Virus record (IMG/VR): IMGVR_UViG_2524023228_000003
Span: 1-64,000 of that record
From: a virus
Taxonomy: Duplodnaviria; Caudoviricetes
Direction: 5' to 3' (one strand)
Length of the DNA stretch: 64,000 nt
Shown here one piece after another: positions 1 through 64,000 of this stretch (positions are counted from its first letter, which is position 1; every line of letters begins with the position of its first letter). The translations under genes were made by a program, and so were the position numbers. Under the pieces are notes generated by a model. It did no database searches. It saw nothing but the letters and a program-made list of their open reading frames with translations, and had not been told where the DNA came from.

Positions 1-173
1 GGGCCACAGCGGTAGACCATCGAAGCACAGCTTCAGCCCCTGGAGGGTGAGCAGCTAGACTACGCCGCCAGCTATCAGAGCAAGCGCGAGGACGGCGGGA
101 ACGAGGAACAGCTCAAAAGCGAGGCTGAGCGCGATCGGACTCGGCCCCTCCGGAATGAACTGAGGAACTGAAG

Positions 174-593
174 ATGAAGAAGGTTTTGATTATCACCGCG
201 GCGCTGCTGACTGTCGGCGTCGCCCACGCCGCACCTCCTCTCCAGCAGATGCCGATCGATTTCGTCGGCGAGTGGTGCAATGGCGAGACATTCGAAGGCG
301 AGACCAACTGGAAGCTGCCGAGCTGGATCGAAGAGGACGGCGAAAAATGCACCAACATCCTGAGCGTCGACAAATACGAGTTTAGGATGGTGATCAACAA
401 GAAGTCGCTCACCTGTTCGCCCGACGCGATTCGCATGAAGTCGGATACCACCCCTTCCGGAACGGCCTATCTAGCTACCATCGATGCTCGTTGCATGACC
501 TTGAATAACGGCGTTCCGGAATCCCAGCCCGGGAAGCTTACAACGTTCGAGTTCCGCCGCTACAAGGACAACATTTATATCAAGCAGAAGTAG
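174..593 (+). CDS. Hypothetical exported protein, 139 aa
   Basis: Signal-peptide-like N-terminus MKKVLIITAALLTVGVAHA; RBS-like GAGGAA upstream. Confidence 0.7.
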   Translation: MKKVLIITAALLTVGVAHAAPPLQQMPIDFVGEWCNGETFEGETNWKLPSWIEEDGEKCTNILSVDKYEFRMVINKKSLTCSPDAIRMKSDTTPSGTAYLATIDARCMTLNNGVPESQPGKLTTFEFRRYKDNIYIKQK

Positions 594-597
594 GATT

Positions 598-1254
598 ATG
601 CCGTCACCTCGAGTCTACAACAAGCACCATGGGGACGCTCCCCTGGTGCGATCGACGTCGGCCGCGGCTCTGGCCATCGCTTCGTCATCGGCAAGGACGG
701 CGACCGTGACCAGGTCTGCAACAAGTTCGAGTGCGAGCAGCTGCCCGAGCTGATGTGTCGTCCCTCGCCGGCTGCGACCTTGTCTGCTTCTGCGCGCCGC
801 ATCGCGATCGCGGGGACTCGATCCTGCTGAAGGCGAACCATCGCGTAGTAGTCTTTGGCGGTCGGAACTATGACGATAAACGCACGCTGTATCGCGTTCT
901 CGACGCCGTCCATGCGCGCAGGAAGATCACCTGCCCTCATCATTTGAGGGGGAGATGTCGGGAGCTGATCTGCTGGCTCGCCAGTGGGCTGAGGACCGCA
1001 CATTGCGGTCGCCCCCTACCCGGCCGATTGGGACAACGTCGATCGTCCGGGAGCTGTGGTGAGAAGAAACAAACGTAGGAAGCTGTATGACGCGGCGGCG
1101 GGGGCCGTTCCGCAATGAACGGATGCTGCGTGAAGGGCGCCCGAATTGCGCCGTTGGTTTTCCGGGCGGTACTGGAACTGCTGACATGACGAAGCGGCGC
1201 CTGGCCTACGGGATCACGCCGCTGAGCGTTGACGCCGCCCTCCAGCCTTGGTGA
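598..1254 (+). pseudogene. Frameshifted DUF4326 + YspA/SLOG (DUF2493-like) fusion
   Basis: Joining frames gives MPSPRVYNKHHGDAP..GRG..FVIGKDGDRDQVC..LAGCDLVCFCAP (DUF4326-like). This is followed by RVVVFGGRNYDD..GEMSGADLLARQWA..YPADW..AGPFRNERML..FPGGTGTADM (SLOG-like). About four frame changes are needed. Confidence 0.7.
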
Positions 1255-1816
1255 TCGCCGAGATCACCCAGACGGCGGCGAAGTTCATCAGCAGGTTGAG
1301 GATCTCGCTGACGGTCGGCAATGTCACGGTGAACAGCGGGTCCGAGGCGAAGAAATTGACGATGAAGCCGGAGATGCCGGCAGCGATCAGAGCGTAGCCA
1401 CGACCGAAGGCGATCGTGATGGCGCACACCGCCAGGGTGAGCATCACGTCGATGCGAGCGGCGATCTGAAGGAAATCCATGGCATAGGCCACTGGCGCTG
1501 ATACGCCAAGCGCAGCGAGCCCGAACATCCAGTACGGCACCCGCCACTCCCCCGCAGGCGGTGGATCTGTCTCCGATGGAACGGCCTCGGGAGCGTCTTT
1601 CTCATCGACGATGTCGACAGCATCGAGGTCGATCGCACTGCTGCCGGAGAACCATGAGGGAGCGGAGCCGCGATCGAGGCCGTCCCACATCTGGTCGATA
1701 GCGCTCATCAGGCGCGACCGGCTGCGGGAGATCATCAGGCCGTCGTCGTCTTGAGACTGGCCGACAAAGGTGTCTCCGAGCTTGGAGACGTCGTAGTTTC
1801 GGTAAACGGTGGTCAT
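1214..1816 (-). CDS. Small N-terminal domain fused to a DUF4118-like (KdpD-type) transmembrane domain
   Basis: Probable start MTTVYRNY at 1816; C-terminal hydrophobic helices (LTLAVCAITIAFGRGYALIAAGISGFIVNFFASDPLFT) resemble DUF4118. Confidence 0.6.
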   Translation of the reverse strand: MTTVYRNYDVSKLGDTFVGQSQDDDGLMISRSRSRLMSAIDQMWDGLDRGSAPSWFSGSSAIDLDAVDIVDEKDAPEAVPSETDPPPAGEWRVPYWMFGLAALGVSAPVAYAMDFLQIAARIDVMLTLAVCAITIAFGRGYALIAAGISGFIVNFFASDPLFTVTLPTVSEILNLLMNFAAVWVISAITKAGGRRQRSAA

Positions 1817-1824
1817 CGAGAACC

Positions 1825-2136
1825 TCAGGCGACGGCTTGCAACGCCGCAGCAACGGGCGCGATCGGGAACGAAGGAACGACGGATATCGCTGGACGGTCG
1901 ACCACGACCATTGCTTCCGAAGCAGCGTCCACGTCGATGAGATCGGACGGACTGTGCAGCCATGCTGGCGCGGGGATCTTCCCCTCAAGCGCATTCCACA
2001 GCGTGTCGATCGCGCGAGTGACGCGCAGCACGTTCCTGGATCTGATTGTGAAGGGTTCCCCGTCAGAGGAGTCGGCTCGGTAGGCCGCCCCGTCGAAGCT
2101 GACGACGTATGAGCGGTATTCAAACGACGTTCTCAT
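1825..2136 (-). CDS. Hypothetical protein, paralogous to the N-terminus of the adjacent gene
   Basis: Shares the pattern Y-x-V..G..D..I-x-SR..R..AID-x-(L/M)W..L..AP-x-W with 1214-1816. Confidence 0.65.
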   Translation of the reverse strand: MRTSFEYRSYVVSFDGAAYRADSSDGEPFTIRSRNVLRVTRAIDTLWNALEGKIPAPAWLHSPSDLIDVDAASEAMVVVDRPAISVVPSFPIAPVAAALQAVA

Positions 2137-2388
2137 CTTTTCTTAATGCTTCTCGTTCCCGAACCCACGGCGGGTCGGCTTGTGCGGGACTGCTATTAGC
2201 ATTTGCATCCCGACGCAAGGGTACGGCGGGCCCGTTATACTACGGTAACCTTAACCCCACCCCCGTCACAAACCCCCGTGTTGGCGCGGATTTACCACAC
2301 ATTCCTCGCCCCGAGTGGCCTGGAAGAAAATGGATAGCCCCTCTTGTCACGGCCCGCCGTTTGCGTTAATGCAAATGCCATAAAGCAA

Positions 2389-3033
2389 ATGGAGAGTCGA
2401 TTGTTCCCGGGTTCCAGATCGCCCGTTAGCCCTGCATTTCCGCACGTTTCCGCGTTTCTGCGCGCGAGCGGATTGGACAGCGCTGCCGACTCACTGGCAA
2501 CCCGAGTTGCGAACTCCGGTTTCGCCGGATGGTTGAAAGGCTTCCTCGGAAACGATCCTGAACTGGACCTCGCGCGAGTCAAGCAGGCGCGCTGGGATCG
2601 CTACTTCCTCACCGTCGCTCAAGCGGTATCCACCGCGTCAAAAGACCCCAGCACTAAAGTAGGGGCTGTCATCGTTCGTCCCGACAAGACGATGGCCTCT
2701 TTCGGCTACAACGGCTTCCCCCGTGGGATCGCCGATACCGACGAGCGCTTGAACAACCGAGAGGTAAAGTACGACCTCGTTGTCCATGGCGAGATCAACG
2801 CGATCCACACGGCCCGTGAGCCGCTGCACGGCTACACCCTCTACACCTGGCCCTTCATCACCTGCAAACGCTGCTCCCTCCACGTCATCCAGGCGGGCAT
2901 CAAGCGCGTGGTCGCCCCCGAGCTGCCCGATCACCTGAAGGAGCGTTGGGCCGCTTCCGTGCGCGACGCCGGAAAACTCTATGACGAGGCCGGCGTGTCC
3001 TGGGCGTTGATCGATACGACGGAGGCGGCGTGA
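2389..3033 (+). CDS. dCMP deaminase family (cytidine/deoxycytidylate deaminase)
   Basis: WDRYFL..SKDPSTKVGAVIV..GYNGFPRG..VHGEINAI..TCKRC zinc-deaminase motifs; start placed at ATG 2389 by inference. Confidence 0.9.
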   Translation: MESRLFPGSRSPVSPAFPHVSAFLRASGLDSAADSLATRVANSGFAGWLKGFLGNDPELDLARVKQARWDRYFLTVAQAVSTASKDPSTKVGAVIVRPDKTMASFGYNGFPRGIADTDERLNNREVKYDLVVHGEINAIHTAREPLHGYTLYTWPFITCKRCSLHVIQAGIKRVVAPELPDHLKERWAASVRDAGKLYDEAGVSWALIDTTEAA

Positions 3034-3431
3034 CCTCCTGGCGCGAACCCGATCTGGCTTACGCTGCCGGCTACCTCGACGGTGAAGGGTGTTTCACGGT
3101 CGGCGATAACTGGCGGATCTTCGTGACCTGCACGAATACCTGTCGTGAGGCGATCGAGTGGCTGCGCGATGTCTTCGGTGGCACCGTTAGCGGACCAAGC
3201 AAGGTCAGCAAGGCGAACTGGCGACCGACGTTCCAGTGGAAAATCACGGCGCGGCAAGCTGCGACGTTCATCGAAGCCCTCCTTCCTTACCTCAGGGAGA
3301 AGAAGCCTCAAGCCGAGTTGCTCCTGCAGCTCCAGGCGACGATGGGCAGCGGTGGCCGCGTGCCTCCGGAAGTCTTGGCCCAGCGCCAAGCCCTCAAGGA
3401 GAAGGTCAAGGAGCTGAAGCGTGCGAATTAA
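3030..3431 (+). CDS. Free-standing single-motif LAGLIDADG homing endonuclease
   Basis: DLAYAAGYLDGEGCF motif, then FGG-x-V..W..A..F...LLPYLREKK-x-QA; GTGA overlap with the deaminase stop. Confidence 0.85.
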   Translation: MTSWREPDLAYAAGYLDGEGCFTVGDNWRIFVTCTNTCREAIEWLRDVFGGTVSGPSKVSKANWRPTFQWKITARQAATFIEALLPYLREKKPQAELLLQLQATMGSGGRVPPEVLAQRQALKEKVKELKRAN

Positions 3432-3699
3432 TGAATGGCCGCTGCCCTATGTCCGGGTGAAATGTTCGAAGTGTGACCGCGAAGGCCGCCTCAGCAAGGC
3501 AGGCCTGATCGAGCGCTTCGGACCAGATCGCGAGATGTTTGTGGTCCGCGAGAAGCTGACGGAACCATCCTGCAAGCGTCCTGACAAGAAGCAGCCCTGC
3601 CAATCGGTGCTGCCAGATGGCCTGCTGGTTCAGGCGATCATTGCGAAGAATGACGACGAGATCATCGACAAGCGGCTGACCGCTGAAGCGAAGAAGTGA
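3421..3699 (+). CDS. Hypothetical protein with CxxC zinc-ribbon-like motif
   Basis: VKCSKCDREGRL plus two later Cys residues; overlaps both neighbours in an operon-like way. Confidence 0.7.
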   Translation: MRINEWPLPYVRVKCSKCDREGRLSKAGLIERFGPDREMFVVREKLTEPSCKRPDKKQPCQSVLPDGLLVQAIIAKNDDEIIDKRLTAEAKK

Positions 3700-4292
3700 C
3701 GAGAGGAGAAGAAGTGAAGATCGAGGCACACGTATTGGAAGCGAGCGACAAGGGCGACAAGTTGCTGGTCCAGGCGCAGGGGCGCGCAGTGGGCGCGGCC
3801 GAATGGCAGCCGTGGATGTCGATCGCCGTCAACGTTCCGATGACTGACCGGAACAAGCGAGCCTTCTACGTAGGCCGCGAGATCGAAATCACCGTCAAAC
3901 CCCGCTGAGGACACCATGAACAAGCGCGAGATCGAAGCCCTGCAGGATGCAGCAACCCGTCCGGGTGGCTGGGGCCTGTTCAAGCAGAAGTCCACCACGA
4001 AGCTGGCCGAGCTGGGCTACTTCGTGAAGGAGAAGCACCCGTCGTACGGCAACCAATTCCGCATCACTGATGCCGGCCGCGCCGCGCTCGCAGCCGCGGA
4101 GGCGAAGTGATGGTGGCGGTCCCGGACAATGAGCCCTGGCACGACTCTGAGCGCTACAAGGCGGGCAAGCTGACGAGCTGCGCCGGCTGCGGCAAGTCGT
4201 GCCGCAAAACCCACTGGGGACCTTGGTGCTACGGCTGCAACGTCGAGCGCATCGAGCGGATCAACAAGACCTTCGCCGACCTGATGAAGTAA
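3696..4292 (+). CDS. Three small coupled hypothetical phage ORFs (3696-3908, 3916-4110, 4107-4292)
   Basis: GTGA overlaps or short gaps, with RBS-like GAGGA; the last ORF has CxxC..CxxC. Confidence 0.65.
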
Positions 4293-4334
4293 TCGCCACC
4301 AGCATCGACGGGATACGCGTGCCCGGACGTTTGC

Positions 4335-4982
4335 ATGAGTGCAAAAGAAACAATGCAGATCAGACCCTTCCCCATTTTGCCGGCGCCGACGTTCAACCTC
4401 GCACCGCTGAAGGAGCATCACTACGGGCTCGCAAAGAGCGACCCACCGTGGGCGTTCAAGACCTACTCGTCCAAGGGCAAAGGCAAGTCGGCCGAGCAGC
4501 ACTACGACACGATGACACTCGAAGACATCTTCGAGCTGGACATCGATCGCCTCGCTCATCGCGACGGCATGTGGGTTTGGCTCTACGCCACCGCGCCGAT
4601 GTACGACCAAGCTCGTGCCTGCTTCGACAGGTGGAGCGTCACCTACGTCACCCAGGGCGTCTGGGTGAAGATGGTCAAGGACGGCAGCAAGCCGACCTTC
4701 GGCACGGGCTACGCGCTGCGCAACTGCCATGAGCCCTTCCTGATCGGGAAGATCGGCAAGCCTAAGATCCACGCACGCGACATCCGCTCTGCAATCCTCG
4801 AACCCCGCCGCGAGCACTCACGCAAGCCTGAGCAAGGCTACGTCGAGGCCGCGAAGATGGCTGGGCCTTATCCGAAGGCCGACATCTTCGCCCGCGTGCA
4901 GCGGCCCGGATGGGACGCCTGGGGCAACGAGATCAACAAGTTCGCCAACGACAACCAACCAGCCGCGGAGATTGCAGCATGA
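4335..4982 (+). CDS. MT-A70 family adenine methyltransferase
   Basis: SDPPW catalytic motif, AEQHYDTMTLEDI, FGTGYALRNCHEPFLIG, RREHSRKPE, DIFAR..PGWDAWGNE. Confidence 0.9.
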   Translation: MSAKETMQIRPFPILPAPTFNLAPLKEHHYGLAKSDPPWAFKTYSSKGKGKSAEQHYDTMTLEDIFELDIDRLAHRDGMWVWLYATAPMYDQARACFDRWSVTYVTQGVWVKMVKDGSKPTFGTGYALRNCHEPFLIGKIGKPKIHARDIRSAILEPRREHSRKPEQGYVEAAKMAGPYPKADIFARVQRPGWDAWGNEINKFANDNQPAAEIAA

Positions 4983-5263
4983 CCCAGAAGATCACGAACA
5001 TCAGCATCGTCCGCGCGGGCCCCATCGCCTTCACCGCCGTGAAGAGCGAGAGCGAGGGCGCGCGGTCCAACATCAAATTCAAAATGGTCTTCGGGGACAC
5101 CGTCCTCGCAGACATGGGTGAGGAAGCCGCGCGTTTCTTCATCTCCCGGGTGCAGGAGGCATTCGCCATCGAGCGTGGCGACGAATGGACCCGCCTCCCC
5201 ACCTACGCCGCGGTCGAAGCCGACCGCCAAAAGGTCGCAGCACGCAACGCGACCTCCAACTAA
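4979..5263 (+). CDS. Hypothetical protein
   Basis: ATGA overlap with the MT-A70 stop; MTQKITNISIVRAG start. Confidence 0.6.
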   Translation: MTQKITNISIVRAGPIAFTAVKSESEGARSNIKFKMVFGDTVLADMGEEAARFFISRVQEAFAIERGDEWTRLPTYAAVEADRQKVAARNATSN

Positions 5264-5275
5264 CAGGAGTCAACC

Positions 5276-5809
5276 TTGAGAAAACTGACCACGGCGCTCG
5301 TCGGCGCCGCGATCCTCGCTGTGTCTTTTTCGGCCGCTGAGGCCCGCCCAAGGCACCACCATCGCCATCACGCGCATCATCATCGGGTAGAGCGCGTCGT
5401 CCAGGTTGAACCGCAAGAGGAGCGTGGCTTCTTCCGCGGATTCCAGACCGGCTCTCAGGACGGCTTCTCGGACAGCAGCGGCTTCGTGCAGCGCGCTCGC
5501 CAGTTCATTGGCGACACCGCTCACGAGGTCGGCGTGCGTTCGACGTTGTGGTGCTCCGCGTTCCTCCGGAAGGTGACCGAGGCTCAGGATGTCGACGACC
5601 GCGCCAGATCCTGGGAGCGACACCGCCAGATCACCCCGCAGGTCGGAGCCGTCGTGACCATGGGCCGCCGCGGTGGCGGACACGTCGGTATCGTTTCGGG
5701 CTTCACTAAGAATGGTGATCCGATCGTCATCAGCGGCAATCACGGCGGCCGCGTTGCGGAGAGCGTTTACAAGCGCAGCCGCATCCGCGCCTGGGTTTCC
5801 CCGACCTGA
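5276..5809 (+). CDS. Exported TIGR02594-like (NlpC/CHAP-fold) cysteine peptidase
   Basis: Signal peptide, His-rich linker, LWCSAF, ARSW, PQVGAVV, GGGHVGIV, ISGNH. Confidence 0.8.
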   Translation: MRKLTTALVGAAILAVSFSAAEARPRHHHRHHAHHHRVERVVQVEPQEERGFFRGFQTGSQDGFSDSSGFVQRARQFIGDTAHEVGVRSTLWCSAFLRKVTEAQDVDDRARSWERHRQITPQVGAVVTMGRRGGGHVGIVSGFTKNGDPIVISGNHGGRVAESVYKRSRIRAWVSPT

Positions 5810-6078
5810 GAGCTGATGATGCTGAAGTTCGCAACCGAGATGCTTCGGGATGGGATGATCCGCCGACAAAAAGCCTGGCCCGTCGCGCGTCAGGGCCTGC
5901 GGATCGGACGCGGTGACGCGGGTGGCGCAGATCAATCGACCTCTTGGTCATCGAGGCTGCAGCCTTAAGGGCTATCCGCGCCAACGGCTTGGCGGCAGCA
6001 TGCCGCCACGGCCTGCGGATCGGGAGTCTCCGATTTTCCGGATTGATTGCGACTCACATATTTGCTACGCGCAAGTTG

Positions 6079-6084
6079 TATAAT
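6079..6084 (+). promoter_or_regulatory. Possible -10 box for a nearly leaderless DGQHR transcript
   Basis: Perfect TATAAT 9 nt before ATG 6093; no clear -35 or Shine-Dalgarno. Confidence 0.35.
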
Positions 6085-6092
6085 TGCACGAA

Positions 6093-7235
6093 ATGGGGAT
6101 TGCGGTGGAAACGATAAGCCGTCCGGCAGCATTGGTTCGACAAGGTTCGCTCAAACTATACTCCACCTCGCTCAAGGTCAGCGATCTAAAGCGGCCAAAC
6201 TTCTACACCATTAGCAAGCTTGACCCCGCTGATGCCGGTCCAGGCTACCAGCGTCTACTGAACGACGGACGGGCTAAGAGGCTCGCGGACTATCTTATCG
6301 ACGGACAGACTGAGCACGATGCGTTTCTGCCGACGTCGATCTTTTTGGCAACAAACAAGGACATTTCGTTCGACCCAGCAACCAACACAATCACCTTCGA
6401 CGTGAGCCAGATTGGGCCGTTCAACGTTGTTGATGGTCAGCACCGAATTGCTGGACTCGTATTGGCGGCTGAGAAGAACGCCGACATGCTGGAGTTCGAG
6501 ATTCCTGTGAACATAGCTGTCAACCTCGATGAGATCAGCCAGATGTGCCATTTTCTCATCGTCAACACGACGCAGCGGTCAGTCGATAGGGCCATCGAAC
6601 AACAGATTGTCGCGCGTTTAACCAAGATGATCGGATTAGAGAAAACACCGACGATGCCGCGTTGGATACGTCGTCAGGTGGAGAAAGGAGAAGATGCGCG
6701 AGCTTTGGCCGTGGCAAATCATTTGAACGACGAGCCAAGTTCGCCTTGGTACGGCAAAATTCGCATGGCCAACGATGAAGGTGATGGCGGCACCATTAAC
6801 CAGAAGAGCTTCATAACCTCTCTAAGGCGTCACATCTTCTCCGCTAATAACCCACTTTCAAATCCAGTCTGGGATGGAAATCGGCCGCTGATCCTTTTGA
6901 ATTATTGGAAAGCGATAATCGAGCTTTTGGTAGATGGCTCAGAGACGCAGACGGTGATCTTCAAGACGAACGGCGTGGAGTTATTCCACACTGTCTCTCC
7001 GACCGTCTTTACGCATCTTGCAGCGAAATCGGACTTCAAAAAGGACACAATCAAAGCACTCTTGAAGCGGGGCTTTGGTAATCTTCCGCCGGAACACATC
7101 GGTATGTCGCATTCAGAATGGTGGCATCGCGGCGGCGCCGCATCCGGGCTCAATCGAGGCGCGATCGGCAAGCTTGCGAATGCTCTCAGCTTGGCAATGA
7201 ACGTTCAGGAGAACGCAAGCGGCGTCCAATTGTGA
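6093..7235 (+). CDS. DGQHR-domain (DndB-like, ParB/Srx superfamily) protein
   Basis: GYQRLLNDGRAKRLADYL..FLPTSIFLA..VVDGQHRIAGL..FLIVNTTQRSV; AT-richer codon usage than the phage. Confidence 0.9.
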   Translation: MGIAVETISRPAALVRQGSLKLYSTSLKVSDLKRPNFYTISKLDPADAGPGYQRLLNDGRAKRLADYLIDGQTEHDAFLPTSIFLATNKDISFDPATNTITFDVSQIGPFNVVDGQHRIAGLVLAAEKNADMLEFEIPVNIAVNLDEISQMCHFLIVNTTQRSVDRAIEQQIVARLTKMIGLEKTPTMPRWIRRQVEKGEDARALAVANHLNDEPSSPWYGKIRMANDEGDGGTINQKSFITSLRRHIFSANNPLSNPVWDGNRPLILLNYWKAIIELLVDGSETQTVIFKTNGVELFHTVSPTVFTHLAAKSDFKKDTIKALLKRGFGNLPPEHIGMSHSEWWHRGGAASGLNRGAIGKLANALSLAMNVQENASGVQL

Positions 7236-7245
7236 GATAGGCACC

Positions 7246-7587
7246 ATGCGGGCAGAACAGTTATTCCCAAAACCGGACCAAAGGACGCGCTTCGCTTGGT
7301 CGCACCACGTAACTGTGCCCGACAAGCCAGGCTGTTACGCTCTAGTCACTTTTGGAGGAGACGTCATATACGTCGGCTTGGCTACAGGCAGCATACGGAG
7401 CCGCATGGGATCGCACTTGGATACAGAAGCGAAGCGGAAGGGAACCGATCTCGGTGTGCCGTTCTGGTTTGACTACCTTGTCGAGGACGGTGCAAAAGTT
7501 GCCGCGATAGAGCGCGGTTGGATGAATCAGTCCATACTTGCAGACGGCGAGATGCCGGCCTTAAATAAGGTGTATAGCCCAATCTAA
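7246..7587 (+). CDS. Small GIY-YIG family nuclease
   Basis: PGCYAL..IYVGLA..IRSRMGSH..IERGW..P-x-LN pattern; 10 nt downstream of the DGQHR gene. Confidence 0.8.
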   Translation: MRAEQLFPKPDQRTRFAWSHHVTVPDKPGCYALVTFGGDVIYVGLATGSIRSRMGSHLDTEAKRKGTDLGVPFWFDYLVEDGAKVAAIERGWMNQSILADGEMPALNKVYSPI

Positions 7588-7826
7588 TTTCATCATCCGC
7601 AATGCAGCTTGTACCTGCACCATGCGGCGCGTCAGTCGGTCGAAGAAGGGTATGGCAAAATAGCCTGCGAGAGGGGGCCCTATCGTGGTGGAGGCACCAA
7701 TTTGCGCCCGCGAACTCCCATACAGGGCCCGCAGTTCTTTTGCCTTCATCACAAGTCGGAGGGGCTACAGCGCGCCGACAAAGACCGGCGCTTGCATCTG
7801 ACGGATGTCGATAGATGAGTAGCGCC

Positions 7827-8105
7827 CTACCCTAACTCCTTCATGTGGTGCAGAAAATGACCGGACGTTTCTGCGCCCCCAGGTTCAATCTCGACCACTT
7901 CACCGCCCTCGGGGCGAAGGAATGACCGTAACTTGGCTCGGTCAAGCCTCCATCCAGAGGCTCGAAGACTTCTTTCCAAGGCTGTTAGGAAGGCGCGATC
8001 GGCGTTTTCATCATTCAGGTATGTGCGACGCCCTTCTTTTTCCCACTCGTCCTCGATTAACCTGTCGCCTTGTTGGACGAGGATATCATGAGTTGATACG
8101 CTCAT
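7827..8105 (-). CDS. Hypothetical acidic protein, last gene of the Dam/DGQHR operon
   Basis: ATG 4 nt after the 774-aa gene stop (MSVSTHDILV..); same AT-rich style. Confidence 0.6.
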   Translation of the reverse strand: MSVSTHDILVQQGDRLIEDEWEKEGRRTYLNDENADRAFLTALERSLRASGWRLDRAKLRSFLRPEGGEVVEIEPGGAETSGHFLHHMKELG

Positions 8106-8109
8106 TGCG

Positions 8110-10434
8110 TCAACCGCGGACTTCTCGCAAATCTTCATGACCTTGAAGAATTGTGTCAGCGAATTCCTCATGCAATTGCGTTTGCAGCCACCGATGGATC
8201 TCGTCTAAAAACGCGACTTGTTCTTCCGTGATAGGAAGGCTCTGACCTTTTGAGGCATGCATCACTGGCTTCCTCAGATCGTTTACTTCAACAAGCCACT
8301 TAGTACGGGCCTGCTTGTTTCCTTTTCCGCGAGCAAGCGGAGCTTCAAAAAGTTGCCAGTTCGCCTCAGCAATATCCCTGTAATCTAATAAATCAAAATT
8401 CTCCGCTCTCCCTCCCTTTTTTCCTCCCTCCTCGTTTATCCGGTCATCTACTTTCTTGCGGACGCTTTTCGGCACACCAGCAAACCACCAATCTGTTTCC
8501 TCATCTCCAAATTCATTCTTCAATTCTGAAAGGATTGTTGATTGTAGCACCCGCTCAATCCCTTGGAGCAGTTCGAAGGCTTGAGTTGTTGTTTGAGCTT
8601 TCTCTCGAGATAAAAATTCCTTGAGCCCAGGCGGATTGAACGTTGCGTCTAAGTTTTGGACAAACTCTTCAACGCGCCTCGTGCCGGTTGTCTGCCCTTG
8701 TATCCCTCTAAGCGATCGGAACTGGGTCATCTGTTCAGGAGTGCGCGTAGCGAAAAATTGACCAACAGCACGGCCGAAGGGCTCTAGAGCTTCAACTAGC
8801 TCTTGCGCATCAAGCTCGGACAAAGAAAGACGCTTAACAGTCTGCAAATGGTGAAAAGCGCTCCGAAGAACGTTCAAGCAGACCGTAATCCCGTCGTTCA
8901 TCGTTAAGCCGCCGCCTTCTCCAGATCCTTTCTCCCACAATTCGGAAGCTGCCGACTTTACCGAGTCAAGAAAGCCGATCAAAACAGTGACTGTACGCTT
9001 CAAAGTTGCCTGATTCTCACCGTCCCACAATGGGCCGTACTCCAGGACTTCGCCCTTCCTCGTTCGCGCGATGAACAGTCCTGTCTTTTCGAGAGCGTGA
9101 AAAATACTAGTCAAAGATATACATCTCGTCTCAGATCGCGGATCATCAGCTTTGAGAACACGGCCCAGGAGCGGAGACTTTAATTCCGAATCGAGGGCCT
9201 GAACAACTTTCGATAAGATCGCCTGCACTCGAATTTCGGGATCATCGGCATCCCAATGCAGCTCCGCATAAAGCTCTTGGAGAAGGCCTTGCTTGACCTT
9301 TCGCTGTTCGGCGTTGATGTCAACGAAAAGCCGCGCCTGCTCACTCGGTTCAAGCCCAACAAAAGCAATGACCGAAATAAGGCTCTTCTTTGCATATTGA
9401 TGATCGGCATAGGAAAACAGTCGGTGCTGACCATCAATGATCCACGCGACGCGGTAGGCTGGGCGGATCGTGAGCCAACCGAACGTAGCATTCTTGTCGT
9501 CGCCTTGCTGCTTGCCGCGGTCGAAAGACAGCCAGCGGCTCTCTGCAATATTTACAACGATATTTGTTGGGAAAATGCCTCCCTCGCTGATGTACTGCCG
9601 GATCGATCGAAGTCGAGATTTCTTCAACAAGCGCTGATAGGCGTCTATATCCGATGCTTTCCCTCTCGCTCTGTGTGAAACGAACGCAATCTTCAGGAGG
9701 TACTCGGGAGAAATGCTAAAGGAATAGCTCGTAGAACCGCCAATCTTTGCGCGGATCGCCGGTATCTTGATTTCGAGGCCGGGAATGCCGCGCCCCTGCA
9801 AAACATCAGCAAGAAATTGATATCTAGCCGCGGTCCCAACCTGAAGAATGAGCAACTCATAGTATTCCAGATCTCTTTCGTCCAGAAGCGTCACGCCGGC
9901 CGTGTTAGCTCGAATCCTATCGTTGTCCGATATGATTATCCTGGATGACCATATTGCAAAGCGAGTTACACGCTTATGGCTAGCGGGTATCTGCGCGGCA
10001 ACTGCTCGGGTAAATTTCTCCTTCAATGCAGCATGTTTCGCGAGAACGGTTGAGAAGTCCGCAAACTTCTTAGGAGTTTCGCTCGACTTACATTCAACGG
10101 CAAACGCGACTTCACCATCGATAGCCACCACATCAATTTGGTTGTCTGGGCCCTTTGGATCATTTGCGTTCAGCAGCTGAAACGCACCTCCAACCCCCGA
10201 AAGATCATTGAAGCCCATTCGATACATCAATATCCAGACGCGGTCTTCGAGCAGCTTGTCATGACTTTTAGGCTTGCTTAGGCGGGAAGTGGAAGCATTC
10301 ACTTGCGCTACAGTCCAGCCTTTTGCCAATTCCTCTGCTACAAGAGGTTCGCGGACAGTCTTGAAATCGTCAGCCTTCGCCCTTCTGTTAGCGAGCCCGC
10401 GGAGTTCATCTCGGTGGAAAATGTTGCTCAGCAT
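8110..10434 (-). CDS. 774-aa multidomain protein: PD-(D/E)XK nuclease + DGQHR + Swt1-like HEPN
   Basis: N-terminal LEDRVW..NQIDVVAIDG..VECKSS; central YQRLLKKSRL..FPTNIVVN..IIDGQHRL..FVDINAEQRKV; C-terminal IERVL..DWW..VPKSVRKK..LDYRDI..NWQLF..LRKPVMH (R-X4-H). Confidence 0.85.
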   Translation of the reverse strand: MLSNIFHRDELRGLANRRAKADDFKTVREPLVAEELAKGWTVAQVNASTSRLSKPKSHDKLLEDRVWILMYRMGFNDLSGVGGAFQLLNANDPKGPDNQIDVVAIDGEVAFAVECKSSETPKKFADFSTVLAKHAALKEKFTRAVAAQIPASHKRVTRFAIWSSRIIISDNDRIRANTAGVTLLDERDLEYYELLILQVGTAARYQFLADVLQGRGIPGLEIKIPAIRAKIGGSTSYSFSISPEYLLKIAFVSHRARGKASDIDAYQRLLKKSRLRSIRQYISEGGIFPTNIVVNIAESRWLSFDRGKQQGDDKNATFGWLTIRPAYRVAWIIDGQHRLFSYADHQYAKKSLISVIAFVGLEPSEQARLFVDINAEQRKVKQGLLQELYAELHWDADDPEIRVQAILSKVVQALDSELKSPLLGRVLKADDPRSETRCISLTSIFHALEKTGLFIARTRKGEVLEYGPLWDGENQATLKRTVTVLIGFLDSVKSAASELWEKGSGEGGGLTMNDGITVCLNVLRSAFHHLQTVKRLSLSELDAQELVEALEPFGRAVGQFFATRTPEQMTQFRSLRGIQGQTTGTRRVEEFVQNLDATFNPPGLKEFLSREKAQTTTQAFELLQGIERVLQSTILSELKNEFGDEETDWWFAGVPKSVRKKVDDRINEEGGKKGGRAENFDLLDYRDIAEANWQLFEAPLARGKGNKQARTKWLVEVNDLRKPVMHASKGQSLPITEEQVAFLDEIHRWLQTQLHEEFADTILQGHEDLREVRG

Positions 10435-11282
10435 GCCTCAGGCCTTTGGTAATTCACAGTTATGGCAAGCTCAGAGGTTTCCGTTCGAAAGTCTGAACTC
10501 GCAGCGAGGACCGAATGTCGCGGCAGCCGAACAAATTCGCCTACGTTGCGATAGAGGTCCCTGATTGATCTGTGGTTGGCATTCAGTACAAGCAGTCGAA
10601 CGCCTCTTTCTCGCGCCCGAATGATTGCTTTCGATAGTCGGACTTGATCATCCCAACTAAAGATCGCCTGATTGTATTTGAGAAAACCATTCATGTTATG
10701 TTTCACCGTGTAGGGAGGGTCGATGAATGCGAAGTCTCCCTCATCGGCGCGTTCGATCGTAGTTTCGAAGTCGCAGCAATCGATATTGATGGATTTGAGT
10801 TGTGCGGAAACCCCTTTGAAATCATCGGATGGCAATAGGACGCTATTTTTTGTACCTCGCGGCACATTGAACAGGCCCTTCTTGTTGACGCGATAGAGAC
10901 CGTTCCAACATGTGCGATTTAGGTAAATTAGCCGCGCAGCCCTGCTTGATGGCTTTGCGGGCTTGCTTGCTCTTACTTCGTAGTAGTAATCGTCCGAATG
11001 CTGCTTGCTGTGCTTTTCGAGGGCTGATTGTACCCCTTTCGGATCATCACGCAGCGCTAGGTAAGTAGCTACCAATTCTTCATTCAGATCTGAAATGATC
11101 CCACCGGACGGCCTAACGTGAAAATAGACTGCCCCGCTCCCGAGGAACGGCTCGAAATAGTTTCGAACGCCTGAGGGAATAAGATCTGGAAATCTCTGTA
11201 TGAGCCATCGCTTCCCACCAGCCCACTTTAGGAAGGGATCAAACTGCGCGTGAACGTCATGAGTTGAGCCGACCGTTGCATC
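10428..11282 (-). CDS. Dam-family (D12 class) N6-adenine DNA methyltransferase
   Basis: PFLKWAGGKRW, YFEPFLGSGAV, IYLNRTCWNGLYRVNKKGLFNVP, FIDPPY; overlaps the start of the 774-aa gene; start could be 11282 or 11315. Confidence 0.93.
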   Translation of the reverse strand, partial: DATVGSTHDVHAQFDPFLKWAGGKRWLIQRFPDLIPSGVRNYFEPFLGSGAVYFHVRPSGGIISDLNEELVATYLALRDDPKGVQSALEKHSKQHSDDYYYEVRASKPAKPSSRAARLIYLNRTCWNGLYRVNKKGLFNVPRGTKNSVLLPSDDFKGVSAQLKSINIDCCDFETTIERADEGDFAFIDPPYTVKHNMNGFLKYNQAIFSWDDQVRLSKAIIRARERGVRLLVLNANHRSIRDLYRNVGEFVRLPRHSVLAASSDFRTETSELAITVNYQRPEAC

Positions 11283-11969
11283 CATTTTCTTCTCGAGATC
11301 TCCGAGCGCGCACAACCCAGCTTTCGGAAGATTCTCTATGGGTTGGCCGACTCAATGCACCTCCTTTATCGTAGACTCGCCCCAGACGGGCAATAGGCTC
11401 TCATGTGCAACTCTGGCCTATTCCGGCCAAAATTGCGCAGCTGCCACGCGGCCGTCGCCTGCGGATTAGGTAGGCCTCATGTAGGCGCAATCGGCAAAAA
11501 TGATTGCCCGCTTGGCGCCGGTTACGCTGGAATCTTCCAGGTCCTCACCAAGTTGATCGACGCTGCCCACCATCTCAGCGGCCGGGCGCGCCGAGCGCCT
11601 GGAAGACGTTTCGATCCGGCCTCGTAGTGCTGAACCAGCGCCGTATCGAGTGGCTCTGCTGGATCATCGGGCACTGGAGTGTCTACGAGCCGTGGAGGCG
11701 GGGTCAGCGCCACTGGCTGCGGCCAAATGCCTGCTGCCGCTGCAGTGAGCTGGATCACTGGCAGGTCTCCCGTACCAAGTTCAAACCCTTGGATGTGTCA
11801 TGAACGGCTGGACCCAAGCTGCGATCGGCCCTTCGCTACGCGCGCGCGTTAGTCGTGCCCTAGACTTCTGCCAAGGGGGAACTCAAAGTTAAATACCGAA
11901 AATGCCGGTCGCGGGTTCCATCGGAAGGGCCTTGAACTCTGCTATAGTCGTGTCTGGAGAGAGGACGCC

Positions 11970-12263
11970 ATGGACCCGACAGCCGTTGTTGTAGCTCTGA
12001 TTTCAGCAGCCGCCGTAATAATTGCAGCCGTGATAAAGGCAAATGCACATCAACCACGTCGTCCATATGAACCGTACGAACCCGAAATCGTTTATCGGCA
12101 AGCTCCGGTACGGCAATCTGATGATCCGATTTGGCTCTGCGTAGCGGCCCTATGCATCTTAGCTCTCGGGTTGCTGCTCCTCACGGGGGACATCTACGGA
12201 CCTGAAGTGCCCATATTCGCGTTCGTCGCGTTTCTTTCCCTCGTGATCGCGAAGAGGCGCTAG
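11970..12263 (+). CDS. Hypothetical small membrane protein (about 3 TM), moron-like
   Basis: Three hydrophobic segments, RBS AGAGGA; convergent on the phage minus-strand genes. Confidence 0.55.
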   Translation: MDPTAVVVALISAAAVIIAAVIKANAHQPRRPYEPYEPEIVYRQAPVRQSDDPIWLCVAALCILALGLLLLTGDIYGPEVPIFAFVAFLSLVIAKRR

Positions 12264-12312
12264 TCGCCTCCGCCGCGGCAGGTTCGGGCTCAGCGTCACC
12301 CCCGGGTCAGCT

Positions 12313-12594
12313 TCATGTTGATGAGCCGCATTTCGCTTTCAACTCCTGGTCCAGGACATGGATCTGGCGCCACAGCTCCGTGATCCTCGCCTTGAGTTCT
12401 GCCTCCGTCATCGACGCCTTCGGCTCCGGGTCCGGCAGCGCGTACGCACAGTCGGCGCAGATGACAGCTCTCTTGTCCCCGATGAATGTCTTGTCCTCTT
12501 GATCCCTGCACCCTGCTCCATGGCAATGGTTCAGGTATGACCCGGGCGCCCAGCCATATCGCTGGGGCCTCGAGTCCTCTTTCCAGCGCAACAT
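12313..12594 (-). CDS. Hypothetical phage protein with Cys motifs
   Basis: TGATG coupling to the upstream kinase frame; CHGAGC..CADC. Confidence 0.65.
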   Translation of the reverse strand: MLRWKEDSRPQRYGWAPGSYLNHCHGAGCRDQEDKTFIGDKRAVICADCAYALPDPEPKASMTEAELKARITELWRQIHVLDQELKAKCGSST

Positions 12595-13270
12595 CAGCGA
12601 CCGAGCCCGGTTGCCAGCGCGAGCCCGGCGGCAGCCGCGATCGCCTTCTTCGAGTTGGCGTGGTCTGCTGCACCCGGCTGAAGTGCTGCGCCATCGCCTT
12701 GTCCAGGTCGGCGTAGAGCGTTTCCACGTCGGAGTCGTTGTGGATGATGTAGTCCGGCTGGATCAGGTCGATGCGCTCGCTCGGGTGAACGCCCCACATG
12801 ATGCCGAACTTGTCGAACAGGAACTCGCCCAGCTTGTGCTTGAACTTCGCCGGCCGCGTGCCCGGGCGCTTGATCATGATCACGAAGCCGCCGAGGCCAC
12901 GGATCGCCTTCGCCTCGTTCGGGAAGCGCACGGAGTCGTTCATGACGGACTCGCCATCGGCGATGCCGCGAGCCCAGGTGTTGGCCCACAGATCCTCGCT
13001 GATCAGGTTGCGGCCCCACTCGGTGCCGATCGTGATCTGCGCATAGCGCGAGGTGACGCCCAGGCACGGGATCACCTGCTCCTTCAGATCGCCCTCCAGG
13101 TAGCGTGTGATCTCCTCGGACGACATGCCGTTCGCCTGGAGCAGCACCGCGAGCATGGCCCGCAGCGGCTCAGCGATGTGCTTGCGGCGCACGCCGTACT
13201 TCTTCTCCAGGTACAGCGCCGCCGTGGTCTTTCCCGACTGTGCGAAGCCCGATAGGCCGATAACCGTCAT
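12594..13270 (-). CDS. Deoxynucleoside monophosphate kinase (phage type), apparent frameshift near the 3' end (about 12660)
   Basis: VIGLSGFAQSGKTT P-loop, AEPLRAM, QITIGTEWGR, DSVRFPNE, HPSE. The alternative-frame tail ANSKKAIAAAAGLALATGLGR ends in TGATG coupling at 12594. Confidence 0.85.
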
Positions 13271-13304
13271 TTGCAGTCCCTTTCCTTTGCATTCAAACAA
13301 GCGT

Positions 13305-14264
13305 TCAGGCAGCAAGCAGCTGCCGCGTCACGTCCACGGCGTCCCACAGCGTCGGGACTCTGAAACCGACGAGCTGGTTGACCATGGCGTGTTCGTGGGG
13401 GTTGCCGTAGGCCGCCGGCGGCGTGAACTTCACGGGCTCACGAGCCTGAGCGGCCTTCCAACTCGCATAGAGGTCTTCCTGTTCTTGGACGATCTCCGGC
13501 GGACGACGCTGGAATCCCTTGTGGCCTTTGTGACCTTCCGGACGAAATCCTGCGTTGATCTTTTCGATCTCGAAACCGAGCGCCGCCTGAGCGCGCTTGA
13601 TGACGAGATGGGGATAGATCGCCTGAGCGAGTATCGCTGCATCCTTGTTGTTCACGGTCCAGCGCCACGCCTCGCGCCATTGGGGATTGTTGCTACGCTT
13701 GTACGGGCCTGTGATCACGCCGAGTCCGTTGCTCCGCTGATACGCGGCGTCGATCATCTCCTTGTCGGTCATGGTGACCTGGATCCGGAACTCGAAGCAC
13801 GGGCTGCCGGAATCCCGGACGCGACGCACGACGTAGACGCACCCCTCTCCGTCGATGAGAGCGGCAAGCCAACCGAGATGGTTGTGGTCAATGGTGTGCG
13901 CCGGAGCATCTTCCATAGCGCAAACGATCGGGATGTCCTTCGAGTTTGCCCACGCGATCTCAAGCATGGTCCCGATCGAGACCTTCGGCGCTGCCAGCAG
14001 ATTCACCAGCAACACGTCGCAGCGCATCGCGTCCCAGCGATCACGGATGGTCAGCCCCTTCGGGGTGGACATCGGCGACTTCAGTCGCTCGGTCTCCTTG
14101 GCTGCATCGGTGAAGATACCGATCGCCTTCATGTGCTCCTGGAAGCGGAGCGGCGAGAGCGCCTTGATCCCGAACTGGGCGAGTTCGCCTTTCGCGTACT
14201 CGCGCCAGTCCGTGGCGCCCTCGAAGTTGAGACCGGAGATGGGTCCGGCCAGATAAACCAGCAT
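13305..14264 (-). CDS. Nucleoside 2-deoxyribosyltransferase/N-glycosidase-like protein with an in-frame LAGLIDADG domain (about 13407-13907)
   Basis: VYLAGPISG..W..RD..CDVLLVNL..SIGTMLEIAWA..IPIVCAMED | APAHTIDHNHLGWLAALIDGEG..PPAAY | GNPHEHAMV..GFRV. Confidence 0.85.
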   Translation of the reverse strand: MLVYLAGPISGLNFEGATDWREYAKGELAQFGIKALSPLRFQEHMKAIGIFTDAAKETERLKSPMSTPKGLTIRDRWDAMRCDVLLVNLLAAPKVSIGTMLEIAWANSKDIPIVCAMEDAPAHTIDHNHLGWLAALIDGEGCVYVVRRVRDSGSPCFEFRIQVTMTDKEMIDAAYQRSNGLGVITGPYKRSNNPQWREAWRWTVNNKDAAILAQAIYPHLVIKRAQAALGFEIEKINAGFRPEGHKGHKGFQRRPPEIVQEQEDLYASWKAAQAREPVKFTPPAAYGNPHEHAMVNQLVGFRVPTLWDAVDVTRQLLAA

Positions 14265-14296
14265 GCAAGCCCCCTTATTTGCATTCATGCAAGCGA

Positions 14297-16261
14297 TTAG
14301 ACAACGAAAGACGCAGCGGGCATGCGGATGACCCGCCGTCCCGGACGCCACTTGCCCTTTTGGAGCGTGGCCAGTGAACGCTTCCCATCCGGATACTGAA
14401 TGGTCACGGTGACCGCCCAGCCCGACAGGCCCTTGTTGTAGCCGTGACGCAGGTTCATGACGCCGGAGACGTACACGCCCTCGTTGATCTCGGGGCTGTG
14501 CTTGTCGCCGATCGACATCTTGCGCCCTGCCCGCGCAAAGCCGGCCACGGTGCCCTTGGCGCCGTTCGCTCCGCGGAAGCCGTGGTTGCCGACCTCGATG
14601 CCGTCGATCAGGAAGCTGTAGCCGTCGACGCACCACTGGACCAGCTCGCCCAGCTCTGGGCGCTTGATCCGGACTGCGTGCTCCAGCAGCGAGAAGCGCG
14701 GCAACGGCAGGTCATTGTCCAGCGCGTAGGAGCGCTCCTCGACATACCCGAGGTAGGCATCCTCCAGCTGGAGGCCGTAACGGATGTTGGTGCCGTCGTT
14801 GCGGTACCGGCCCTCACGGACGTACTTCTCCAGCGCCAGGTCGTGGTTACCTTCGGCGATGATGGCCTTGCGGTCCTCGCGCGCCAGCAGCGCCAGGAAA
14901 TCGCCGACTCCATCGACCTCGTTCTCCACGCTGTCGCGGCGACGGATCGCCATCTCGTAGCTGTGGGCGTTGTCGTGGACGTGGTGGTGGTTTCGAGCCT
15001 CGTTGTCGAAGATGTCGTGCAGGATGACGTTCTCGGGGTTGAGGACGTCGACCATGCTGTTGCGGAACTGCGCTCGGCCGCCCCGCATATCCCATCCGAA
15101 GATGGCCATGCAGTTGGTCTGGTCGATCTTGCGGACGTGGATGTCCGGCATGGTGATCGCCTTGACGCGGTGCCCGGTCGTGACCTCGGCGTTCGCCACA
15201 TAGGCGTCGAGGTCATAGAACGAGCCGTCATCATCGTTGGCCGTGATCTGGCGGCAGAAGATGTCCCCGTCCTCGTCGAACTGGACCACGGTGGCGCCGA
15301 TCACCTGATGGAACAGAGACTTCACGCCGGCCTTGCGCGGGATGACCTTGGGGCGCGTCACGGCGCCCGACGTCATGACCTGGTGGGCCTGGATCGTCGG
15401 ATCGGTCGAGGGCACGCTCTTGAGCTGCCGCTTGGCGTGCGGGAACACGGCCCAGCGGCCCCGGCTGTACGTCACCAGATCGGAGATCGGCGCGGATGCG
15501 GTCGGCAGCGTGTTCATCTCGCCGCAGAACATGAAGTTGTCGCCGACCTTCATCTGGCCGAAGCACAGATACGGCGACAGCTCGGTGGCGTAGGCACGCG
15601 CGGTTGGGTTGTTCTCGGCCCACCACTGGGTCTCGTAGGTCCAGGGACCGACGACGATCTCGGCGTCGATGTAGGCCGCGTAGGCCTGGAGGTTGGCCCA
15701 GAACTCCTCGTGGAGCGGAGCGTCGTTCTGCGCTCCGGTGAAGATGAAGCTGCGGCCACGCGAGTCCTCGACGGGCTCGACGCGCAGGGTGTCGCTCATC
15801 CAGGTGCGGGGCGTGCCCTCCTTGATGACGTAGGCGCCCAGCTGGCGGTCGTAACGACGCACCAGGTAGGAGTCGATGATGATGGCATCCGGGTTGATGA
15901 CCGGATAGTTCGATGCGGTGATGAGGGAGGTAACTTCCGCGGAGAGGGATTCCGCACGCTTGTGGGCGTGGTCTTCGGCGGACAGTTCTTCGCCTGCTTC
16001 TTCGGCACCGCGGGTCACGGTGGCGGTCTTTACAGGCGGGATGTAGAGCGACCAGTCGACCGCGAAGTTCTCGCGGCGCTTGCGCTTCAGCGCCTCTTCG
16101 GCGCGGACCCAGTTCGGATAGTTGATGCCGTCGCGGCGCTCCGCAGTCTTGGTGGCGGAGGCGAGGCCCCCACGCTGCCCCTGCGGGTGGTAACCCAGCT
16201 TGAGCAGATCTTCGATGACCTGCTTTCTGCGAGCGCGTTCTTCGGTGGTGAGGAGCGTCAT
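14297..16261 (-). CDS. 654-aa phage protein with C-terminal calcineurin-like metallophosphoesterase domain
   Basis: MPDIH, HDIFD, EGNHD, GNHG, GDKHSP in metallophosphoesterase motif order. Confidence 0.75.
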   Translation of the reverse strand: MTLLTTEERARRKQVIEDLLKLGYHPQGQRGGLASATKTAERRDGINYPNWVRAEEALKRKRRENFAVDWSLYIPPVKTATVTRGAEEAGEELSAEDHAHKRAESLSAEVTSLITASNYPVINPDAIIIDSYLVRRYDRQLGAYVIKEGTPRTWMSDTLRVEPVEDSRGRSFIFTGAQNDAPLHEEFWANLQAYAAYIDAEIVVGPWTYETQWWAENNPTARAYATELSPYLCFGQMKVGDNFMFCGEMNTLPTASAPISDLVTYSRGRWAVFPHAKRQLKSVPSTDPTIQAHQVMTSGAVTRPKVIPRKAGVKSLFHQVIGATVVQFDEDGDIFCRQITANDDDGSFYDLDAYVANAEVTTGHRVKAITMPDIHVRKIDQTNCMAIFGWDMRGGRAQFRNSMVDVLNPENVILHDIFDNEARNHHHVHDNAHSYEMAIRRRDSVENEVDGVGDFLALLAREDRKAIIAEGNHDLALEKYVREGRYRNDGTNIRYGLQLEDAYLGYVEERSYALDNDLPLPRFSLLEHAVRIKRPELGELVQWCVDGYSFLIDGIEVGNHGFRGANGAKGTVAGFARAGRKMSIGDKHSPEINEGVYVSGVMNLRHGYNKGLSGWAVTVTIQYPDGKRSLATLQKGKWRPGRRVIRMPAASFVV

Positions 16262-16387
16262 TTTACCCTGTGGTTGGTTGGGAACCCGAAACCACGAGGG
16301 TGTGCCTACCCCCGAGATTTCGGCCTCGGAGGTAGCACATCATTTGCCTTCGTGCAAATATCAGAATGCAAACGGAGCAGTCAAGCG

Positions 16388-16729
16388 TTATTTGGATGTC
16401 AGCTTGATCATGTTGACCATGCGATCGACGATCGCATCGGGCATCTTCATGACCGCGTCCGACAAGCTGTCCATGCGTTCGGTGAGCCGAGTCTCGATCG
16501 CCCTAACGGTATCCCAGGAGGCGTACTCCTCGACCACCTTGAGCTTGAACGCGGTCACCTCCTTCATCGCGTCCTCGGCCTTGACCTGTGCCTTGGCGAC
16601 AGCAGCATCGGCGTCGGAGCGGACCTTATCGATCTTGCCTTCGACCTTCCACCAGATGCCGGACACGAATCCGGCAATGGCGAGGAACGGCCCCACGAGC
16701 TGCAGAGCCTCTGAAAAATCCATGGCCAT
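16388..16729 (-). CDS. Lysis-region membrane protein (N-terminal TM + coiled coil)
   Basis: VGPFLAIAGFVSGIWW helix; directly after the spanin pair. Confidence 0.6.
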   Translation of the reverse strand: MAMDFSEALQLVGPFLAIAGFVSGIWWKVEGKIDKVRSDADAAVAKAQVKAEDAMKEVTAFKLKVVEEYASWDTVRAIETRLTERMDSLSDAVMKMPDAIVDRMVNMIKLTSK

Positions 16730-17025
16730 TAAAGGTAGCCTTCCTTCTCTGCTCGATCGAGCAGGGCCATGCAGGCCTTGGTGTCTTCGATGTTGGTGTT
16801 TGCGCCGATCAGCGCGGCCCGGTAGCGGGCGATCACGGTACGGGTGTCCATGCCGGCCTTGATGGGCGGCAGATCAACCCTCTGCGCGACCCTCATGCAG
16901 GCCTCGATGTTCGGCCGCTGCTCCACGGGAGCGTTGCTACCGGATGTTTGACAGGCTGCGAGCATCAGCGGGAGACAGAACAAGCCCCCGGCCCTTCGCA
17001 TGCCGGCGAGCCAGCTGCGTTTCAT
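16729..17025 (-). CDS. Outer-membrane spanin (Rz1-like lipoprotein)
   Basis: Lipobox LAAC; overlaps the 3' end of the Rz-like gene. Confidence 0.7.
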   Translation of the reverse strand: MKRSWLAGMRRAGGLFCLPLMLAACQTSGSNAPVEQRPNIEACMRVAQRVDLPPIKAGMDTRTVIARYRAALIGANTNIEDTKACMALLDRAEKEGYL

Positions 17026-17428
17026 AGTCCTTGACCTTCTTTTGGAGATTGGCTTTCGCCGCTTCGGACTCGGAGAGCTGTTTCTTCAGCTCGTCCTCGC
17101 GCTGGTTGGCCTCATCGGCCGCGCTATCGTCCGGGCACTGCGGATGACGGGTCTCTTTCGGCCCGTTGCACTGCCAGTACGGGATTTCAGGCTGCGGCAC
17201 CGACCTCTCGTCGGCCTGCGCCAGGTCTTCCTTGAGCTGCCTGACTTGCGCCTGCAGATCCGACTTGCCGGCCTCGCCCAGGTGATAGGCATATCCGGCG
17301 GTGACGACGAGGATGATCAAGGCCGCGATGACCTTGACCTTCCAGTTGGTGAGCATTCCCTGGGCTTTCGCCCAATAGAACGTGACCGCCTCCCTGAAGG
17401 CGGCGGCCCTTGCCATGACTTTATCCAA
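16937..17428 (-). CDS. Inner-membrane spanin (Rz-like)
   Basis: One TM helix then a coiled coil; immediately downstream of the endolysin. Confidence 0.65.
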   Translation of the reverse strand: MDKVMARAAAFREAVTFYWAKAQGMLTNWKVKVIAALIILVVTAGYAYHLGEAGKSDLQAQVRQLKEDLAQADERSVPQPEIPYWQCNGPKETRHPQCPDDSAADEANQREDELKKQLSESEAAKANLQKKVKDYETQLARRHAKGRGLVLSPADARSLSNIR

Positions 17429-18593
17429 GGTGAACTCCGGTTTGGTGATCGTGCAGACGCCGCTTGATGACGTCGCCGTAGAGCTTCCAGGTGACGAAGC
17501 CGACGACGATCACGCCGACCCACCAGTACGGTGCGAGCGCGTGCGCCGTGTCATGGATCGAGTCCATGACACCCTTGAGCTGATTGACCTTGTCGACCAT
17601 GCCCTGGATCTGATCGAGAGCGCCGGTCTGCGAGGCGCCGCCGAGGGCACCAGCGCCAACCAGGATCTTCGACATCAGGGAGCCCTTGTCGGCCGCCTGG
17701 ATCGTCTGGGAGCCGGCAGAGCGCAGATCGTCGACGGTCGCCGAGGCGCGCTCCGGGGCGATCTCACGCTTCTCCTCGGTCTTGTAGAGGAGCGCCGTGG
17801 TCTCATCGTTCGGATGGCCGGTGACCTTCAGGCCTTCGCGCCGCTGGAACGCGGAGCAAGCGCCCGTGGTCAGATCGCCCCAGTCGCCATCGAGCTTGCC
17901 GACGTTGAAACCCAGCTCCTTCAGCTTGGTCTGGTAGACCAGCGTGACGGTCTTGCCCGGCTTGGGATAGAACTCGCCCTGCGAGATCTGGCCGAGGCGC
18001 CGTTCCCAGCGCTCATCCGCCGTCTTCATGCGGGTGTCGTAGTTGTTCTGCTTGTAGCCGGCGCCGTTGTAGCCGCGGGCGAACGAGGCAAAGTTCTTCG
18101 CGATGAGGAACTTGTCCAGGTGGCTGGTCTTGATCTCGCGGACCAGCGCATCAATCTGCTCTGCGATGCCCTTCGACAGCTCGTCGACCATCTCGGTCGC
18201 GTTCGGATACTTCAGGCGCTCGGCATTGAAGCCCATGGTCTGCCCGAGACCCCAGGAAGCCGCACGGTTGGCGACCTCCTCGTCGATCTTGCGCGCCTTC
18301 GCGATGACGTTCAGCCGGCCGGCAGAGGTGCCCTGGTCCTTGTACTGGGTGTTGCGGCTCCACTTCGGGATCGCGAGTCCAGCCATGATGGCGGACTTGA
18401 GCTTGCTCGGCTGGTGCTTCTGCAGCTCGGAATAGAACTTGTGCCGCTCGAAGAGCAGCGAGGGCGTGTGGCCGTCCTGCTCGAACGGCTTGCCCGAGGT
18501 TTCGCATTCCACGACGGCGAGCAGCGCCGACGCGGGCCAACCTTCGGCCTTCGCCGCCTGCACGATGGCGTCGATGATCTCTTGACTGAACAT
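17421..18593 (-). CDS. Endolysin: DUF3380 N-acetylmuramidase + peptidoglycan-binding domain + C-terminal hydrophobic segments
   Basis: LLAVVECETSG..LLFERHKFY..ASWGLGQTMGFN..FARGYNG..Y; QTKLKELGFNVGKLDGDWGDLT..FQRREGLKVTG. Confidence 0.9.
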   Translation of the reverse strand: MFSQEIIDAIVQAAKAEGWPASALLAVVECETSGKPFEQDGHTPSLLFERHKFYSELQKHQPSKLKSAIMAGLAIPKWSRNTQYKDQGTSAGRLNVIAKARKIDEEVANRAASWGLGQTMGFNAERLKYPNATEMVDELSKGIAEQIDALVREIKTSHLDKFLIAKNFASFARGYNGAGYKQNNYDTRMKTADERWERRLGQISQGEFYPKPGKTVTLVYQTKLKELGFNVGKLDGDWGDLTTGACSAFQRREGLKVTGHPNDETTALLYKTEEKREIAPERASATVDDLRSAGSQTIQAADKGSLMSKILVGAGALGGASQTGALDQIQGMVDKVNQLKGVMDSIHDTAHALAPYWWVGVIVVGFVTWKLYGDVIKRRLHDHQTGVHLG

Positions 18594-18606
18594 GTGATAC
18601 TCGTTG

Positions 18607-19788
18607 TTACGGATTGGTGGTGAAACCGCCCTCGGCGATTGCGTCGATGTCCCGCTGGGTGAGGTCGTCGCGCTTCACATTGGGGTGGGTGCGGAGGTAT
18701 TCGCCGAGCGTCTCACCCGGTCCTGGCCGCATGAACTCCTTGGACGCTTCCGCGTAGTCGGCGCCGTCGCCCGGGAGCTTGCACTCCATCTGCGACTTGA
18801 TGCCGGTGCTCTTGATGTACGTGTGGGTCACCTTGTCGATGACGTACGAGCCGTTGATGCCGTCTCGCATGCCGGTCACGATCAGCGTCTGCTGATCACG
18901 GATCCAAGGGTCGCCCTTGGCGAGATCGAACACCGCCTGCACTTCTGCGCGCTTGAGGTTCTCGGCCTGAGAGCCTGCTGCCGCCTTGGCTTCCGCTTCA
19001 GAGTTGAAGAGTTGGCCGATGTTGAAAGCGCCGCCGAACTTCTTGGCGAGTCCAACTCCTCCGTCTCCGCTCGTGACCGGTGAGCCGACCCATTTGCGGA
19101 CCATCTCGTCCTTGTCGAACCACGAGGCCTTGACCTCTCCGTAGCCAGGCTTGCTGGTGTAGCGAACCTGCCAGGTACCGAAGTGCTCCGGCTGAAGCAC
19201 AAGCGTCGGCAGTGCGACTCCACTCGTGGTCTCGCCTCCGTCGCGCTTGGCAAACATCAGCTTGCCGTCCACGACCTTGGCCACAGCTCCTGTCATGCGC
19301 TCCAGCTCGTGGATCATGTGCAGGTTGCTGACGACCTGGTTCTTGAAGGGGATTTTGAGCGCTCCGAGGTCGCCCGAGATGGACAGACCGAGGCCAGTTT
19401 GCTGGGCCATTTGACCGAGGATGTCGGAGACTGATTTGTTATCGAACTCCCTTATGGTGGGAGCTTTTTGGATGTCGGTCGCGCCGGTCGATTTGCCGAC
19501 CAGCTTGATATTTCGGGGCGGACCGAGGAACGTTACGTCGTCGATCTCGAATGAGCCCATGTAGGCAAGGCCTACTTCCTGGTAGCCGAGCCAGATCTGA
19601 AGAGTCTCACCAGTCAGCGGCCGAGCGACACGCCAGTCGCGGTCGTCGATGAGGATGGTGCATTGATCGTCGTTGCCGTTGCCGGACTGAAGATCGACCC
19701 TGATCTGAAGCGTCCGGTCGTTGAGCCGGCCAGTGATGTCCTCGCCACCTTTGAAGACCCGGTAGATCGGGGTGTAGCCAGTGGTCAC
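18607..19788 (-). CDS. Tail/baseplate hub protein (P2 gpD-like late control D)
   Basis: DQCTILIDDR..LGYQE..MGSFEIDDV..GPPR pattern; position after gpX and gpU. Confidence 0.85.
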   Translation of the reverse strand: MTTGYTPIYRVFKGGEDITGRLNDRTLQIRVDLQSGNGNDDQCTILIDDRDWRVARPLTGETLQIWLGYQEVGLAYMGSFEIDDVTFLGPPRNIKLVGKSTGATDIQKAPTIREFDNKSVSDILGQMAQQTGLGLSISGDLGALKIPFKNQVVSNLHMIHELERMTGAVAKVVDGKLMFAKRDGGETTSGVALPTLVLQPEHFGTWQVRYTSKPGYGEVKASWFDKDEMVRKWVGSPVTSGDGGVGLAKKFGGAFNIGQLFNSEAEAKAAAGSQAENLKRAEVQAVFDLAKGDPWIRDQQTLIVTGMRDGINGSYVIDKVTHTYIKSTGIKSQMECKLPGDGADYAEASKEFMRPGPGETLGEYLRTHPNVKRDDLTQRDIDAIAEGGFTTNP

Positions 19789-19805
19789 GATGCCTCCTAA
19801 AACGC

Positions 19806-19828
19806 AAAAAGCCGCCCCGGAGGGCGGC
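19806..19828 (-). terminator. Rho-independent terminator
   Basis: GCCGCCC-TCCG-GGGCGGC hairpin followed by TTTTT on the minus strand. Confidence 0.75.
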
Positions 19829-19877
19829 CAGATACGCGAGTGCGTATATTCGCTGGATATACGCGATCGCGTCTAAA

Positions 19878-20099
19878 TCACTTCCAGAGGAAGACCTGCG
19901 GGATGACCGGGGGCTGCGTCAGTTTGCGCGGCGCCTCCGGAAGGTTGATCGTGATGCCCATCGGGAGGACGATCCCGCGCAGCTCGACACCGTCGTTCTG
20001 CTCGATGACCCACTCGACAATCTGATTGTCGGTCGAGCCATAGCGGTCAAAGCAGATGCGGTCGAGGCGATCGTAAAGCTTGGTGATGTACGTCGACAT
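19878..20099 (-). CDS. Tail protein X (P2 gpX, LysM-like)
   Basis: DRLDRICFDRYG..VIEQN..LPMGITINLP..LW. Confidence 0.9.
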   Translation of the reverse strand: MSTYITKLYDRLDRICFDRYGSTDNQIVEWVIEQNDGVELRGIVLPMGITINLPEAPRKLTQPPVIPQVFLWK

Positions 20100-20605
20100 T
20101 AGGTCGCCTCGAAGTTATTGACGATCGTGGACGTCGAGGTCAGATCGTCCCCGTAGCGAGTCAGCTCCAGAGTGAAATCGATCTTGTGAGCGATGCCGAT
20201 GGCGCCAATCTTCGACTCCGCGGTTCGCACTCGCCTGATGGCGTAGTTTCCAATCACCTCCGAGCCATAGCCGTCCGGATTGGTGAGCGGATAGAACCTC
20301 ACGAGCAGCATCGGCTTGCCGGCGCGGCCGGCTAAACGCATGCGTTCAAGTGTGGAAATGCCACCGAAGTGATAGGGGTACATGCGGCCCTCGATGACCA
20401 CATTGTCCTCACCTGGACCAGTGAACTGCATCGCAGGATCGCGCGAGAGGCGATCGGCCGACGTCCAGGTGTATTGCGCGTCGCGCTGAATTGTCTCGAA
20501 GTTTGGGGTGTCGATGCCCTTCGACGGCACGTAGAAGAGGATCAGACCGGTCGCGTCGTTCGCATTGGGATCCTGCGAGCCGAGACCAAGAAGAACGTCA
20601 GCCAT
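20099..20605 (-). CDS. P2 gpU-like tail protein
   Basis: R..AMQFTGPGED..IEG..YP..GG..LERMR..G-x-P..I..DFTLEL-x-RY. Confidence 0.85.
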   Translation of the reverse strand: MADVLLGLGSQDPNANDATGLILFYVPSKGIDTPNFETIQRDAQYTWTSADRLSRDPAMQFTGPGEDNVVIEGRMYPYHFGGISTLERMRLAGRAGKPMLLVRFYPLTNPDGYGSEVIGNYAIRRVRTAESKIGAIGIAHKIDFTLELTRYGDDLTSTSTIVNNFEAT

Positions 20606-20663
20606 CTATTTCCTCTGAGGTTGGAGAAAGGACCCCGGCCCCGTAGGGCCAGGGTCAATTGCG

Positions 20664-23600
20664 TTAGGTGTATTCGGACGCGGTATCGTGGGTCCGCCAG
20701 TTCATCGACTCGTCGATCCGGCGCTGCACCAGCGTCGCCAGCGCTTCCGGGTCGTGACTGCTGCCGTTGATGTGGATCTGCACGGGACCGCCCGTTCCGC
20801 CCCGCATCTGGCCTGCGCCGAGCGAGGCCGGAGACTGGACCGGAGGCACATTCTTGATGGCGTCGCTCGCGGACGGGACGTCCTTCCACGGCTGCGTTCC
20901 GTTCCACTCGAAGTGCATCGGGTCGCGGAACCGCTTCGACCAGTCTCCACCCCATGACAGGCCGTATTTGGCCGCCATGTCCCGAACATTGTCGGGCATG
21001 TCCGTCCCGCCATACTGCGGGTTGGTGCCGGGGTTGATGTCGATCGCGTTGCCGTAGGCGTGCTGCGACCAGCCGGAGCTGCCGCGCTTCTGGCGCATGT
21101 TGAACCCGCCGAGCGAGTTCACCTTGTAGCCAGACGCTTCCAGCTCGTCGACAAAGCCCTTGAAGGACTCTGCCGCCGCCGCATTGACCGTGAACTTCTT
21201 GCCGGAGGCCGTCATGATGGTCTGTTGGTTTTGACCAACGCCGCCATACTGCCCCTTCATGAAGTTGGCCTTGCCGCGGAGGCCGAGCTTGTCAGCCAGA
21301 CCTGGCGTCACACCGGCCGCAGCCGCAGCCGCACCCGAGCCGTCGCCCATCTGGTTCATGAAGCTCTGAACGCCGGGCACCCAATGCCTGTTCAGTCCAC
21401 GCGGGTCGTTGGCCGCCCCGATCGGAGCGTATTTGCTCCCCATCTTTCCGAGGTCGCCACCAGCCGCGTTCCAGTTCTTCGCGACGCTCTTCGCCGTCTG
21501 GTCGATGCCGGCATCGAGCGAGTTGAACTGCATCTTGGTTTTCCAGCCGGTGGCTGGATCCATGATGCCGCCAGGGTTGTTGCCTGACAGGAACTTGCCC
21601 TTGCCCGACTCCTGGGCCATGACGCCCGCGAGAAGTGACGGGCTGATGCCATTAGCCTTCGCTGCGTCGACGATCTGGTCATACTTTCCAGCCAGAGGCG
21701 TTCCTGCGAACACCCTGTCAAAGCCAGACCGGCTCAGGCCGCCGCCAGACGAACCGCCGATCGACGGGATCTTGTCGCGACCGATGATGCTGCCGGCGCG
21801 CCCTACCCCGAAGTCAGGGAGAGCCGCGCCCGGGGTGCTCTTGAGCAGGCTGGGAACGCCTCCGACGAGGCCGCCGCCGCCAGACCCGACCAGACCGCGG
21901 CCGGAGCCGCCGCCCAGAGCTGCGTATTGCAGGCCGCCGGGTCCGTTGCTGATGAACGCCGCGCGCTCGACCTTGCCCGTGAACTTGTTGAGGTTCTCGG
22001 ACAGGTCGTCGATCGTGCCGCGTCGGCGTCCGGAGAAGTCAGTCGCTCCGCCGAAGCTCGTCGGCTGGAACAGGGGATCTCCGCTCGGCTTGTAATTGCG
22101 CAGCTCCTTCAACTTGGACTCGCGCGCCCGGAAGTCCTTAACGGACTCGCCCGGTCGGCGAATGTGAGAGTCGCTGACCGCTGCATCAGAGGCCGCAGCT
22201 GCACCAACGCCGAGGAGCGCCAGGATGCCCGGGATACCCGTGATCTTCAGGAGAAGGCCACCAATTCCCTTCACGAACGTGACGATGCCTTCGAGATAAC
22301 CGGCCACAGTCCCGATTGCCTTCAGGGCTGCTACCAACTCAATGAGCTGAGCGGTGAACTTGCCCCAAGACTCGGGGTCGCCCTCCTTGCCTCCGAATGC
22401 CTTGAAAACCGCGGTCATCATGCCGCCGATCATCTTGGCCGCACGGCTAATCTCGCCGACAAACCCCTTCACAAAGCCGAAGACTTCCTTCGCGTAGCCC
22501 TTTGCAGTCGTGGGATCGCCGAAGGCCGCCTTGAGCATATCGGACCAGCTGTTGAAGCCCATGCCGGCGACCAGTCCGTCCGTAAACGCCTCGACGGTAT
22601 TGGTGATCTTCGACGTGTCGATCCGGCCCAGATAATCTGTGAAGAACGCAGAGATCTGGGTGAATGCCTTCTCAAACCCCGCGCCTACCGACTCCCACAC
22701 GAGAGTCATGGCAGAAACGAAGGACTTCCATCGCCCGGCGAGCGATTTCAGCTTTTCATCGCTGATCTTGTCGAGCGTGTCTGCATTCTTGGGATCGCGG
22801 ATTTCCTTGAGAGTGCGTCGAATGTCGTCGCGAACCTGAACGAAGGTTTGCAGCTCGTCTCGCCATTCGCGCATGCCGAGCAGCGTTGCAATCTGCGACT
22901 GCTTCTCCTCCGACATCGTGCCCATCTTGTCGAAGATCTGGAGCAGCGTTTCGGTCGGATTCGCCGCCATCTTGGCCGACATCGCTTGCCGACCACCAAG
23001 GCCGAGCATATTCGCAGCCTTGCCGAGGTCCTTTGCTCGCTGACCCCTGGCATACTTTCCGCCAACGAGTTCGTTGACGATAAAGCCGATGAAGGTACCC
23101 GTCTTGCTCGAAGGCAGGCCAGCCGAAATGCCGGGACCTGTAAACGCGGGCAGCTCATTTGGATCCAGCTTCGAAGATGCAAACGCACCGGATGCCCGCC
23201 GGTTGGCCGCGATAATTTCATTCGGGTCCGCCGCGGTCGCAATACCGGCAACGGCCACCGAGTTGAGCATCTTCTTCAGTTTCTCAGGATTGAGGTTGCT
23301 CATATCCTGAGTGAGGGTCGCCAATCGAGTTGCGAACCTGGTAGTCTCCTTCAGATCGAGGTCGAGGCCTGCTCCGGCCTTGAGGATCGTGTCTGTGACG
23401 GCCTGCGCCTTGTCCTGCGGAATGCCCGCCTTGCGAACTTCGGTGAATGAGTCGAGCATCTGGTCGGGCGCCATGCCATACCTGATCGCGGCACGATTAC
23501 CGTAGGACCGACGAAATTCCTTGACCTGCTCCTGGCTCATTTCGGCGAACATTCTCATGTTCGTCTCGGCCGTATCGATCTTCATGCGCGTGCGGAACGC

Positions 23601-24254
23601 GCTGACGCCTGCGTAACCGGTTGCTGCAGCAGCGGCAGCAGCATAGGGTGCTGCGCTACTGCCGAAGTTGGCCGCCATTCCCATGCTGCGCATCGCGTCA
23701 CGTCGCATGCGGCTGAGGTTGCTTACATGGGTGCGCTGACGGCGCTCCTCATTCCTGAGGTGGGCAGCCTCCAGGTTGGAGAGCTGCTCGGTGACGCGCC
23801 GATGCATCGCTAGGCGGTCATCGTTGGTCTTGTTGTAGAGATATTTGAAGGCGACCGCGTTCTTGTATTCGTTTCGCAGCTGCTTCTCGATGTTTGCAGC
23901 CATCGTCTTCGACCCTCGCTTGTGCGAGTTCACGAGTTGCTCGTGCTGGTCCTTCAGATCCCTGATCCGATTGGTGAGCTTGCCCCAGGACAGCTGCGCA
24001 CGTTCCGTATGGACGCCGTTTGCCTTCGCCCAATCGTAGTGCTTCTTCGTCAGGCCATTGAGCGAGCGCCCCATCTTGTTGGCGGCCTTGACGTAGTTCT
24101 CCATCGGGATGGATTCGATGCTGGAGCCGGCCTTGCCGAGCTTCTTCATCTGCTCTTCGAGACTCTTGATCTTGGCCAAGAGCTTCACGACGGTCGGGGA
24201 CAGCTTATCCTCGCCCGTAAGGCGTGCCCTGATGTCGAGATTGTTGTCGGACAT
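20664..24254 (-). CDS. Tape measure protein with C-terminal lysozyme-like and M15-peptidase domains
   Basis: Long helical Ala-rich protein after the chaperones; AAKANGISPSLLAGVMAQESG; R..SQHAYGNAIDIN..YGLSWGGDW..DPMHFE. Confidence 0.9.
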   Translation of the reverse strand: MSDNNLDIRARLTGEDKLSPTVVKLLAKIKSLEEQMKKLGKAGSSIESIPMENYVKAANKMGRSLNGLTKKHYDWAKANGVHTERAQLSWGKLTNRIRDLKDQHEQLVNSHKRGSKTMAANIEKQLRNEYKNAVAFKYLYNKTNDDRLAMHRRVTEQLSNLEAAHLRNEERRQRTHVSNLSRMRRDAMRSMGMAANFGSSAAPYAAAAAAATGYAGVSAFRTRMKIDTAETNMRMFAEMSQEQVKEFRRSYGNRAAIRYGMAPDQMLDSFTEVRKAGIPQDKAQAVTDTILKAGAGLDLDLKETTRFATRLATLTQDMSNLNPEKLKKMLNSVAVAGIATAADPNEIIAANRRASGAFASSKLDPNELPAFTGPGISAGLPSSKTGTFIGFIVNELVGGKYARGQRAKDLGKAANMLGLGGRQAMSAKMAANPTETLLQIFDKMGTMSEEKQSQIATLLGMREWRDELQTFVQVRDDIRRTLKEIRDPKNADTLDKISDEKLKSLAGRWKSFVSAMTLVWESVGAGFEKAFTQISAFFTDYLGRIDTSKITNTVEAFTDGLVAGMGFNSWSDMLKAAFGDPTTAKGYAKEVFGFVKGFVGEISRAAKMIGGMMTAVFKAFGGKEGDPESWGKFTAQLIELVAALKAIGTVAGYLEGIVTFVKGIGGLLLKITGIPGILALLGVGAAAASDAAVSDSHIRRPGESVKDFRARESKLKELRNYKPSGDPLFQPTSFGGATDFSGRRRGTIDDLSENLNKFTGKVERAAFISNGPGGLQYAALGGGSGRGLVGSGGGGLVGGVPSLLKSTPGAALPDFGVGRAGSIIGRDKIPSIGGSSGGGLSRSGFDRVFAGTPLAGKYDQIVDAAKANGISPSLLAGVMAQESGKGKFLSGNNPGGIMDPATGWKTKMQFNSLDAGIDQTAKSVAKNWNAAGGDLGKMGSKYAPIGAANDPRGLNRHWVPGVQSFMNQMGDGSGAAAAAAGVTPGLADKLGLRGKANFMKGQYGGVGQNQQTIMTASGKKFTVNAAAAESFKGFVDELEASGYKVNSLGGFNMRQKRGSSGWSQHAYGNAIDINPGTNPQYGGTDMPDNVRDMAAKYGLSWGGDWSKRFRDPMHFEWNGTQPWKDVPSASDAIKNVPPVQSPASLGAGQMRGGTGGPVQIHINGSSHDPEALATLVQRRIDESMNWRTHDTASEYT

Positions 24255-24292
24255 TGCCGCTCCCCGAGAGTCAAAAAAAATGGGGCCCAGGG

Positions 24293-24496
24293 CTATTTGT
24301 TGCCCTGAGCCTGCGCACGTAGTCTTGCTATCTCCTCGGCGTCTCGCTCGTTTAGCGCCTTGACGCCGTCAGATATGACGCAGAAGTCATCCCATTCCAA
24401 CGCCTCCACGTCTCCGAGCGTCCAGTGGAAGCGCTCGAAGATCGGGAAGCTGTCGATTAGGATTCGCTGGATTCGCCCGACATGAGTTCCAAAAAA
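24293..24496 (-). CDS. Tail assembly chaperone -1 frame extension (gpE'-like)
   Basis: Open -1 frame (FFGTHVGRIQ..FHWTLGDVEALEWDD) entered at the slippery TTTTTTG (plus-strand CAAAAAA 24490-24496). Confidence 0.8.
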   Translation of the reverse strand, partial: FFGTHVGRIQRILIDSFPIFERFHWTLGDVEALEWDDFCVISDGVKALNERDAEEIARLRAQAQGNK

Positions 24497-24750
24497 TGCT
24501 CGAACCATGCCTTCATGGGAGCGAAGTCTTCGGAGTCGATCTCGGCGATGATGGTGTTGTCGACCTCAAACAGGTCTGCCAGCACCTTCTCCATCGCGCT
24601 CATGCCGTCCTTCTCGACACCCTTGATGAAGTTGCGGATGTCACGAACCTTCGGGCGACGAGCATTGAACTCGGTGTAGTTCGCGCCGCGGAACTCGAAC
24701 GGAAACTTGAGCGGGAAATTCTTCTTCTCGATAGCCATAGTGGTTTGCAC
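24457..24750 (-). CDS. Tail assembly chaperone (gpE-like)
   Basis: RRPKVRDI..EKVLADL..I-x-EID-x-EDF; lies between the tube and tape measure genes. Confidence 0.85.
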   Translation of the reverse strand: MQTTMAIEKKNFPLKFPFEFRGANYTEFNARRPKVRDIRNFIKGVEKDGMSAMEKVLADLFEVDNTIIAEIDSEDFAPMKAWFEHFLELMSGESSES

Positions 24751-24770
24751 GCCTTGTCTTGCACAGAAAG

Positions 24771-24800
24771 AAAAAAGGCCCCGCCGGTTAGGGCGAGGCC
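24771..24800 (-). terminator. Rho-independent terminator after the tail tube gene
   Basis: GGCCTCGCCC..GGCGGGGCC imperfect hairpin + TTTTTT. Confidence 0.65.
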
Positions 24801-24827
24801 AGTTGGGGTGATCTCTCTGACGTCACC

Positions 24828-25352
24828 TTAGTAGGTGAAGCCGAGGATCCGTCGAGCGTTTGCGCTCTGGTCGGTGCCGCCGATGTTCGTGATCTTGTTG
24901 AACACGTCGATTTCGGTGACGGTGACGCCGTTGATCTCGTGCCGGTAGTAGTTGGCACAGAGGTTGACGGTCATCTCAGCCTTCTTGCCGGCCTCGACTT
25001 TGCTCGTCTTGATCGCCTTGATCAGCGAGTGGGTTTCGATGATGACGCCCTTCTCGGCGCCGCTTGCCGACAGCAGGTAGCCGCGGAAGGTGACGGGAAC
25101 GTCGAGCGAGCCCGGGCCGTAGCCGAGGTTCTGCCAGATCTGCTCGTCCCAGACGTGCAGATCGATGTCGAACTCGATCTTTTCGATGCCCATCGGGATT
25201 TCGATGGTGCCGTCCATACCACCACCACGGAACTCTTCCGTCTGGATGTTGATCTCGGGCGGCTGGAAGTTCGGCGCTTCGCCGATCTTGCCGATGTCGT
25301 CGATCCAGACCGTGAAGTCCTGGAAAATGTTGGAGTCGCGAAGATTTGCCAT
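24828..25352 (-). CDS. Major tail tube protein (P2 FII-like)
   Basis: EEFRGGGMDG..MGIEKIE..TFRG..YYRHEING..EID. Confidence 0.92.
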   Translation of the reverse strand: MANLRDSNIFQDFTVWIDDIGKIGEAPNFQPPEINIQTEEFRGGGMDGTIEIPMGIEKIEFDIDLHVWDEQIWQNLGYGPGSLDVPVTFRGYLLSASGAEKGVIIETHSLIKAIKTSKVEAGKKAEMTVNLCANYYRHEINGVTVTEIDVFNKITNIGGTDQSANARRILGFTY

Positions 25353-25448
25353 TGATGTCTCCGGCCATGCCAGAGCGCGCCCGATCCCGAAGGACCGAGC
25401 GGCTCGTGACTAGCTGTGTTGTGGGTGATTGCTGCGGAGAGCCGCGCG

Positions 25449-26903
25449 TTAGCCGTTGTTGGCGATCGTGCGGTTGAACTCTTCGATGAAGTCCGTGTAG
25501 TAGTTCGGATTTCGCGAAGCGCGGAACTGCAGATGCTCCAAGCAGGCCGGGGGCTCGAGATCGAAGTCCACCGTCAGCTCACCGGCCGAGAAGGTCGCGG
25601 CGGTGTTGACGGTCGGGTCGATCCAGCACTTGCCTCCGATCAGCGCGCCGCGGGAGCGGAGCAGACGGAGGTACTTGTTGACGTCGCCCTGGATGCCGGC
25701 GAGCAGCTGGAGGCTGAACGGCTTGTCGAGGCGCGAGCGCTCAGCGCGCTCCAGGCTCTCGTAGACCATGTCGGCCGTGCGGCGCACGGACAGCTGAGCC
25801 CACAGCGGGTCGGTGCCGGTGCCGCGGAGGCCCCAGAACCGGAAACCGTCATCGTGGATGATGGTCGTGACCTGCTGGCTGTTCAGCTGGTTGGCTTCGC
25901 AGTCGCGGTCGTTGACCATGAAGTCCACCGGACGGGCGGGGCCGCCGATGTTCTGGATCAGCTCGTTCGAGAACGAGTACCAGAAGCCCTTCTCCTCATC
26001 GATACGAGCCTGGATGCCGGCCGCGTAGGCGGAGGCGGGCTTCGTCACGTAGATGGAGTTCTCGGTGTCCCAGCTCAGAACGCCGGGGTCGACGAACGAG
26101 ATGCGCTGGCTGCCGTAGTCCTGACGGTACTGGACGGCGTCCTCGTACGAGGTGCCGGGACCGTCGAGGAAGGCCACCGCACGCAGGCGGTCGACGATGG
26201 AGGCCAGTGCAACACCAACCGGGTTGGCGACGTGGCCGAGGGTTGCGGTGACCGCGGCGCCCGTGCCGGCGCCCGTGACGGTCACGGCCGGAGCAGCGCC
26301 CGTGTAGCCGTAGCCCGGGTCGGTGATGACTACGCCAGTCAGCTTGCCGCCGACCACCTGCGGTACCGCCTTGGCCGTGCGACCACCGGCCGGAGGCGCG
26401 GCGATGCTGATGGACGTGGTGGCGAGAACGTAGCCGTCGCCTTCGTCGCCGATCACCAGGTTGGCGACACCGTTGGTCGGGCGGCCAGACGTGTGGCCCG
26501 GGGCGACCAGCAGCTTCGGGATGAGGCCGAGCATCGGACGCGCCTTGAGCAGCGACCAGACGCCGGTCTTGCCGCTGGGCGAGCCAACAGCGTTCGACCA
26601 GGTCTCTTCCTGGCTCTGGCCTTCGGAGACACGGACCACAACCACGACAGCCGACTTCTGGCTGTAGATCGCGTCGATGCCGTCGAGCAGCGTGCCCGTG
26701 GATTTCAGCTGACCCGCCTTCAGTGCGTCGGCAAACACCGGCACCGGAGTGTTGAGCGGGAAGAGATCCGGGTCAGCGTCCGGCGCCGTGCCGACCAAGC
26801 CGATCACGTTCGACTTGACGGTCTCGACCGGTCCGGAGGGGCTATCGAGTTCGATCGTCTCGATGCCGTGGAGGTATTGAACAGTCACGTATGGTTCTCC
26901 CAA
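25449..26903 (-). CDS. Tail sheath protein (P2 FI-like)
   Basis: YLHGIETIE..IGLVGTAP..PKLLVAPG..ASAYAAG..GFWYSFSN..GFRFWG..VRRTAD..DFDLEPP..LEHL. Confidence 0.93.
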   Translation of the reverse strand: MGEPYVTVQYLHGIETIELDSPSGPVETVKSNVIGLVGTAPDADPDLFPLNTPVPVFADALKAGQLKSTGTLLDGIDAIYSQKSAVVVVVRVSEGQSQEETWSNAVGSPSGKTGVWSLLKARPMLGLIPKLLVAPGHTSGRPTNGVANLVIGDEGDGYVLATTSISIAAPPAGGRTAKAVPQVVGGKLTGVVITDPGYGYTGAAPAVTVTGAGTGAAVTATLGHVANPVGVALASIVDRLRAVAFLDGPGTSYEDAVQYRQDYGSQRISFVDPGVLSWDTENSIYVTKPASAYAAGIQARIDEEKGFWYSFSNELIQNIGGPARPVDFMVNDRDCEANQLNSQQVTTIIHDDGFRFWGLRGTGTDPLWAQLSVRRTADMVYESLERAERSRLDKPFSLQLLAGIQGDVNKYLRLLRSRGALIGGKCWIDPTVNTAATFSAGELTVDFDLEPPACLEHLQFRASRNPNYYTDFIEEFNRTIANNG

Positions 26904-26905
26904 AC

Positions 26906-26933
26906 AAAAAAGCCGCCCCGGATGGAGCGGCTT
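26906..26933 (-). terminator. Rho-independent terminator
   Basis: AAGCCGCTCC-ATCC-GGGGCGGCTT hairpin + T run. Confidence 0.7.
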
Positions 26934-26960
26934 GGAGGGTTGGATTTGGTTGTTGCGGGG

Positions 26961-27560
26961 TTAGGCGAAGGCGGCGTCGATTTCCGCTTTCGCGGCGATC
27001 GTTCCGTCAGCGATCTTGCTGTCGATCTCGGCCTCCTTGTCGAAGGTCGTCTGCACGAACGTCGCCATCTCCCGAGAGATTGCAACGAGTGCTGCGCGAT
27101 CGAGGGAGACGAAGCCGGCCGGAGATTTCCAGTTGATCGGCTCAGTCACGATCTGCAGGTCGATCGACTGGATGCTCTGGGCGATGAGTGCCCGCGTGTC
27201 GCGATCCGTGTAGAGGAAGCCGTAGGTCGGTGAGACCGTCCCGCCGACTTCCTTGGCGTACCGCTTCGAAGCCGCATAGGCCTTCAGATCGTCTTTGGTC
27301 GGAGGCGGAGGCTGGATCAAGTCCAGCACCTGCTTGATCACTCCGTCCGACCCCTTCTCGAAGTGATATCCGGAGATCGAGACCTCCGGGTCGGTGGGCA
27401 GAGCCGCAGGCTCCACCCTGAAAACGCCGATGGCGTTCAGGTCCGTTTCATCCCAAAGCTCGATGCATTGGTATGGATGAATTGCTTCGTCAGATCCGGT
27501 GAACGAGGCTCCGTAAGGGATCTCAAGAAAACCGTCCTGACCGTTGTCTTTTACATAGAG
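26961..27560 (-). CDS. Tail fibre assembly protein (DUF4376-like)
   Basis: LKAYAASKRYAKEVGG..TDRDTRALI..WKSPAGFVSL..FVQTTF; TTG start overlapping the upstream stop. Confidence 0.75.
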   Translation of the reverse strand, partial: LYVKDNGQDGFLEIPYGASFTGSDEAIHPYQCIELWDETDLNAIGVFRVEPAALPTDPEVSISGYHFEKGSDGVIKQVLDLIQPPPPTKDDLKAYAASKRYAKEVGGTVSPTYGFLYTDRDTRALIAQSIQSIDLQIVTEPINWKSPAGFVSLDRAALVAISREMATFVQTTFDKEAEIDSKIADGTIAAKAEIDAAFA

Positions 27561-27565
27561 CAAGG

Positions 27566-28276
27566 TCAACTCCAATTGACAGAGACGGATCCATTGCCGC
27601 CGCCGATGCCGTTTGTGCCGCCTCCGGGCGTTGCGCCAGCCGCGCCACCCTGTCCGACGACGATTGTCACAGTGCGGCCGAAGAGATAGGCGAAGTTCGT
27701 CCAGTCAAGGTGCGAGACCGCCTGGCCTCCGTTGCCGCCCCAACCGCCGTACGAGGTGACAAAGCCGCCGACTGCCGGGCTGTAGCAGTTCGGGTTGAAT
27801 CCGTACGTTCCGGCAGCTGCGCCGCCGCCGGTATTGTTGGTCCAGTTTCCGCCAGTGCCTGTGCCGGCCGAAGATTGCGGCACCTGACCGCCCTGGTATG
27901 TGGTGTGAAACCAGTCACCTCCGGTGTTGCCGGCGCCTCCGCCAGCATTCAACGTGAGGCCAGAGATCGCATCCCTGAACTGCGAGAAGCCGCCAGGGTT
28001 CGAGTTGCCTCCGAGAAGGTACGTGTAGTTGGGCGTCGTCCCGCTCGACCCGCCCACGCCGACACCAGGCCCGACGCCGCCTCCCGCCACGTTGTCCTGG
28101 TCGTAGTAGTGGCAAGCTCCACTGCCGCCACCAGCCGCCCCCTTCACGTCAACAATGAGCATGTTGAACCGGGGGATGACGAGATTGTAGGTCCCGGGCG
28201 TGTTGTAGATGATGCCGCCCGTGATGACGCGCGGCGGCACGCCCAGAACCCTTCGGTTCGGAAGGATCAAAGGCAT
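27566..28276 (-). CDS. Glycine-rich tail fibre-associated protein
   Basis: PGTYNLVIP..GAAGGGSG..GGAGN..IVVGQGG..GGGNGSVSVNW glycine-rich architecture. Confidence 0.7.
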   Translation of the reverse strand: MPLILPNRRVLGVPPRVITGGIIYNTPGTYNLVIPRFNMLIVDVKGAAGGGSGACHYYDQDNVAGGGVGPGVGVGGSSGTTPNYTYLLGGNSNPGGFSQFRDAISGLTLNAGGGAGNTGGDWFHTTYQGGQVPQSSAGTGTGGNWTNNTGGGAAAGTYGFNPNCYSPAVGGFVTSYGGWGGNGGQAVSHLDWTNFAYLFGRTVTIVVGQGGAAGATPGGGTNGIGGGNGSVSVNWS

Positions 28277-28333
28277 CCGAAAACTCCTGAAAGAGAAGCC
28301 CGGCCGATCACGAAGACCAGCCGGGCGAAGGTG

Positions 28334-29800
28334 TTAGTACGGCTTCCAGGCCGCAGCCATCCACTGGCCGGCGGCGATGCTGTAAGTCGCACTGACGATC
28401 AGAGAGGCATTGTTTGCGCCAGCGTAGACCGCAGGAGCAACACCATCAGGGAATCGCCACAACGCAGCCCACGACACCGTGCGATTGCCGGTGGCGTCCT
28501 GAGCGAAGAGCAGTTCCAACACCTGGCCATCCTTTGGGTTCAAAGGCGCCGCGACGGTGATGTTGCCGGCCAGCGTGATAAACTGACGGCTCCCATTGTT
28601 CATGTCGATGGTGAGCGTTCCCGCCCCGACAGATCCAACGGGATAGAATGCCGCCGCCGAATAGGCGTTGGCGACGTTGATGACTCCGGAGCCTGTGCCA
28701 CTCTTCATGTTGGCAACTGTGGCGATGCTGTCGCCCGTCAGCACTGGCTTCCATGCACCCCACGTTCCGGCCGCGAGAACGCGGCAGTACGCATTGACGG
28801 TCGAGTTGGTGTCGAGCTGAACGGCCCGCTGCATCACGTAGTTCTCAAGATCCTGCCCGTAAGCCTGGACTTGCAGATACCAGAATGTTCCAACGGTGCC
28901 CGGCGCATTCTTGCCGGCAATGGTCGGCTGCGAGGAGTAGTAGGTCCCCTCGTCCGTAAGAGTGTTCCAGTCCGTGGCGGCTGGAACGGCCTGCTGCCAG
29001 AAGATCCCGAGGTTCTTCCGCGCCAGATCTCGCGGCGCTACGCCGAGGTTCTGCGCGATGAGGTACGAAACGAAGGTCGCGTTGTTCACAGCCTTCGTGG
29101 CGTAGTTCGTCGGATCCCACGTCTGCGCATTCAGGGCCGATTGAGCAGCCGCGTCGCGAGCCGCCAGAGTGTCCGTCTTCGCCTGGGCGATCGATGCCCG
29201 GTCAGCAGCGGCCTGAGCCGCGCTGGTCGCTGCGTCGCCCTTGTACTGCAGGGCGGTGTCGCGGGCAGCCTTGGTATCGTTGAGCATCTGCTCAACAGCC
29301 TTTGAGACGGCCGAGCCGACGTAGATGATCCAGTCGCTGTGAGGGCCGGGATTGCCGAAGATCTGAACCGGCTGCACGGTGAGCTGGCCAGACACATGGT
29401 CGAAATCGACGGTCCTGGCGAAAGCGTAGTCCGTCTGGTTCGCCTCCCGCACAATGGTCACGAACGGCGAAGGCGCGAACAGCTCGCGCTCCGCCTGGTC
29501 CGGGATCGAGAACACCTGCGTGGTGTTGGTGTCGAGAGTGACGGTTGAGAAGGAGTGAGCGAGCAAGAACCCCTGCTCGCTCACCAGTGCGATCTTGTCC
29601 AGGGCTGGCGCCAGGACGAGGTCGAGGCGGTTGAGGGCGAGGCCCTCAACGTAAGCCGTCAGACCGCCGATTGCGTCGAGTCCGTCCTCGTTGGAGGAAA
29701 CTCGGCGATCGATGTCCTCGAAGCGCCGGTTCCAATAGTCGGGGTCGCCGAGGTTATCCCTCGCCTTCACCCTGTAGAACTGGTCGAACCGACGCGGCAT
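28334..29800 (-). CDS. Tail fibre protein with pyocin-knob-like repeat
   Basis: ARKNLG, DWNTLTDEGTYY..WYLQV..VMQRA..YCR..WGAW; located in the baseplate-fibre block. Confidence 0.75.
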   Translation of the reverse strand: MPRRFDQFYRVKARDNLGDPDYWNRRFEDIDRRVSSNEDGLDAIGGLTAYVEGLALNRLDLVLAPALDKIALVSEQGFLLAHSFSTVTLDTNTTQVFSIPDQAERELFAPSPFVTIVREANQTDYAFARTVDFDHVSGQLTVQPVQIFGNPGPHSDWIIYVGSAVSKAVEQMLNDTKAARDTALQYKGDAATSAAQAAADRASIAQAKTDTLAARDAAAQSALNAQTWDPTNYATKAVNNATFVSYLIAQNLGVAPRDLARKNLGIFWQQAVPAATDWNTLTDEGTYYSSQPTIAGKNAPGTVGTFWYLQVQAYGQDLENYVMQRAVQLDTNSTVNAYCRVLAAGTWGAWKPVLTGDSIATVANMKSGTGSGVINVANAYSAAAFYPVGSVGAGTLTIDMNNGSRQFITLAGNITVAAPLNPKDGQVLELLFAQDATGNRTVSWAALWRFPDGVAPAVYAGANNASLIVSATYSIAAGQWMAAAWKPY

Positions 29801-29803
29801 TGC

Positions 29804-29986
29804 TTAGACCTCTTCGAAGCCGATGATCGCGTCGCCGAAACCGGCGATGGCGCTTCCCTCGATGATCACCTCGTGATCGAAGGGACGACCGTAGATGCCC
29901 GGAGCCACTTCGATGGCGCGAGCCAGCTTGACGCGGTAGCGCTTCGCCGGATCGGGCTGCGGTCCCGCGGGGGTTTCGTCTGCCAT
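29804..29986 (-). CDS. Small hypothetical protein in the tail fibre block
   Basis: 60-aa ORF tightly packed between structural genes. Confidence 0.6.
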   Translation of the reverse strand: MADETPAGPQPDPAKRYRVKLARAIEVAPGIYGRPFDHEVIIEGSAIAGFGDAIIGFEEV

Positions 29987-29995
29987 GTTGACCTC

Positions 29996-32266
29996 TTACT
30001 TCGTGTAGTAGGTCCGCTCGGCGACGTGATACGTCACCTGCGGAGAGTTGGTGGTGCCGGTCTGACTGATGGTGAACTGGGTCGTGCCCGCGGGCAGACT
30101 GAACGTCATCGTCTTCATGTACCGGTTGGACGTCGCATCTTCGAGCGTCACCACGCTGCTGGCCGGATTGTAGTCCGTCGAACCAACGCGAACCGTCGCT
30201 GCGTGCGTGTGCGGCGTGGCGTCGAAGGCTTCGAGCCGGATCTTGACCGTCAGGTTGTTGGCGACGTTCGAGAGCGGCGGTACGGTGTGCTTGATCGAGA
30301 CGTGCTTGAGCGACGTCTTCGGCCGATACACCTTCACGCGCGATCCGCTGAGATGCAGGATCGGCTGCATGTCCTGCGTGCCGACGAAGCGAGCGCGGAA
30401 CTGAGCCAGCGGCGGAGCCTGAGCCAGGATGTCCGCATTGTCCTTCGACAACGGGAGCCATTGACCGGTTCCGTTCGGCCGCATCTCGAAGACCAGCTGG
30501 CACGACGCGGGCACCCACTGTTCGGCCAGGATGTCGATGGTGCGGAAGCCGCCATCGAGCGTGATCGGAGCGAACTCGATCGCGACCTGTGCCGAGGGGA
30601 ACGCCGCACCGTAAACGAGCAGCATCATGTCCTTGGTCAGGTCGCCCTGGTAGTAGATGCCGTCCGTCGAATAGAAGAACGTGCCGTCCAGGTAGGACTG
30701 ACCGGACGTCATGCCGATCTGGTGGTTCGCGTTCGAGATGAGAACGACCGCGTAGCGCTTGCCCTTCGCGAGGAAGGTCGGCTGGACTGCGACCGTGTTC
30801 CACTGCAAGCCGATGCTGGCCTGCGGCTGAACCGTCTTGAGGATGACCTTGGTCAGGTCCGGCATGCCGTTCGTGACTTCGCACAGCGTGACGTGGATGT
30901 CTTCGTTCGCAGCCTTCGCCGCGACGTAGAACCCGAGCCGGGTGCAGATCATGTCGTTCGAGACCAGGAAGGTCTGAGCGACCTGGGCGCCGGTGATCGC
31001 GAGATCCGTGGTGACCGTGTACATGTACGGCTCTTGCCACGTATCGAGCCACCAGGTGTCGGTGCGCTCATTGTAGTGGAAGTAGTTGTACGGGTCACGG
31101 CCATCGACATACGACGTGGTGAAACCCACGGTGCCGTAGTCGTACAGATTCGTGCTCGACGGGGCCTCACCCGGGTAGTTGTACTCGTTGCCGTTCGTGC
31201 AGACCGACAGGCCACCACCGTAGCGCAGGCGCGTGCGGGACATGTATCCCACCTGCATGTTGTTGACCTGATAGCCGTACTGGGCCATGCCCAGCGAATT
31301 GACGTAGGCGCCGGTCTGGATCTTCACCTGATCGTAGTACGCCGGGATCAGGTAGCCGCCGATGTTCCTGGCGTTCGGGTCGTTCGCCGAGAACAGCGTG
31401 ATCTCGAACTGGTTGGAGTTCGCATCCGAGAAGCGGATGCCTTCCTCGATCTTACAGTCGTAGCCGAGGAGCTGGGTGTTGGTGGTGTCCGACTTGTTCT
31501 GGTCGAGGTAGAAGTCGGCGTCGAAGCCTGAAGCGTCGGCCGGATAGCGCAGGCTCTGCTTTACTCGCGCGAGGTCTTCCTCGATGCGGTAAATCTCGGA
31601 GCTGTCGCCCAGCGAGTTGATGCGGTTGGCGAGTTCCGCCAGGTCCGAGGCAAGCGAGGTCACGCGCGGCTCGATGATGGCGCGGAACGCCTCAAGCAGG
31701 TCGGTGCGGATGTCCAGTGCGTCCGTGGACACGACCGCGTTCTGGTCCAGCATGTCGATCGAGACGATCTGCGTGGTGTCGAGCAGAACGTTGGCGACCA
31801 CGACGTGCGTGGCGGGAACCGCCGGGGGCACCGGGTCAGCCGCTTCGGCGCCGGCCGTGAAGACGATCTGGGCGTCGCGGGAACGGGTCATCGAGACGGC
31901 GCGCGGCTCGACGGTGCCGGTGTCGACGTCCGTCAGGTAGTCGCGGGTCTCGACATCGGTATCCACTTCCTGGCCGTAGGCCGAGATGGTGACGATGCGC
32001 TTCGCGGCAGCGGCCACATAGGTGGCGAGCGACTGCGTCAGGACCGTCCGACGACCGAACACCTGACCGCCGTCGTAGACGCGGCCCGCACCAACGGTGA
32101 CTTCGACCTGGCCGGTCTTGGTGATGATCATGCCGGAATACTTGCGGGTGGCGGCGATGCCGTCCGCGACGATGTTGTCCATCGCCGCCTGCACGTAGTC
32201 CTGCAGATTGTTGTGATCGGAAGCGACCTGTTCCTGATAGTCGCGGAAGATTACTTGGCGGTCCAT
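29996..32266 (-). CDS. Baseplate wedge/fibre-attachment protein, 756 aa
   Basis: Follows the gpI-like gene; beta-rich; phage codon usage. Confidence 0.7.
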   Translation of the reverse strand: MDRQVIFRDYQEQVASDHNNLQDYVQAAMDNIVADGIAATRKYSGMIITKTGQVEVTVGAGRVYDGGQVFGRRTVLTQSLATYVAAAAKRIVTISAYGQEVDTDVETRDYLTDVDTGTVEPRAVSMTRSRDAQIVFTAGAEAADPVPPAVPATHVVVANVLLDTTQIVSIDMLDQNAVVSTDALDIRTDLLEAFRAIIEPRVTSLASDLAELANRINSLGDSSEIYRIEEDLARVKQSLRYPADASGFDADFYLDQNKSDTTNTQLLGYDCKIEEGIRFSDANSNQFEITLFSANDPNARNIGGYLIPAYYDQVKIQTGAYVNSLGMAQYGYQVNNMQVGYMSRTRLRYGGGLSVCTNGNEYNYPGEAPSSTNLYDYGTVGFTTSYVDGRDPYNYFHYNERTDTWWLDTWQEPYMYTVTTDLAITGAQVAQTFLVSNDMICTRLGFYVAAKAANEDIHVTLCEVTNGMPDLTKVILKTVQPQASIGLQWNTVAVQPTFLAKGKRYAVVLISNANHQIGMTSGQSYLDGTFFYSTDGIYYQGDLTKDMMLLVYGAAFPSAQVAIEFAPITLDGGFRTIDILAEQWVPASCQLVFEMRPNGTGQWLPLSKDNADILAQAPPLAQFRARFVGTQDMQPILHLSGSRVKVYRPKTSLKHVSIKHTVPPLSNVANNLTVKIRLEAFDATPHTHAATVRVGSTDYNPASSVVTLEDATSNRYMKTMTFSLPAGTTQFTISQTGTTNSPQVTYHVAERTYYTK

Positions 32267-32288
32267 TTAGGGCCTCTCGTTGCGCACG

Positions 32289-32320
32289 AAAAAGCCCACC
32301 GTCCCCGCGGACGATGGGCT
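32289..32320 (-). terminator. Rho-independent terminator
   Basis: AGCCCATCGTCC-GCG-GGGACGGTGGGCT + TTTT. Confidence 0.7.
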
Positions 32321-32340
32321 CATGTGCATCGGTTGAATGA

Positions 32341-33549
32341 TCAGATGACGATGGGGTCGCCGGCCCATCGCGGCAGGCCAGCGACGAACCCAGGCTTTGT
32401 ATTGGTGTCGAGCAGGATCTGGTCTGACAGGCGCTTGGCGGCAATGACCGCCTGCCTGTTCTTCGCCATCAGCGTTCCATCATGCGGCGTGAAGAAGCGT
32501 GACTTCGGATAGCTCGCCTCGTTGAGGCGCGCCTTCCAAGCCGGCCATTTCGTCTTCATCTCCACCTTAAGCTCGGCGGTCTTCGGCTTGATGCCGTACC
32601 GGCCGACGCCCATGAACTGGATCGACGGTCGCTTCTGGATTGCCGTTCCATCGTTGACCGCATATCGCTCGAAGAGACGATAGCCTGACATCGACGGAAT
32701 GTAGAACCGATTGTAATTGATGCGGTTGCTGTAGACGGCGTGACCTTCCTTGCCCGCGACGGCGACCAGCTCGGGCTCCGAGGTGACCGCTTGGAGAGAA
32801 GGCGTGATCGAGTTGCGCCAGGGCGTCAACACGGTCGGCTCGATCGAGACGATCCGCTGGTATGCCGTGGACGGTACCGGGAACTTGCCCTTCTTGTTGA
32901 AGGGCGTGTTGCAGAAGATCGAGTGCTCCAGATGTCCCGGGATATGGACCCGGAAGAAGCCATCGAAGTTCTCGACCTTGGCGTCCGTTTCGACGCCCTT
33001 GACGACCCAGCGCGCCCGCCGCGCCATGCGCGTGATGGCGTCGTTCGGGCCAGGGAAATGCCCGGTGAGGAAGCTCTGGTAGCGGCTGCCCCCGGAGAAG
33101 ATGCGCCTGCCCTTGATCGACGTCTCGTACTGACGCCATACCCGGATCTGCGGCAGCTTCTGCAGCCATGCCTCGCGCTCATCCCTCGTCAACGAGGGGC
33201 CGGAGAAAACCGTGCTCGGCGGCAGATCGGCCTTCAGGATCTTGCTGCCCACGAGATCGAGATAGGTCTCGATGCCCTGCAGCGTGCCTTTCTGGCGGTG
33301 ATGCTTGATGGCGTTGGCGATGACGCTACGCCGCTTGGTGACCGGCCAGCTCGAGTCCCAAAGGTCGACCGAGAGAGCCCATGCCAAGTAAGGCAGCAGG
33401 TTCTCAGGGCATTCCCACGGGTTCCAGAGCAGCCGGATCGGGATGTTCAGATCAAGGAGACGATCGACCTGGGAAGCCAGCGTTCGCTCGTATTCGGTCG
33501 CGTTCGGCGCCAGGATGTGATCCATCCGGCGCGTCGGAAACGTCGCCAT
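32341..33549 (-). CDS. Tail protein I (P2 gpI-like), extended
   Basis: LWNPWECPENLLPYLAWALSVDLWD..KRRSVIANAI..HRQKGT. Confidence 0.9.
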   Translation of the reverse strand: MATFPTRRMDHILAPNATEYERTLASQVDRLLDLNIPIRLLWNPWECPENLLPYLAWALSVDLWDSSWPVTKRRSVIANAIKHHRQKGTLQGIETYLDLVGSKILKADLPPSTVFSGPSLTRDEREAWLQKLPQIRVWRQYETSIKGRRIFSGGSRYQSFLTGHFPGPNDAITRMARRARWVVKGVETDAKVENFDGFFRVHIPGHLEHSIFCNTPFNKKGKFPVPSTAYQRIVSIEPTVLTPWRNSITPSLQAVTSEPELVAVAGKEGHAVYSNRINYNRFYIPSMSGYRLFERYAVNDGTAIQKRPSIQFMGVGRYGIKPKTAELKVEMKTKWPAWKARLNEASYPKSRFFTPHDGTLMAKNRQAVIAAKRLSDQILLDTNTKPGFVAGLPRWAGDPIVI

Positions 33550-33552
33550 GTC

Positions 33553-34431
33553 TTACTCCACCCTCAGCTGGAGCGGCGTGATCGCGGCGCTTTCGATAAG
33601 CGCGCACTGGTCAGTGTCGACCACGACGTTCTCTGCCGGCGAGATCAGATCGACGGACTGGACGCCCTCCTGATTGAGGGCCGAAATGATGGCGGACCGG
33701 GTCAGGTCTCGACCGATCAGCGAAACGTTGGCCCGCACCTTGTTCAGGGCGGCGCCGATGTCGGCCATGATCAGCGCGGCGTCCGGGCCGGGATAAAGCG
33801 ACACGTTGGCGACGATCTGCTGTCGGAGCACCTTGACCGGAACGACGCTGATCACGTCGGTGAGCGGCCTGATGCCCTTCGAATTGAGACGGTCGCGGAC
33901 CTTCAGGATGGTGTCGTTGGTCGGCACCGGGTCAGCCCCGGCGGCCATGACGCAGATCCTCACCCTGCCACGATCGTCGACCTTGACCGCAGTGGCGTCC
34001 CGGATCTTGATCGGGTCGGCGGTCAGGGCCTGAAAGATGTAGGCCCCTTCGGAGCCGGCAGTCGAAAAAGCCTCTGGCGCGAGCTGGGCTCGGCGGCGCA
34101 GGCTATCATCGGTCTCGCCGGCAGCGCGCTCGACGCCGAAGAAGGCGGCGAGATTGTCGAGATCGGCCCCCTTGGAGAAGGCCAGCATGACGGCGCGGGC
34201 CGCCGCATTGACGCGGGCTCGCACCAGCATCTCCCCGTAGGCCTCAGCCTCAAGGATGACGTTGGTGGGCGACTGCTCCAGGTTGACGGCTGCCTGAAGC
34301 TTGCTGTTCTTGGAGACGACCTGGTCCTTGTAGACCTGGAGCAGGTTCTCGTAGCTGATCGTCTCGATGACGTCGGGCGGCGGCAGCCTCGCGAAGTCGA
34401 TGTACAGCGCGGGCGACGTATAGTTGGGCAT
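33553..34431 (-). CDS. Baseplate J/gp47 family protein
   Basis: LPPPDVIETISYE..DLDNLAAFFGVER..ETDDSLRRR..AFSTAGSEGAY..IRPLTD. Confidence 0.93.
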   Translation of the reverse strand: MPNYTSPALYIDFARLPPPDVIETISYENLLQVYKDQVVSKNSKLQAAVNLEQSPTNVILEAEAYGEMLVRARVNAAARAVMLAFSKGADLDNLAAFFGVERAAGETDDSLRRRAQLAPEAFSTAGSEGAYIFQALTADPIKIRDATAVKVDDRGRVRICVMAAGADPVPTNDTILKVRDRLNSKGIRPLTDVISVVPVKVLRQQIVANVSLYPGPDAALIMADIGAALNKVRANVSLIGRDLTRSAIISALNQEGVQSVDLISPAENVVVDTDQCALIESAAITPLQLRVE

Positions 34432-34440
34432 CTGACCTCG

Positions 34441-34800
34441 CTAGATTGTTACTTGGGTTCGCCGCAGCGCAGCGTCCACGAGGTCGATGCCCTCGATCGT
34501 GATGGTGATCTCCCCTGATGCATCGAACGAGTCGATCGACACGCGCGTCACCTTGAACTCTGGCTCATAGGTGTTGATCGCGGCGATCGCCGCCATCATG
34601 CCGGCCATGAGGACTTCCTGGTTGCCAGGCTTGTCCTGCATGTCGATGAACTTCGACCCCCACCACAGGCGCATCAATCGAGTGCGCAGCCTGGTGGTGA
34701 GGATGACGTAGATGCTCTGCTTGATGCGCTCCCAGCCTTGGATCAGCGCACCAGTGAAGCGATCGATGTCGACGAGGTGCTCAGTGCTCTGCGTCGCCAT
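34441..34800 (-). CDS. Baseplate wedge protein (gpW/gp25 family)
   Basis: IDRFTG..I-x-QSI..ILTT..R-x-MR..WGS..D..YEPEF. Confidence 0.88.
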   Translation of the reverse strand: MATQSTEHLVDIDRFTGALIQGWERIKQSIYVILTTRLRTRLMRLWWGSKFIDMQDKPGNQEVLMAGMMAAIAAINTYEPEFKVTRVSIDSFDASGEITITIEGIDLVDAALRRTQVTI

Positions 34801-35017
34801 CGTGCTCGCTCTCAGTGTCGGCGGCAGGCGCCTCGACGGGAGCGGCGGGCTCAGCGGCGGGAGCGGCCGGAACGGCGATCACCTGGTCCGGGTCGACCAG
34901 CGCGTTGCCGCGATACTTGGCCTCGGAGGGAAACAGCCAGATTTCCTTGCCCACGGGGAGCTGAACGCCGTCTTTCCAGAAGGAGGCGCCGACGACGTAC
35001 TTTTTCTTTTTTTGCAT
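34781..35017 (-). CDS. Small hypothetical baseplate-region protein
   Basis: 78-aa ORF between gpV and gpW with an Ala/Pro/Glu-rich tail. Confidence 0.6.
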   Translation of the reverse strand: MQKKKKYVVGASFWKDGVQLPVGKEIWLFPSEAKYRGNALVDPDQVIAVPAAPAAEPAAPVEAPAADTESEHDGDAEH

Positions 35018-35029
35018 TGGTCTCTTTCG

Positions 35030-36403
35030 TCAGGCGAGCTTGGCCCACACGACCTGGGATGGACCGGACTCGGTCATCACCCTGACGCTGGCAGCTTCTT
35101 TTGGCCCGGATACGCCGAGATTGACTCGGCCATTGTTGATGTAGACCCATCGACCATCCACGCCGCAGGAGCACTCGGAGGCGCCCTTCACTTCGACGTA
35201 GTCTTCCTGGATCGTGACCTTGGCTTTGTCCTTTCCCTGGGTGAGAACGATCGCGGAGTCATCGAGCTTGATGTTCGCTTTATCCTCACCGAAGGTGACA
35301 TTCAGGTCGCTGTCGGTCCATTTGACGACGGCCTTCTTGTCCTTGAACTGGATCTTGACCTGGTTCTCGTCCATTAGGACGTCGGCCTTGGCGCCGTCCT
35401 CGCCGAAGCGGAGGTGAACCTTGTCGCCGTCCTGCCGGTAGTACGACTTGCTCTTGCCGACCGTCTTGAGGATGAACTCCTTGGTCGACTTGACCTGGGT
35501 GACGCCGTCGTCACCCTCCTCCGGGACGTCCGGAAGCTTGGGCGCGTCCTGTTTCTGCTGGCCGCCGAGCGATGCCGGGATACCAGCGCCGCCGCCTGCC
35601 CCGCCGCCGATCATCTGACCGGCCTGGCTGGTGAGGCCGGCGCCCGTGACCTGCTGTGCGATCCCGGCGACGTTGCCGAGCTGCGCGAAGTCGGGCATTC
35701 CGAACATCTTGGCCATGCTGCCGAAGTCGGCGAGCTTGGAGATGTCGCCGAGGCCAGAGATGCCGGCCAGGTTGGCGATGTTCGAGATGTCGAGGCCGGC
35801 GAGATTGCCGAGGTTGCCGAGATTGCCGAGGCTTCCCAGCATGCCGGAGAAGTCGGCGCCGCTGAAGCCAGCCATCTGGCCGATGTTGGCTAGATCACCA
35901 AGACCGCCGATGTCGCCAAGGCCGCCCGGGGCGCCCTTGTTCTGCTTGGTCTTGATGATGAGGTGATTGGTGTCCTTGGTCTGATGCTGCCAGTGCTGCT
36001 GATCCTCTTTCTCGTGGATCAGCCGGACGCTCTCATCCTGCTTGCCGTGCGGGGACGGCGTCTTCGGGCCATAGTGGAATGGCTCGACGGTGGACAGCTC
36101 AGGCATTCCGCCGACCGCTCGCATCAGGACTTCCTGACCGACCTTGGGCGGAACTGAAAACTTCATGGTGCCGTGGGAGAAGCTCTGCCACGGCTGCCAG
36201 TCGCTCTTGACCGTGCCTTCGCCGTTCATCGGATCGGCATTTGACTGCGATCCGCTCGGCGTCTGGTCCTGGCCGTCATTCATTTTGACGTACCAGCGAT
36301 CCTTCTCGTACTTGATCGCAACGACCTTGCCGAGGCGCTCCTTGTTCTCGAACTTGCGTTCGAGATCCTGCATGCGGCGCTCGATCGACAGAAGGGCTCT
36401 CAT
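35030..36403 (-). CDS. Baseplate spike (gpV-like) with a Gly/Leu/Asn low-complexity insert
   Basis: RLGKVVAI..SDWQPW..PPKVGQEVLM OB-fold N-terminus; beta-helix-like C-terminal repeats. Confidence 0.8.
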   Translation of the reverse strand: MRALLSIERRMQDLERKFENKERLGKVVAIKYEKDRWYVKMNDGQDQTPSGSQSNADPMNGEGTVKSDWQPWQSFSHGTMKFSVPPKVGQEVLMRAVGGMPELSTVEPFHYGPKTPSPHGKQDESVRLIHEKEDQQHWQHQTKDTNHLIIKTKQNKGAPGGLGDIGGLGDLANIGQMAGFSGADFSGMLGSLGNLGNLGNLAGLDISNIANLAGISGLGDISKLADFGSMAKMFGMPDFAQLGNVAGIAQQVTGAGLTSQAGQMIGGGAGGGAGIPASLGGQQKQDAPKLPDVPEEGDDGVTQVKSTKEFILKTVGKSKSYYRQDGDKVHLRFGEDGAKADVLMDENQVKIQFKDKKAVVKWTDSDLNVTFGEDKANIKLDDSAIVLTQGKDKAKVTIQEDYVEVKGASECSCGVDGRWVYINNGRVNLGVSGPKEAASVRVMTESGPSQVVWAKLA

Positions 36404-36512
36404 CGGTAACTCCGGATTATCCGCCCTTGCGTTTGCGGCGGCGCTTTCGCTCCAACCGCAGCTCGGTCATAAGGGTCTGCTTCGAGAGCTTCTTCTTTTT
36501 CTTCGCCACGGC

Positions 36513-37097
36513 TCAGTCCTCGGAGGCGTCAAAGTCGGTCTGCTCGTCTCGCTGCAGGCCGGCGGCGGTGTGGACATGGCCCCGGGTGTGGGTGCTGGAT
36601 GGGACCTGAGTGATCATCGAGCCGTCCGGGCGATAGAAGAACTCGCGCTCACGGACCCGGTTGGTACCGATCGTGAGGTCGCTCTCCCATTCCACGACGC
36701 CGATCGACACACCCTCGCGCCGAAGCACTGGCTGGCTGATCCTGCGGAACTTGACCATGGTTGCCGGCGCCGCATTTGGGTCGCCGAAATTGTAAAGGTT
36801 CGCCTTGAGGGCGATGCTCTCGACGTAGTCCCAGGCACGAGCGTCGCCGTCGAGGGCGACGAACCGGTTCTCGTCGATGACGACGACCACACATCGGAGG
36901 CGCGCGTTCAGCTCGCCGGTCACTTCGTGGTCACCGTTGGTGCTCATGACGGCCACGCGGGCGGACGGCGTCTTTACCGTCCAGTCCGCGATGTCCTGCT
37001 CGTCGAAGAGCCCGTCGTACCAGTCGACATCCATGTTGGGGTACATGACCTTGATGGTGTCGACGATCCTCTGCCGGAAGTCGACGATCTTGCTCAT
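36513..37097 (-). CDS. Tail completion/terminator-like protein (Mu gp37-like)
   Basis: Position after the neck genes; mixed alpha/beta pattern. Confidence 0.55.
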   Translation of the reverse strand: MSKIVDFRQRIVDTIKVMYPNMDVDWYDGLFDEQDIADWTVKTPSARVAVMSTNGDHEVTGELNARLRCVVVVIDENRFVALDGDARAWDYVESIALKANLYNFGDPNAAPATMVKFRRISQPVLRREGVSIGVVEWESDLTIGTNRVREREFFYRPDGSMITQVPSSTHTRGHVHTAAGLQRDEQTDFDASED

Positions 37098-37585
37098 CAG
37101 TCGCCTCCATGCGCCAGATAATCACGGATCATCTTGGAGATCCGTCGCTTGTTTTCGTCTGAGAAGCCCATGAACGGACGCGGCGGGATCTTCTTGCGCC
37201 TGATCATGCCCTTGGTTCGCTTCACGCCGTCCTGCACATAGGACGAGTACGGCTCGCCCTCGTGGTTGAGTGCGGTCGAACTGAGGACGAAGCCGTCATG
37301 AGTGACGTCCTCGACCTGGATCCACTTGGCCAGCTCACCGCTGTCAAACAGGATGCTGTCGTTGCCACCTTTGAGCTTGACCGTCACCTCACGCAGCGCC
37401 GCCCAGCGCTCGCCGTCCGGACCGGTCTTGCTCCGCAGGACGCGGTTGACCGTCGAGTTCTTCATGTACTCGGCGGCGCTTGCGTAGACCGGTTGAAGAT
37501 TGAGTGTGTCGTGCAGCAGCTCACTGATGCGCTTGTTCAGCTTGCGCAGGTCGCTGGCATCGACTCTGACTTGAAGGTCGGCCAT
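37097..37585 (-). CDS. Virion morphogenesis protein (Mu gpG/P2 gpS family)
   Basis: GPDGERWAAL..ILFDSGEL..YVQDG..IPPRPFMGFS. Confidence 0.85.
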   Translation of the reverse strand: MADLQVRVDASDLRKLNKRISELLHDTLNLQPVYASAAEYMKNSTVNRVLRSKTGPDGERWAALREVTVKLKGGNDSILFDSGELAKWIQVEDVTHDGFVLSSTALNHEGEPYSSYVQDGVKRTKGMIRRKKIPPRPFMGFSDENKRRISKMIRDYLAHGGD

Positions 37586-38013
37586 CAGGCCCTCCCGCAG
37601 TCGAACGAGCCTCCTGAGCGCTTAACGTTCGGGTTGGTCGTCGTGGACGTGCCGTCACCGTTGTCGGTGGTCTCCGGCGGAAGGCCTAGGCCAACCTTGC
37701 CGGTGGAAATTTTCTCGAGGAGCGCCAGGGCATCCTCATAGCGCACCCGCATTTCGTCGGTGCGGCCGGTGCGGCCCAGCGCTATCTTGTAGACGGCGAT
37801 GTCGATCGCGCAGTTCCTCACCACGCCGGGCGTGGGGGTCACCGGGATCGTATACTGAGCCGACAGATAGGCGTCGCAGATCTCGTCGGCAGACTGGAGC
37901 CCCTTCGCGACAACGTCGGGGTCCGGCTGGCCGTCTCTGTCGTAATCGGCCACGCGAACCAGGAGGTCGGTGCCGTAAAGCTCGTCGATGTCCTCTTTGG
38001 TCGCGTAGCCCAT
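37585..38013 (-). CDS. Head-tail adaptor (DUF1320/Mu gp36 family)
   Basis: MGYATKEDI..AD..DAYL..Y-x-IP..CAIDIAVY..RYEDA..LEKI..GK..LG. Confidence 0.88.
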   Translation of the reverse strand: MGYATKEDIDELYGTDLLVRVADYDRDGQPDPDVVAKGLQSADEICDAYLSAQYTIPVTPTPGVVRNCAIDIAVYKIALGRTGRTDEMRVRYEDALALLEKISTGKVGLGLPPETTDNGDGTSTTTNPNVKRSGGSFDCGRA

Positions 38014-38060
38014 TACATTTCCTCGTTAGGTCGCGGAAACCGCGGCACTTTGAGCCTGAA

Positions 38061-38438
38061 TTATTTCTTCTTCTTGGGGCCCTTCGGCTTGGCGCTGGCC
38101 GTCTTGGCCTCGCCTTCCTTCGGCGCGGTCTCGTCGCCGGTACCATCTGCTTCGTCGCCTTCGGTCTGGTCCTGATCGGACTGATCGGCAGCGGTTTCGG
38201 CAGTTGACGTCTCCGCGTCTTCAGCGACCTGCTCGACGTTGGTCTCGTCGGTCACTTCCGCGGCCGGTGCGGTGGGCTCAACCGGCTCGACGACCGGCGC
38301 GGCGGGAGCTTTCGGCTCCGCATTTCCGTGCAGGTTGGCGAAACGAATTGCCCGGACTTCGTCCGTCACGAGGCGACGAGTGCGGCGCTTGTAGTTCGCG
38401 GTCGCTTCGCGGGCTCGGAAGCCTTTTGCTCCAAACAT
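38061..38438 (-). CDS. Hypothetical acidic protein after the capsid gene
   Basis: MFGAKGFRARE start; Glu/Ala/Thr-rich tail. Confidence 0.6.
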   Translation of the reverse strand: MFGAKGFRAREATANYKRRTRRLVTDEVRAIRFANLHGNAEPKAPAAPVVEPVEPTAPAAEVTDETNVEQVAEDAETSTAETAADQSDQDQTEGDEADGTGDETAPKEGEAKTASAKPKGPKKKK

Positions 38439-38461
38439 GAATGTCTCCAGAGTCACAAAGA

Positions 38462-38486
38462 ACCCTCCCCGGATTAGGGGGAGGGT
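38462..38486 (-). terminator. Hairpin after the capsid gene (probable terminator)
   Basis: ACCCTCCCC-GGATTA-GGGGGAGGGT near-perfect inverted repeat; short T-rich tail on the minus strand. Confidence 0.6.
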
Positions 38487-38513
38487 CTTGTGTTTCGGTA
38501 CCGTCAGCGACGA

Positions 38514-39494
38514 TTAGGCGGCCAACTTGTGCTTGAAGGCCACCAGGCGGACGATCTTCGCATCGTACACGCGCTGCCAGTTGCTGGTGTTGGCCAGCTC
38601 GGTGTTGGACGGCGTGACGCCGGCCTGGGTGCCGCCGAGCCACTTGATGCCGCGGGGATGCATGACCCACTGGCGGCGGTTCACGATGTACTCCTGGCCC
38701 ATGCCCTTCAGAGCCTGGCGCTCGACTTCCACCGGCACCTTCGGCGACTTCTCGCCGAAACCGATCGCGCCGGGGCCGAAGATGTAGGTGGTGAACACGC
38801 GGTTCGCGCCCGCGCCGGTCACCGGCATGCTGTCGTCGACGAGCACGGTCTTGCCGAGATAGGTCGGGATGGTCAGCTTGCCCTGGCTGTCCGGGACGAA
38901 GTCGATCAGGTCGGCTTTGACCATCGCCTTCAGGGTCAGCGAGTGGACGGCGACCGCCGACAGACCGCCCTGCTCGTCGCCGAGCAAGAAGGCCGCGTCG
39001 ATGAACGAGTCGGCGTCGAAGTTCTCAGCGCCGCCGGTCAGGGCGGAGATGTCGCTGACGTTGGCCGCCATGTCGGTCGAGCCCATGGCGCCGGCCAGGG
39101 TCGCGAGCAGCGCGGTCTGCATGCGCTTGTTCCACCAGTCGGCGAAACGGTTCGCGATCGCGTCGATCGGGTCCGTGCCGGACAGGTCGGCCGCGAGGTC
39201 GGTCGAGCCGAACGCCTTGCCGCGCAGAAGCTTCACGGCCACGTCCTGGCCGGTCGTCATCTTGCTGACGGTCAGGTCGGTCGTGTCGTCGAGGATCTGC
39301 TCGGCGTCCGAGGCGTCGAGATCGTTGAAGTACGGCATGTTGACCGTCTTGCCTTCGATCTCGGCGTTGATGACGCTGGTCAGGTCGGTGATGATGCCCG
39401 ACTGGAACAGCTCCGACTTCTGGGTCGAGAGCACCTGGACGTACTTGTTGAACTTGGTCGGGACGATCATGTCCGCGAGACGAGTCTCAGTCAT
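38514..39494 (-). CDS. Major capsid protein
   Basis: TRLADMIVP..GKTVNMPYFNDL..RGKAFG..DL..GTDPIDAIA..IPTYLGKTVLVDD..Y..RRQWVMHPRG. Confidence 0.9.
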   Translation of the reverse strand: MTETRLADMIVPTKFNKYVQVLSTQKSELFQSGIITDLTSVINAEIEGKTVNMPYFNDLDASDAEQILDDTTDLTVSKMTTGQDVAVKLLRGKAFGSTDLAADLSGTDPIDAIANRFADWWNKRMQTALLATLAGAMGSTDMAANVSDISALTGGAENFDADSFIDAAFLLGDEQGGLSAVAVHSLTLKAMVKADLIDFVPDSQGKLTIPTYLGKTVLVDDSMPVTGAGANRVFTTYIFGPGAIGFGEKSPKVPVEVERQALKGMGQEYIVNRRQWVMHPRGIKWLGGTQAGVTPSNTELANTSNWQRVYDAKIVRLVAFKHKLAA

Positions 39495-39592
39495 TTCTCA
39501 CTCTTGAGGTTGGTGACTGGCCGCCGCTGGTTTGCATTCAAGCAAACGCCCGGACAAAATCCGGGCGCCTGCATGTTGGAAGGCGGGAGGAC

Positions 39593-40480
39593 TTAGTCCT
39601 TCACGCCGGCCGCTGCTTTCAGCTGCTTGGCCAATTCGGGTTTGGTGTTTTCCAGCAGCATTTGCTGGGTGACGTTGCGCGTTTCGGTGGCCCAGGGGTT
39701 CACGACCCCTCCGGCCGGCGTAGCGCTGTTGCTTCCGGGGTTGGTCCCGAGACCGCGCTTCTCGTCAGGCTTGAAGAGCGACGCGGACTTCTCTCGGATC
39801 TCTGCAACGAGATCTTCGACCGTGAACGCGGTGCCGTTCACGTCCTTGATGCGGGGGTTGCCGTTCGTGTCGATCACTTCCGTGACGACCTTGCCGTCCT
39901 TCATGGACGTGCGGACGAACTTGCCCACCAGGAGTTCGACGGCATCCCGCGCGTCGTCCAGGGGGTTGGCTTTGGCGACTTCAGACTTGATCTGGCTCTC
40001 GCCCATGATCGTCTTCAGCTGCCCCACCAAGCTGGCATTGGCGTCCTCCAGACCCTTGACCTTGGTGGTCCACTCGGTCTCCTTCAGTCCGTACTGAGCG
40101 GAGAGTTGGCCCCTGATGGTGTCGAGCTTGGTGTTCGCGATCTGCTCGGCCTGCTTCTCGGGATCGAGTGCAGTCAGTCGAGCCGTCGTTTCGACCGCCG
40201 TCTTGGCGGCTTCCGGCGTGATGTCTCCGAAGGCGGTGATGCGTTCGATCGCGGTCTTAGCCGCGGCCACATCGAGGCCTTCGTAGGGCTGCAACTGCGC
40301 CTTCAGAACGAAAACGTTGTTGCGTTCCGCGCCGAGCGCCGTCTTCAGGCCCTGGACGTTGTCGAGTTCGAAGCCTTCGCTGGCGGTCACGTTCAGGAAG
40401 AACTTCCCGTCCTTCGCGACGTAGTAGCCTCGGAGGCCCTCATCGAGTTCATTGAGATCTTTAACGACTGCTTTGAGCAT
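39593..40480 (-). CDS. Capsid scaffolding protein
   Basis: LKAVVKDL..YYVAKDGKF-x-L..GLKTALGAER coiled coil; immediately upstream of the capsid gene. Confidence 0.8.
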   Translation of the reverse strand: MLKAVVKDLNELDEGLRGYYVAKDGKFFLNVTASEGFELDNVQGLKTALGAERNNVFVLKAQLQPYEGLDVAAAKTAIERITAFGDITPEAAKTAVETTARLTALDPEKQAEQIANTKLDTIRGQLSAQYGLKETEWTTKVKGLEDANASLVGQLKTIMGESQIKSEVAKANPLDDARDAVELLVGKFVRTSMKDGKVVTEVIDTNGNPRIKDVNGTAFTVEDLVAEIREKSASLFKPDEKRGLGTNPGSNSATPAGGVVNPWATETRNVTQQMLLENTKPELAKQLKAAAGVKD

Positions 40481-40650
40481 ATCCATCCCGGAAATGCGGG
40501 GCATCCCGCCCCTCGTGATAAAAGGCCCAGTCAAGCGTCCCGCTCGAAGGGCCGGTGATATCCCCGAGGAGTCGGGGAATCAGAGGAGCCAGCAGCGATC
40601 GTTCCGAGGCCGTCCCGGCGCTCGATTGGTCATTGCTGGCGAATTGGTGG

Positions 40651-40727
40651 TGGCTGGCAGGGCAGGACTCGAACCTGCGACATCCTCGTTAACAGCGAGG
40701 CGCTCTACCGATCTGAGCTACTTGCCA
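40651..40727 (-). tRNA. trnN: tRNA-Asn(GTT)
   Basis: Cloverleaf: TGGCAAG acceptor (U1-A72), D arm GCTCAGATCGGTAGAGC, CCTCG-CTGTTAA-CGAGG, GGTTCGAGTCC, encoded CCA. Confidence 0.93.
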
Positions 40728-40888
40728 AGAAACTGTTCAGCGGCGGCGCGGGCGTGCGGCGCGCTCTTCGGTATCTCTGCTCGTCTTGTGCGGGATGCGA
40801 ACTGAGACCGCTGAAACCGCGCTCAACCCGAAGGGGAGCGCGATCTGGAAGGGTTCTCGGCCGCAGCCACAAAGGCGCAGGCCCAAAG

Positions 40889-40920
40889 AAAAACCCGCCC
40901 AGGACGGTCCTGAGCGGGCT
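40889..40920 (-). terminator. Rho-independent terminator
   Basis: GCCCGCTCAGGAC-C-GTCCTGGGCGGG hairpin + TTTT. Confidence 0.7.
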
Positions 40921-40999
40921 CTGAAGGGTGTTGCGCGCCTTACCTAACCGGCCCGCCGTGCAGGCAGACATATGCGGGGCAAGACGCGCAGTTTGATGG

Positions 41000-41308
41000 T
41001 CACGCGGCGCGAAGCAGCTCGGGCGTGACGGGTTCGAAGTTCTTCTCGAATGTGTCGGGCTTCTCGAACCCGATCGAATTGTCGGCGAACAGGAGGACGA
41101 TGTCGCCCGCGGCGCACTGCATCACGCCGAAGGGCGTTTGCATCGTGAGGCCACCGAGCCGATTGATCTCCAGCTCGCCCGTTTGCAACCGCGAGACCAG
41201 CCAGTGAGGCGGCAGCTCGGTTGCGACCTGCCCCCAAAGCGGCAAATGGAACGCTTCGGCGAGAGATCGGCGGGTGAAAAGCTTCACGGTCACTCCATTT
41301 GCATTCAA
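41000..41308 (-). CDS. Hypothetical phage protein
   Basis: TPFGVMQCAAGDIVL..F-x-KPDTFEKNFE; the start may be GTG near 41293. Confidence 0.6.
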   Translation of the reverse strand: MNANGVTVKLFTRRSLAEAFHLPLWGQVATELPPHWLVSRLQTGELEINRLGGLTMQTPFGVMQCAAGDIVLLFADNSIGFEKPDTFEKNFEPVTPELLRAA

Positions 41309-41372
41309 GCAAATCTTCTAGCACGGGGTCCGGGGTTCTGTCAACCCCTCGCCCCATGAGAATGCAAATGCC

Positions 41373-41770
41373 CTACTGGTGGAGGAACCACCAGGCCAAA
41401 CCGATCAAAATCAATACTCCGATACCGGGAGCGTAGACGTCGAGCGACTGCTTGCGCCGGATCTCCCGGAGGTCGTCGGCCATCTGCTGCTGGAGCGGAT
41501 CGTGCTTAGGATTTGACGACGGCGAGACGCTGCTTCGGCTCGGCTGCTGCTGGCTGGGCATGTTTTACAGGCTTCCTGGTCTTTGCATCGAACTTCGGCT
41601 CGAAGCAAATCGGGCAGCAGAAATACTCGTTACCCACCAGCTTGCCGAACACCACGACCGACTTGGGGATCATCCGAACGAGTTCCCGTACCGGCGTGCC
41701 CTGCCGCAATGTGCAGGGCTCGCACCGGTATTCGGTTGCTTCGAACTTCATGGTCAAGTCAGTCATGGGG
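41373..41770 (-). CDS. Two small hypothetical ORFs downstream of the portal (about 41506-41770 with Cys pairs; 41373-41561 with a C-terminal TM)
   Basis: ORF track; CEPC..CCPIC motif; hydrophobic C-terminus. Confidence 0.5.
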
Positions 41771-41805
41771 CGGCGTCGATAGCATTTTCGTTTGCACCGA
41801 GTCAA

Positions 41806-43419
41806 TCAGATTTGCTTTGTGGGGCGGGTCTGACCGTTCGGAAAATCAAACGTCTTTGCAGGCTTTGCAGTTCCGGGAGCCGCGTTCGGATCGGGGTTCG
41901 CAGATCCAGCGCCGCCGCCGGCCGGGTCCTTGGCGGGATCGGCTTGCGTCCAGCGGCCCGGCAGCATGCCATCGGCGGCCTGCATGTTGATCTGGTCGAC
42001 CTGAGCCCAGAAGGCCAGCTCGTCATCCAGATTGAAGTCGTCACCAAGCAGGTTGCGGTTGCGTACCTCGGTCAACAGGGTCTGGCGCGACAGGCCGCGC
42101 TCTTCCCACATCTTCACGAGCTGGGCGACCTCAAGCAGGCGGTCCTTCGTATTCGAGAACTCGGTGTTGAGGATGGCCTTGACTTGGCTGTAGTCGGCGC
42201 CGGTCCACTGCCCCATGAACAGGATGGCCTTCTCCAGCGAGTCCTGGCAGCCGATCGCCAAGTCGTGGACGACCGAGTGGACCCGGGTCTCCTGGATGTC
42301 ACGCTCGTTCTGCGGAACGTACTGACGGTGCGTGCCCGTGACCGGGTTGAGCGCCATCATGTCCATCTGCATTTCGAGCTTCTCAATGTCCTTCATGCCG
42401 GACTCGATCGCGGTGCCCTTGGGCTCCACGAAGTACCAACGGCCATTGGCGTCCGGCGAATAGAGCACCTTGTAGGGACCGATGGCGAACTGGGCCTCGT
42501 CCTCCGGGTCGATCTGGACGCCAGAGCACGCCAGCATCGGGAAGCGTGCCGCCGACAGGATCGAGCGCTGATCCGAGCTGGAGATCCAGTGCTCGATCTG
42601 CTTGTAGGCCAGATCGATGAAGACCGGCCGCACCTGGTAGTCGGCTTCCTTTTCGCCGGCATACATGGTGACGAACGGGACCTCCGGCATGTTCTTCAGC
42701 GGGGTCTCTTCGACGAACGTCCAGTTCGAGCCGCCCGATGTCGCCGCCTGCTCCCAGAGCTGGACGATGCCAGACGTCTTGGTGGGGTCGATTTCGATGA
42801 CGCGGATCTGGTTGAAGAGGACCTCCTTGAAGCCGTCGCGGTCAGCGCGCTGGCTGCGGATGCGGACGTGGACGGTCTTGGTGTCACCGCCGACGTACAT
42901 GTCGTAGGCCGCGGCAACATCGTCGACCTTGAACATCTTCATGAACGGCCGGGCGCCGGACGCCTTCTGAGCGGCAAGGCTCTTCATGTTGTAGGTGTCG
43001 GGATGGTCCACCAGGATGTGGCACATGCCGTCGAGCAGCGCGTTGTTGAAGAATTGGTGGGCGAAGACGTGCAGGTGATTGCCCTGCAGATCGACGTCCT
43101 GGACCCAAGCGTCGAGGTTCTGGTCCTTGTTGTTGACGAGCTTCAGCAGCGTGCGGAACGGCTTCGCCGACGCAGCATCGACAGCCTCACGCAACTTGTT
43201 GAGCGCGAAGGTGGACTGCAGACGCGATTGGTAGCGGGTATCCGACTCCTTCTCGTATTGCGGAAGGAAGGTTTGATCCTTGGCGCGCATCGTCTCGGTG
43301 CCGCCGTAGACAGCGCGCAGCATCGACGTGCGCTGCTGCATCGTGGTGGCAGCCGAAGACAATTGGCCGGGGTTACCTTCCTTCGGGGAAGGCGTGTACT
43401 TGATCTGGGTATCAGCCAT
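41806..43419 (-). CDS. Portal protein (DUF4055-like)
   Basis: VYGGTETMR..YLP-like FLPQYEKESD-x-RY-x-SRL..DVDLQGN..IPFV-like VPFV..HWISSSD; directly after terminase. Confidence 0.88.
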   Translation of the reverse strand: MADTQIKYTPSPKEGNPGQLSSAATTMQQRTSMLRAVYGGTETMRAKDQTFLPQYEKESDTRYQSRLQSTFALNKLREAVDAASAKPFRTLLKLVNNKDQNLDAWVQDVDLQGNHLHVFAHQFFNNALLDGMCHILVDHPDTYNMKSLAAQKASGARPFMKMFKVDDVAAAYDMYVGGDTKTVHVRIRSQRADRDGFKEVLFNQIRVIEIDPTKTSGIVQLWEQAATSGGSNWTFVEETPLKNMPEVPFVTMYAGEKEADYQVRPVFIDLAYKQIEHWISSSDQRSILSAARFPMLACSGVQIDPEDEAQFAIGPYKVLYSPDANGRWYFVEPKGTAIESGMKDIEKLEMQMDMMALNPVTGTHRQYVPQNERDIQETRVHSVVHDLAIGCQDSLEKAILFMGQWTGADYSQVKAILNTEFSNTKDRLLEVAQLVKMWEERGLSRQTLLTEVRNRNLLGDDFNLDDELAFWAQVDQINMQAADGMLPGRWTQADPAKDPAGGGAGSANPDPNAAPGTAKPAKTFDFPNGQTRPTKQI

Positions 43420-43439
43420 TTGGCGGGGAAGTCCTGACG

Positions 43440-44903
43440 TTACCAGTCAAGGACTGCGGCCTTGCGGGGACCGAGTAGCGCGTTGAAAGCGTCGGAAGCG
43501 GCGTCCACCTGGTCGTCGTTGACGCCAAGAGGGAACATTTCCAACTCGTCGGTGAAGACATCATTCCAGTGTCCTTTCACCAATTTCACATTCTTCGCCT
43601 CGCACTGCGCAGCGAACGCTGCGGCGCGGGTCTCTTTCGGTCCTGTTGGGCGAACAGCCTTGACGATGTAGCCGGCGAGCCGGCGGATAAAGTTTTGGGC
43701 CTGGCTCTTGCCTGCCTGGCCCGGATCCTGCGGGAGGAAGATCTGGACGGACTTGCCGTCGTTCCTGGCGGTCTCGAAGATCTTCTTCTCGACGACGAGC
43801 GGCGTGTCGCGGAATCGGATCACGTTCTCGATGTAGAAGATGCCGTTGGCGTCCCGGGACATCAGAACGCCGACGGTGTAGTCGCCGTCTTTGGACGCAG
43901 CCAAGTCCCAGGCCCGCACGCGGACGCGCTTGGCCGGCAGCTCGGTGGCTGTCTCGAACCAGGAGGCATTGAACATGCCGCCATCGTCAGCCATCGGCTG
44001 CTGCTGGTAGAGCGCTGCAAACGAGCGCTCGCCTAGAACGTCCTGACGATCCTGGAGAGCGGCGTAGGAGAAGCGCCGAGGAGCCAGCGGCTCGTTGGGC
44101 TTGCGGCGGAGCGGGTCGCCCGGCACGGTGCCGTCATCATTGAGGATCAGCTCCTTGGTGCCATCCTCGCGCTGGATCGACTTGGTGTAGGGCAGCGCCG
44201 GCAGATACAGGATCTCCCAGGGCAAACCCTTGCCGTCGTTCATCAGCTCGATGAGGCGGCCTGCGATGTCGTCGTAGTGCCATCGCGTCAGCGTGAGCAC
44301 GATTGCCGCGTCTTCTTCGAGACGGGTGTAAACGACGTCGCGATACCAGTTCCATTGGTCTTCGCGGAAATTGGCGGAGCTGACTTCCTTGCGGTCTTTG
44401 ATCGGGTCGTCGATCAGGAAGAGATGGGAGCCCTTACCTGTGGTGCCGGAGCCCACGCCGACCGCGTAATACTGACCGCCCTGCTCCAGCTGCCAGTCGT
44501 CAGCGGCGCGCTGGTCGGTACGGATTCCGACATTCGGGAAGAGAGTCTTGAACTCGTTGCCCTTGATGATGTCGCGGACGTTACGCCCGAAGGACGTGGC
44601 GAAGTCGGCGTTGTAGGACGCCGAGATGACGTTCTTGTCCGGATTTCGCGCCATGAAGTAGGCGGGAAACCGGCGCGTCGACAGCTCACTCTTGCCGTGC
44701 CGCGGGGGCGCGAACAGCATCAGGCGCTTGATCTCGCCGCGCTCGACCGCTTCCAGCTTCTCGGCGACCAGATGATGGAACGGGTCAGCGTTGTATTTGG
44801 GGAGCGTGTACTCGGTGAAGCCGATCAGGCGCTCGCGGCCCCTCCTGCGGCGCAGGATTTCGGCCGCCGCCTCCTCGGGGGAGACGTCGATAAGGTTGTT
44901 CAC
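43440..44903 (-). CDS. terL: Terminase large subunit
   Basis: LMLFAPPRHGKSEL Walker A, LFLIDDP Walker B, LTRWHYDD, LYQQQP, RAWDLAAS, NDDQVDA. Confidence 0.95.
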   Translation of the reverse strand: MNNLIDVSPEEAAAEILRRRRGRERLIGFTEYTLPKYNADPFHHLVAEKLEAVERGEIKRLMLFAPPRHGKSELSTRRFPAYFMARNPDKNVISASYNADFATSFGRNVRDIIKGNEFKTLFPNVGIRTDQRAADDWQLEQGGQYYAVGVGSGTTGKGSHLFLIDDPIKDRKEVSSANFREDQWNWYRDVVYTRLEEDAAIVLTLTRWHYDDIAGRLIELMNDGKGLPWEILYLPALPYTKSIQREDGTKELILNDDGTVPGDPLRRKPNEPLAPRRFSYAALQDRQDVLGERSFAALYQQQPMADDGGMFNASWFETATELPAKRVRVRAWDLAASKDGDYTVGVLMSRDANGIFYIENVIRFRDTPLVVEKKIFETARNDGKSVQIFLPQDPGQAGKSQAQNFIRRLAGYIVKAVRPTGPKETRAAAFAAQCEAKNVKLVKGHWNDVFTDELEMFPLGVNDDQVDAASDAFNALLGPRKAAVLDW

Positions 44904-45092
44904 GATGTTTCCGGAGTTTAGACTCCGGTCGAGGCGCTGTGCGCTGATGCCCCCGAAGCGGCAACTCGACCAGAGTGATTGAAGACTGCCCGCGCAGGCT
45001 GCTACGTGCGACTTAGTCCGCGCCCTCATGGAAGGTTCGTTGGCGGATACCCCTGACCGAGACCAGTTTCGGCGCGAGCAGTCAGATGTGGC

Positions 45093-45314
45093 TTAGAACT
45101 TGAAGCCCGGCGCCTGGATTTCCAGATCGGTCTTGGTGCCGGATCGGACCGCGATCTCAGTGAATGCGGTGGGCGCGCCGTTCACGACGGGGTCGCCATT
45201 GAACTTGACGATGCGGAGCCACTTCCCGTCCGTGTCCTGAACGAGATCGGACACGGTGATGAGGCGCGCATCTTCCACCTGGAACTTCTGGTGGATGATG
45301 GAGATGGTGGACAT
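45093..45314 (-). CDS. Hypothetical protein
   Basis: 73-aa beta-rich ORF with RBS-like spacing. Confidence 0.6.
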   Translation of the reverse strand: MSTISIIHQKFQVEDARLITVSDLVQDTDGKWLRIVKFNGDPVVNGAPTAFTEIAVRSGTKTDLEIQAPGFKF

Positions 45315-45338
45315 GTGTGCGTTTTCTTTCGATGACGA

Positions 45339-45866
45339 TCAGGCCAGATGGTTCGAGCACAGGACCTCGTAGATCTCCCTCGGAGCACTGTGATCGCCGG
45401 GCACGAATGCCTCGATCACCTCGTCCTTGAAGACCTCATCGACCAGCTTGTGATCGATAGCCCTCGCCTCTGACTCTGACTGGCTGCGGCCATAATTGCG
45501 GTACGGCTTCGTCCTGATGAGGCCGAAGTTGATGTTGTCGTAATGGGCCCAGAGATTACGGGCCGACTCGTCGACAGCGCGGTGGTCCATCGGATCGCTG
45601 ATGTAGGCGATCGACAGAAGCAACGGGCAGTCGGTGATGATGAAGTCGACCTCGCCGAGCAGGCGGCGCTGCCGCCTCTCCTGCTCTGCCAGAACGTAGA
45701 GCTGACGCTTCAGGTCGATCCAGTTCTTGTCGTAGGTCAGCTCCTTGGCGAACTCTGTCACAAGCTCGCATCGGTGGCCGGCGCACTTCATCGCGAAGAA
45801 CAAACCGGCCGCCGTGGTCGACTTCCCGCATCCCGGGCCGCCGATCAGGTTGATGACCTTCGTCAT
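45339..45866 (-). CDS. P-loop kinase/AAA (NadR-type) protein
   Basis: VINLIGGPGCGKSTTA..ELVTEFAKEL..ITDCPLLL; TAATG coupling to the upstream gene. Confidence 0.8.
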   Translation of the reverse strand: MTKVINLIGGPGCGKSTTAAGLFFAMKCAGHRCELVTEFAKELTYDKNWIDLKRQLYVLAEQERRQRRLLGEVDFIITDCPLLLSIAYISDPMDHRAVDESARNLWAHYDNINFGLIRTKPYRNYGRSQSESEARAIDHKLVDEVFKDEVIEAFVPGDHSAPREIYEVLCSNHLA

Positions 45867-46753
45867 TAGGCGATGTGCAGCTTGGCCGTGTCGTACTGGG
45901 CGAAGACGCCCTTGAGCCAATGGCCCACCTTGCCCTTCATCACGAAGGAGTCGCCGTTCTTTGCGTAGTCGGCGAACGAGGTGGCCGCGGCCTCGACATA
46001 CTCGGTGGCACGCTCGTCGAGCTTGGCGATGTCGATAAGCGCGGTACCGGCCTTGAGGGCGTCGGTCGACACGTTGAGGCCAGCGAAGAACGCGGCATCG
46101 TTCGTGTGGTTCTTGACGATGAAGTGGCGCGAGCCGGTCAGGATCTTGGCGGCGCCCTCGATCTCGCTGAGCGACTGTACGGTGCTGCCGATGACCTGCA
46201 TGGTCGTCACGTTCATCTTGCCGTCCTGGACCATGGACAGCAGGCCGATCTCACTGAGCAGGGTCAGCGTCGGCGAGAGCAGCCCCGCCTGGATGTCGAT
46301 CACGGTGACCGCATGCTTCGGCAGGGAGTCGAACACCTTGATCTGGCCGTCCGAGCTGGACAGGTCGATCACCTCGGTGACGTCCTTGTGGAATCGGATC
46401 AGGTTGCCGGACGGCATCTGGGTGTCGATCGCCCGGGCATCCACGCCCACGCTTTTGAAGTAGTCGAGCACGGTGCGCGCCACGACGGTCTTGCCAACGC
46501 CGCCCTTGTCGGCGCCGACGATTACGAGATGGGGGAGCCCCATGATCAGTTCCTCTCTTTTCGGTAGAACGACCTCACGGTCGGGGTGGTGTTGAGCAGG
46601 CTCCGGATCGCGCGAGGCGACCGGCTCAGCCGGCGCCTCACGCTTCACTTCGGAGAAGTTCTTGGACTGCCAGAGTCTCTGCTCGATGGCCTGGCGGCGC
46701 TGCTGACGAATGTCCTCGGTGATCGCGCGGGTTCGCTTCTGGTCTTTGATCAT
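45866..46753 (-). CDS. ParA/MinD-like P-loop NTPase
   Basis: VIVGADKGGVGKT deviant Walker A, IDTQ, VIDIQAG. Confidence 0.75.
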   Translation of the reverse strand: MIKDQKRTRAITEDIRQQRRQAIEQRLWQSKNFSEVKREAPAEPVASRDPEPAQHHPDREVVLPKREELIMGLPHLVIVGADKGGVGKTVVARTVLDYFKSVGVDARAIDTQMPSGNLIRFHKDVTEVIDLSSSDGQIKVFDSLPKHAVTVIDIQAGLLSPTLTLLSEIGLLSMVQDGKMNVTTMQVIGSTVQSLSEIEGAAKILTGSRHFIVKNHTNDAAFFAGLNVSTDALKAGTALIDIAKLDERATEYVEAAATSFADYAKNGDSFVMKGKVGHWLKGVFAQYDTAKLHIA

Positions 46754-46776
46754 TGCTCGCCCTCGCGATTACGATG

Positions 46777-47331
46777 TCAGTGAACGATGTCCTTTTTTGC
46801 CTCCGGCTTCTCGGCCGGCGGAGCTGTGCGGCGCATGGCAATCTCCATGAGCTGCGCCTCGGTCATTTCAGCCACAGGAGTGCTGTGATTGACGTTGGTG
46901 GTGCTCTCGTCCTTCTGGCCGAGGTAGTTCTTGCCGAGGAAGATCGCGGCCGGCGCATTCTTGTCGGCGAGCGTCAGCTGCTTGCGGCGCAGCGAGACCT
47001 TGGCGTGCATCAGGCCGTCGTCCCAGACGTTGCGGGCCTCGGGGCAATCGGACAGGAACTTGACGAAGGTCTGGCGGGCCACACCGAGCACGGCAGCCAC
47101 CTCCTCCTGGGTACAGAACAGCTTGCCCAGCTCGCCGATCGTCCGGAGCGTCTCTTCGTCCGGCTGGAGCTTCGCCTGGGCGGCGCGGCGCTTGATCGGT
47201 TGAGCGAGAACCTCATCGAGGTACTCGTTCTCCTTGTTGTCCTTCTTCTGCTTTTCCTGGGCGGCAGCGGCGTAGGCGGCAGCCGCCTCCTTCGTCGGCC
47301 GTCCCCGGCGACGCGGCGGTAAATCGGTCAT
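46777..47331 (-). CDS. terS: Terminase small subunit-like protein
   Basis: HTH-like CTQEEVAAVLGVARQTF, AKVSLRRKQ, AAIFLGKNYLGQKD. Confidence 0.7.
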   Translation of the reverse strand: MTDLPPRRRGRPTKEAAAAYAAAAQEKQKKDNKENEYLDEVLAQPIKRRAAQAKLQPDEETLRTIGELGKLFCTQEEVAAVLGVARQTFVKFLSDCPEARNVWDDGLMHAKVSLRRKQLTLADKNAPAAIFLGKNYLGQKDESTTNVNHSTPVAEMTEAQLMEIAMRRTAPPAEKPEAKKDIVH

Positions 47332-47347
47332 TTTTCTTCTTCTTGTG

Positions 47348-47575
47348 TTATGCGGTGCCGGTCGCCTCGATCGCGCGGTCGAGGTCAGCCATATCCATGA
47401 CGACCACGATACCGTCAGGCGGCATCAGGATGAGCAGCTCTTCAGCCTCGTCCGGATCGTCCGTCTCTTCGTCGAACCGATCGATCATCCCAACGATGGG
47501 GACTGAGAAGCCGCCCTCGTAGACGACCGACATCGACAGGAAGTCGACAACAAACCTCTCTCGGTCAGCGCTCAT
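47348..47575 (-). CDS. Small acidic hypothetical protein
   Basis: VPIVGMIDRFDEETDDPDEA; overlaps the thioredoxin stop. Confidence 0.6.
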   Translation of the reverse strand: MSADRERFVVDFLSMSVVYEGGFSVPIVGMIDRFDEETDDPDEAEELLILMPPDGIVVVMDMADLDRAIEATGTA

Positions 47576-47900
47576 CTCTTGCGCCCGGGATCGACTGGCG
47601 CATCCACTGGGCGATTTCCTGCTTGGAACCGGAGCCGACGCGCTTGGCCAGGACCACCCCGTTTTCCATCGCCACGAGCGCCGGGATTTGCGAGACCTGG
47701 AAGCGCTGGGCCATCAGGTCGCAGTGCTCGACGTTGGCGGTGAAGAATTGAACGCGCTGGCCGTATTCTTGCTCGATGGCGTTCAGAGTTGGGGTCATCG
47801 CCTTGCATGGCTGGCACCACTTTGCTTCGAACTTGATGATGACGGGCAGTTTGGCCGCCGAGAATTCGGCGACCAACGTGGCGTCGGTGATGGCTTTCAT
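47565..47900 (-). CDS. Thioredoxin
   Basis: WCQPC active site, ..FQVSQIPAL..NG..GS. Confidence 0.92.
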   Translation of the reverse strand: MKAITDATLVAEFSAAKLPVIIKFEAKWCQPCKAMTPTLNAIEQEYGQRVQFFTANVEHCDLMAQRFQVSQIPALVAMENGVVLAKRVGSGSKQEIAQWMRQSIPGARDER

Positions 47901-48313
47901 CGGGAGAAGATTTTCTTGAGTGAGGAGAGCCCAGCCACCCCGCAGATGGTCAGAACGATCTGCACCTGCATGGTGTCGTAGGGCGCGGGAAGCGCGGCGA
48001 CCTTCCAGGTGCCGACCTCATGGCCGAACAGCGGGATGGAGTCGAAGACGACTGCCGCGACGTGGAAGAACAGGACCGCGAACGCGACCGGCACCATCCA
48101 GGCGGTGAACCAGTGCTCGCGGTCGTCCTTGCGCATGTCGGCCGCCATGCGGGCGACCTCGACCTTGTAGCGCAGCTCGGCCGCGTTCAGCTGGATGTCG
48201 CCGCCGACCGCCGTCTTGAATTTCTCGAGATCGGCGTCGGTCTTCTTGTTCAGCCAGTCCAGGAACGAGGTCCCAAACTTGGGCAGAAGGCCCATGATAA
48301 TTGAGAACAGCAT
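47897..48313 (-). CDS. Membrane protein, possible holin
   Basis: Three hydrophobic segments and a basic C-terminus (SLKKIFSR). Confidence 0.5.
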   Translation of the reverse strand: MLFSIIMGLLPKFGTSFLDWLNKKTDADLEKFKTAVGGDIQLNAAELRYKVEVARMAADMRKDDREHWFTAWMVPVAFAVLFFHVAAVVFDSIPLFGHEVGTWKVAALPAPYDTMQVQIVLTICGVAGLSSLKKIFSR

Positions 48314-48329
48314 GGCGGTCCTTAAAAGC

Positions 48330-48356
48330 AAAAAGGCCGCCCCGAAGGACGGCCTT
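48330..48356 (-). terminator. Rho-independent terminator
   Basis: AAGGCCGTCC-TTCG-GGGCGGCCTT + TTT. Confidence 0.75.
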
Positions 48357-48377
48357 GTGATGTGACTTCGGTATGGC

Positions 48378-48754
48378 TCAGAACGTCGCCGCCAGAACGA
48401 ACAGCGCATCGAGATCCGCGTCCGTTTTGCCGAGTGCCTGCTTGCAGGCCAGGATCAACGGATGATTTCGATCGAACGCAGTCGTGTAGTTCCAGCTGTC
48501 CTGGACCGTGATGTCCTGGCTGTTGACGTAATCCTCGACCTGCTGGCGCAATTCAATCTGGTAGAGCGCCAGCCTGACTGTCGAGGCGTCACCGATTGCG
48601 GAACAACCGGCTTCGCCATCTGCGCATCCACCTCTGCCTGCGTCGGCGCGATTTGCTCGGTGTCGATCCATTCGAGATCTTCAAGAGTTTCGCCACGAAG
48701 CACCCATTGCGCTCCTGGACGAAGGATAGTCAGAACTTCTGCGAGAGGGGTCAT
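48378..48754 (-). pseudogene. Tail fibre chaperone-like gene split by a 1-bp deletion (about 48578)
   Basis: MTPLAEVL..LRPGAQWVL..VPQSVTPRQ in one frame continues as VRLALYQ..W-x-Y..F-x-R-x-HP..LDALFVLAATF in the next; ATGA coupling to the fibre gene. Confidence 0.7.
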
Positions 48755-50793
48755 CGACGCACCGACATGATGGATTGTGACTTGTAAGCATATGTCCCGG
48801 TGCCACCCGAGACCTGCCCCCAAAGCGTGAAGGCGATCAGCTGGTCAGTCGCTGTTGCGCTCGTCCAGGCCGTACTTGCCGGCTTCGCGTAGTTTATGGT
48901 GTCAGAATGACCGTACGCCTGGATGCCATAATTGGCCGCGGTCGTGCCGGCCATAAGGTAGGTGATAGACGCGGCGGCACTGTTCTGGATGGTGCTGGCG
49001 ACAGAGTGATACCAAGTCTCGTTCGCCCAGAGCAATGCAAAGCAACGGATTGCGGTCTCAATCTCGACAATCGTCCCTGACGTTGTGGAGACGGTTGCAC
49101 TTGAAGACTTGGACAGAGTGACACCAGTGTCGTTGAACCACGACCTGACCTGGCGGGTGTCCGGCTGATCCCAGAAGTAGGCGGCACCACCCGTCTGCAC
49201 CATGCCGACGAGGGAGTAGGCGTCACCTGCTCCCGACATCACTTCCACGCCCACGTTGCCGGCGGTCGTGCTCGTGACGTGGCCGGTCCCGGCCTTGTCC
49301 AGGATGAGGTTGCCGCCAGAGATGGTCGCGTAGATGTAGTATTTCGTGCCGAACGAGAAGCCAAAGCTGCTGAGCGTGACGCCAGCGGCCGGGATCTCGT
49401 AATACTGTCCTGCAATTTTGATCAAGTTGCCATTGAACGGGATCAGCTTGAGCGTATTCGCATCGACCATGATCAGCTTGCACTGACCAGCAGCTCCTCC
49501 GACCACCATGTCGGCCCAACCGACCCCGTTGAAGACTCGCGTCTTCTTGCTGGCGGTATTGAAGTAGAAGTCGCCAGCGGTTGGGGCGGCGCCGGTCGGA
49601 TCCAACGCCGGATCGCTCGTCAGGCCACCGTAGTAGAGGCCGCGCAGGTTGTTGTACGCAGTTTGCGCGTTCGTTGCGCTTGTCGCAGCAGCCGATGCAC
49701 TGTTCGACGCATTGGTGGCCGAAGTGGCTGCGTTGGTCTCGCTCGTTCCGGCATTGGTTCGGGACGTCGCCGCAGCTGTGGCCGAGGCAGCCGCGTTGGT
49801 CTCGCTCGTTGCTGCGTTGTTTTTGGACGTCAGCGCAGCGGAGGCGCTGCCGGCCGCGTTGGTTGCAGAAGTCGACGCAGCGGACGAGCTGGTGCTGGCG
49901 CTGGTTGCGCTGGCAGCAGCATTGACCTCGCTCGTGTGAGCATTCGCTGCCGAGGTATCGGCCGCAGTCTTGGAGGCTGCCGCATTTGTTGACGACGTTG
50001 CTGCAGCTCCAGCGCTCACCGCAGCGCTTGTCGCGCTGGTCGCAGCGTTGGACTCGTGGGTCTGCGCGCTGTCACGATATGATCGTGCGTCAGATGCGCT
50101 CGCAGATGCGTCGGTCGCATATCCTGCGGCTGCGGTCTCAGACGCTGCGGCGTTGGTCGCGCCCAACTCAGCGCGGTCTGCATAGGTCGGACTCCCTGAG
50201 TCGCCCTGGTCTCCCTTGTCGCCCTTGTCGCCTTTCTCGCCGACCTGGCCGCGGATGCCCTGAGGCCCCTGCACGCCTTGATCGCCCTTGTCGCCCTTGA
50301 ACTGTCCCAGGTCGTGCCAAGTACCGTCGATGAACCCCCAGCCGTGGCCAGTGTCCAGAGTGACGAAAAGGTCTCCGTCGTCGGATGACAGCGGAAGGTC
50401 ATCGAACGTCGCGACCACGCCGTTCAGCGCGATACCGCGCCCCTGGTCGCCCTTGTCACCCTGGTCACCCTTCAGGCCGCAAGATCCGGTGGCACCCTGG
50501 CTGCCGGCATCACCCTTGGCGCCCTTGATGCTCGGAAACAGGGACAGAAACTTGGTCAGAGACACAGGGATCGTCCGCGTGCCGACCGTGATGTCGATCG
50601 TGACGTCGTCCTCATTGGGACTACCCGGATCTTCACCGACCGGCGCCTGCGTCGAGGCCAGTGCGATCTGCTTGCTCATCAAGAGGTACTTCGCACCGAC
50701 GTCCGTGAGCGACAGGATCGTGTTCAGTGCGTAGAAGTCTTCCCCGATATGGATTCCACTCGGGACGATGACCCGATATCGCTGCGTGCTCAT
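48751..50793 (-). CDS. Collagen-repeat and Ala/Ser/Thr-repeat tail fibre-like protein
   Basis: G-X-Y runs (GDKGDQGVQGPQG), repeats such as ETNAAASAT, YYGGLTSDP..GDFYFNT, beta-rich C-terminus. Confidence 0.75.
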   Translation of the reverse strand: MSTQRYRVIVPSGIHIGEDFYALNTILSLTDVGAKYLLMSKQIALASTQAPVGEDPGSPNEDDVTIDITVGTRTIPVSLTKFLSLFPSIKGAKGDAGSQGATGSCGLKGDQGDKGDQGRGIALNGVVATFDDLPLSSDDGDLFVTLDTGHGWGFIDGTWHDLGQFKGDKGDQGVQGPQGIRGQVGEKGDKGDKGDQGDSGSPTYADRAELGATNAAASETAAAGYATDASASASDARSYRDSAQTHESNAATSATSAAVSAGAAATSSTNAAASKTAADTSAANAHTSEVNAAASATSASTSSSAASTSATNAAGSASAALTSKNNAATSETNAAASATAAATSRTNAGTSETNAATSATNASNSASAAATSATNAQTAYNNLRGLYYGGLTSDPALDPTGAAPTAGDFYFNTASKKTRVFNGVGWADMVVGGAAGQCKLIMVDANTLKLIPFNGNLIKIAGQYYEIPAAGVTLSSFGFSFGTKYYIYATISGGNLILDKAGTGHVTSTTAGNVGVEVMSGAGDAYSLVGMVQTGGAAYFWDQPDTRQVRSWFNDTGVTLSKSSSATVSTTSGTIVEIETAIRCFALLWANETWYHSVASTIQNSAAASITYLMAGTTAANYGIQAYGHSDTINYAKPASTAWTSATATDQLIAFTLWGQVSGGTGTYAYKSQSIMSVRR

Positions 50794-50808
50794 GTTCTTC
50801 TTTTTGTT

Positions 50809-50881
50809 TGGCACCGGTGGCTGGAGTCGAACCAGCGGACTTCGGTTTTGGAGACCGTGCCACCACCACTGGCTCACCGAT
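50809..50881 (-). tRNA. trnW: tRNA-Trp(CCA)
   Basis: ATCGGTG/CACCGGT acceptor, CGGT-CTCCAAA-ACCG anticodon arm, GCTGGTTCGACTCCAGC T arm, encoded CCA; D arm atypical. Confidence 0.85.
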
Positions 50882-50894
50882 GCATGATTGAGGT

Positions 50895-50964
50895 GGCTGC
50901 CAGGAGGCTTCGAACCCCCGCCTGCGCCTTGCGGCGCCGTCCTTGTCCTCTAAACGATGGCAGC
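50895..50964 (-). ncRNA. tRNA-like element with a GCAA tetraloop in place of the anticodon loop
   Basis: GCTGCCA/TGGCAGC acceptor, Glu/Asp-type D arm GTTTAGAGGACAAGGAC, GCGCC-GCAA-GGCGC, GGGGG-TTCGAAG-CCTCC; no encoded CCA. Confidence 0.7.
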
Positions 50965-50971
50965 GAATTAG

Positions 50972-51047
50972 GCCGAGCGTTACCGGGGCGCAGGCCCAAC
51001 GCTCGGGAGATTTCCTGCGCCTCTCTCGCTTCACGCGAGCGCTCGGC
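50972..51047 (-). ncRNA. Candidate structured RNA (three-way junction)
   Basis: Stems GCCGAGCG/CGCTCGGC, CTCGC/GCGAG, GGCGCAGG/CCTGCGCC, CCCGA/TTGGG. Confidence 0.4.
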
Positions 51048-51077
51048 TGGACGCATGGCTCCAATTACCAGCCACCC

Positions 51078-51502
51078 CTATGTCATTAGGTGACGTTCGG
51101 CTGGACCGAGATAGGCGCACCAACCGCATCGCGTTTCGACGAAACCGTCGATCCTCCTCAGAGGCCGCTTTGCGGAATTACGGGCACGAATAGCTCTGGC
51201 TTTGTTCGACCCGCACTTCGGGCCACCTCCCCTCGCGGGGTTTGCGTAGATGACATCCTCGTCCGGGATGAGCGCCTCGCTGACCATCTTGGCTTCGAAG
51301 CGCCTGATGAGCTTCTGGCGATCGATGCCAAGGCAGTAGCTGCACTTGCACCGATAGCGCCCTCGCGCCCGGCGGCCCATGGTCAAATGATCGAGAGCAC
51401 TGCCTTGAGAACGACCACCGCGAGGATGGCGTTCACCGTCGCGGCCGGATGGGCAGCGACCCAGTCGACGGCATAGCCGTAGACAGCTTTGACTTTGTCC
51501 AT
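51078..51502 (-). CDS. Two small ORFs (about 51078-51380 Cys-containing; 51383-51502 39-aa hydrophobic peptide MDKVKAVYGY..)
   Basis: Manual translation; TGA/ATG proximity between the two. Confidence 0.5.
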
Positions 51503-51619
51503 TGTGGATTTCCTGTTGGAGGGGCCGGCGGAGAGGAAAGGAGGAAAACTCTCCGCCGGCATCCGGGGCTTAGCAGCAGTCGACGATTTGCTCGCCGCTC
51601 CCTGTTCTGCGCTCCGGGA

Positions 51620-53929
51620 TTACGGGTTCGGGTTGTAGGGGTTAGCGCCCGTTCCGGTTTCGACCTGAGCATTCGCCAGGAGGCGCGTGTTCGATACCAA
51701 TCCGGCGTAGCTTGCCGCCCGCGTCATGGTGCCAGAGTTGGCGCCGAAGATCGCGACAGGCGTTGACGTCGATCCGGTCGCGGTTGCGGTCACGCTGATG
51801 CGGTACCAGCCGTTGCCGAGAGACACGATATTCGCCGTTGCAGCCGAGCCCACCGTCGCCTTGACGCCGTTCTGGATGTCGAAGTTCGCATAGGCCAACG
51901 AGCCAAATGCGGCGCCGCCAAACAGCAACTGGATGAACTGAGCGCTCTCGAACCTGGCGGAGATGGCGAACGTATAGGCGGTGCCGGCGACGAACGCGAT
52001 GTTCGCTGACGTCAGGCTGTGCGCCAGAGTCTGCGCCTGCTCCAACATCCGATCCGCAGTGACTGTGCCAGTTGCAGGCTCGGCCGCGACGTTCGCGCTC
52101 ACGGTTGCCGAGGCGCCCGCCCACTGATCGAACGAGTTCGACTTGGTGACGAGGTTGGTCGCAACCTTTGCCGCTACCGCCGAGATGGCGGAGACCGGTC
52201 CGAGATAGTTGGTCGTCGTGACGCGGACGGTGATGTCGGCGCCAACGTCACCAGCCAAAACGGTATATGTCGACGAGGTCGCCCCAGCGATATCCACGCC
52301 GTTCTTCGCCCACTGATAGGCGAATTTCATCGGCGTATCGCCAGTCCACGATCCAACAGACGCCGTCAGGACGTTGCCTGCAGCAACCGAGGAGCCGGCG
52401 ATTACAGGCTGCGAGACGACTGTCGGCAGCGCGCCTGGCGCCACATAGGATCGCGATGCGCCCTGGATCTTGGTGGTGTAGCCGATGTCTGAGGCGGCCG
52501 GGTTCGTGCTGAAGTCGTAATAGTGGTAGGCGCCGCTCAGCCACAGGACCGAATACTTGGCCGACCTGTTGACCGGAACGACCGGTCGGACGTTCTCGCC
52601 GGCCAGGTCGCTGACACGCGCCCGGGTCCAGCTCAGACCCTTGTCCTTGGTCTGGTAGCGGTAGAGCTGCGAATAGCTCGCGGTGCCGACCGAGATGTAG
52701 AGGACCCCCTCTTCGGTCGTATCGAAGAAAGCGCCGGGGCTGTAGTAGCCCTCGGCCGCGCCCTGCCCGTCCGTGATCTGCGTCGAGCGAGTGTCGGGCA
52801 GCCCCATACCGAAGCCGGCGTCGACCTCGCGCTTGGTCCAGCTCACGCCGTCCCAACGTGCGTAATAGCAGCGATGATCCTGGGTGCTGACAAAACGCCA
52901 GAACACGCCCTCGACCACGCCTGACGCTCGACGCTGGACGTGAGAAACCCACATGTCGCCGAGATTGTCCGGAGCGCCGCTGGTTGCCACGGGCGTGAAC
53001 CCGGTGAACCCGATCATGGTCGAGCCGTCACCCAGCGCCGTGCCGTTCGATCCGCGCCACTGGCCGTTCTGCCAGTACACGTGGCGGACGTCGGTCTTTG
53101 CCCCCGCCTGCGCGCCGACTGCGTCCGTGCAGAGGATGTCGATGCGGTCGACGTTGTTCGAGGTGACCTTGTGGTAGATGCCCTGCGTGCCCGTGCTCTG
53201 TGCCAGGCGCTTCTCAGCGGTCCAGGTCGGCGTTGCGCCGATCGTCCCGCCATCCACAGTCGGCGGCGCCACGGTCGCGATATCGGCCGAGGTCACATAC
53301 GACAACGGACCGGAACTCGTGCCATTGCGGTAGAACAGGTAGAGCTTGTTGCCTTCGCCGGACAGGATGACCGGCGACGGATACGTCGGCTGGGCCGCGG
53401 TGTTGCCGAGGTTGTATTCCTGCGACCAGCCCTGCGCCATCGTGCCGACGCCGACCGAGATGCGGAAATAAATCGGAGCGGCAACGCGATGCGGCGCGTA
53501 GAAGGCGATCAGTCGTCCATCGGGACGCACCACGATCGTTGGATAGTCATGGTCGTCGGCCCACCAGGCAGCGATCGTGCTGGACTGCATGACCTTGCTC
53601 GTGATCACGCCGGTCGCTTCGTCGATCTCGTACAGCGTGGTGCGTCCGGTGCTCACGGAGTTGCCGTCCGAGCCGGTCGTTCCGAAGAACGTCTTGCCGC
53701 CAACGGCCAGAGCGCGGGGTTCGTGAAACCAGCACCAGGCGTCCGCGGCGCCCGCCGCCAGCTTTGAGAGCGAGAGCGGAGCCATGAGCGGCGGCGCGGC
53801 GATCGCGTTGCGGTCGGCACGTCGCTCTTGATTGTGCTCGTGCAGCCGAATTGCGGCCAGAGTGGCGCGCGAGATCGAGCGTCCCCCGCCAGGGCGGCGC
53901 GGCGACTTCGCGATTTTGATTCTACTCAT
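51620..53929 (-). CDS. BNR-repeat (sialidase-like propeller) protein with Ig-like and carbohydrate-binding-like C-terminal domains; probable virion adhesin or depolymerase
   Basis: AWCWFHEPRA..DDHDYPTIVVRPDGRL..TYPSP..TKDKGLSWT; GNVLTASVGSWTG..AYQWAKNGVDIAGATSSTYTV; LGNGWYRISVT. Confidence 0.7.
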   Translation of the reverse strand: MSRIKIAKSPRRPGGGRSISRATLAAIRLHEHNQERRADRNAIAAPPLMAPLSLSKLAAGAADAWCWFHEPRALAVGGKTFFGTTGSDGNSVSTGRTTLYEIDEATGVITSKVMQSSTIAAWWADDHDYPTIVVRPDGRLIAFYAPHRVAAPIYFRISVGVGTMAQGWSQEYNLGNTAAQPTYPSPVILSGEGNKLYLFYRNGTSSGPLSYVTSADIATVAPPTVDGGTIGATPTWTAEKRLAQSTGTQGIYHKVTSNNVDRIDILCTDAVGAQAGAKTDVRHVYWQNGQWRGSNGTALGDGSTMIGFTGFTPVATSGAPDNLGDMWVSHVQRRASGVVEGVFWRFVSTQDHRCYYARWDGVSWTKREVDAGFGMGLPDTRSTQITDGQGAAEGYYSPGAFFDTTEEGVLYISVGTASYSQLYRYQTKDKGLSWTRARVSDLAGENVRPVVPVNRSAKYSVLWLSGAYHYYDFSTNPAASDIGYTTKIQGASRSYVAPGALPTVVSQPVIAGSSVAAGNVLTASVGSWTGDTPMKFAYQWAKNGVDIAGATSSTYTVLAGDVGADITVRVTTTNYLGPVSAISAVAAKVATNLVTKSNSFDQWAGASATVSANVAAEPATGTVTADRMLEQAQTLAHSLTSANIAFVAGTAYTFAISARFESAQFIQLLFGGAAFGSLAYANFDIQNGVKATVGSAATANIVSLGNGWYRISVTATATGSTSTPVAIFGANSGTMTRAASYAGLVSNTRLLANAQVETGTGANPYNPNP

Positions 53930-53979
53930 TCGGTCCATCTGTTTTTTTTGGTTCTTGCTGGGCCGATCAGAGACGAGCG

Positions 53980-54243
53980 TCAGGAGACGTGCTCTTGCGG
54001 GAGCCGCCAGTTCGCTGGAACGGTCGTCACCGTCAGGCAGAGGTTGGGGACAAGCGTCTCCAGCACCCAGTCGCAGTGCGACCGCTCCACGCCCTCGCTG
54101 GGGCGGACGAGCTTGGCGTGTCCGAAGAGCTTCTTGATTGGTTGCCCGTAAATGACGGGCTCCCATTCATGCGGGTTCAGTTTCAGCCAGGCGATCATCG
54201 CCTCGGCTTGCCGCTTGGTGGCGGCTACCATTGCGTTCAGCAT
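53980..54243 (-). CDS. Hypothetical phage protein
   Basis: 87-aa ORF, coupled to the upstream gene. Confidence 0.55.
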   Translation of the reverse strand: MLNAMVAATKRQAEAMIAWLKLNPHEWEPVIYGQPIKKLFGHAKLVRPSEGVERSHCDWVLETLVPNLCLTVTTVPANWRLPQEHVS

Positions 54244-54245
54244 GG

Positions 54246-54599
54246 TCAGGCTTTCTGCGCGATAGCCCGATCAATCCATGCGTAGATCTCCGGGTTGTCC
54301 CGGCGAGCCATGATCATGACGGGCGTCAGTCGGTTCACGACCGTCTCTTCAGCGGCTCGTGACTTGAGCGCAGCGGCGTGCCAACAGGCGTGGTTGATCT
54401 CGTGCTCAAGAGTCTCTGCGAACCCGCTGTCAGGCAGGTCGTTGCGCACGTAGATGATGAAGTTGAAACGGTCGCAGAGACCGAGGCAGTCCTTTTCGTC
54501 GGCCTCAGCTGGATCCCAGTGGACGAGCTGATATTCGTAGATGCCGACCTTGATGATCGCCGGAAGTTGCCGCCGATCCGGGAGTCTCCTTCGGGTCAC
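54246..54599 (-). CDS. Hypothetical protein with HExxH zinc-peptidase-like motif
   Basis: CLGLCD..I..ETLEHEINHA..EE; GTG start overlapping the upstream corrected stop. Confidence 0.6.
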   Translation of the reverse strand: MTRRRLPDRRQLPAIIKVGIYEYQLVHWDPAEADEKDCLGLCDRFNFIIYVRNDLPDSGFAETLEHEINHACWHAAALKSRAAEETVVNRLTPVMIMARRDNPEIYAWIDRAIAQKA

Positions 54600-55077
54600 G
54601 AAAGGTCTCCCGGCCCGCAGTATCGGATGCCCAGCTTGTGCAGCTGGCGCGGCCCGAGTAAACGATCTGCGGATGAGCGATTTCGGCATTGTCCCCGTTC
54701 CAGCCGATGCGCTTCAGAAGCGACCGAACCTTCCCCGGGTAGAGGTTCCACATCATCGCTGAGAACTCTTCAGCGTGGGTGTACTTGACGGTGCCGTCAG
54801 GCTCCGTCTCGCGCAGGGATGCCGTGTGAAAGCCGAGACTTGCATTCGGCGTGATGCAGTAGTTCTGCTTCGGCACGAGGCCGAGGAAGATCGTGCAGGA
54901 GGAGACACACTCCCCGTCGACAACGATGCGCTCGCCGCTGTCACGGATGTCGGAGTACTTCTTGATGAAGTCTACGATGATCCCGCCGGGGTCGCCTTTG
55001 ATGATCAGCGCGTGTGATGGCGACACAGCAGCGATCATCACCAGGCCCGCAAGGGCCAGTGCTTTGAGAGCCTTCAT
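54596..55077 (-). pseudogene. Exported ClpP/crotonase-like protein with a 1-bp deletion near 54660
   Basis: Signal peptide, DPGG..IVVDGECVSSCT..LGFH; restoring one base gives LGPRQLHKLGIRYCGPGDLS* with GTGA coupling. Confidence 0.6.
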
Positions 55078-55296
55078 TTTTCGTGCTCGGTATTTTTGGG
55101 AGCCGGCTGGTCGTCAGCTGAAAAGGTGCGCCATTGAACAGAGGAAGATGACGATCAGCAGCGGCGCCAGGATGATCAGGTCAAAGGTTCTTGGGCCCTT
55201 CAAGGCGCACCTCGGACGGGTTCAAATCGAAAGCCCGCTCGATGGACGCCTGCCAGATCGCGTAGGTGAAGATGATGAAGCAGAACGGAAACGGCA

Positions 55297-55637
55297 TCAG
55301 TCCTCGTCGTCCTCGTAGATCATGGCGTCCCAGCGCGAGAAGATGTCTTGCGCGAGATCGACGACGAGGTTCTCGATGGTGTTGGAGATGATTGCCGCGG
55401 CGGCGACGATGCCTACCGCGAGGATGATGGCTTCCCAGATCACGGCCAGAAGCCCAGCCAGATGCCCCAACCGTGGATGACGCCGACCGGCCAGGCGACG
55501 AAGCCTATGACGGCCAGAGCGGTGCGACCGTCCTTGATGGTGGTCACGAGCGCCGTGGTCCAGGCACTGGCCGCGACGCACAGGCACAGGATGTACCAGA
55601 GGAGGTACTTTTTAATTTGGTCGAGATCCATCTTCAT
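55297..55637 (-). CDS. Two small membrane proteins (about 55297-55443 and 55440-55637)
   Basis: Hydrophobic ORFs with GTGA/ATGA-type overlaps. Confidence 0.5.
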
Positions 55638-56170
55638 TTGGCGGTCCATACGATCTTGGTGCCGAAGCCGCCGCTCGCCGGCCGCCAGCCCATGTAGAAC
55701 TCGAGTTTTCCGTTCCAGTAGCTGATGAACGGCAGGAGGCCGCTCGCCTTGAGCAGCGAGATCGGCAAGATCACTGCGAAGGCCGGATACACGCTCCATG
55801 CGAGCCAAGCCGCGATCGCCGAGACGATGGCTGCGCCGACGCTGAAGCCAGGATCGAGCAGCGCCCAGCGGAAGCCGAATGCTTCCGGCGTGCAGTCTCG
55901 GCCGGTGGTCCGCAGCACCTGGTCGGAGCCGTAGACCAAGTAGTTCTTGTCCTCGACGCCGAGCACATAGCCGACGACGTTCATCAGCGGGTTGCGGCAG
56001 ATGAACCAGTAGAAGCGTCGGAGCCAGACGTTGGTGACCTCCGGCAGGTACGGCTCACCGTTGTTCACGGCCGGCACGTTCCAGCCGTCGTCTCCGACCA
56101 GCCACCAGAGCGGATTGAACTTTTGCCAGATCGAAACTGGCTTGTGGTCGACGACCTGAGCGACGTCCAT
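55634..56170 (-). CDS. Hypothetical membrane protein
   Basis: KFNPLWW..WFICRNPLMN..one TM..EFYMGWRP. Confidence 0.65.
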   Translation of the reverse strand: MDVAQVVDHKPVSIWQKFNPLWWLVGDDGWNVPAVNNGEPYLPEVTNVWLRRFYWFICRNPLMNVVGYVLGVEDKNYLVYGSDQVLRTTGRDCTPEAFGFRWALLDPGFSVGAAIVSAIAAWLAWSVYPAFAVILPISLLKASGLLPFISYWNGKLEFYMGWRPASGGFGTKIVWTAK

Positions 56171-56181
56171 GTGCTTTCCTT

Positions 56182-56463
56182 TCAGAGGATCTTGAAGACG
56201 CTGTCGGGGAACGTCGCCATTCGCCAGTTCTCGACGAACAATTCGAACTCGATCGCCTCTGCCGGCGAGAGGCTCCAGTGCGGGCGCACCATGACGATGC
56301 GCTGCCAGCCCTTGCCGGGCAGGCGCTGGCCTATCCCGAGGCACGCCCACATGTTCGCGTCGAGCTGAAAGGCGTCGCGATACTGGATAGCGACATCACG
56401 GCTGTAGGCGACGATGACGTGCGGTTTCGCCCGCTCGACGGGCACGTAGTCGTACTCACCCAT
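56182..56463 (-). CDS. Hypothetical protein
   Basis: MGEYDYVP start with RBS AAGGA directly downstream of tRNA-Gly. Confidence 0.55.
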   Translation of the reverse strand: MGEYDYVPVERAKPHVIVAYSRDVAIQYRDAFQLDANMWACLGIGQRLPGKGWQRIVMVRPHWSLSPAEAIEFELFVENWRMATFPDSVFKIL

Positions 56464-56477
56464 GTTCGATTTCCTTT

Positions 56478-56552
56478 TGGAGCGAGGGGTGGGACTCGAA
56501 CCCACAACCACCTGTTTGGAAGACAGGCGCTCTACCGTTGAGCTACCCCAGC
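56478..56552 (-). tRNA. trnG: tRNA-Gly(TCC)
   Basis: D arm GCTCAACGGTAGAGC, CCTGT-CTTCCAA-ACAGG, GTGGGTTCGAGTCCCAC, discriminator T + CCA. Confidence 0.92.
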
Positions 56553-56556
56553 AATT

Positions 56557-56814
56557 TCAGCGACGAGTTTTCGGCGGGAGCCATGGCTCCGCGAACACAC
56601 CCTTCTCCATCGCGACAGCCTGCACGGCGCGGCGAACCTCGTCGATATGGCCTTCCTTGATTGCCATGACGGGTGTCGCGCCGCCGAGCAGGTCGTTGCT
56701 TCGCGACATGAAGAACGATGCCTCGGCCACACCAACGAGCGGGTCGAGGATTTTCATCAGCTCGAAGGCGATCATGGCCTTCGGGCTGGTCGAAATCGGA
56801 TCAGCCTTGGTCAT
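56557..56814 (-). CDS. Stand-alone Xre/MbcA/ParS antitoxin C-terminal (DUF2384-like) domain
   Basis: A..FMSRSNDLLGGATPVMAIKEGHIDEVRRAV fits the A..W/F...N..LGG-x-TP...G...V pattern. Confidence 0.65.
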   Translation of the reverse strand: MTKADPISTSPKAMIAFELMKILDPLVGVAEASFFMSRSNDLLGGATPVMAIKEGHIDEVRRAVQAVAMEKGVFAEPWLPPKTRR

Positions 56815-57232
56815 GGCTCAGCACCATCACGCGACCGCCGGTACCGGGGTCGAAATGCATGGCGGCCTGCACGGCCTCCTTTGCGGTTGCACCGGTCCAG
56901 AAGGCGCCAAGCGCGAACTCCTTGCCGGAGCCGAAGGAGAAGTACGGCGCCCGAAACTCGACAGTGCCGCCCGGCTCGAAATATTTGATCGGCCCTGGCT
57001 TCTTGACGATCACGCCTTTGTCTCCGTCTTCGACGATCGGAGGATCACCCTCCTCGCCGCCCAAGAACCAGCGGTGGAAGGCCTGCACCCAAGCGCAATC
57101 TCCTGCACCGCCGCACAGCGCGCCGTCGTCACGCCGGACGATCTTGACAACGTTCTCCGCGATGATGGCCGTTCCCTGGATCATCCGCGTGTCCGCGGCC
57201 AGGATGCCGGCCCTGTAGGCGATCGTGGTCAT
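56801..57232 (-). CDS. HslV/proteasome-beta-like Ntn-hydrolase
   Basis: MTTIAY..LAADT..KI..GGAG..FGSGKEFALGA..A..AV..D..TGG. Confidence 0.75.
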   Translation of the reverse strand: MTTIAYRAGILAADTRMIQGTAIIAENVVKIVRRDDGALCGGAGDCAWVQAFHRWFLGGEEGDPPIVEDGDKGVIVKKPGPIKYFEPGGTVEFRAPYFSFGSGKEFALGAFWTGATAKEAVQAAMHFDPGTGGRVMVLSHDQG

Positions 57233-58900
57233 GCGGCATCCCTCTCGAAGATGATGAAGTCGATCTCCCGCTCGATCTCATCGAGGTAGAAGTCGATCAG
57301 GCGCTTGGTGAGCCGTGTCTGTCGCAACCGGCTCTGGCAGCGGACGATGTTTCCGCGCCGCCAGCTCTGCGAATACATCCGCGATGCGGCGTGCGCCGCG
57401 CTGAACAGCTGCTCCATCAGATCGGGACCTCGTAGATAATCTTGGCAATGGCCATGTGCGCGAACCGCGGCCACTCCTCCTCGGTGAGGCCATGGAAGCG
57501 GGCGAGCGCCCGGGCATGATGGACGTACATCGGCGTCTGCAGGAACTCGGCCATCTCGGCCGAGATGCCGCTGTCGCGTGGCGACTTAGCCACTCGTTCC
57601 AGACACTGGTGAGAAAGCCGACGCCGATCAGGATCAGGATGACACCGATCGCATTCGTCATCATGACTTGGCCTTGCGCTTCCGCGGGGTCTTCCGCTTC
57701 GGCTTTGCCGGCGTCGCGACCGAGATAGCTCCGATGACAGCCTCGACGGCCTTCTCCATCGCAAAGCGGACGATCATGTCGTCAGCCATGTGCGCCGGCA
57801 CGTCGTGACAGGTGATCGTTTCCTGGGACTGAGGTTCCTCAGCCGGCCCGATGTCATCCACGCACAGCGAGTAGCGGAGCAGGCGGATGTGGCCGGGAGC
57901 CCAGGGCACGCGCCGCCAGCGCTTGACCTCTGCATCGAGATGTTCGAGCGCGAGATCAACGAGTTCGTCTGGCACGACCTGCGACATTCCGGCCTCTTGA
58001 AGGGTGACCCGGGCTGCCTGGGGCAGGCCGCGGGCTCTGGTTAAACTTGGATGCCTGCCGCACGCAGGCTGTGTTCGTATTCGGATGGTGATCCGAGGAG
58101 CTGACGCATCAGTTCCTCCTCGATCTTCTTGGCCCAGTACTCGGAGAGCTTCTGGGCTTGCGCTTCTCGCTCCGGGGTCATCTCGATGTCGGCTTTGATC
58201 ACCTGATTTGTGACCGTGTAGGTCGTGATCCGCTGATCGCGCGCGGCACGACGATCGCGCCCAACGATGGTGTCGCGCTTGAACTCGGCGAGCGGCCCTT
58301 TCATCGGACCAGCTCCTTGGCTTTCGCCAGCGGGCCGTCGAGGCAGACCGAGACGTGGGTTGCGTTCGCCCGCAGCCGGCAGTCGTCATGGCGCGGCACC
58401 GCGATGCCGAGCACGTAGCCGACGACGAAGCCGGCGACGCATCCCAAGGCCACGCCTTGCAGATAGCGAGCCAGCGGGCTCGGGGCCGCGGCCGATGATT
58501 GGTTTAAATCTGGCGCGGAGCGCCCGCGCCGTCCGCGTTCCTCGCGGACAAGCGCCTCCGCTCGCGCCAGGATTACATCCTTGCGCTCGGGAGAGACGCG
58601 GTCGAGGAGTTCAGTCATCGAGACCTCCGAACAGCTTGAAGATCAGGACGACGATCAGCGCAGTGGCGATCGCGCAGCCGCCGAGTGCCGCGAGCTTGAG
58701 CGTCCACTTGAACAGGACGGCCAGAAATTCGATGTCCGCAGTCATCCGAAGACCCGTTCCTTCGCTCTGCGGGCCAGCCAGAACAGGCCGAGCACCGCGG
58801 CGGCGACAGCCGGGGTCAGAACCATCGCGGCGAGGTACTGGATCATCTCTGCGCTCACTGCCGGTTCCTCCGTTTGCATTCAAGCAAGCGCATGGACATA
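57229..58900 (-). CDS. Run of small coupled hypothetical phage ORFs (including about 57661-57990, 58041-58304, 58301-58618, 58611-58745)
   Basis: ATGA-type overlaps and phage codon usage; individual starts uncertain, and one apparent frameshift near 57590. Confidence 0.5.
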
Positions 58901-59300
58901 CCGAACTCGTGTCGCCTGGCTCTGTTCGGTCTTTAAACGCTACCAGCCCTGAGGGTCGTACGGCGTGCGTGCCGAATAGCATGGGGTTTGTGGGTCCGGA
59001 CGCCGCCCAAAGTCCCGGTTGATTGCCGGGCCATGTCCCTGGGGCCTGGCTCCCGTTTGCACGAATGCTAACGATACAGCAAGTCCTACCCCAGGGGGTG
59101 GGGTTCTGTCAACCCCTGGCGCTTGGCCCGAATGCAAATGGAACCAGGTTTTCACACCTGGGGCCAATTTCCGGCCGAACTGTTGAAACTCGCCGGCCAT
59201 CGGTTACCTATCGAGGCGGCGGAAACAACGAGCCAGCGACCCGCCCCGCAGGGGGGAGAATCTTGGTTCTTAGGTGATGGTTATAGTGATGGTTTATGGT

Positions 59301-59394
59301 GTCATCCTGGTTGACACCCCTGTCGTCCTAATTGACACCCCCCTGTCATCCTGGTTGACACCCCCCTGTCATTTGAGTTGACACCCCTGTCAAC
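59301..59394. repeat. Four tandem TTGACA-C(4-6)-TGTC palindromic repeats (iteron-like)
   Basis: Copies start at 59311, 59332, 59355 and 59378; the last is a perfect GTTGACA-CCCC-TGTCAAC palindrome. Confidence 0.85.
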
Positions 59395-59403
59395 GAGGAC
59401 GAC

Positions 59404-59846
59404 ATGACGCAGCTCACCCGCAAGCCCGACAACGACCCTCACCTGCCCGGTGGCTGGTTCGTCTACTGGGGCGATGTCCGCGTCGGACACATTGGTCCAC
59501 GAGCCGGCGTTCCTGTTCACGCTCCGCAATGGGGGTGGAACTGCGGCTTCACTCCGGGCTGCGATCCGGGCCAGTCGACTCACGGGACAGCAGAGACCTT
59601 CGAGGACGACAGGGCCGGCTTCGAGCGCGACTGGCGTCGACTCCTGCCGACCAGGACCGAAGCTCACTTCGAGCTGTGGCGGCAGAAGCGTGACTATGAG
59701 GCTGGAAGCAGAGGATGTGGGACGAACACAGGCGGCTGCCGAGCCAGAACACCTCCGGCCAGTCGCATTGCTTCTGCGGCGAGCCGTTGACCAACAATTC
59801 GGTCCCCGGTCACATCCAGAAGGCACACAGGGGGCTGGGCGCATGA
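59404..59846 (+). pseudogene. Hypothetical protein with a 1-bp frameshift near 59703
   Basis: VYWGDVRVGHI..QWGWNCGF..AGFERDWRRLL; one added base gives EAWKQRMWDEHRRLPSQN..CFCG..HIQKAH*. Confidence 0.55.
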
Positions 59847-60065
59847 GCATTCGCCCGCGACTCCGTGAGACCGACGAGGGGGTCGACCACTCCACCCTGA
59901 CTTCATCGAGGGCAATGTCGGGCGGCCGATTGGATCACAGCTCCCTTCCGTGCAGGACAGGACTTCAGATGAAAGCCCGGTGCCAACACTCGTCGCCTGC
60001 TAGACAAAGACGCCCGGCCGTTTCGTCGCTATCCTAGGAGCTGCCAAGCCAACTAGGAGCGAGCG

Positions 60066-60326
60066 ATGCACAGCGCGATCATTCAAATCGAATTACCTGA
60101 CCGGTCCCAACGCGGAGAGGATTGGAGTGCCTTCAACGATAGTATCGCGACCAAGATAAGAGGTTCGACCAAAGGAGTTGAACGGCTAGCCGAAAATGTC
60201 TGGCAGGTGAATTTTCAGATTGCCCCATCCGCTCTTGCTTGGCTTGTTTCGACGGCGGAGCGGAATCGGCTGTCCTATAAAATTTTGCCATTTGCCGCTG
60301 AGCCTCAATGGCTTCCGGTCTCGTGA
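60066..60326 (+). CDS. Hypothetical 86-aa protein (AT-richer patch)
   Basis: RBS GGAG; compact alpha/beta pattern. Confidence 0.55.
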   Translation: MHSAIIQIELPDRSQRGEDWSAFNDSIATKIRGSTKGVERLAENVWQVNFQIAPSALAWLVSTAERNRLSYKILPFAAEPQWLPVS

Positions 60327-60819
60327 AAACCCACGACCATTCGAGCCCGGAATGGTTAGACCAAGCACCTCCGTTAAACGTTTAAGGGTGACACGCGCTG
60401 CGGAGCGCTTATGTTTTCAATCGCCTCGGATGCCAGTCCGGGGCGATTTCCCTTTACATCAAAATCATCAATAGGGGCTAGACCATGGGAGCGGCAGAGG
60501 CATCGATCCTTCTTGGATTCGGATGGGCGATGTTTCACTTCACGTACCCACCAACAATATCAGGTACTTAGCTGCTTCAGTTCGGCCTTCGTTTGAGCGC
60601 ATTGAGTTCTGACAATCTAGCTTCTCTCGGCCAACCGAAGGAAACGACATGACGTTGTATCGGCTAAAGCCTCAGGCGGACGCCAAGTCCCTGCGTGAGG
60701 AAATGATCCGCCATGGCATGTGCCCAGATGCCTCGATCCGCCTCGTTAGGTTCGACGCCCTGGCGCGCGTCTGGATCGTTGAGCAATAGGACCAGAGCCA
60801 GCGGCCCGACCACCGGAAT

Positions 60820-61059
60820 TTAGGGTTTTCGCCGGAACAGCTTGATTAGCCCAATGATCGGCCAGCCGATCAGATATTGGAAAACGAATCCGAGAAGCAT
60901 GATCGGCACCAAGATCGGCGAGTAAGCCAGCATGGCAAGTGCTACCAGCCACCCCTGGATATGGAGCGCCACCCCCGCGCCAAAAGCGTATTCCCGACGC
61001 AATGACGTAGACCGCAAAGACTGCCGCCCAAATGGCGACCGCAACGTTCTCCGCCTCAA
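60820..61059 (-). CDS. Hypothetical membrane protein (start uncertain)
   Basis: Long hydrophobic stretch LVALAMLAYSPILVPIMLLGFVFQYLIGWPIIGL. Confidence 0.4.
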   Translation of the reverse strand: MRRRTLRSPFGRQSLRSTSLRREYAFGAGVALHIQGWLVALAMLAYSPILVPIMLLGFVFQYLIGWPIIGLIKLFRRKP

Positions 61060-61221
61060 CGAGTGTCAGGTTTGGCACGCGGCTTCACCACGGCCTTGAA
61101 GGCGCGCTTGTGACCCGCCTCAGTCTCGTCTGCCTTGTGCTCTTTGGCGGCCTCTAGGAGGCGCTTGGACTGTTCTGGTTCATCAGGTGTGCGCTTGGGG
61201 TGAACTGGCCTGTTCATTGTT

Positions 61222-61719
61222 TTAGAAGCCCTCATCCGGGAATTCCTCCCTCAACATTTCGAGCAAGCTCATCGACTCGACATTAAAGGCCTTACAGGCT
61301 GTTACCATTTTCCGACTTGGGCGCTGTGTGTCGGTTTCCTCACAGACCACCCGGTACCGCGTCGGGTTAGATGTAGCGTTTAAGTGGGCGGCGGTGGCGA
61401 CGATATATTGATCCGCTCGTTCTTTCCGCCTTCTCGCGCCTGCCATCGTTGAGAATTGATGCGTCACCCGACCTACAAGCATCAAATATTCAATATCAGA
61501 AATCCGCTTCACAAAACGGATGTAGTGCTGCTCTAGCCACGCCTTGACCCACGGACATCTATCAACTTCATCCCATGCTTCCGGCGGACATTGTATTTTC
61601 CCGTCGTCGATTAGCTTGCCGAGAAAGAAGAGAATCCGGTTTTGTGCTGGATTTCCCTCAACGGAAATCCAACTTGAAGCATCGATGACGTATCGATTAT
61701 GGCCGCCAGCCGAAACCAG
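61222..61719 (-). CDS. PIN-like DUF4411-type protein
   Basis: Manual extension upstream of the ORF-track start gives YVIDASSWI..PEAWDEV..ADQYIVATA..VVCEE..KM..AC..V..LLEML; probable CTG start overlapping the ImmA stop. Confidence 0.7.
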   Translation of the reverse strand: MVSAGGHNRYVIDASSWISVEGNPAQNRILFFLGKLIDDGKIQCPPEAWDEVDRCPWVKAWLEQHYIRFVKRISDIEYLMLVGRVTHQFSTMAGARRRKERADQYIVATAAHLNATSNPTRYRVVCEETDTQRPSRKMVTACKAFNVESMSLLEMLREEFPDEGF

Positions 61720-62866
61720 CTTCGCGCTCCATTATTTTAGCGCGTAGCTTCGCAAAGTTGGAGGCTTGGACGTCAAGCATTTCGAATGCATCTAGTTGAT
61801 TGATGCGCTTTCGGTCTAAGGCCTCCAAGACAACTTTGATGTGCTGCACACCCAGCCTGTTCGCGATCTTGTCGTAATACGGCACGATTGGTGGCTTACT
61901 ATCTTTTTTCTCCCTGACGCGCCACTCAGAGACCTTCACATTGAAAAATCCATCGGGAGCTAGGTCGAGGTTCTCTAGGTGGAGAGCTACAGCGCTCATG
62001 CTGGTTTTGAAGACGCCACCTATCTTCCTTAGGTGGGTGTCCGTCCAATAGTTTCGGAAGCCACCGCCAACAGAAAGCGCAGCGCCCCTAAATTCTTGTG
62101 CAGGCATCAAGAAATATGCCGCGAATTTATTGCAGTACTCCTCGTTCGCGTCCCTGGATCGATGATCCGTTATGGCGCTCTGTCGAAGTAGCAGATGGGC
62201 GTATTCATGGAATAGCGTGAAAGATCGGGCGGCCGGGAAGGCTTCATTAGAATTGATGACGATGACAGGAATTTTCCGTTCGTCAAAAATAGCCATGCCG
62301 CGCCAGTCATCGGTAGTGCTGGCATTTACTTGATAGACGAACACGCCTTGGGCTTCCACTAAGGAACGCAGCGTCTTGAAGGCTGTCGCGTCTGTCTTCC
62401 AAGCAGCTTGAGTACTGACATCAAGTCCGACGCGGCTCCGCTCATCGACGGCAACCTTTTCCGCACCGGTGGCAAAGCTGGCTTTAGGAAGTTTGTTGGC
62501 GAAAAGAGCGGGGTCGGCATCACGCAAATCGGCCATGGCATCAATCAACACATTGATGTCATCCATCTCCATGAGCAATTCTGGATTCCACTTCCCCGGG
62601 GCTCCGCTCCCGTGCGTTCGGAAGTCCTGAAGCTTTAGGCGCGTTTCAGAAGGAAGCACATCGGGCATTAGGAGAGAAGAAAATCCAATCTCGTACTTGG
62701 CGGACATGTTTCGGAGTTCGCCAACGGATGGATGGCGCGCACCGCTTTCAAGCTCAAGCAATTCTTCTTCAGGGACACCAAGCCGTGCCGCCGCTCCGGG
62801 TACGTCAAACCCTCGCTCAAGGCGAGCCCAGATCAATACTTTTGGGTTGACTGGAACGTCGGTCAC
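61697..62866 (-). CDS. XRE HTH + ImmA/IrrE (M78) zinc metallopeptidase
   Basis: NPKVLIWAR..A-x-RLGV..LESG..PSVGEL HTH; RSFTLFHEYAHLLL..EEYCNKFAAYFLMP; start placed at GTG 62866 by inference. Confidence 0.88.
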   Translation of the reverse strand: MTDVPVNPKVLIWARLERGFDVPGAAARLGVPEEELLELESGARHPSVGELRNMSAKYEIGFSSLLMPDVLPSETRLKLQDFRTHGSGAPGKWNPELLMEMDDINVLIDAMADLRDADPALFANKLPKASFATGAEKVAVDERSRVGLDVSTQAAWKTDATAFKTLRSLVEAQGVFVYQVNASTTDDWRGMAIFDERKIPVIVINSNEAFPAARSFTLFHEYAHLLLRQSAITDHRSRDANEEYCNKFAAYFLMPAQEFRGAALSVGGGFRNYWTDTHLRKIGGVFKTSMSAVALHLENLDLAPDGFFNVKVSEWRVREKKDSKPPIVPYYDKIANRLGVQHIKVVLEALDRKRINQLDAFEMLDVQASNFAKLRAKIMEREAGFGWRP

Positions 62867-63048
62867 AGCGGAGACGAGTCCCGATAGGTTAGGCGCTTGC
62901 CCAGCGTACCACGAATCGCTGCCTTTGCACGTTGAACGTCGCGGGGAAATGCGATGCCGAGCCCGGTCCAATTCATCCGGTCTATGATGCGCAACCCTTC
63001 TGGGTTGCCGTCGGGAACGAAGATGCGAATGGTGTATGGATCAGCCAC
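62863..63048 (-). pseudogene. 5' fragment of a GIY-YIG/DUF4357-type gene
   Basis: TIRIFVPDGNPEGLRII..NWTG..FPR resembles the N-terminus of that family, then loses similarity. Confidence 0.5.
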
Positions 63049-63263
63049 GTTTCCCCTAGAGGCGCCTGGCGGAAGATTATGAGCATTGGTTGTGACGCTG
63101 CCAATAGCCCGTGAAAAGTAAGGTCTCGCATTTTGACCGGAAATGCCTAGCTATCGGGCATGGGCCCTGGAGCAACTCGCCGCGCTCGATAGGGATCTGA
63201 TCTGAGCGCGGAGCGCTCGCTACCCACGCCCGTGGCGGATATGATCTGGCTCTCAACGGGGTC

Positions 63264-63458
63264 ATGACTATGAGCGACGTGGCAGCGGAGAAGGCACGAC
63301 TGATGAAGGTTGCTGAGGCGATCGTCAACGAGATGGACCGCCAGGGCATCGCCGACGCGGTCGCCGATCTCGGCTTCGACATCATGGCGCTGGCGCGGGT
63401 GGTGGTCAGAGCAGCGGACGGCGACGTGATCCCGTTCCGGCGGCCACCGGGTCATTAG
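63264..63458 (+). CDS. Hypothetical 64-aa protein
   Basis: Coherent helical ORF ending VIPFRRP. Confidence 0.55.
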   Translation: MTMSDVAAEKARLMKVAEAIVNEMDRQGIADAVADLGFDIMALARVVVRAADGDVIPFRRPPGH

Positions 63459-64000
63459 AGCGCGGAGTGCTCGCCGGCCATGATGCGTTTGCGTGTCATC
63501 CGAGGCGGCCATGATACGCAAAGGCGTCATCGGGCGCCGCCGCGGGATTGGGACTCTCTTCAGGGCGAAGCCCTCGCCGGACATGCTCATTGACGGTCGG
63601 CCGGAATCATCGTTCGATGTCGGCCTCAGCCCCCACGGCTGAGACTCCGCACGAAGGCGAGACCTCAACCTTGGCCCCCAGCCGCGAGGTCTCGCCGCGG
63701 CGTATCTGGTGGCGAAGCCCTCGCTGGCCGCGGCCATATTCGCCAGATCGGCCATATTTACTGCGCAGTGAAAATGGCCTTTTTGGCCAGCGCGCCGCCG
63801 AGCTGGGGCCCCAAAACGGGGTGGGTCTTTTCCGAGCCACCCCCCTGTCAGAAATTTGCATACGTTTTTCGGACAGGGCCGCCCCAATGCAAACGGCCAG
63901 AGGAGCCCTAGGAGCGGCCTGCCAGTTCAGGGACCTCAGTCGCGGGCCGTCCCGTTCAGCGCACACAGCCCCGGTTTCTGCAAGGCCTGAGTGGCAATTG

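What the first reader, a model, noticed from the sequence alone, without database searches (positions are those of the whole stretch)
6079..11315. Candidate undescribed defence system: two DGQHR proteins + GIY-YIG + Dam methyltransferase, without phosphorothioation genes
Sequence shows a visibly AT-richer island at the junction of the two phage transcription arms, with two convergent operons. Rightward: DGQHR (383 aa) then GIY-YIG (113 aa). Leftward: Dam-family MTase, then PD-(D/E)XK-DGQHR-HEPN (774 aa), then a 92-aa ORF. Known: DGQHR/DndB-like domains belong to the ParB/Srx NTP-binding superfamily and are best known from phosphorothioate systems (DndB; the related motif in SspE). No dndA/C/D/E or sspA-D is in this window. 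Inference: m6A methylation replaces phosphorothioation as the self mark, DGQHR domains act as NTP-gated sensors, and three nuclease types (DNase, GIY-YIG, HEPN RNase) act as effectors. This would be a restriction-plus-abortive-infection hybrid carried as prophage cargo. Novelty is not verified.
Basis: partly seen in the sequence, partly recalled or inferred. Interest (0 to 1): 0.9.

Follow-up and report, generated by a model that had tools for sequence, protein, structure and literature searches.

The report
Two separate nuclease cassettes in phage
The low-GC island in this Bradyrhizobium-type temperate phage is not one five-gene defence system; it holds two independent, widely spread and uncharacterised two-gene cassettes, one restriction-modification-like (adenine methylase plus a three-domain nuclease) and one a methylase-free sensor-plus-nuclease pair.

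Summary
All five ORFs, their domains, the GC dip (0.50 against about 0.62) and the absence of dnd/dpd genes are real.

The genes do not form one system.

Cassette A is the Dam methylase plus the 774-aa PD-(D/E)XK–DGQHR/ParB–HEPN protein.
- It recurs as a tight pair in bacteria, archaea and phages: 413 loci in 185,579 species genomes.
- Of the 80 best loci, 60 have a Dam-family gene next to the nuclease gene, 3 have MT-A70, 2 have a divergent D12 methylase and 3 have a radical-SAM gene.
- None of the 80 has the short DGQHR/GIY-YIG pair.

Cassette B is the 376-aa DGQHR protein plus the 113-aa GIY-YIG nuclease.
- The two genes are adjacent in 64 of 65 metagenome loci with room downstream, and in every genome context checked.
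- None of these loci has a methylase or a 774-aa homologue nearby.

The two cassettes sit together only in this phage and one sister provirus, where an extra 1.4 kb separates them.

Best reading: A is a restriction-modification-like module with an NTP-gated nuclease. B is a methylase-independent nuclease pair that works like split GmrS/GmrD. I found no paper describing either cassette. Each is a new variant of a known kind. Earlier notes of this scan on the same stretch agree with the domain readings.

The parts
6105..7235 (+). Cassette B, gene 1: short DGQHR (ParB/Srx-fold) protein, 376 aa from GTG 6105. The maximal ORF starts at TTG 6084.
   Evidence: TIGR03187 at 99.6 bits. QR, DGQHR and FxxxN motifs are invariant. 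In the AF2 model, residues 8-160 match PadC, pNOB8 ParB, KorB and sulfiredoxin at Z 5.2-6.9. More than 1900 homologues, 51-96% identical. Against the sister phage there are 105 synonymous and 7 non-synonymous codon changes.
7246..7587 (+). Cassette B, gene 2: minimal GIY-YIG nuclease, 113 aa, 10 nt after gene 1.
   Evidence: Profile A3 hits UvrC N-terminal domain at 2e-7, then EndoII, I-TevI and SLX1. Catalytic Y31, Y42, R53, H57, E89 and N107 are invariant. It lies directly downstream of the DGQHR gene in 64 of 65 metagenome loci with room, and in 6 of 6 genome loci.
7827..8105 (-). Small ORF, 92 aa, 5 nt after the 774-aa gene. No family; specific to this phage lineage.
   Evidence: No Pfam, NCBIfam, PADLOC or PHROG match. 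Conserved only in the sister phage, with an excess of third-position changes (9/8/23). Absent from all 80 bacterial loci.
8110..10434 (-). Cassette A, effector: 774-aa PD-(D/E)XK nuclease - DGQHR/ParB-like domain - HEPN-like domain.
   Evidence: More than 1100 full-length homologues. 413 loci in species genomes.
10428..11315 (-). Cassette A, modification gene: Dam-family N6-adenine DNA methyltransferase. Its stop overlaps the start of the 774-aa gene by 7 nt.
   Evidence: TIGR00571 at 224 bits; Pfam MethyltransfD12 at 1.5e-47. DPPY and FxGxG motifs. AAGGAGG lies 5 nt before TTG 11315.
5813..12430 (.). Variable region at the junction of the phage arms. Backbone homology to BDU-MI-1 and to the sister phage stops at about 5812 and resumes at about 12431.
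   Evidence: blastn of window 5000-13000 against L001, L089 and L090; GC profile.

Best explanation
The island is accessory cargo of a temperate BDU-MI-1-like phage. It is made of two autonomous, horizontally mobile two-gene cassettes lying tail to tail, plus one lineage-specific small ORF.

Cassette A (leftward) works like a restriction-modification module.
- The Dam-family enzyme puts N6-methyladenine on resident DNA. The enzyme class is shown; the site is unknown.
- The translationally coupled 774-aa protein attacks DNA that lacks the mark, using its PD-(D/E)XK domain (inferred).
- Its DGQHR/ParB-fold domain acts as an NTP-binding switch or DNA clamp that licenses cleavage. This is inferred from ParB, SspE, GmrSD and the ATP/GTP binding of a DndB-like protein.
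- The HEPN-like C-terminus, with its invariant R-x4-H, acts as a second RNase-type effector or as a dimerisation/regulatory module (inferred).

Cassette B (rightward) needs no methylase.
- The 376-aa DGQHR protein is the DNA/NTP-sensing subunit.
- The 113-aa GIY-YIG protein is its nuclease in trans.
- This is a functional analogue of split GmrS/GmrD or of SspE, most likely aimed at foreign (perhaps modified) DNA (inferred).

In the lysogen both cassettes would exclude other phages or plasmids.
For: Independence of the cassettes:
- none of 80 loci of cassette A has the cassette B genes.
- cassette B is intact in about 60 unrelated contexts, with no methylase or 774-aa homologue within 5 kb.
- in the sister phage an extra 1.4 kb lies between the two cassettes.

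Restriction-modification logic of A:
- Adjacent Dam in 60 of 80 loci; in 52 of these it lies immediately upstream on the same strand.
- MT-A70 in 3 loci and a divergent D12 methylase in 2. A radical-SAM gene with CxxxCxxC in 3 loci and in viral contig L091.
- On the tree of the nuclease, partner type or arrangement changes at least 17 times while adjacency is kept. The window's nearest relatives (68-69% identity) use MT-A70.
- Viral contigs L092-L095 also have Dam next to the gene.
- The nuclease fold has Z 10-11 to AF1548, FokI, N.BspD6I and Can2, with invariant D106/E114/K116.
- Five isolate genomes that carry the pair have no dndC.

Cassette B:
- The GIY-YIG catalytic residues are invariant.
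- ParB/Srx fold; SspE and BrxU appear among the weaker structural matches.
- Contexts include ThsB-TIR, AbiEii, HipA and ParE neighbourhoods.

Foreign origin:
- Cassette B is at GC 0.50-0.53 in hosts of 0.59-0.67.
- Neither cassette has a strong PHROG match.
- The phage's TTGC-N6-GCAA motif is absent from the island.

A DndB-like protein binds ATP and GTP in vitro (bioRxiv 10.1101/2025.10.10.680097).
Against: - There is no functional evidence of any kind: cleavage, methylation site, NTP dependence and phage resistance are all untested.
- Frequent swapping of the methylase family sits awkwardly with a sequence-specific nuclease that must match its methylase.
- Two intact 774-aa homologues with full flanks (L019, L066) have no modification gene nearby.
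- The HEPN assignment is moderate: Pfam HEPN_Swt1 at 19.7 bits against a cut-off of 27.5, and Z 6.6-8.3 on a helical domain.
- Cassette B often sits alone between housekeeping genes, which does not look like a defence island.
- A second short DGQHR gene lies near 774-aa homologues in 6 of 80 loci. Some cooperation between long and short DGQHR proteins therefore cannot be excluded.
Confidence: 0.6

Rival explanations
1. One reading: all five genes form one integrated system. m6A replaces phosphorothioation as the self mark, both DGQHR proteins act as sensors, and three nucleases act as effectors.
For: The two cassettes are adjacent in this phage and in its sister provirus. There both are 88-89% identical at the DNA level while the backbone is only 73% identical. 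In 6 of 80 loci a second, different short DGQHR gene lies near a 774-aa homologue.
Against: There is no co-occurrence in 80 + 80 + 6 independent loci. Each cassette is complete and under purifying selection on its own. The sister phage has 1.4 kb of other ORFs between the two. The 92-aa ORF is lineage-specific.
Confidence: 0.07
2. The 774-aa protein is not a methylation-sensitive restriction nuclease. It is either a DndB-like NTP-dependent regulator of the methylase, or a toxin-like abortive-infection effector for which the modification gene acts as the antidote of an addiction module.
For: DndB is a transcriptional regulator modulated by ATP (PMC4507180, cited). Partner enzymes of unrelated chemistry (Dam, MT-A70, radical SAM) are tolerated; an addiction or regulatory logic explains this more easily than matched sequence specificity does. 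HEPN domains are typical of abortive-infection and toxin modules (PMC3632139).
Against: The nuclease triad and the R-x4-H motif are invariant in all 24 aligned homologues. That argues for catalysis rather than regulation alone. The tight, often overlapping methylase-nuclease operon is the classical restriction-modification layout.
Confidence: 0.15
3. Cassette B is a selfish mobile nuclease cassette: a two-part homing-type endonuclease or an addiction pair, rather than a defence system.
For: It is a 1.5-kb low-GC cassette with sharp boundaries, dropped into about 60 unrelated contexts across phyla, often between housekeeping genes and with no integrase nearby. GIY-YIG is a classical homing-endonuclease fold (I-TevI is hit). 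The bare 113-aa catalytic domain needs a DNA-binding partner.
Against: Independent loci share no conserved flanking target or terminal repeats. Several copies lie among TIR, AbiE and toxin-antitoxin genes. No intron or intein context is seen.
Confidence: 0.12
4. The phage uses cassette A offensively. It methylates its own DNA and degrades the unmethylated host chromosome during lytic growth.
For: The relatives are T5-like in gene content (A1 protein, dNMP kinase), a group known to destroy host DNA. The backbone carries a second methylase at 4335-4982.
Against: The same cassette is chromosomal in hundreds of bacterial and archaeal species. The closest sequenced phage, BDU-MI-1, lacks it. The sister record is a provirus, in which host DNA would itself be methylated.
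Confidence: 0.06

Closest known systems
Type II restriction-modification systems with a Dam-class methylase (for example DpnII or MboI type)
   Same: A separate adenine methylase and a PD-(D/E)XK nuclease sit in one tight operon. The unit is a mobile two-gene cassette.
   Different: The nuclease carries a DGQHR/ParB-fold putative NTPase and a HEPN-like domain, neither of which is known in Type II enzymes. The partner methylase family is swapped repeatedly and is even replaced by a radical-SAM gene.
GmrSD / BrxU / SspE (DUF262-DUF1524 enzymes; GmrS + GmrD when split)
   Same: A ParB/Srx-fold domain with a D-G-Q-x-R motif is coupled to a nuclease. The NTP-stimulated logic is similar, and a split two-gene form exists. 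Cassette B needs no methylase.
   Different: The motif is DGQHR, not DGQQR (Pfam GmrSD_N reaches only 15 bits). The nuclease is GIY-YIG (B) or PD-(D/E)XK (A), not the HNH-type DUF1524. Cassette A is linked to a methylase, unlike Type IV enzymes.
DndB (Dnd phosphorothioation) and DpdB (7-deazaguanine Dpd system)
   Same: They share the DGQHR domain. Public annotation calls the 774-aa family 'DndB'.
   Different: Scores are far below the equivalog cut-offs. No dndC, dndD or TGT is found in the phage, and no dndC in five host genomes that carry cassette A. Extra nuclease and HEPN domains are present.
COG1479/DGQHR fusions noted by Makarova et al. 2013 (PMC3632139)
   Same: That survey states that ParB-like DGQHR domains are fused to PD-(D/E)xK, HNH and HEPN domains and are linked to restriction-modification loci.
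   Different: It makes only a generic statement. I found no description of this two-gene family, its methylase swapping or the DGQHR + GIY-YIG pair.
PADLOC candidate PDC-M34 (subunit B)
   Same: The C-terminal 120 residues of the 774-aa protein match PDC-M34B at 6e-11.
   Different: Only a domain-level match to a 185-aa protein. No PDC-M34A partner is present and no literature on it was found.

Membership tests
DGQHR domain family (TIGR03187 / Pfam DndB PF14072) | Score above the curated cut-off, with QR, DGQHR and FxxxN motifs | tested here: met
   99.6 and 146.2 bits against a cut-off of 58.85. Motifs Q49R50 / D110-R114 / F150..N154 and Q267R268 / D334-R338 / F370..N374 are invariant.
DndB of the Dnd phosphorothioation system | Equivalog score (TIGR03233, cut-off 328 bits) | tested here: not met
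   16.1 bits for the short protein; no match for the long one.
DndB of the Dnd phosphorothioation system | Linked dndC / dndD genes | tested here: not met
   No dndC or dndD in the 74.9-kb record. No dndC in the complete sister provirus or in five isolate genomes that carry cassette A.
DpdB of the Dpd 7-deazaguanine system | Equivalog score (NF041060, cut-off 300 bits) and a DpdA/TGT partner | tested here: not met
   50.1 and 91 bits. No TGT-family gene in the record.
Dam-family DNA adenine methyltransferase | TIGR00571 above cut-off; DPPY and FxGxG motifs | tested here: met
   224 bits against 114.85. FIDPPYT and EPFLGSGAV are present.
Type II restriction-modification system | Nuclease gene adjacent to a cognate DNA methylase, conserved across genomes | tested here: met
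   65 of 80 loci have an m6A methylase directly adjacent; also viral contigs L092-L095.
Type II restriction-modification system | PD-(D/E)XK fold with catalytic D...(D/E)XK | tested here: met
   Z 10.3-11.0 to AF1548, N.BspD6I, R.BspD6I small subunit and FokI. D106, E114 and K116 are invariant.
Type II restriction-modification system | Nuclease and methylase recognise the same site; methylation blocks cleavage | not testable with these tools
   Needs a methylome and an in vitro cleavage assay.
GmrSD / SspE (DUF262-DUF1524) | DUF262 (GmrSD_N) domain above cut-off | tested here: not met
   15.1 bits against a cut-off of 33.2 for the short protein. Structural matches to SspE (Z 4.4) and BrxU (Z 3.6) are weak.
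GmrSD / SspE (DUF262-DUF1524) | C-terminal DUF1524 His-Me (HNH-type) nuclease | tested here: not met
   No such Pfam match in any of the five proteins. The nucleases present are GIY-YIG and PD-(D/E)XK.
GIY-YIG (URI) nuclease superfamily | Homology to known members and conserved Y, Y, R, H/Y, E, N | tested here: met
   Pfam is below cut-off (17.3 against 22.6), but profile A3 hits UvrC N-terminal domain at 2e-7, EndoII, I-TevI and SLX1. Y31, Y42, R53, H57, E89 and N107 are invariant.
HEPN superfamily | R-x4-6-H motif | tested here: met
   R721 and H726 are invariant in 24 homologues.
HEPN superfamily | HEPN fold or family match | tested here: inconclusive
   HEPN_Swt1 at 19.7 bits against a cut-off of 27.5. 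Z 8.3 to AbiF and 6.6 to AF0298 and Csm6, on a helical domain. PADLOC PDC-M34B at 6e-11.
PADLOC candidate system PDC-M34 | Both subunits A and B present | tested here: inconclusive
   Only a partial match to subunit B, inside the 774-aa protein. No protein of the island matches subunit A.

The most novel reading that the evidence does not exclude
The 774-aa family defines a new class of modification-guided immunity. One nuclease-ParB-HEPN effector is licensed by NTP and reads the presence of whatever mark its neighbour makes: m6A from Dam, from MT-A70 or from a divergent D12 enzyme. In the methylase-less branches that mark would be a so far unknown DNA modification installed by a radical-SAM enzyme. 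Short DGQHR proteins would similarly be a modular sensor that plugs into different small effectors: GIY-YIG here, a membrane protein elsewhere.
Probability: 0.2. Interest if true: 0.8.

Novelty: new variant of a known kind. Interest (0 to 1): 0.5.

Why it matters
Both cassettes are common and experimentally untouched. Cassette A alone is in 413 of about 185,000 species genomes, across bacteria, archaea and phages. Public annotation labels it 'DNA sulfur modification protein DndB', which is misleading because no phosphorothioation genes accompany it.

Cassette A would add a ParB-fold NTP switch and a HEPN domain to the repertoire of restriction enzymes. Repeated swapping of its modification partner, including radical-SAM genes, makes the question 'how does a nuclease stay matched to its mark?' directly testable.

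Cassette B would be a GIY-YIG counterpart of GmrSD/SspE.

For phage biology, the island shows a hot spot at the junction of the arms where such cassettes are exchanged faster than the backbone diverges.

Tried and rejected
- Phage GenBank collection: DNA of the island has no match even in distant mode. Only the backbone matches BDU-MI-1.
- Named PADLOC systems: none. Only DpdB/DndB domain-level hits and PDC-M34B.
- Profile of the 774-aa family against PDB sequences: only chance-level hits. Foldseek on the whole models: nothing at E <= 0.001. Domain matches came from VIA-align.
- Fused DGQHR-GIY-YIG proteins as a 'Rosetta stone': the longer homologues of the DGQHR protein are N-terminal extensions, not fusions. 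The search for longer relatives of the GIY-YIG protein gave one unrelated 318-aa hit.
- Terminal repeats or a common insertion target for cassette B: independent loci do not share flanks.
- GATC avoidance as a clue to the methylase site: GATC observed/expected is 1.05 in the window. Only CTAG is depleted, at 0.39.
- Disrupted nuclease genes beside an intact methylase (L053, L063, L065, L072, L082) would fit restriction-modification logic. Four of the five come from MAGs labelled MFD, and I could not exclude assembly errors as the cause of their frameshifts, so I give this little weight. L065 has a real insertion of about 870 nt.
- ESM Atlas look-up: the service could not be reached, twice.
- Literature: searches for DGQHR, DndB-like, PDC-M34, DndB+HEPN+methyltransferase and GIY-YIG+DndB found no description of either cassette. 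REBASE and the current DefenseFinder models could not be consulted.
Full report
**What is in the sequence**

GC drops from about 0.62 in the flanks to 0.49-0.53 between 6000 and 11500.

The window is the first 64 kb of a 74.9-kb IMG/VR virus record, estimated 62% complete. Its only relative in the phage collection is Bradyrhizobium phage BDU-MI-1 (121 kb). That match covers the backbone but not the island. In BDU-MI-1 the rightward and leftward gene arms converge at the homologous position.

Backbone homology ends near 5812 and resumes near 12431. The island therefore occupies a variable spot at the junction of the arms.

**Domains**

- The first gene is a DGQHR-domain protein (TIGR03187, 99.6 bits; cut-off 58.85). 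Homologues and the sister phage begin at GTG 6105, giving 376 aa.
- The 113-aa protein is below Pfam's GIY-YIG cut-off.
  - A profile of 19 homologues finds only GIY-YIG proteins in the PDB: UvrC N-terminal domain at 2e-7, T4 endonuclease II, I-TevI and SLX1.
  - The catalytic Tyr, Tyr, Arg, His, Glu and Asn are invariant.
- The 295-aa protein is a Dam-family methylase (224 bits against 114.85) with FxGxG and DPPY motifs.
- The 774-aa protein folds with mean pLDDT 82. Alignment against PDB representatives gives three domains:
  - Residues 1-215: PD-(D/E)XK nuclease. AF1548 Z 11.0, N.BspD6I 10.6, FokI 10.3, Can2/Card1/Cdn1 about 10.
  - Residues 232-513: ParB/Srx-like. PadC 7.6, pNOB8 ParB 6.9, KorB 6.7, sulfiredoxin 6.4.
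  - Residues 611-763: HEPN-like. AbiF 8.3, AF0298 and Csm6 6.6.
- In 24 homologues D106, E114-C115-K116, D334-G-Q-H-R338 and R721...H726 are invariant.
- The HEPN call is the weakest. Pfam HEPN_Swt1 reaches 19.7 bits against a cut-off of 27.5, and PADLOC PDC-M34B gives 6e-11.

**No phosphorothioation or deazaguanine machinery**

dndC, dndD and TGT/DpdA are absent from the record. dndC is also absent from the complete sister provirus. Five isolate genomes that carry the methylase + 774-aa pair have no dndC above cut-off. Both DGQHR proteins score far below the DndB and DpdB equivalog cut-offs.

**Cassette A is a conserved pair**

The 774-aa protein has more than 1100 full-length relatives and 413 loci in one-genome-per-species data. 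These span Acidobacteriota, Chloroflexota, Bacillota, Bacteroidota, Pseudomonadota and archaea.

In the best 80 loci the neighbour of the nuclease gene is as follows:

| Neighbour | Loci |
|---|---|
| Dam-family gene, directly adjacent (52 of these immediately upstream, same strand, as in the window) | 60 |
| MT-A70 methylase | 3 |
| Divergent D12 methylase | 2 |
| Gene of about 400 aa with the radical-SAM CxxxCxxC motif | 3 |
| None, contig flank truncated | 6 |
| None, distant 33%-identity branch (L075, L077, L078, L079); these have radical-SAM-like genes nearby | 4 |
| None, full flanks, nothing found (L019, L066) | 2 |

Viral contigs repeat the pattern.

On a maximum-likelihood tree of the nuclease, partner type or arrangement changes at least 17 times. 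The window's protein sits in a well-supported clade of four rows. Two of them use MT-A70 and one has Dam downstream. The tree cuts across taxonomy, for example a Thorarchaeota copy next to a Dehalococcoidales copy, which indicates frequent transfer.

None of these 80 loci contains a homologue of the 376-aa DGQHR protein's family, the GIY-YIG gene or the 92-aa ORF.

**Cassette B is a different conserved pair**

- The 376-aa protein has about 1900 relatives, very conserved: mean column identity is 83% among those above 70% identity.
- In six genome loci (three contexts) the GIY-YIG gene follows within about 10 nt, even where gene callers missed it.
- In 80 metagenome loci it follows within 0-54 nt in 64 of the 65 that have room. 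The exception has a 230-nt gap between the two matches.
- This holds down to 51% identity for the DGQHR protein and about 30% for the nuclease.
- None of these loci has a Dam, MT-A70 or D12 methylase or a 774-aa homologue within 5 kb.
- Neighbourhoods vary. Some are housekeeping. Others hold ThsB-TIR, AbiEii, HipA, ParE or DUF4145 genes.
- The cassette is at GC 0.50-0.53 in hosts of 0.59-0.67, and DNA homology stops at the ends of the two ORFs.
- Independent loci share no flanking repeats or target sequence.

**The only place where both cassettes meet**

The only other co-occurrence is a 121.9-kb sister record (IMGVR_UViG_2927464213_000002), classed as a provirus and 100% complete.

- There the cassettes are 88-89% identical to the window at the DNA level, while the flanking backbone is only 73% identical.
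- About 1.4 kb of extra sequence, with ORFs of 285 and 132 aa that match no family, lies between them.
- Codon changes between the two phages are overwhelmingly synonymous: 105 against 7 for the 376-aa gene and 201 against 32 for the 774-aa gene.
- The 92-aa ORF shows a coding-like third-position excess but exists only in these two phages.
- The phage's own TTGC-N6-GCAA motif occurs 7 times in the window against 1.1 expected, and never inside the island.
- A perfect TATAAT sits 20 nt upstream of GTG 6105, and AAGGAGG precedes the methylase start.

These features fit self-contained imported cassettes.

**Mechanism, with what is shown and what is inferred**

Shown:
- Two separately conserved gene pairs.
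- The enzyme classes of all four proteins.
- Conservation of catalytic residues.
- The obligatory neighbourhood of cassette A with a DNA-modifying gene.

Inferred for cassette A:
- The methylase marks resident DNA.
- The 774-aa protein cuts unmarked DNA with its PD-(D/E)XK domain.
- The DGQHR domain acts as an NTP switch or clamp. This is by analogy with ParB CTPases, with the NTP-stimulated GmrSD, BrxU and SspE (PMC12707154; PMC4619093), and with ATP/GTP binding by a DndB-like protein (bioRxiv 10.1101/2025.10.10.680097).
- HEPN acts as a second, RNA-directed effector or as a regulatory module.

Inferred for cassette B:
- It is a sensor subunit plus a trans-acting GIY-YIG nuclease, a functional analogue of split GmrS/GmrD.

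One point is unexplained. If cassette A is sequence-specific, it is unclear how the nuclease stays matched through repeated changes of methylase family and even of enzyme chemistry.

**Comparison with what is known**

Makarova et al. 2013 (PMC3632139) already noted that DGQHR/COG1479 ParB-like domains are fused to PD-(D/E)xK, HNH and HEPN domains and are linked to restriction-modification loci. Searches of the held literature found no description of either two-gene family. PADLOC 2.0 has no model for them beyond domain-level hits. REBASE could not be consulted.

I therefore class both cassettes as new variants of known kinds: restriction-modification, and GmrSD-like nucleases. Neither is categorically new.

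**Verdict**

- Observation: confirmed.
- Interpretation: partly supported. The methylase-nuclease link, the absence of phosphorothioation genes and the prophage-cargo reading hold. The five-gene unity does not.
- Interest is moderate. The families are abundant, uncharacterised and mis-annotated, and the partner swapping, including radical-SAM genes, is an interesting lead. Everything functional remains inference.

Noticed in passing
L011:2971-4218, L037:10388-11629, L039:4582-5751, L091:8345-9523; also L075:13652-15238 (-), L078:5358-6431: Where homologues of the 774-aa protein lack an adjacent adenine methylase, a radical-SAM-type gene takes its place or lies nearby. CxxxCxxC is present, with weak B12-binding/radical-SAM family hits. 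The four genes of about 400 aa are 59-62% identical to each other. This may be an alternative DNA mark made by a radical-SAM enzyme.
   Followed up: partly
L018:10404-12066, L075:10229-11979, L079:10217-11923: Directly after the 774-aa homologue lies a 175-210-aa hydrophobic (membrane-like) protein followed by a second short DGQHR protein (370-380 aa; about 25% identical to the window's 376-aa protein). Short DGQHR proteins thus pair with different small partners. In L018 this sits beside Dam + nuclease and a PDC-S41 gene.
   Followed up: partly
L075:2007-7728: The distant (33% identity) branch of the 774-aa family in Gallionella and Sterolibacterium MAGs lies next to Tn7-like genes (Mu-transposase C-terminal domain, TniB, TniQ/TnsD). 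It is probably transposon cargo, together with a HATPase_c_3 protein of 521 aa.
   Followed up: partly
L089:7510-9142 (sister provirus IMGVR_UViG_2927464213_000002): The sister phage has about 1.4 kb more DNA between the two cassettes, with ORFs of 285 and 132 aa that match no PHROG family. Both cassettes are 88-89% identical between the phages while the backbone is 73% identical. This suggests recent exchange at this hot spot.
   Followed up: partly
window 4331-4982: The phage backbone encodes its own DNA methyltransferase (215 aa, phrog_359 at 7.5e-63; annotated as adenine-specific in BDU-MI-1). One copy of the palindromic TTGC-N6-GCAA motif overlaps its start. The motif occurs 7 times in the window against 1.1 expected.
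   Followed up: partly
window 1-64000: CTAG is strongly depleted (observed/expected 0.39; 32 sites against 82 expected). GATC is not depleted (1.05).
   Followed up: no
P0003, P0027 and many others: JGI annotation names many members of the 774-aa family 'DNA sulfur modification protein DndB'. Five isolate genomes with the cassette have no dndC, so the name is probably a mis-annotation carried over from the shared DGQHR domain.
   Followed up: partly
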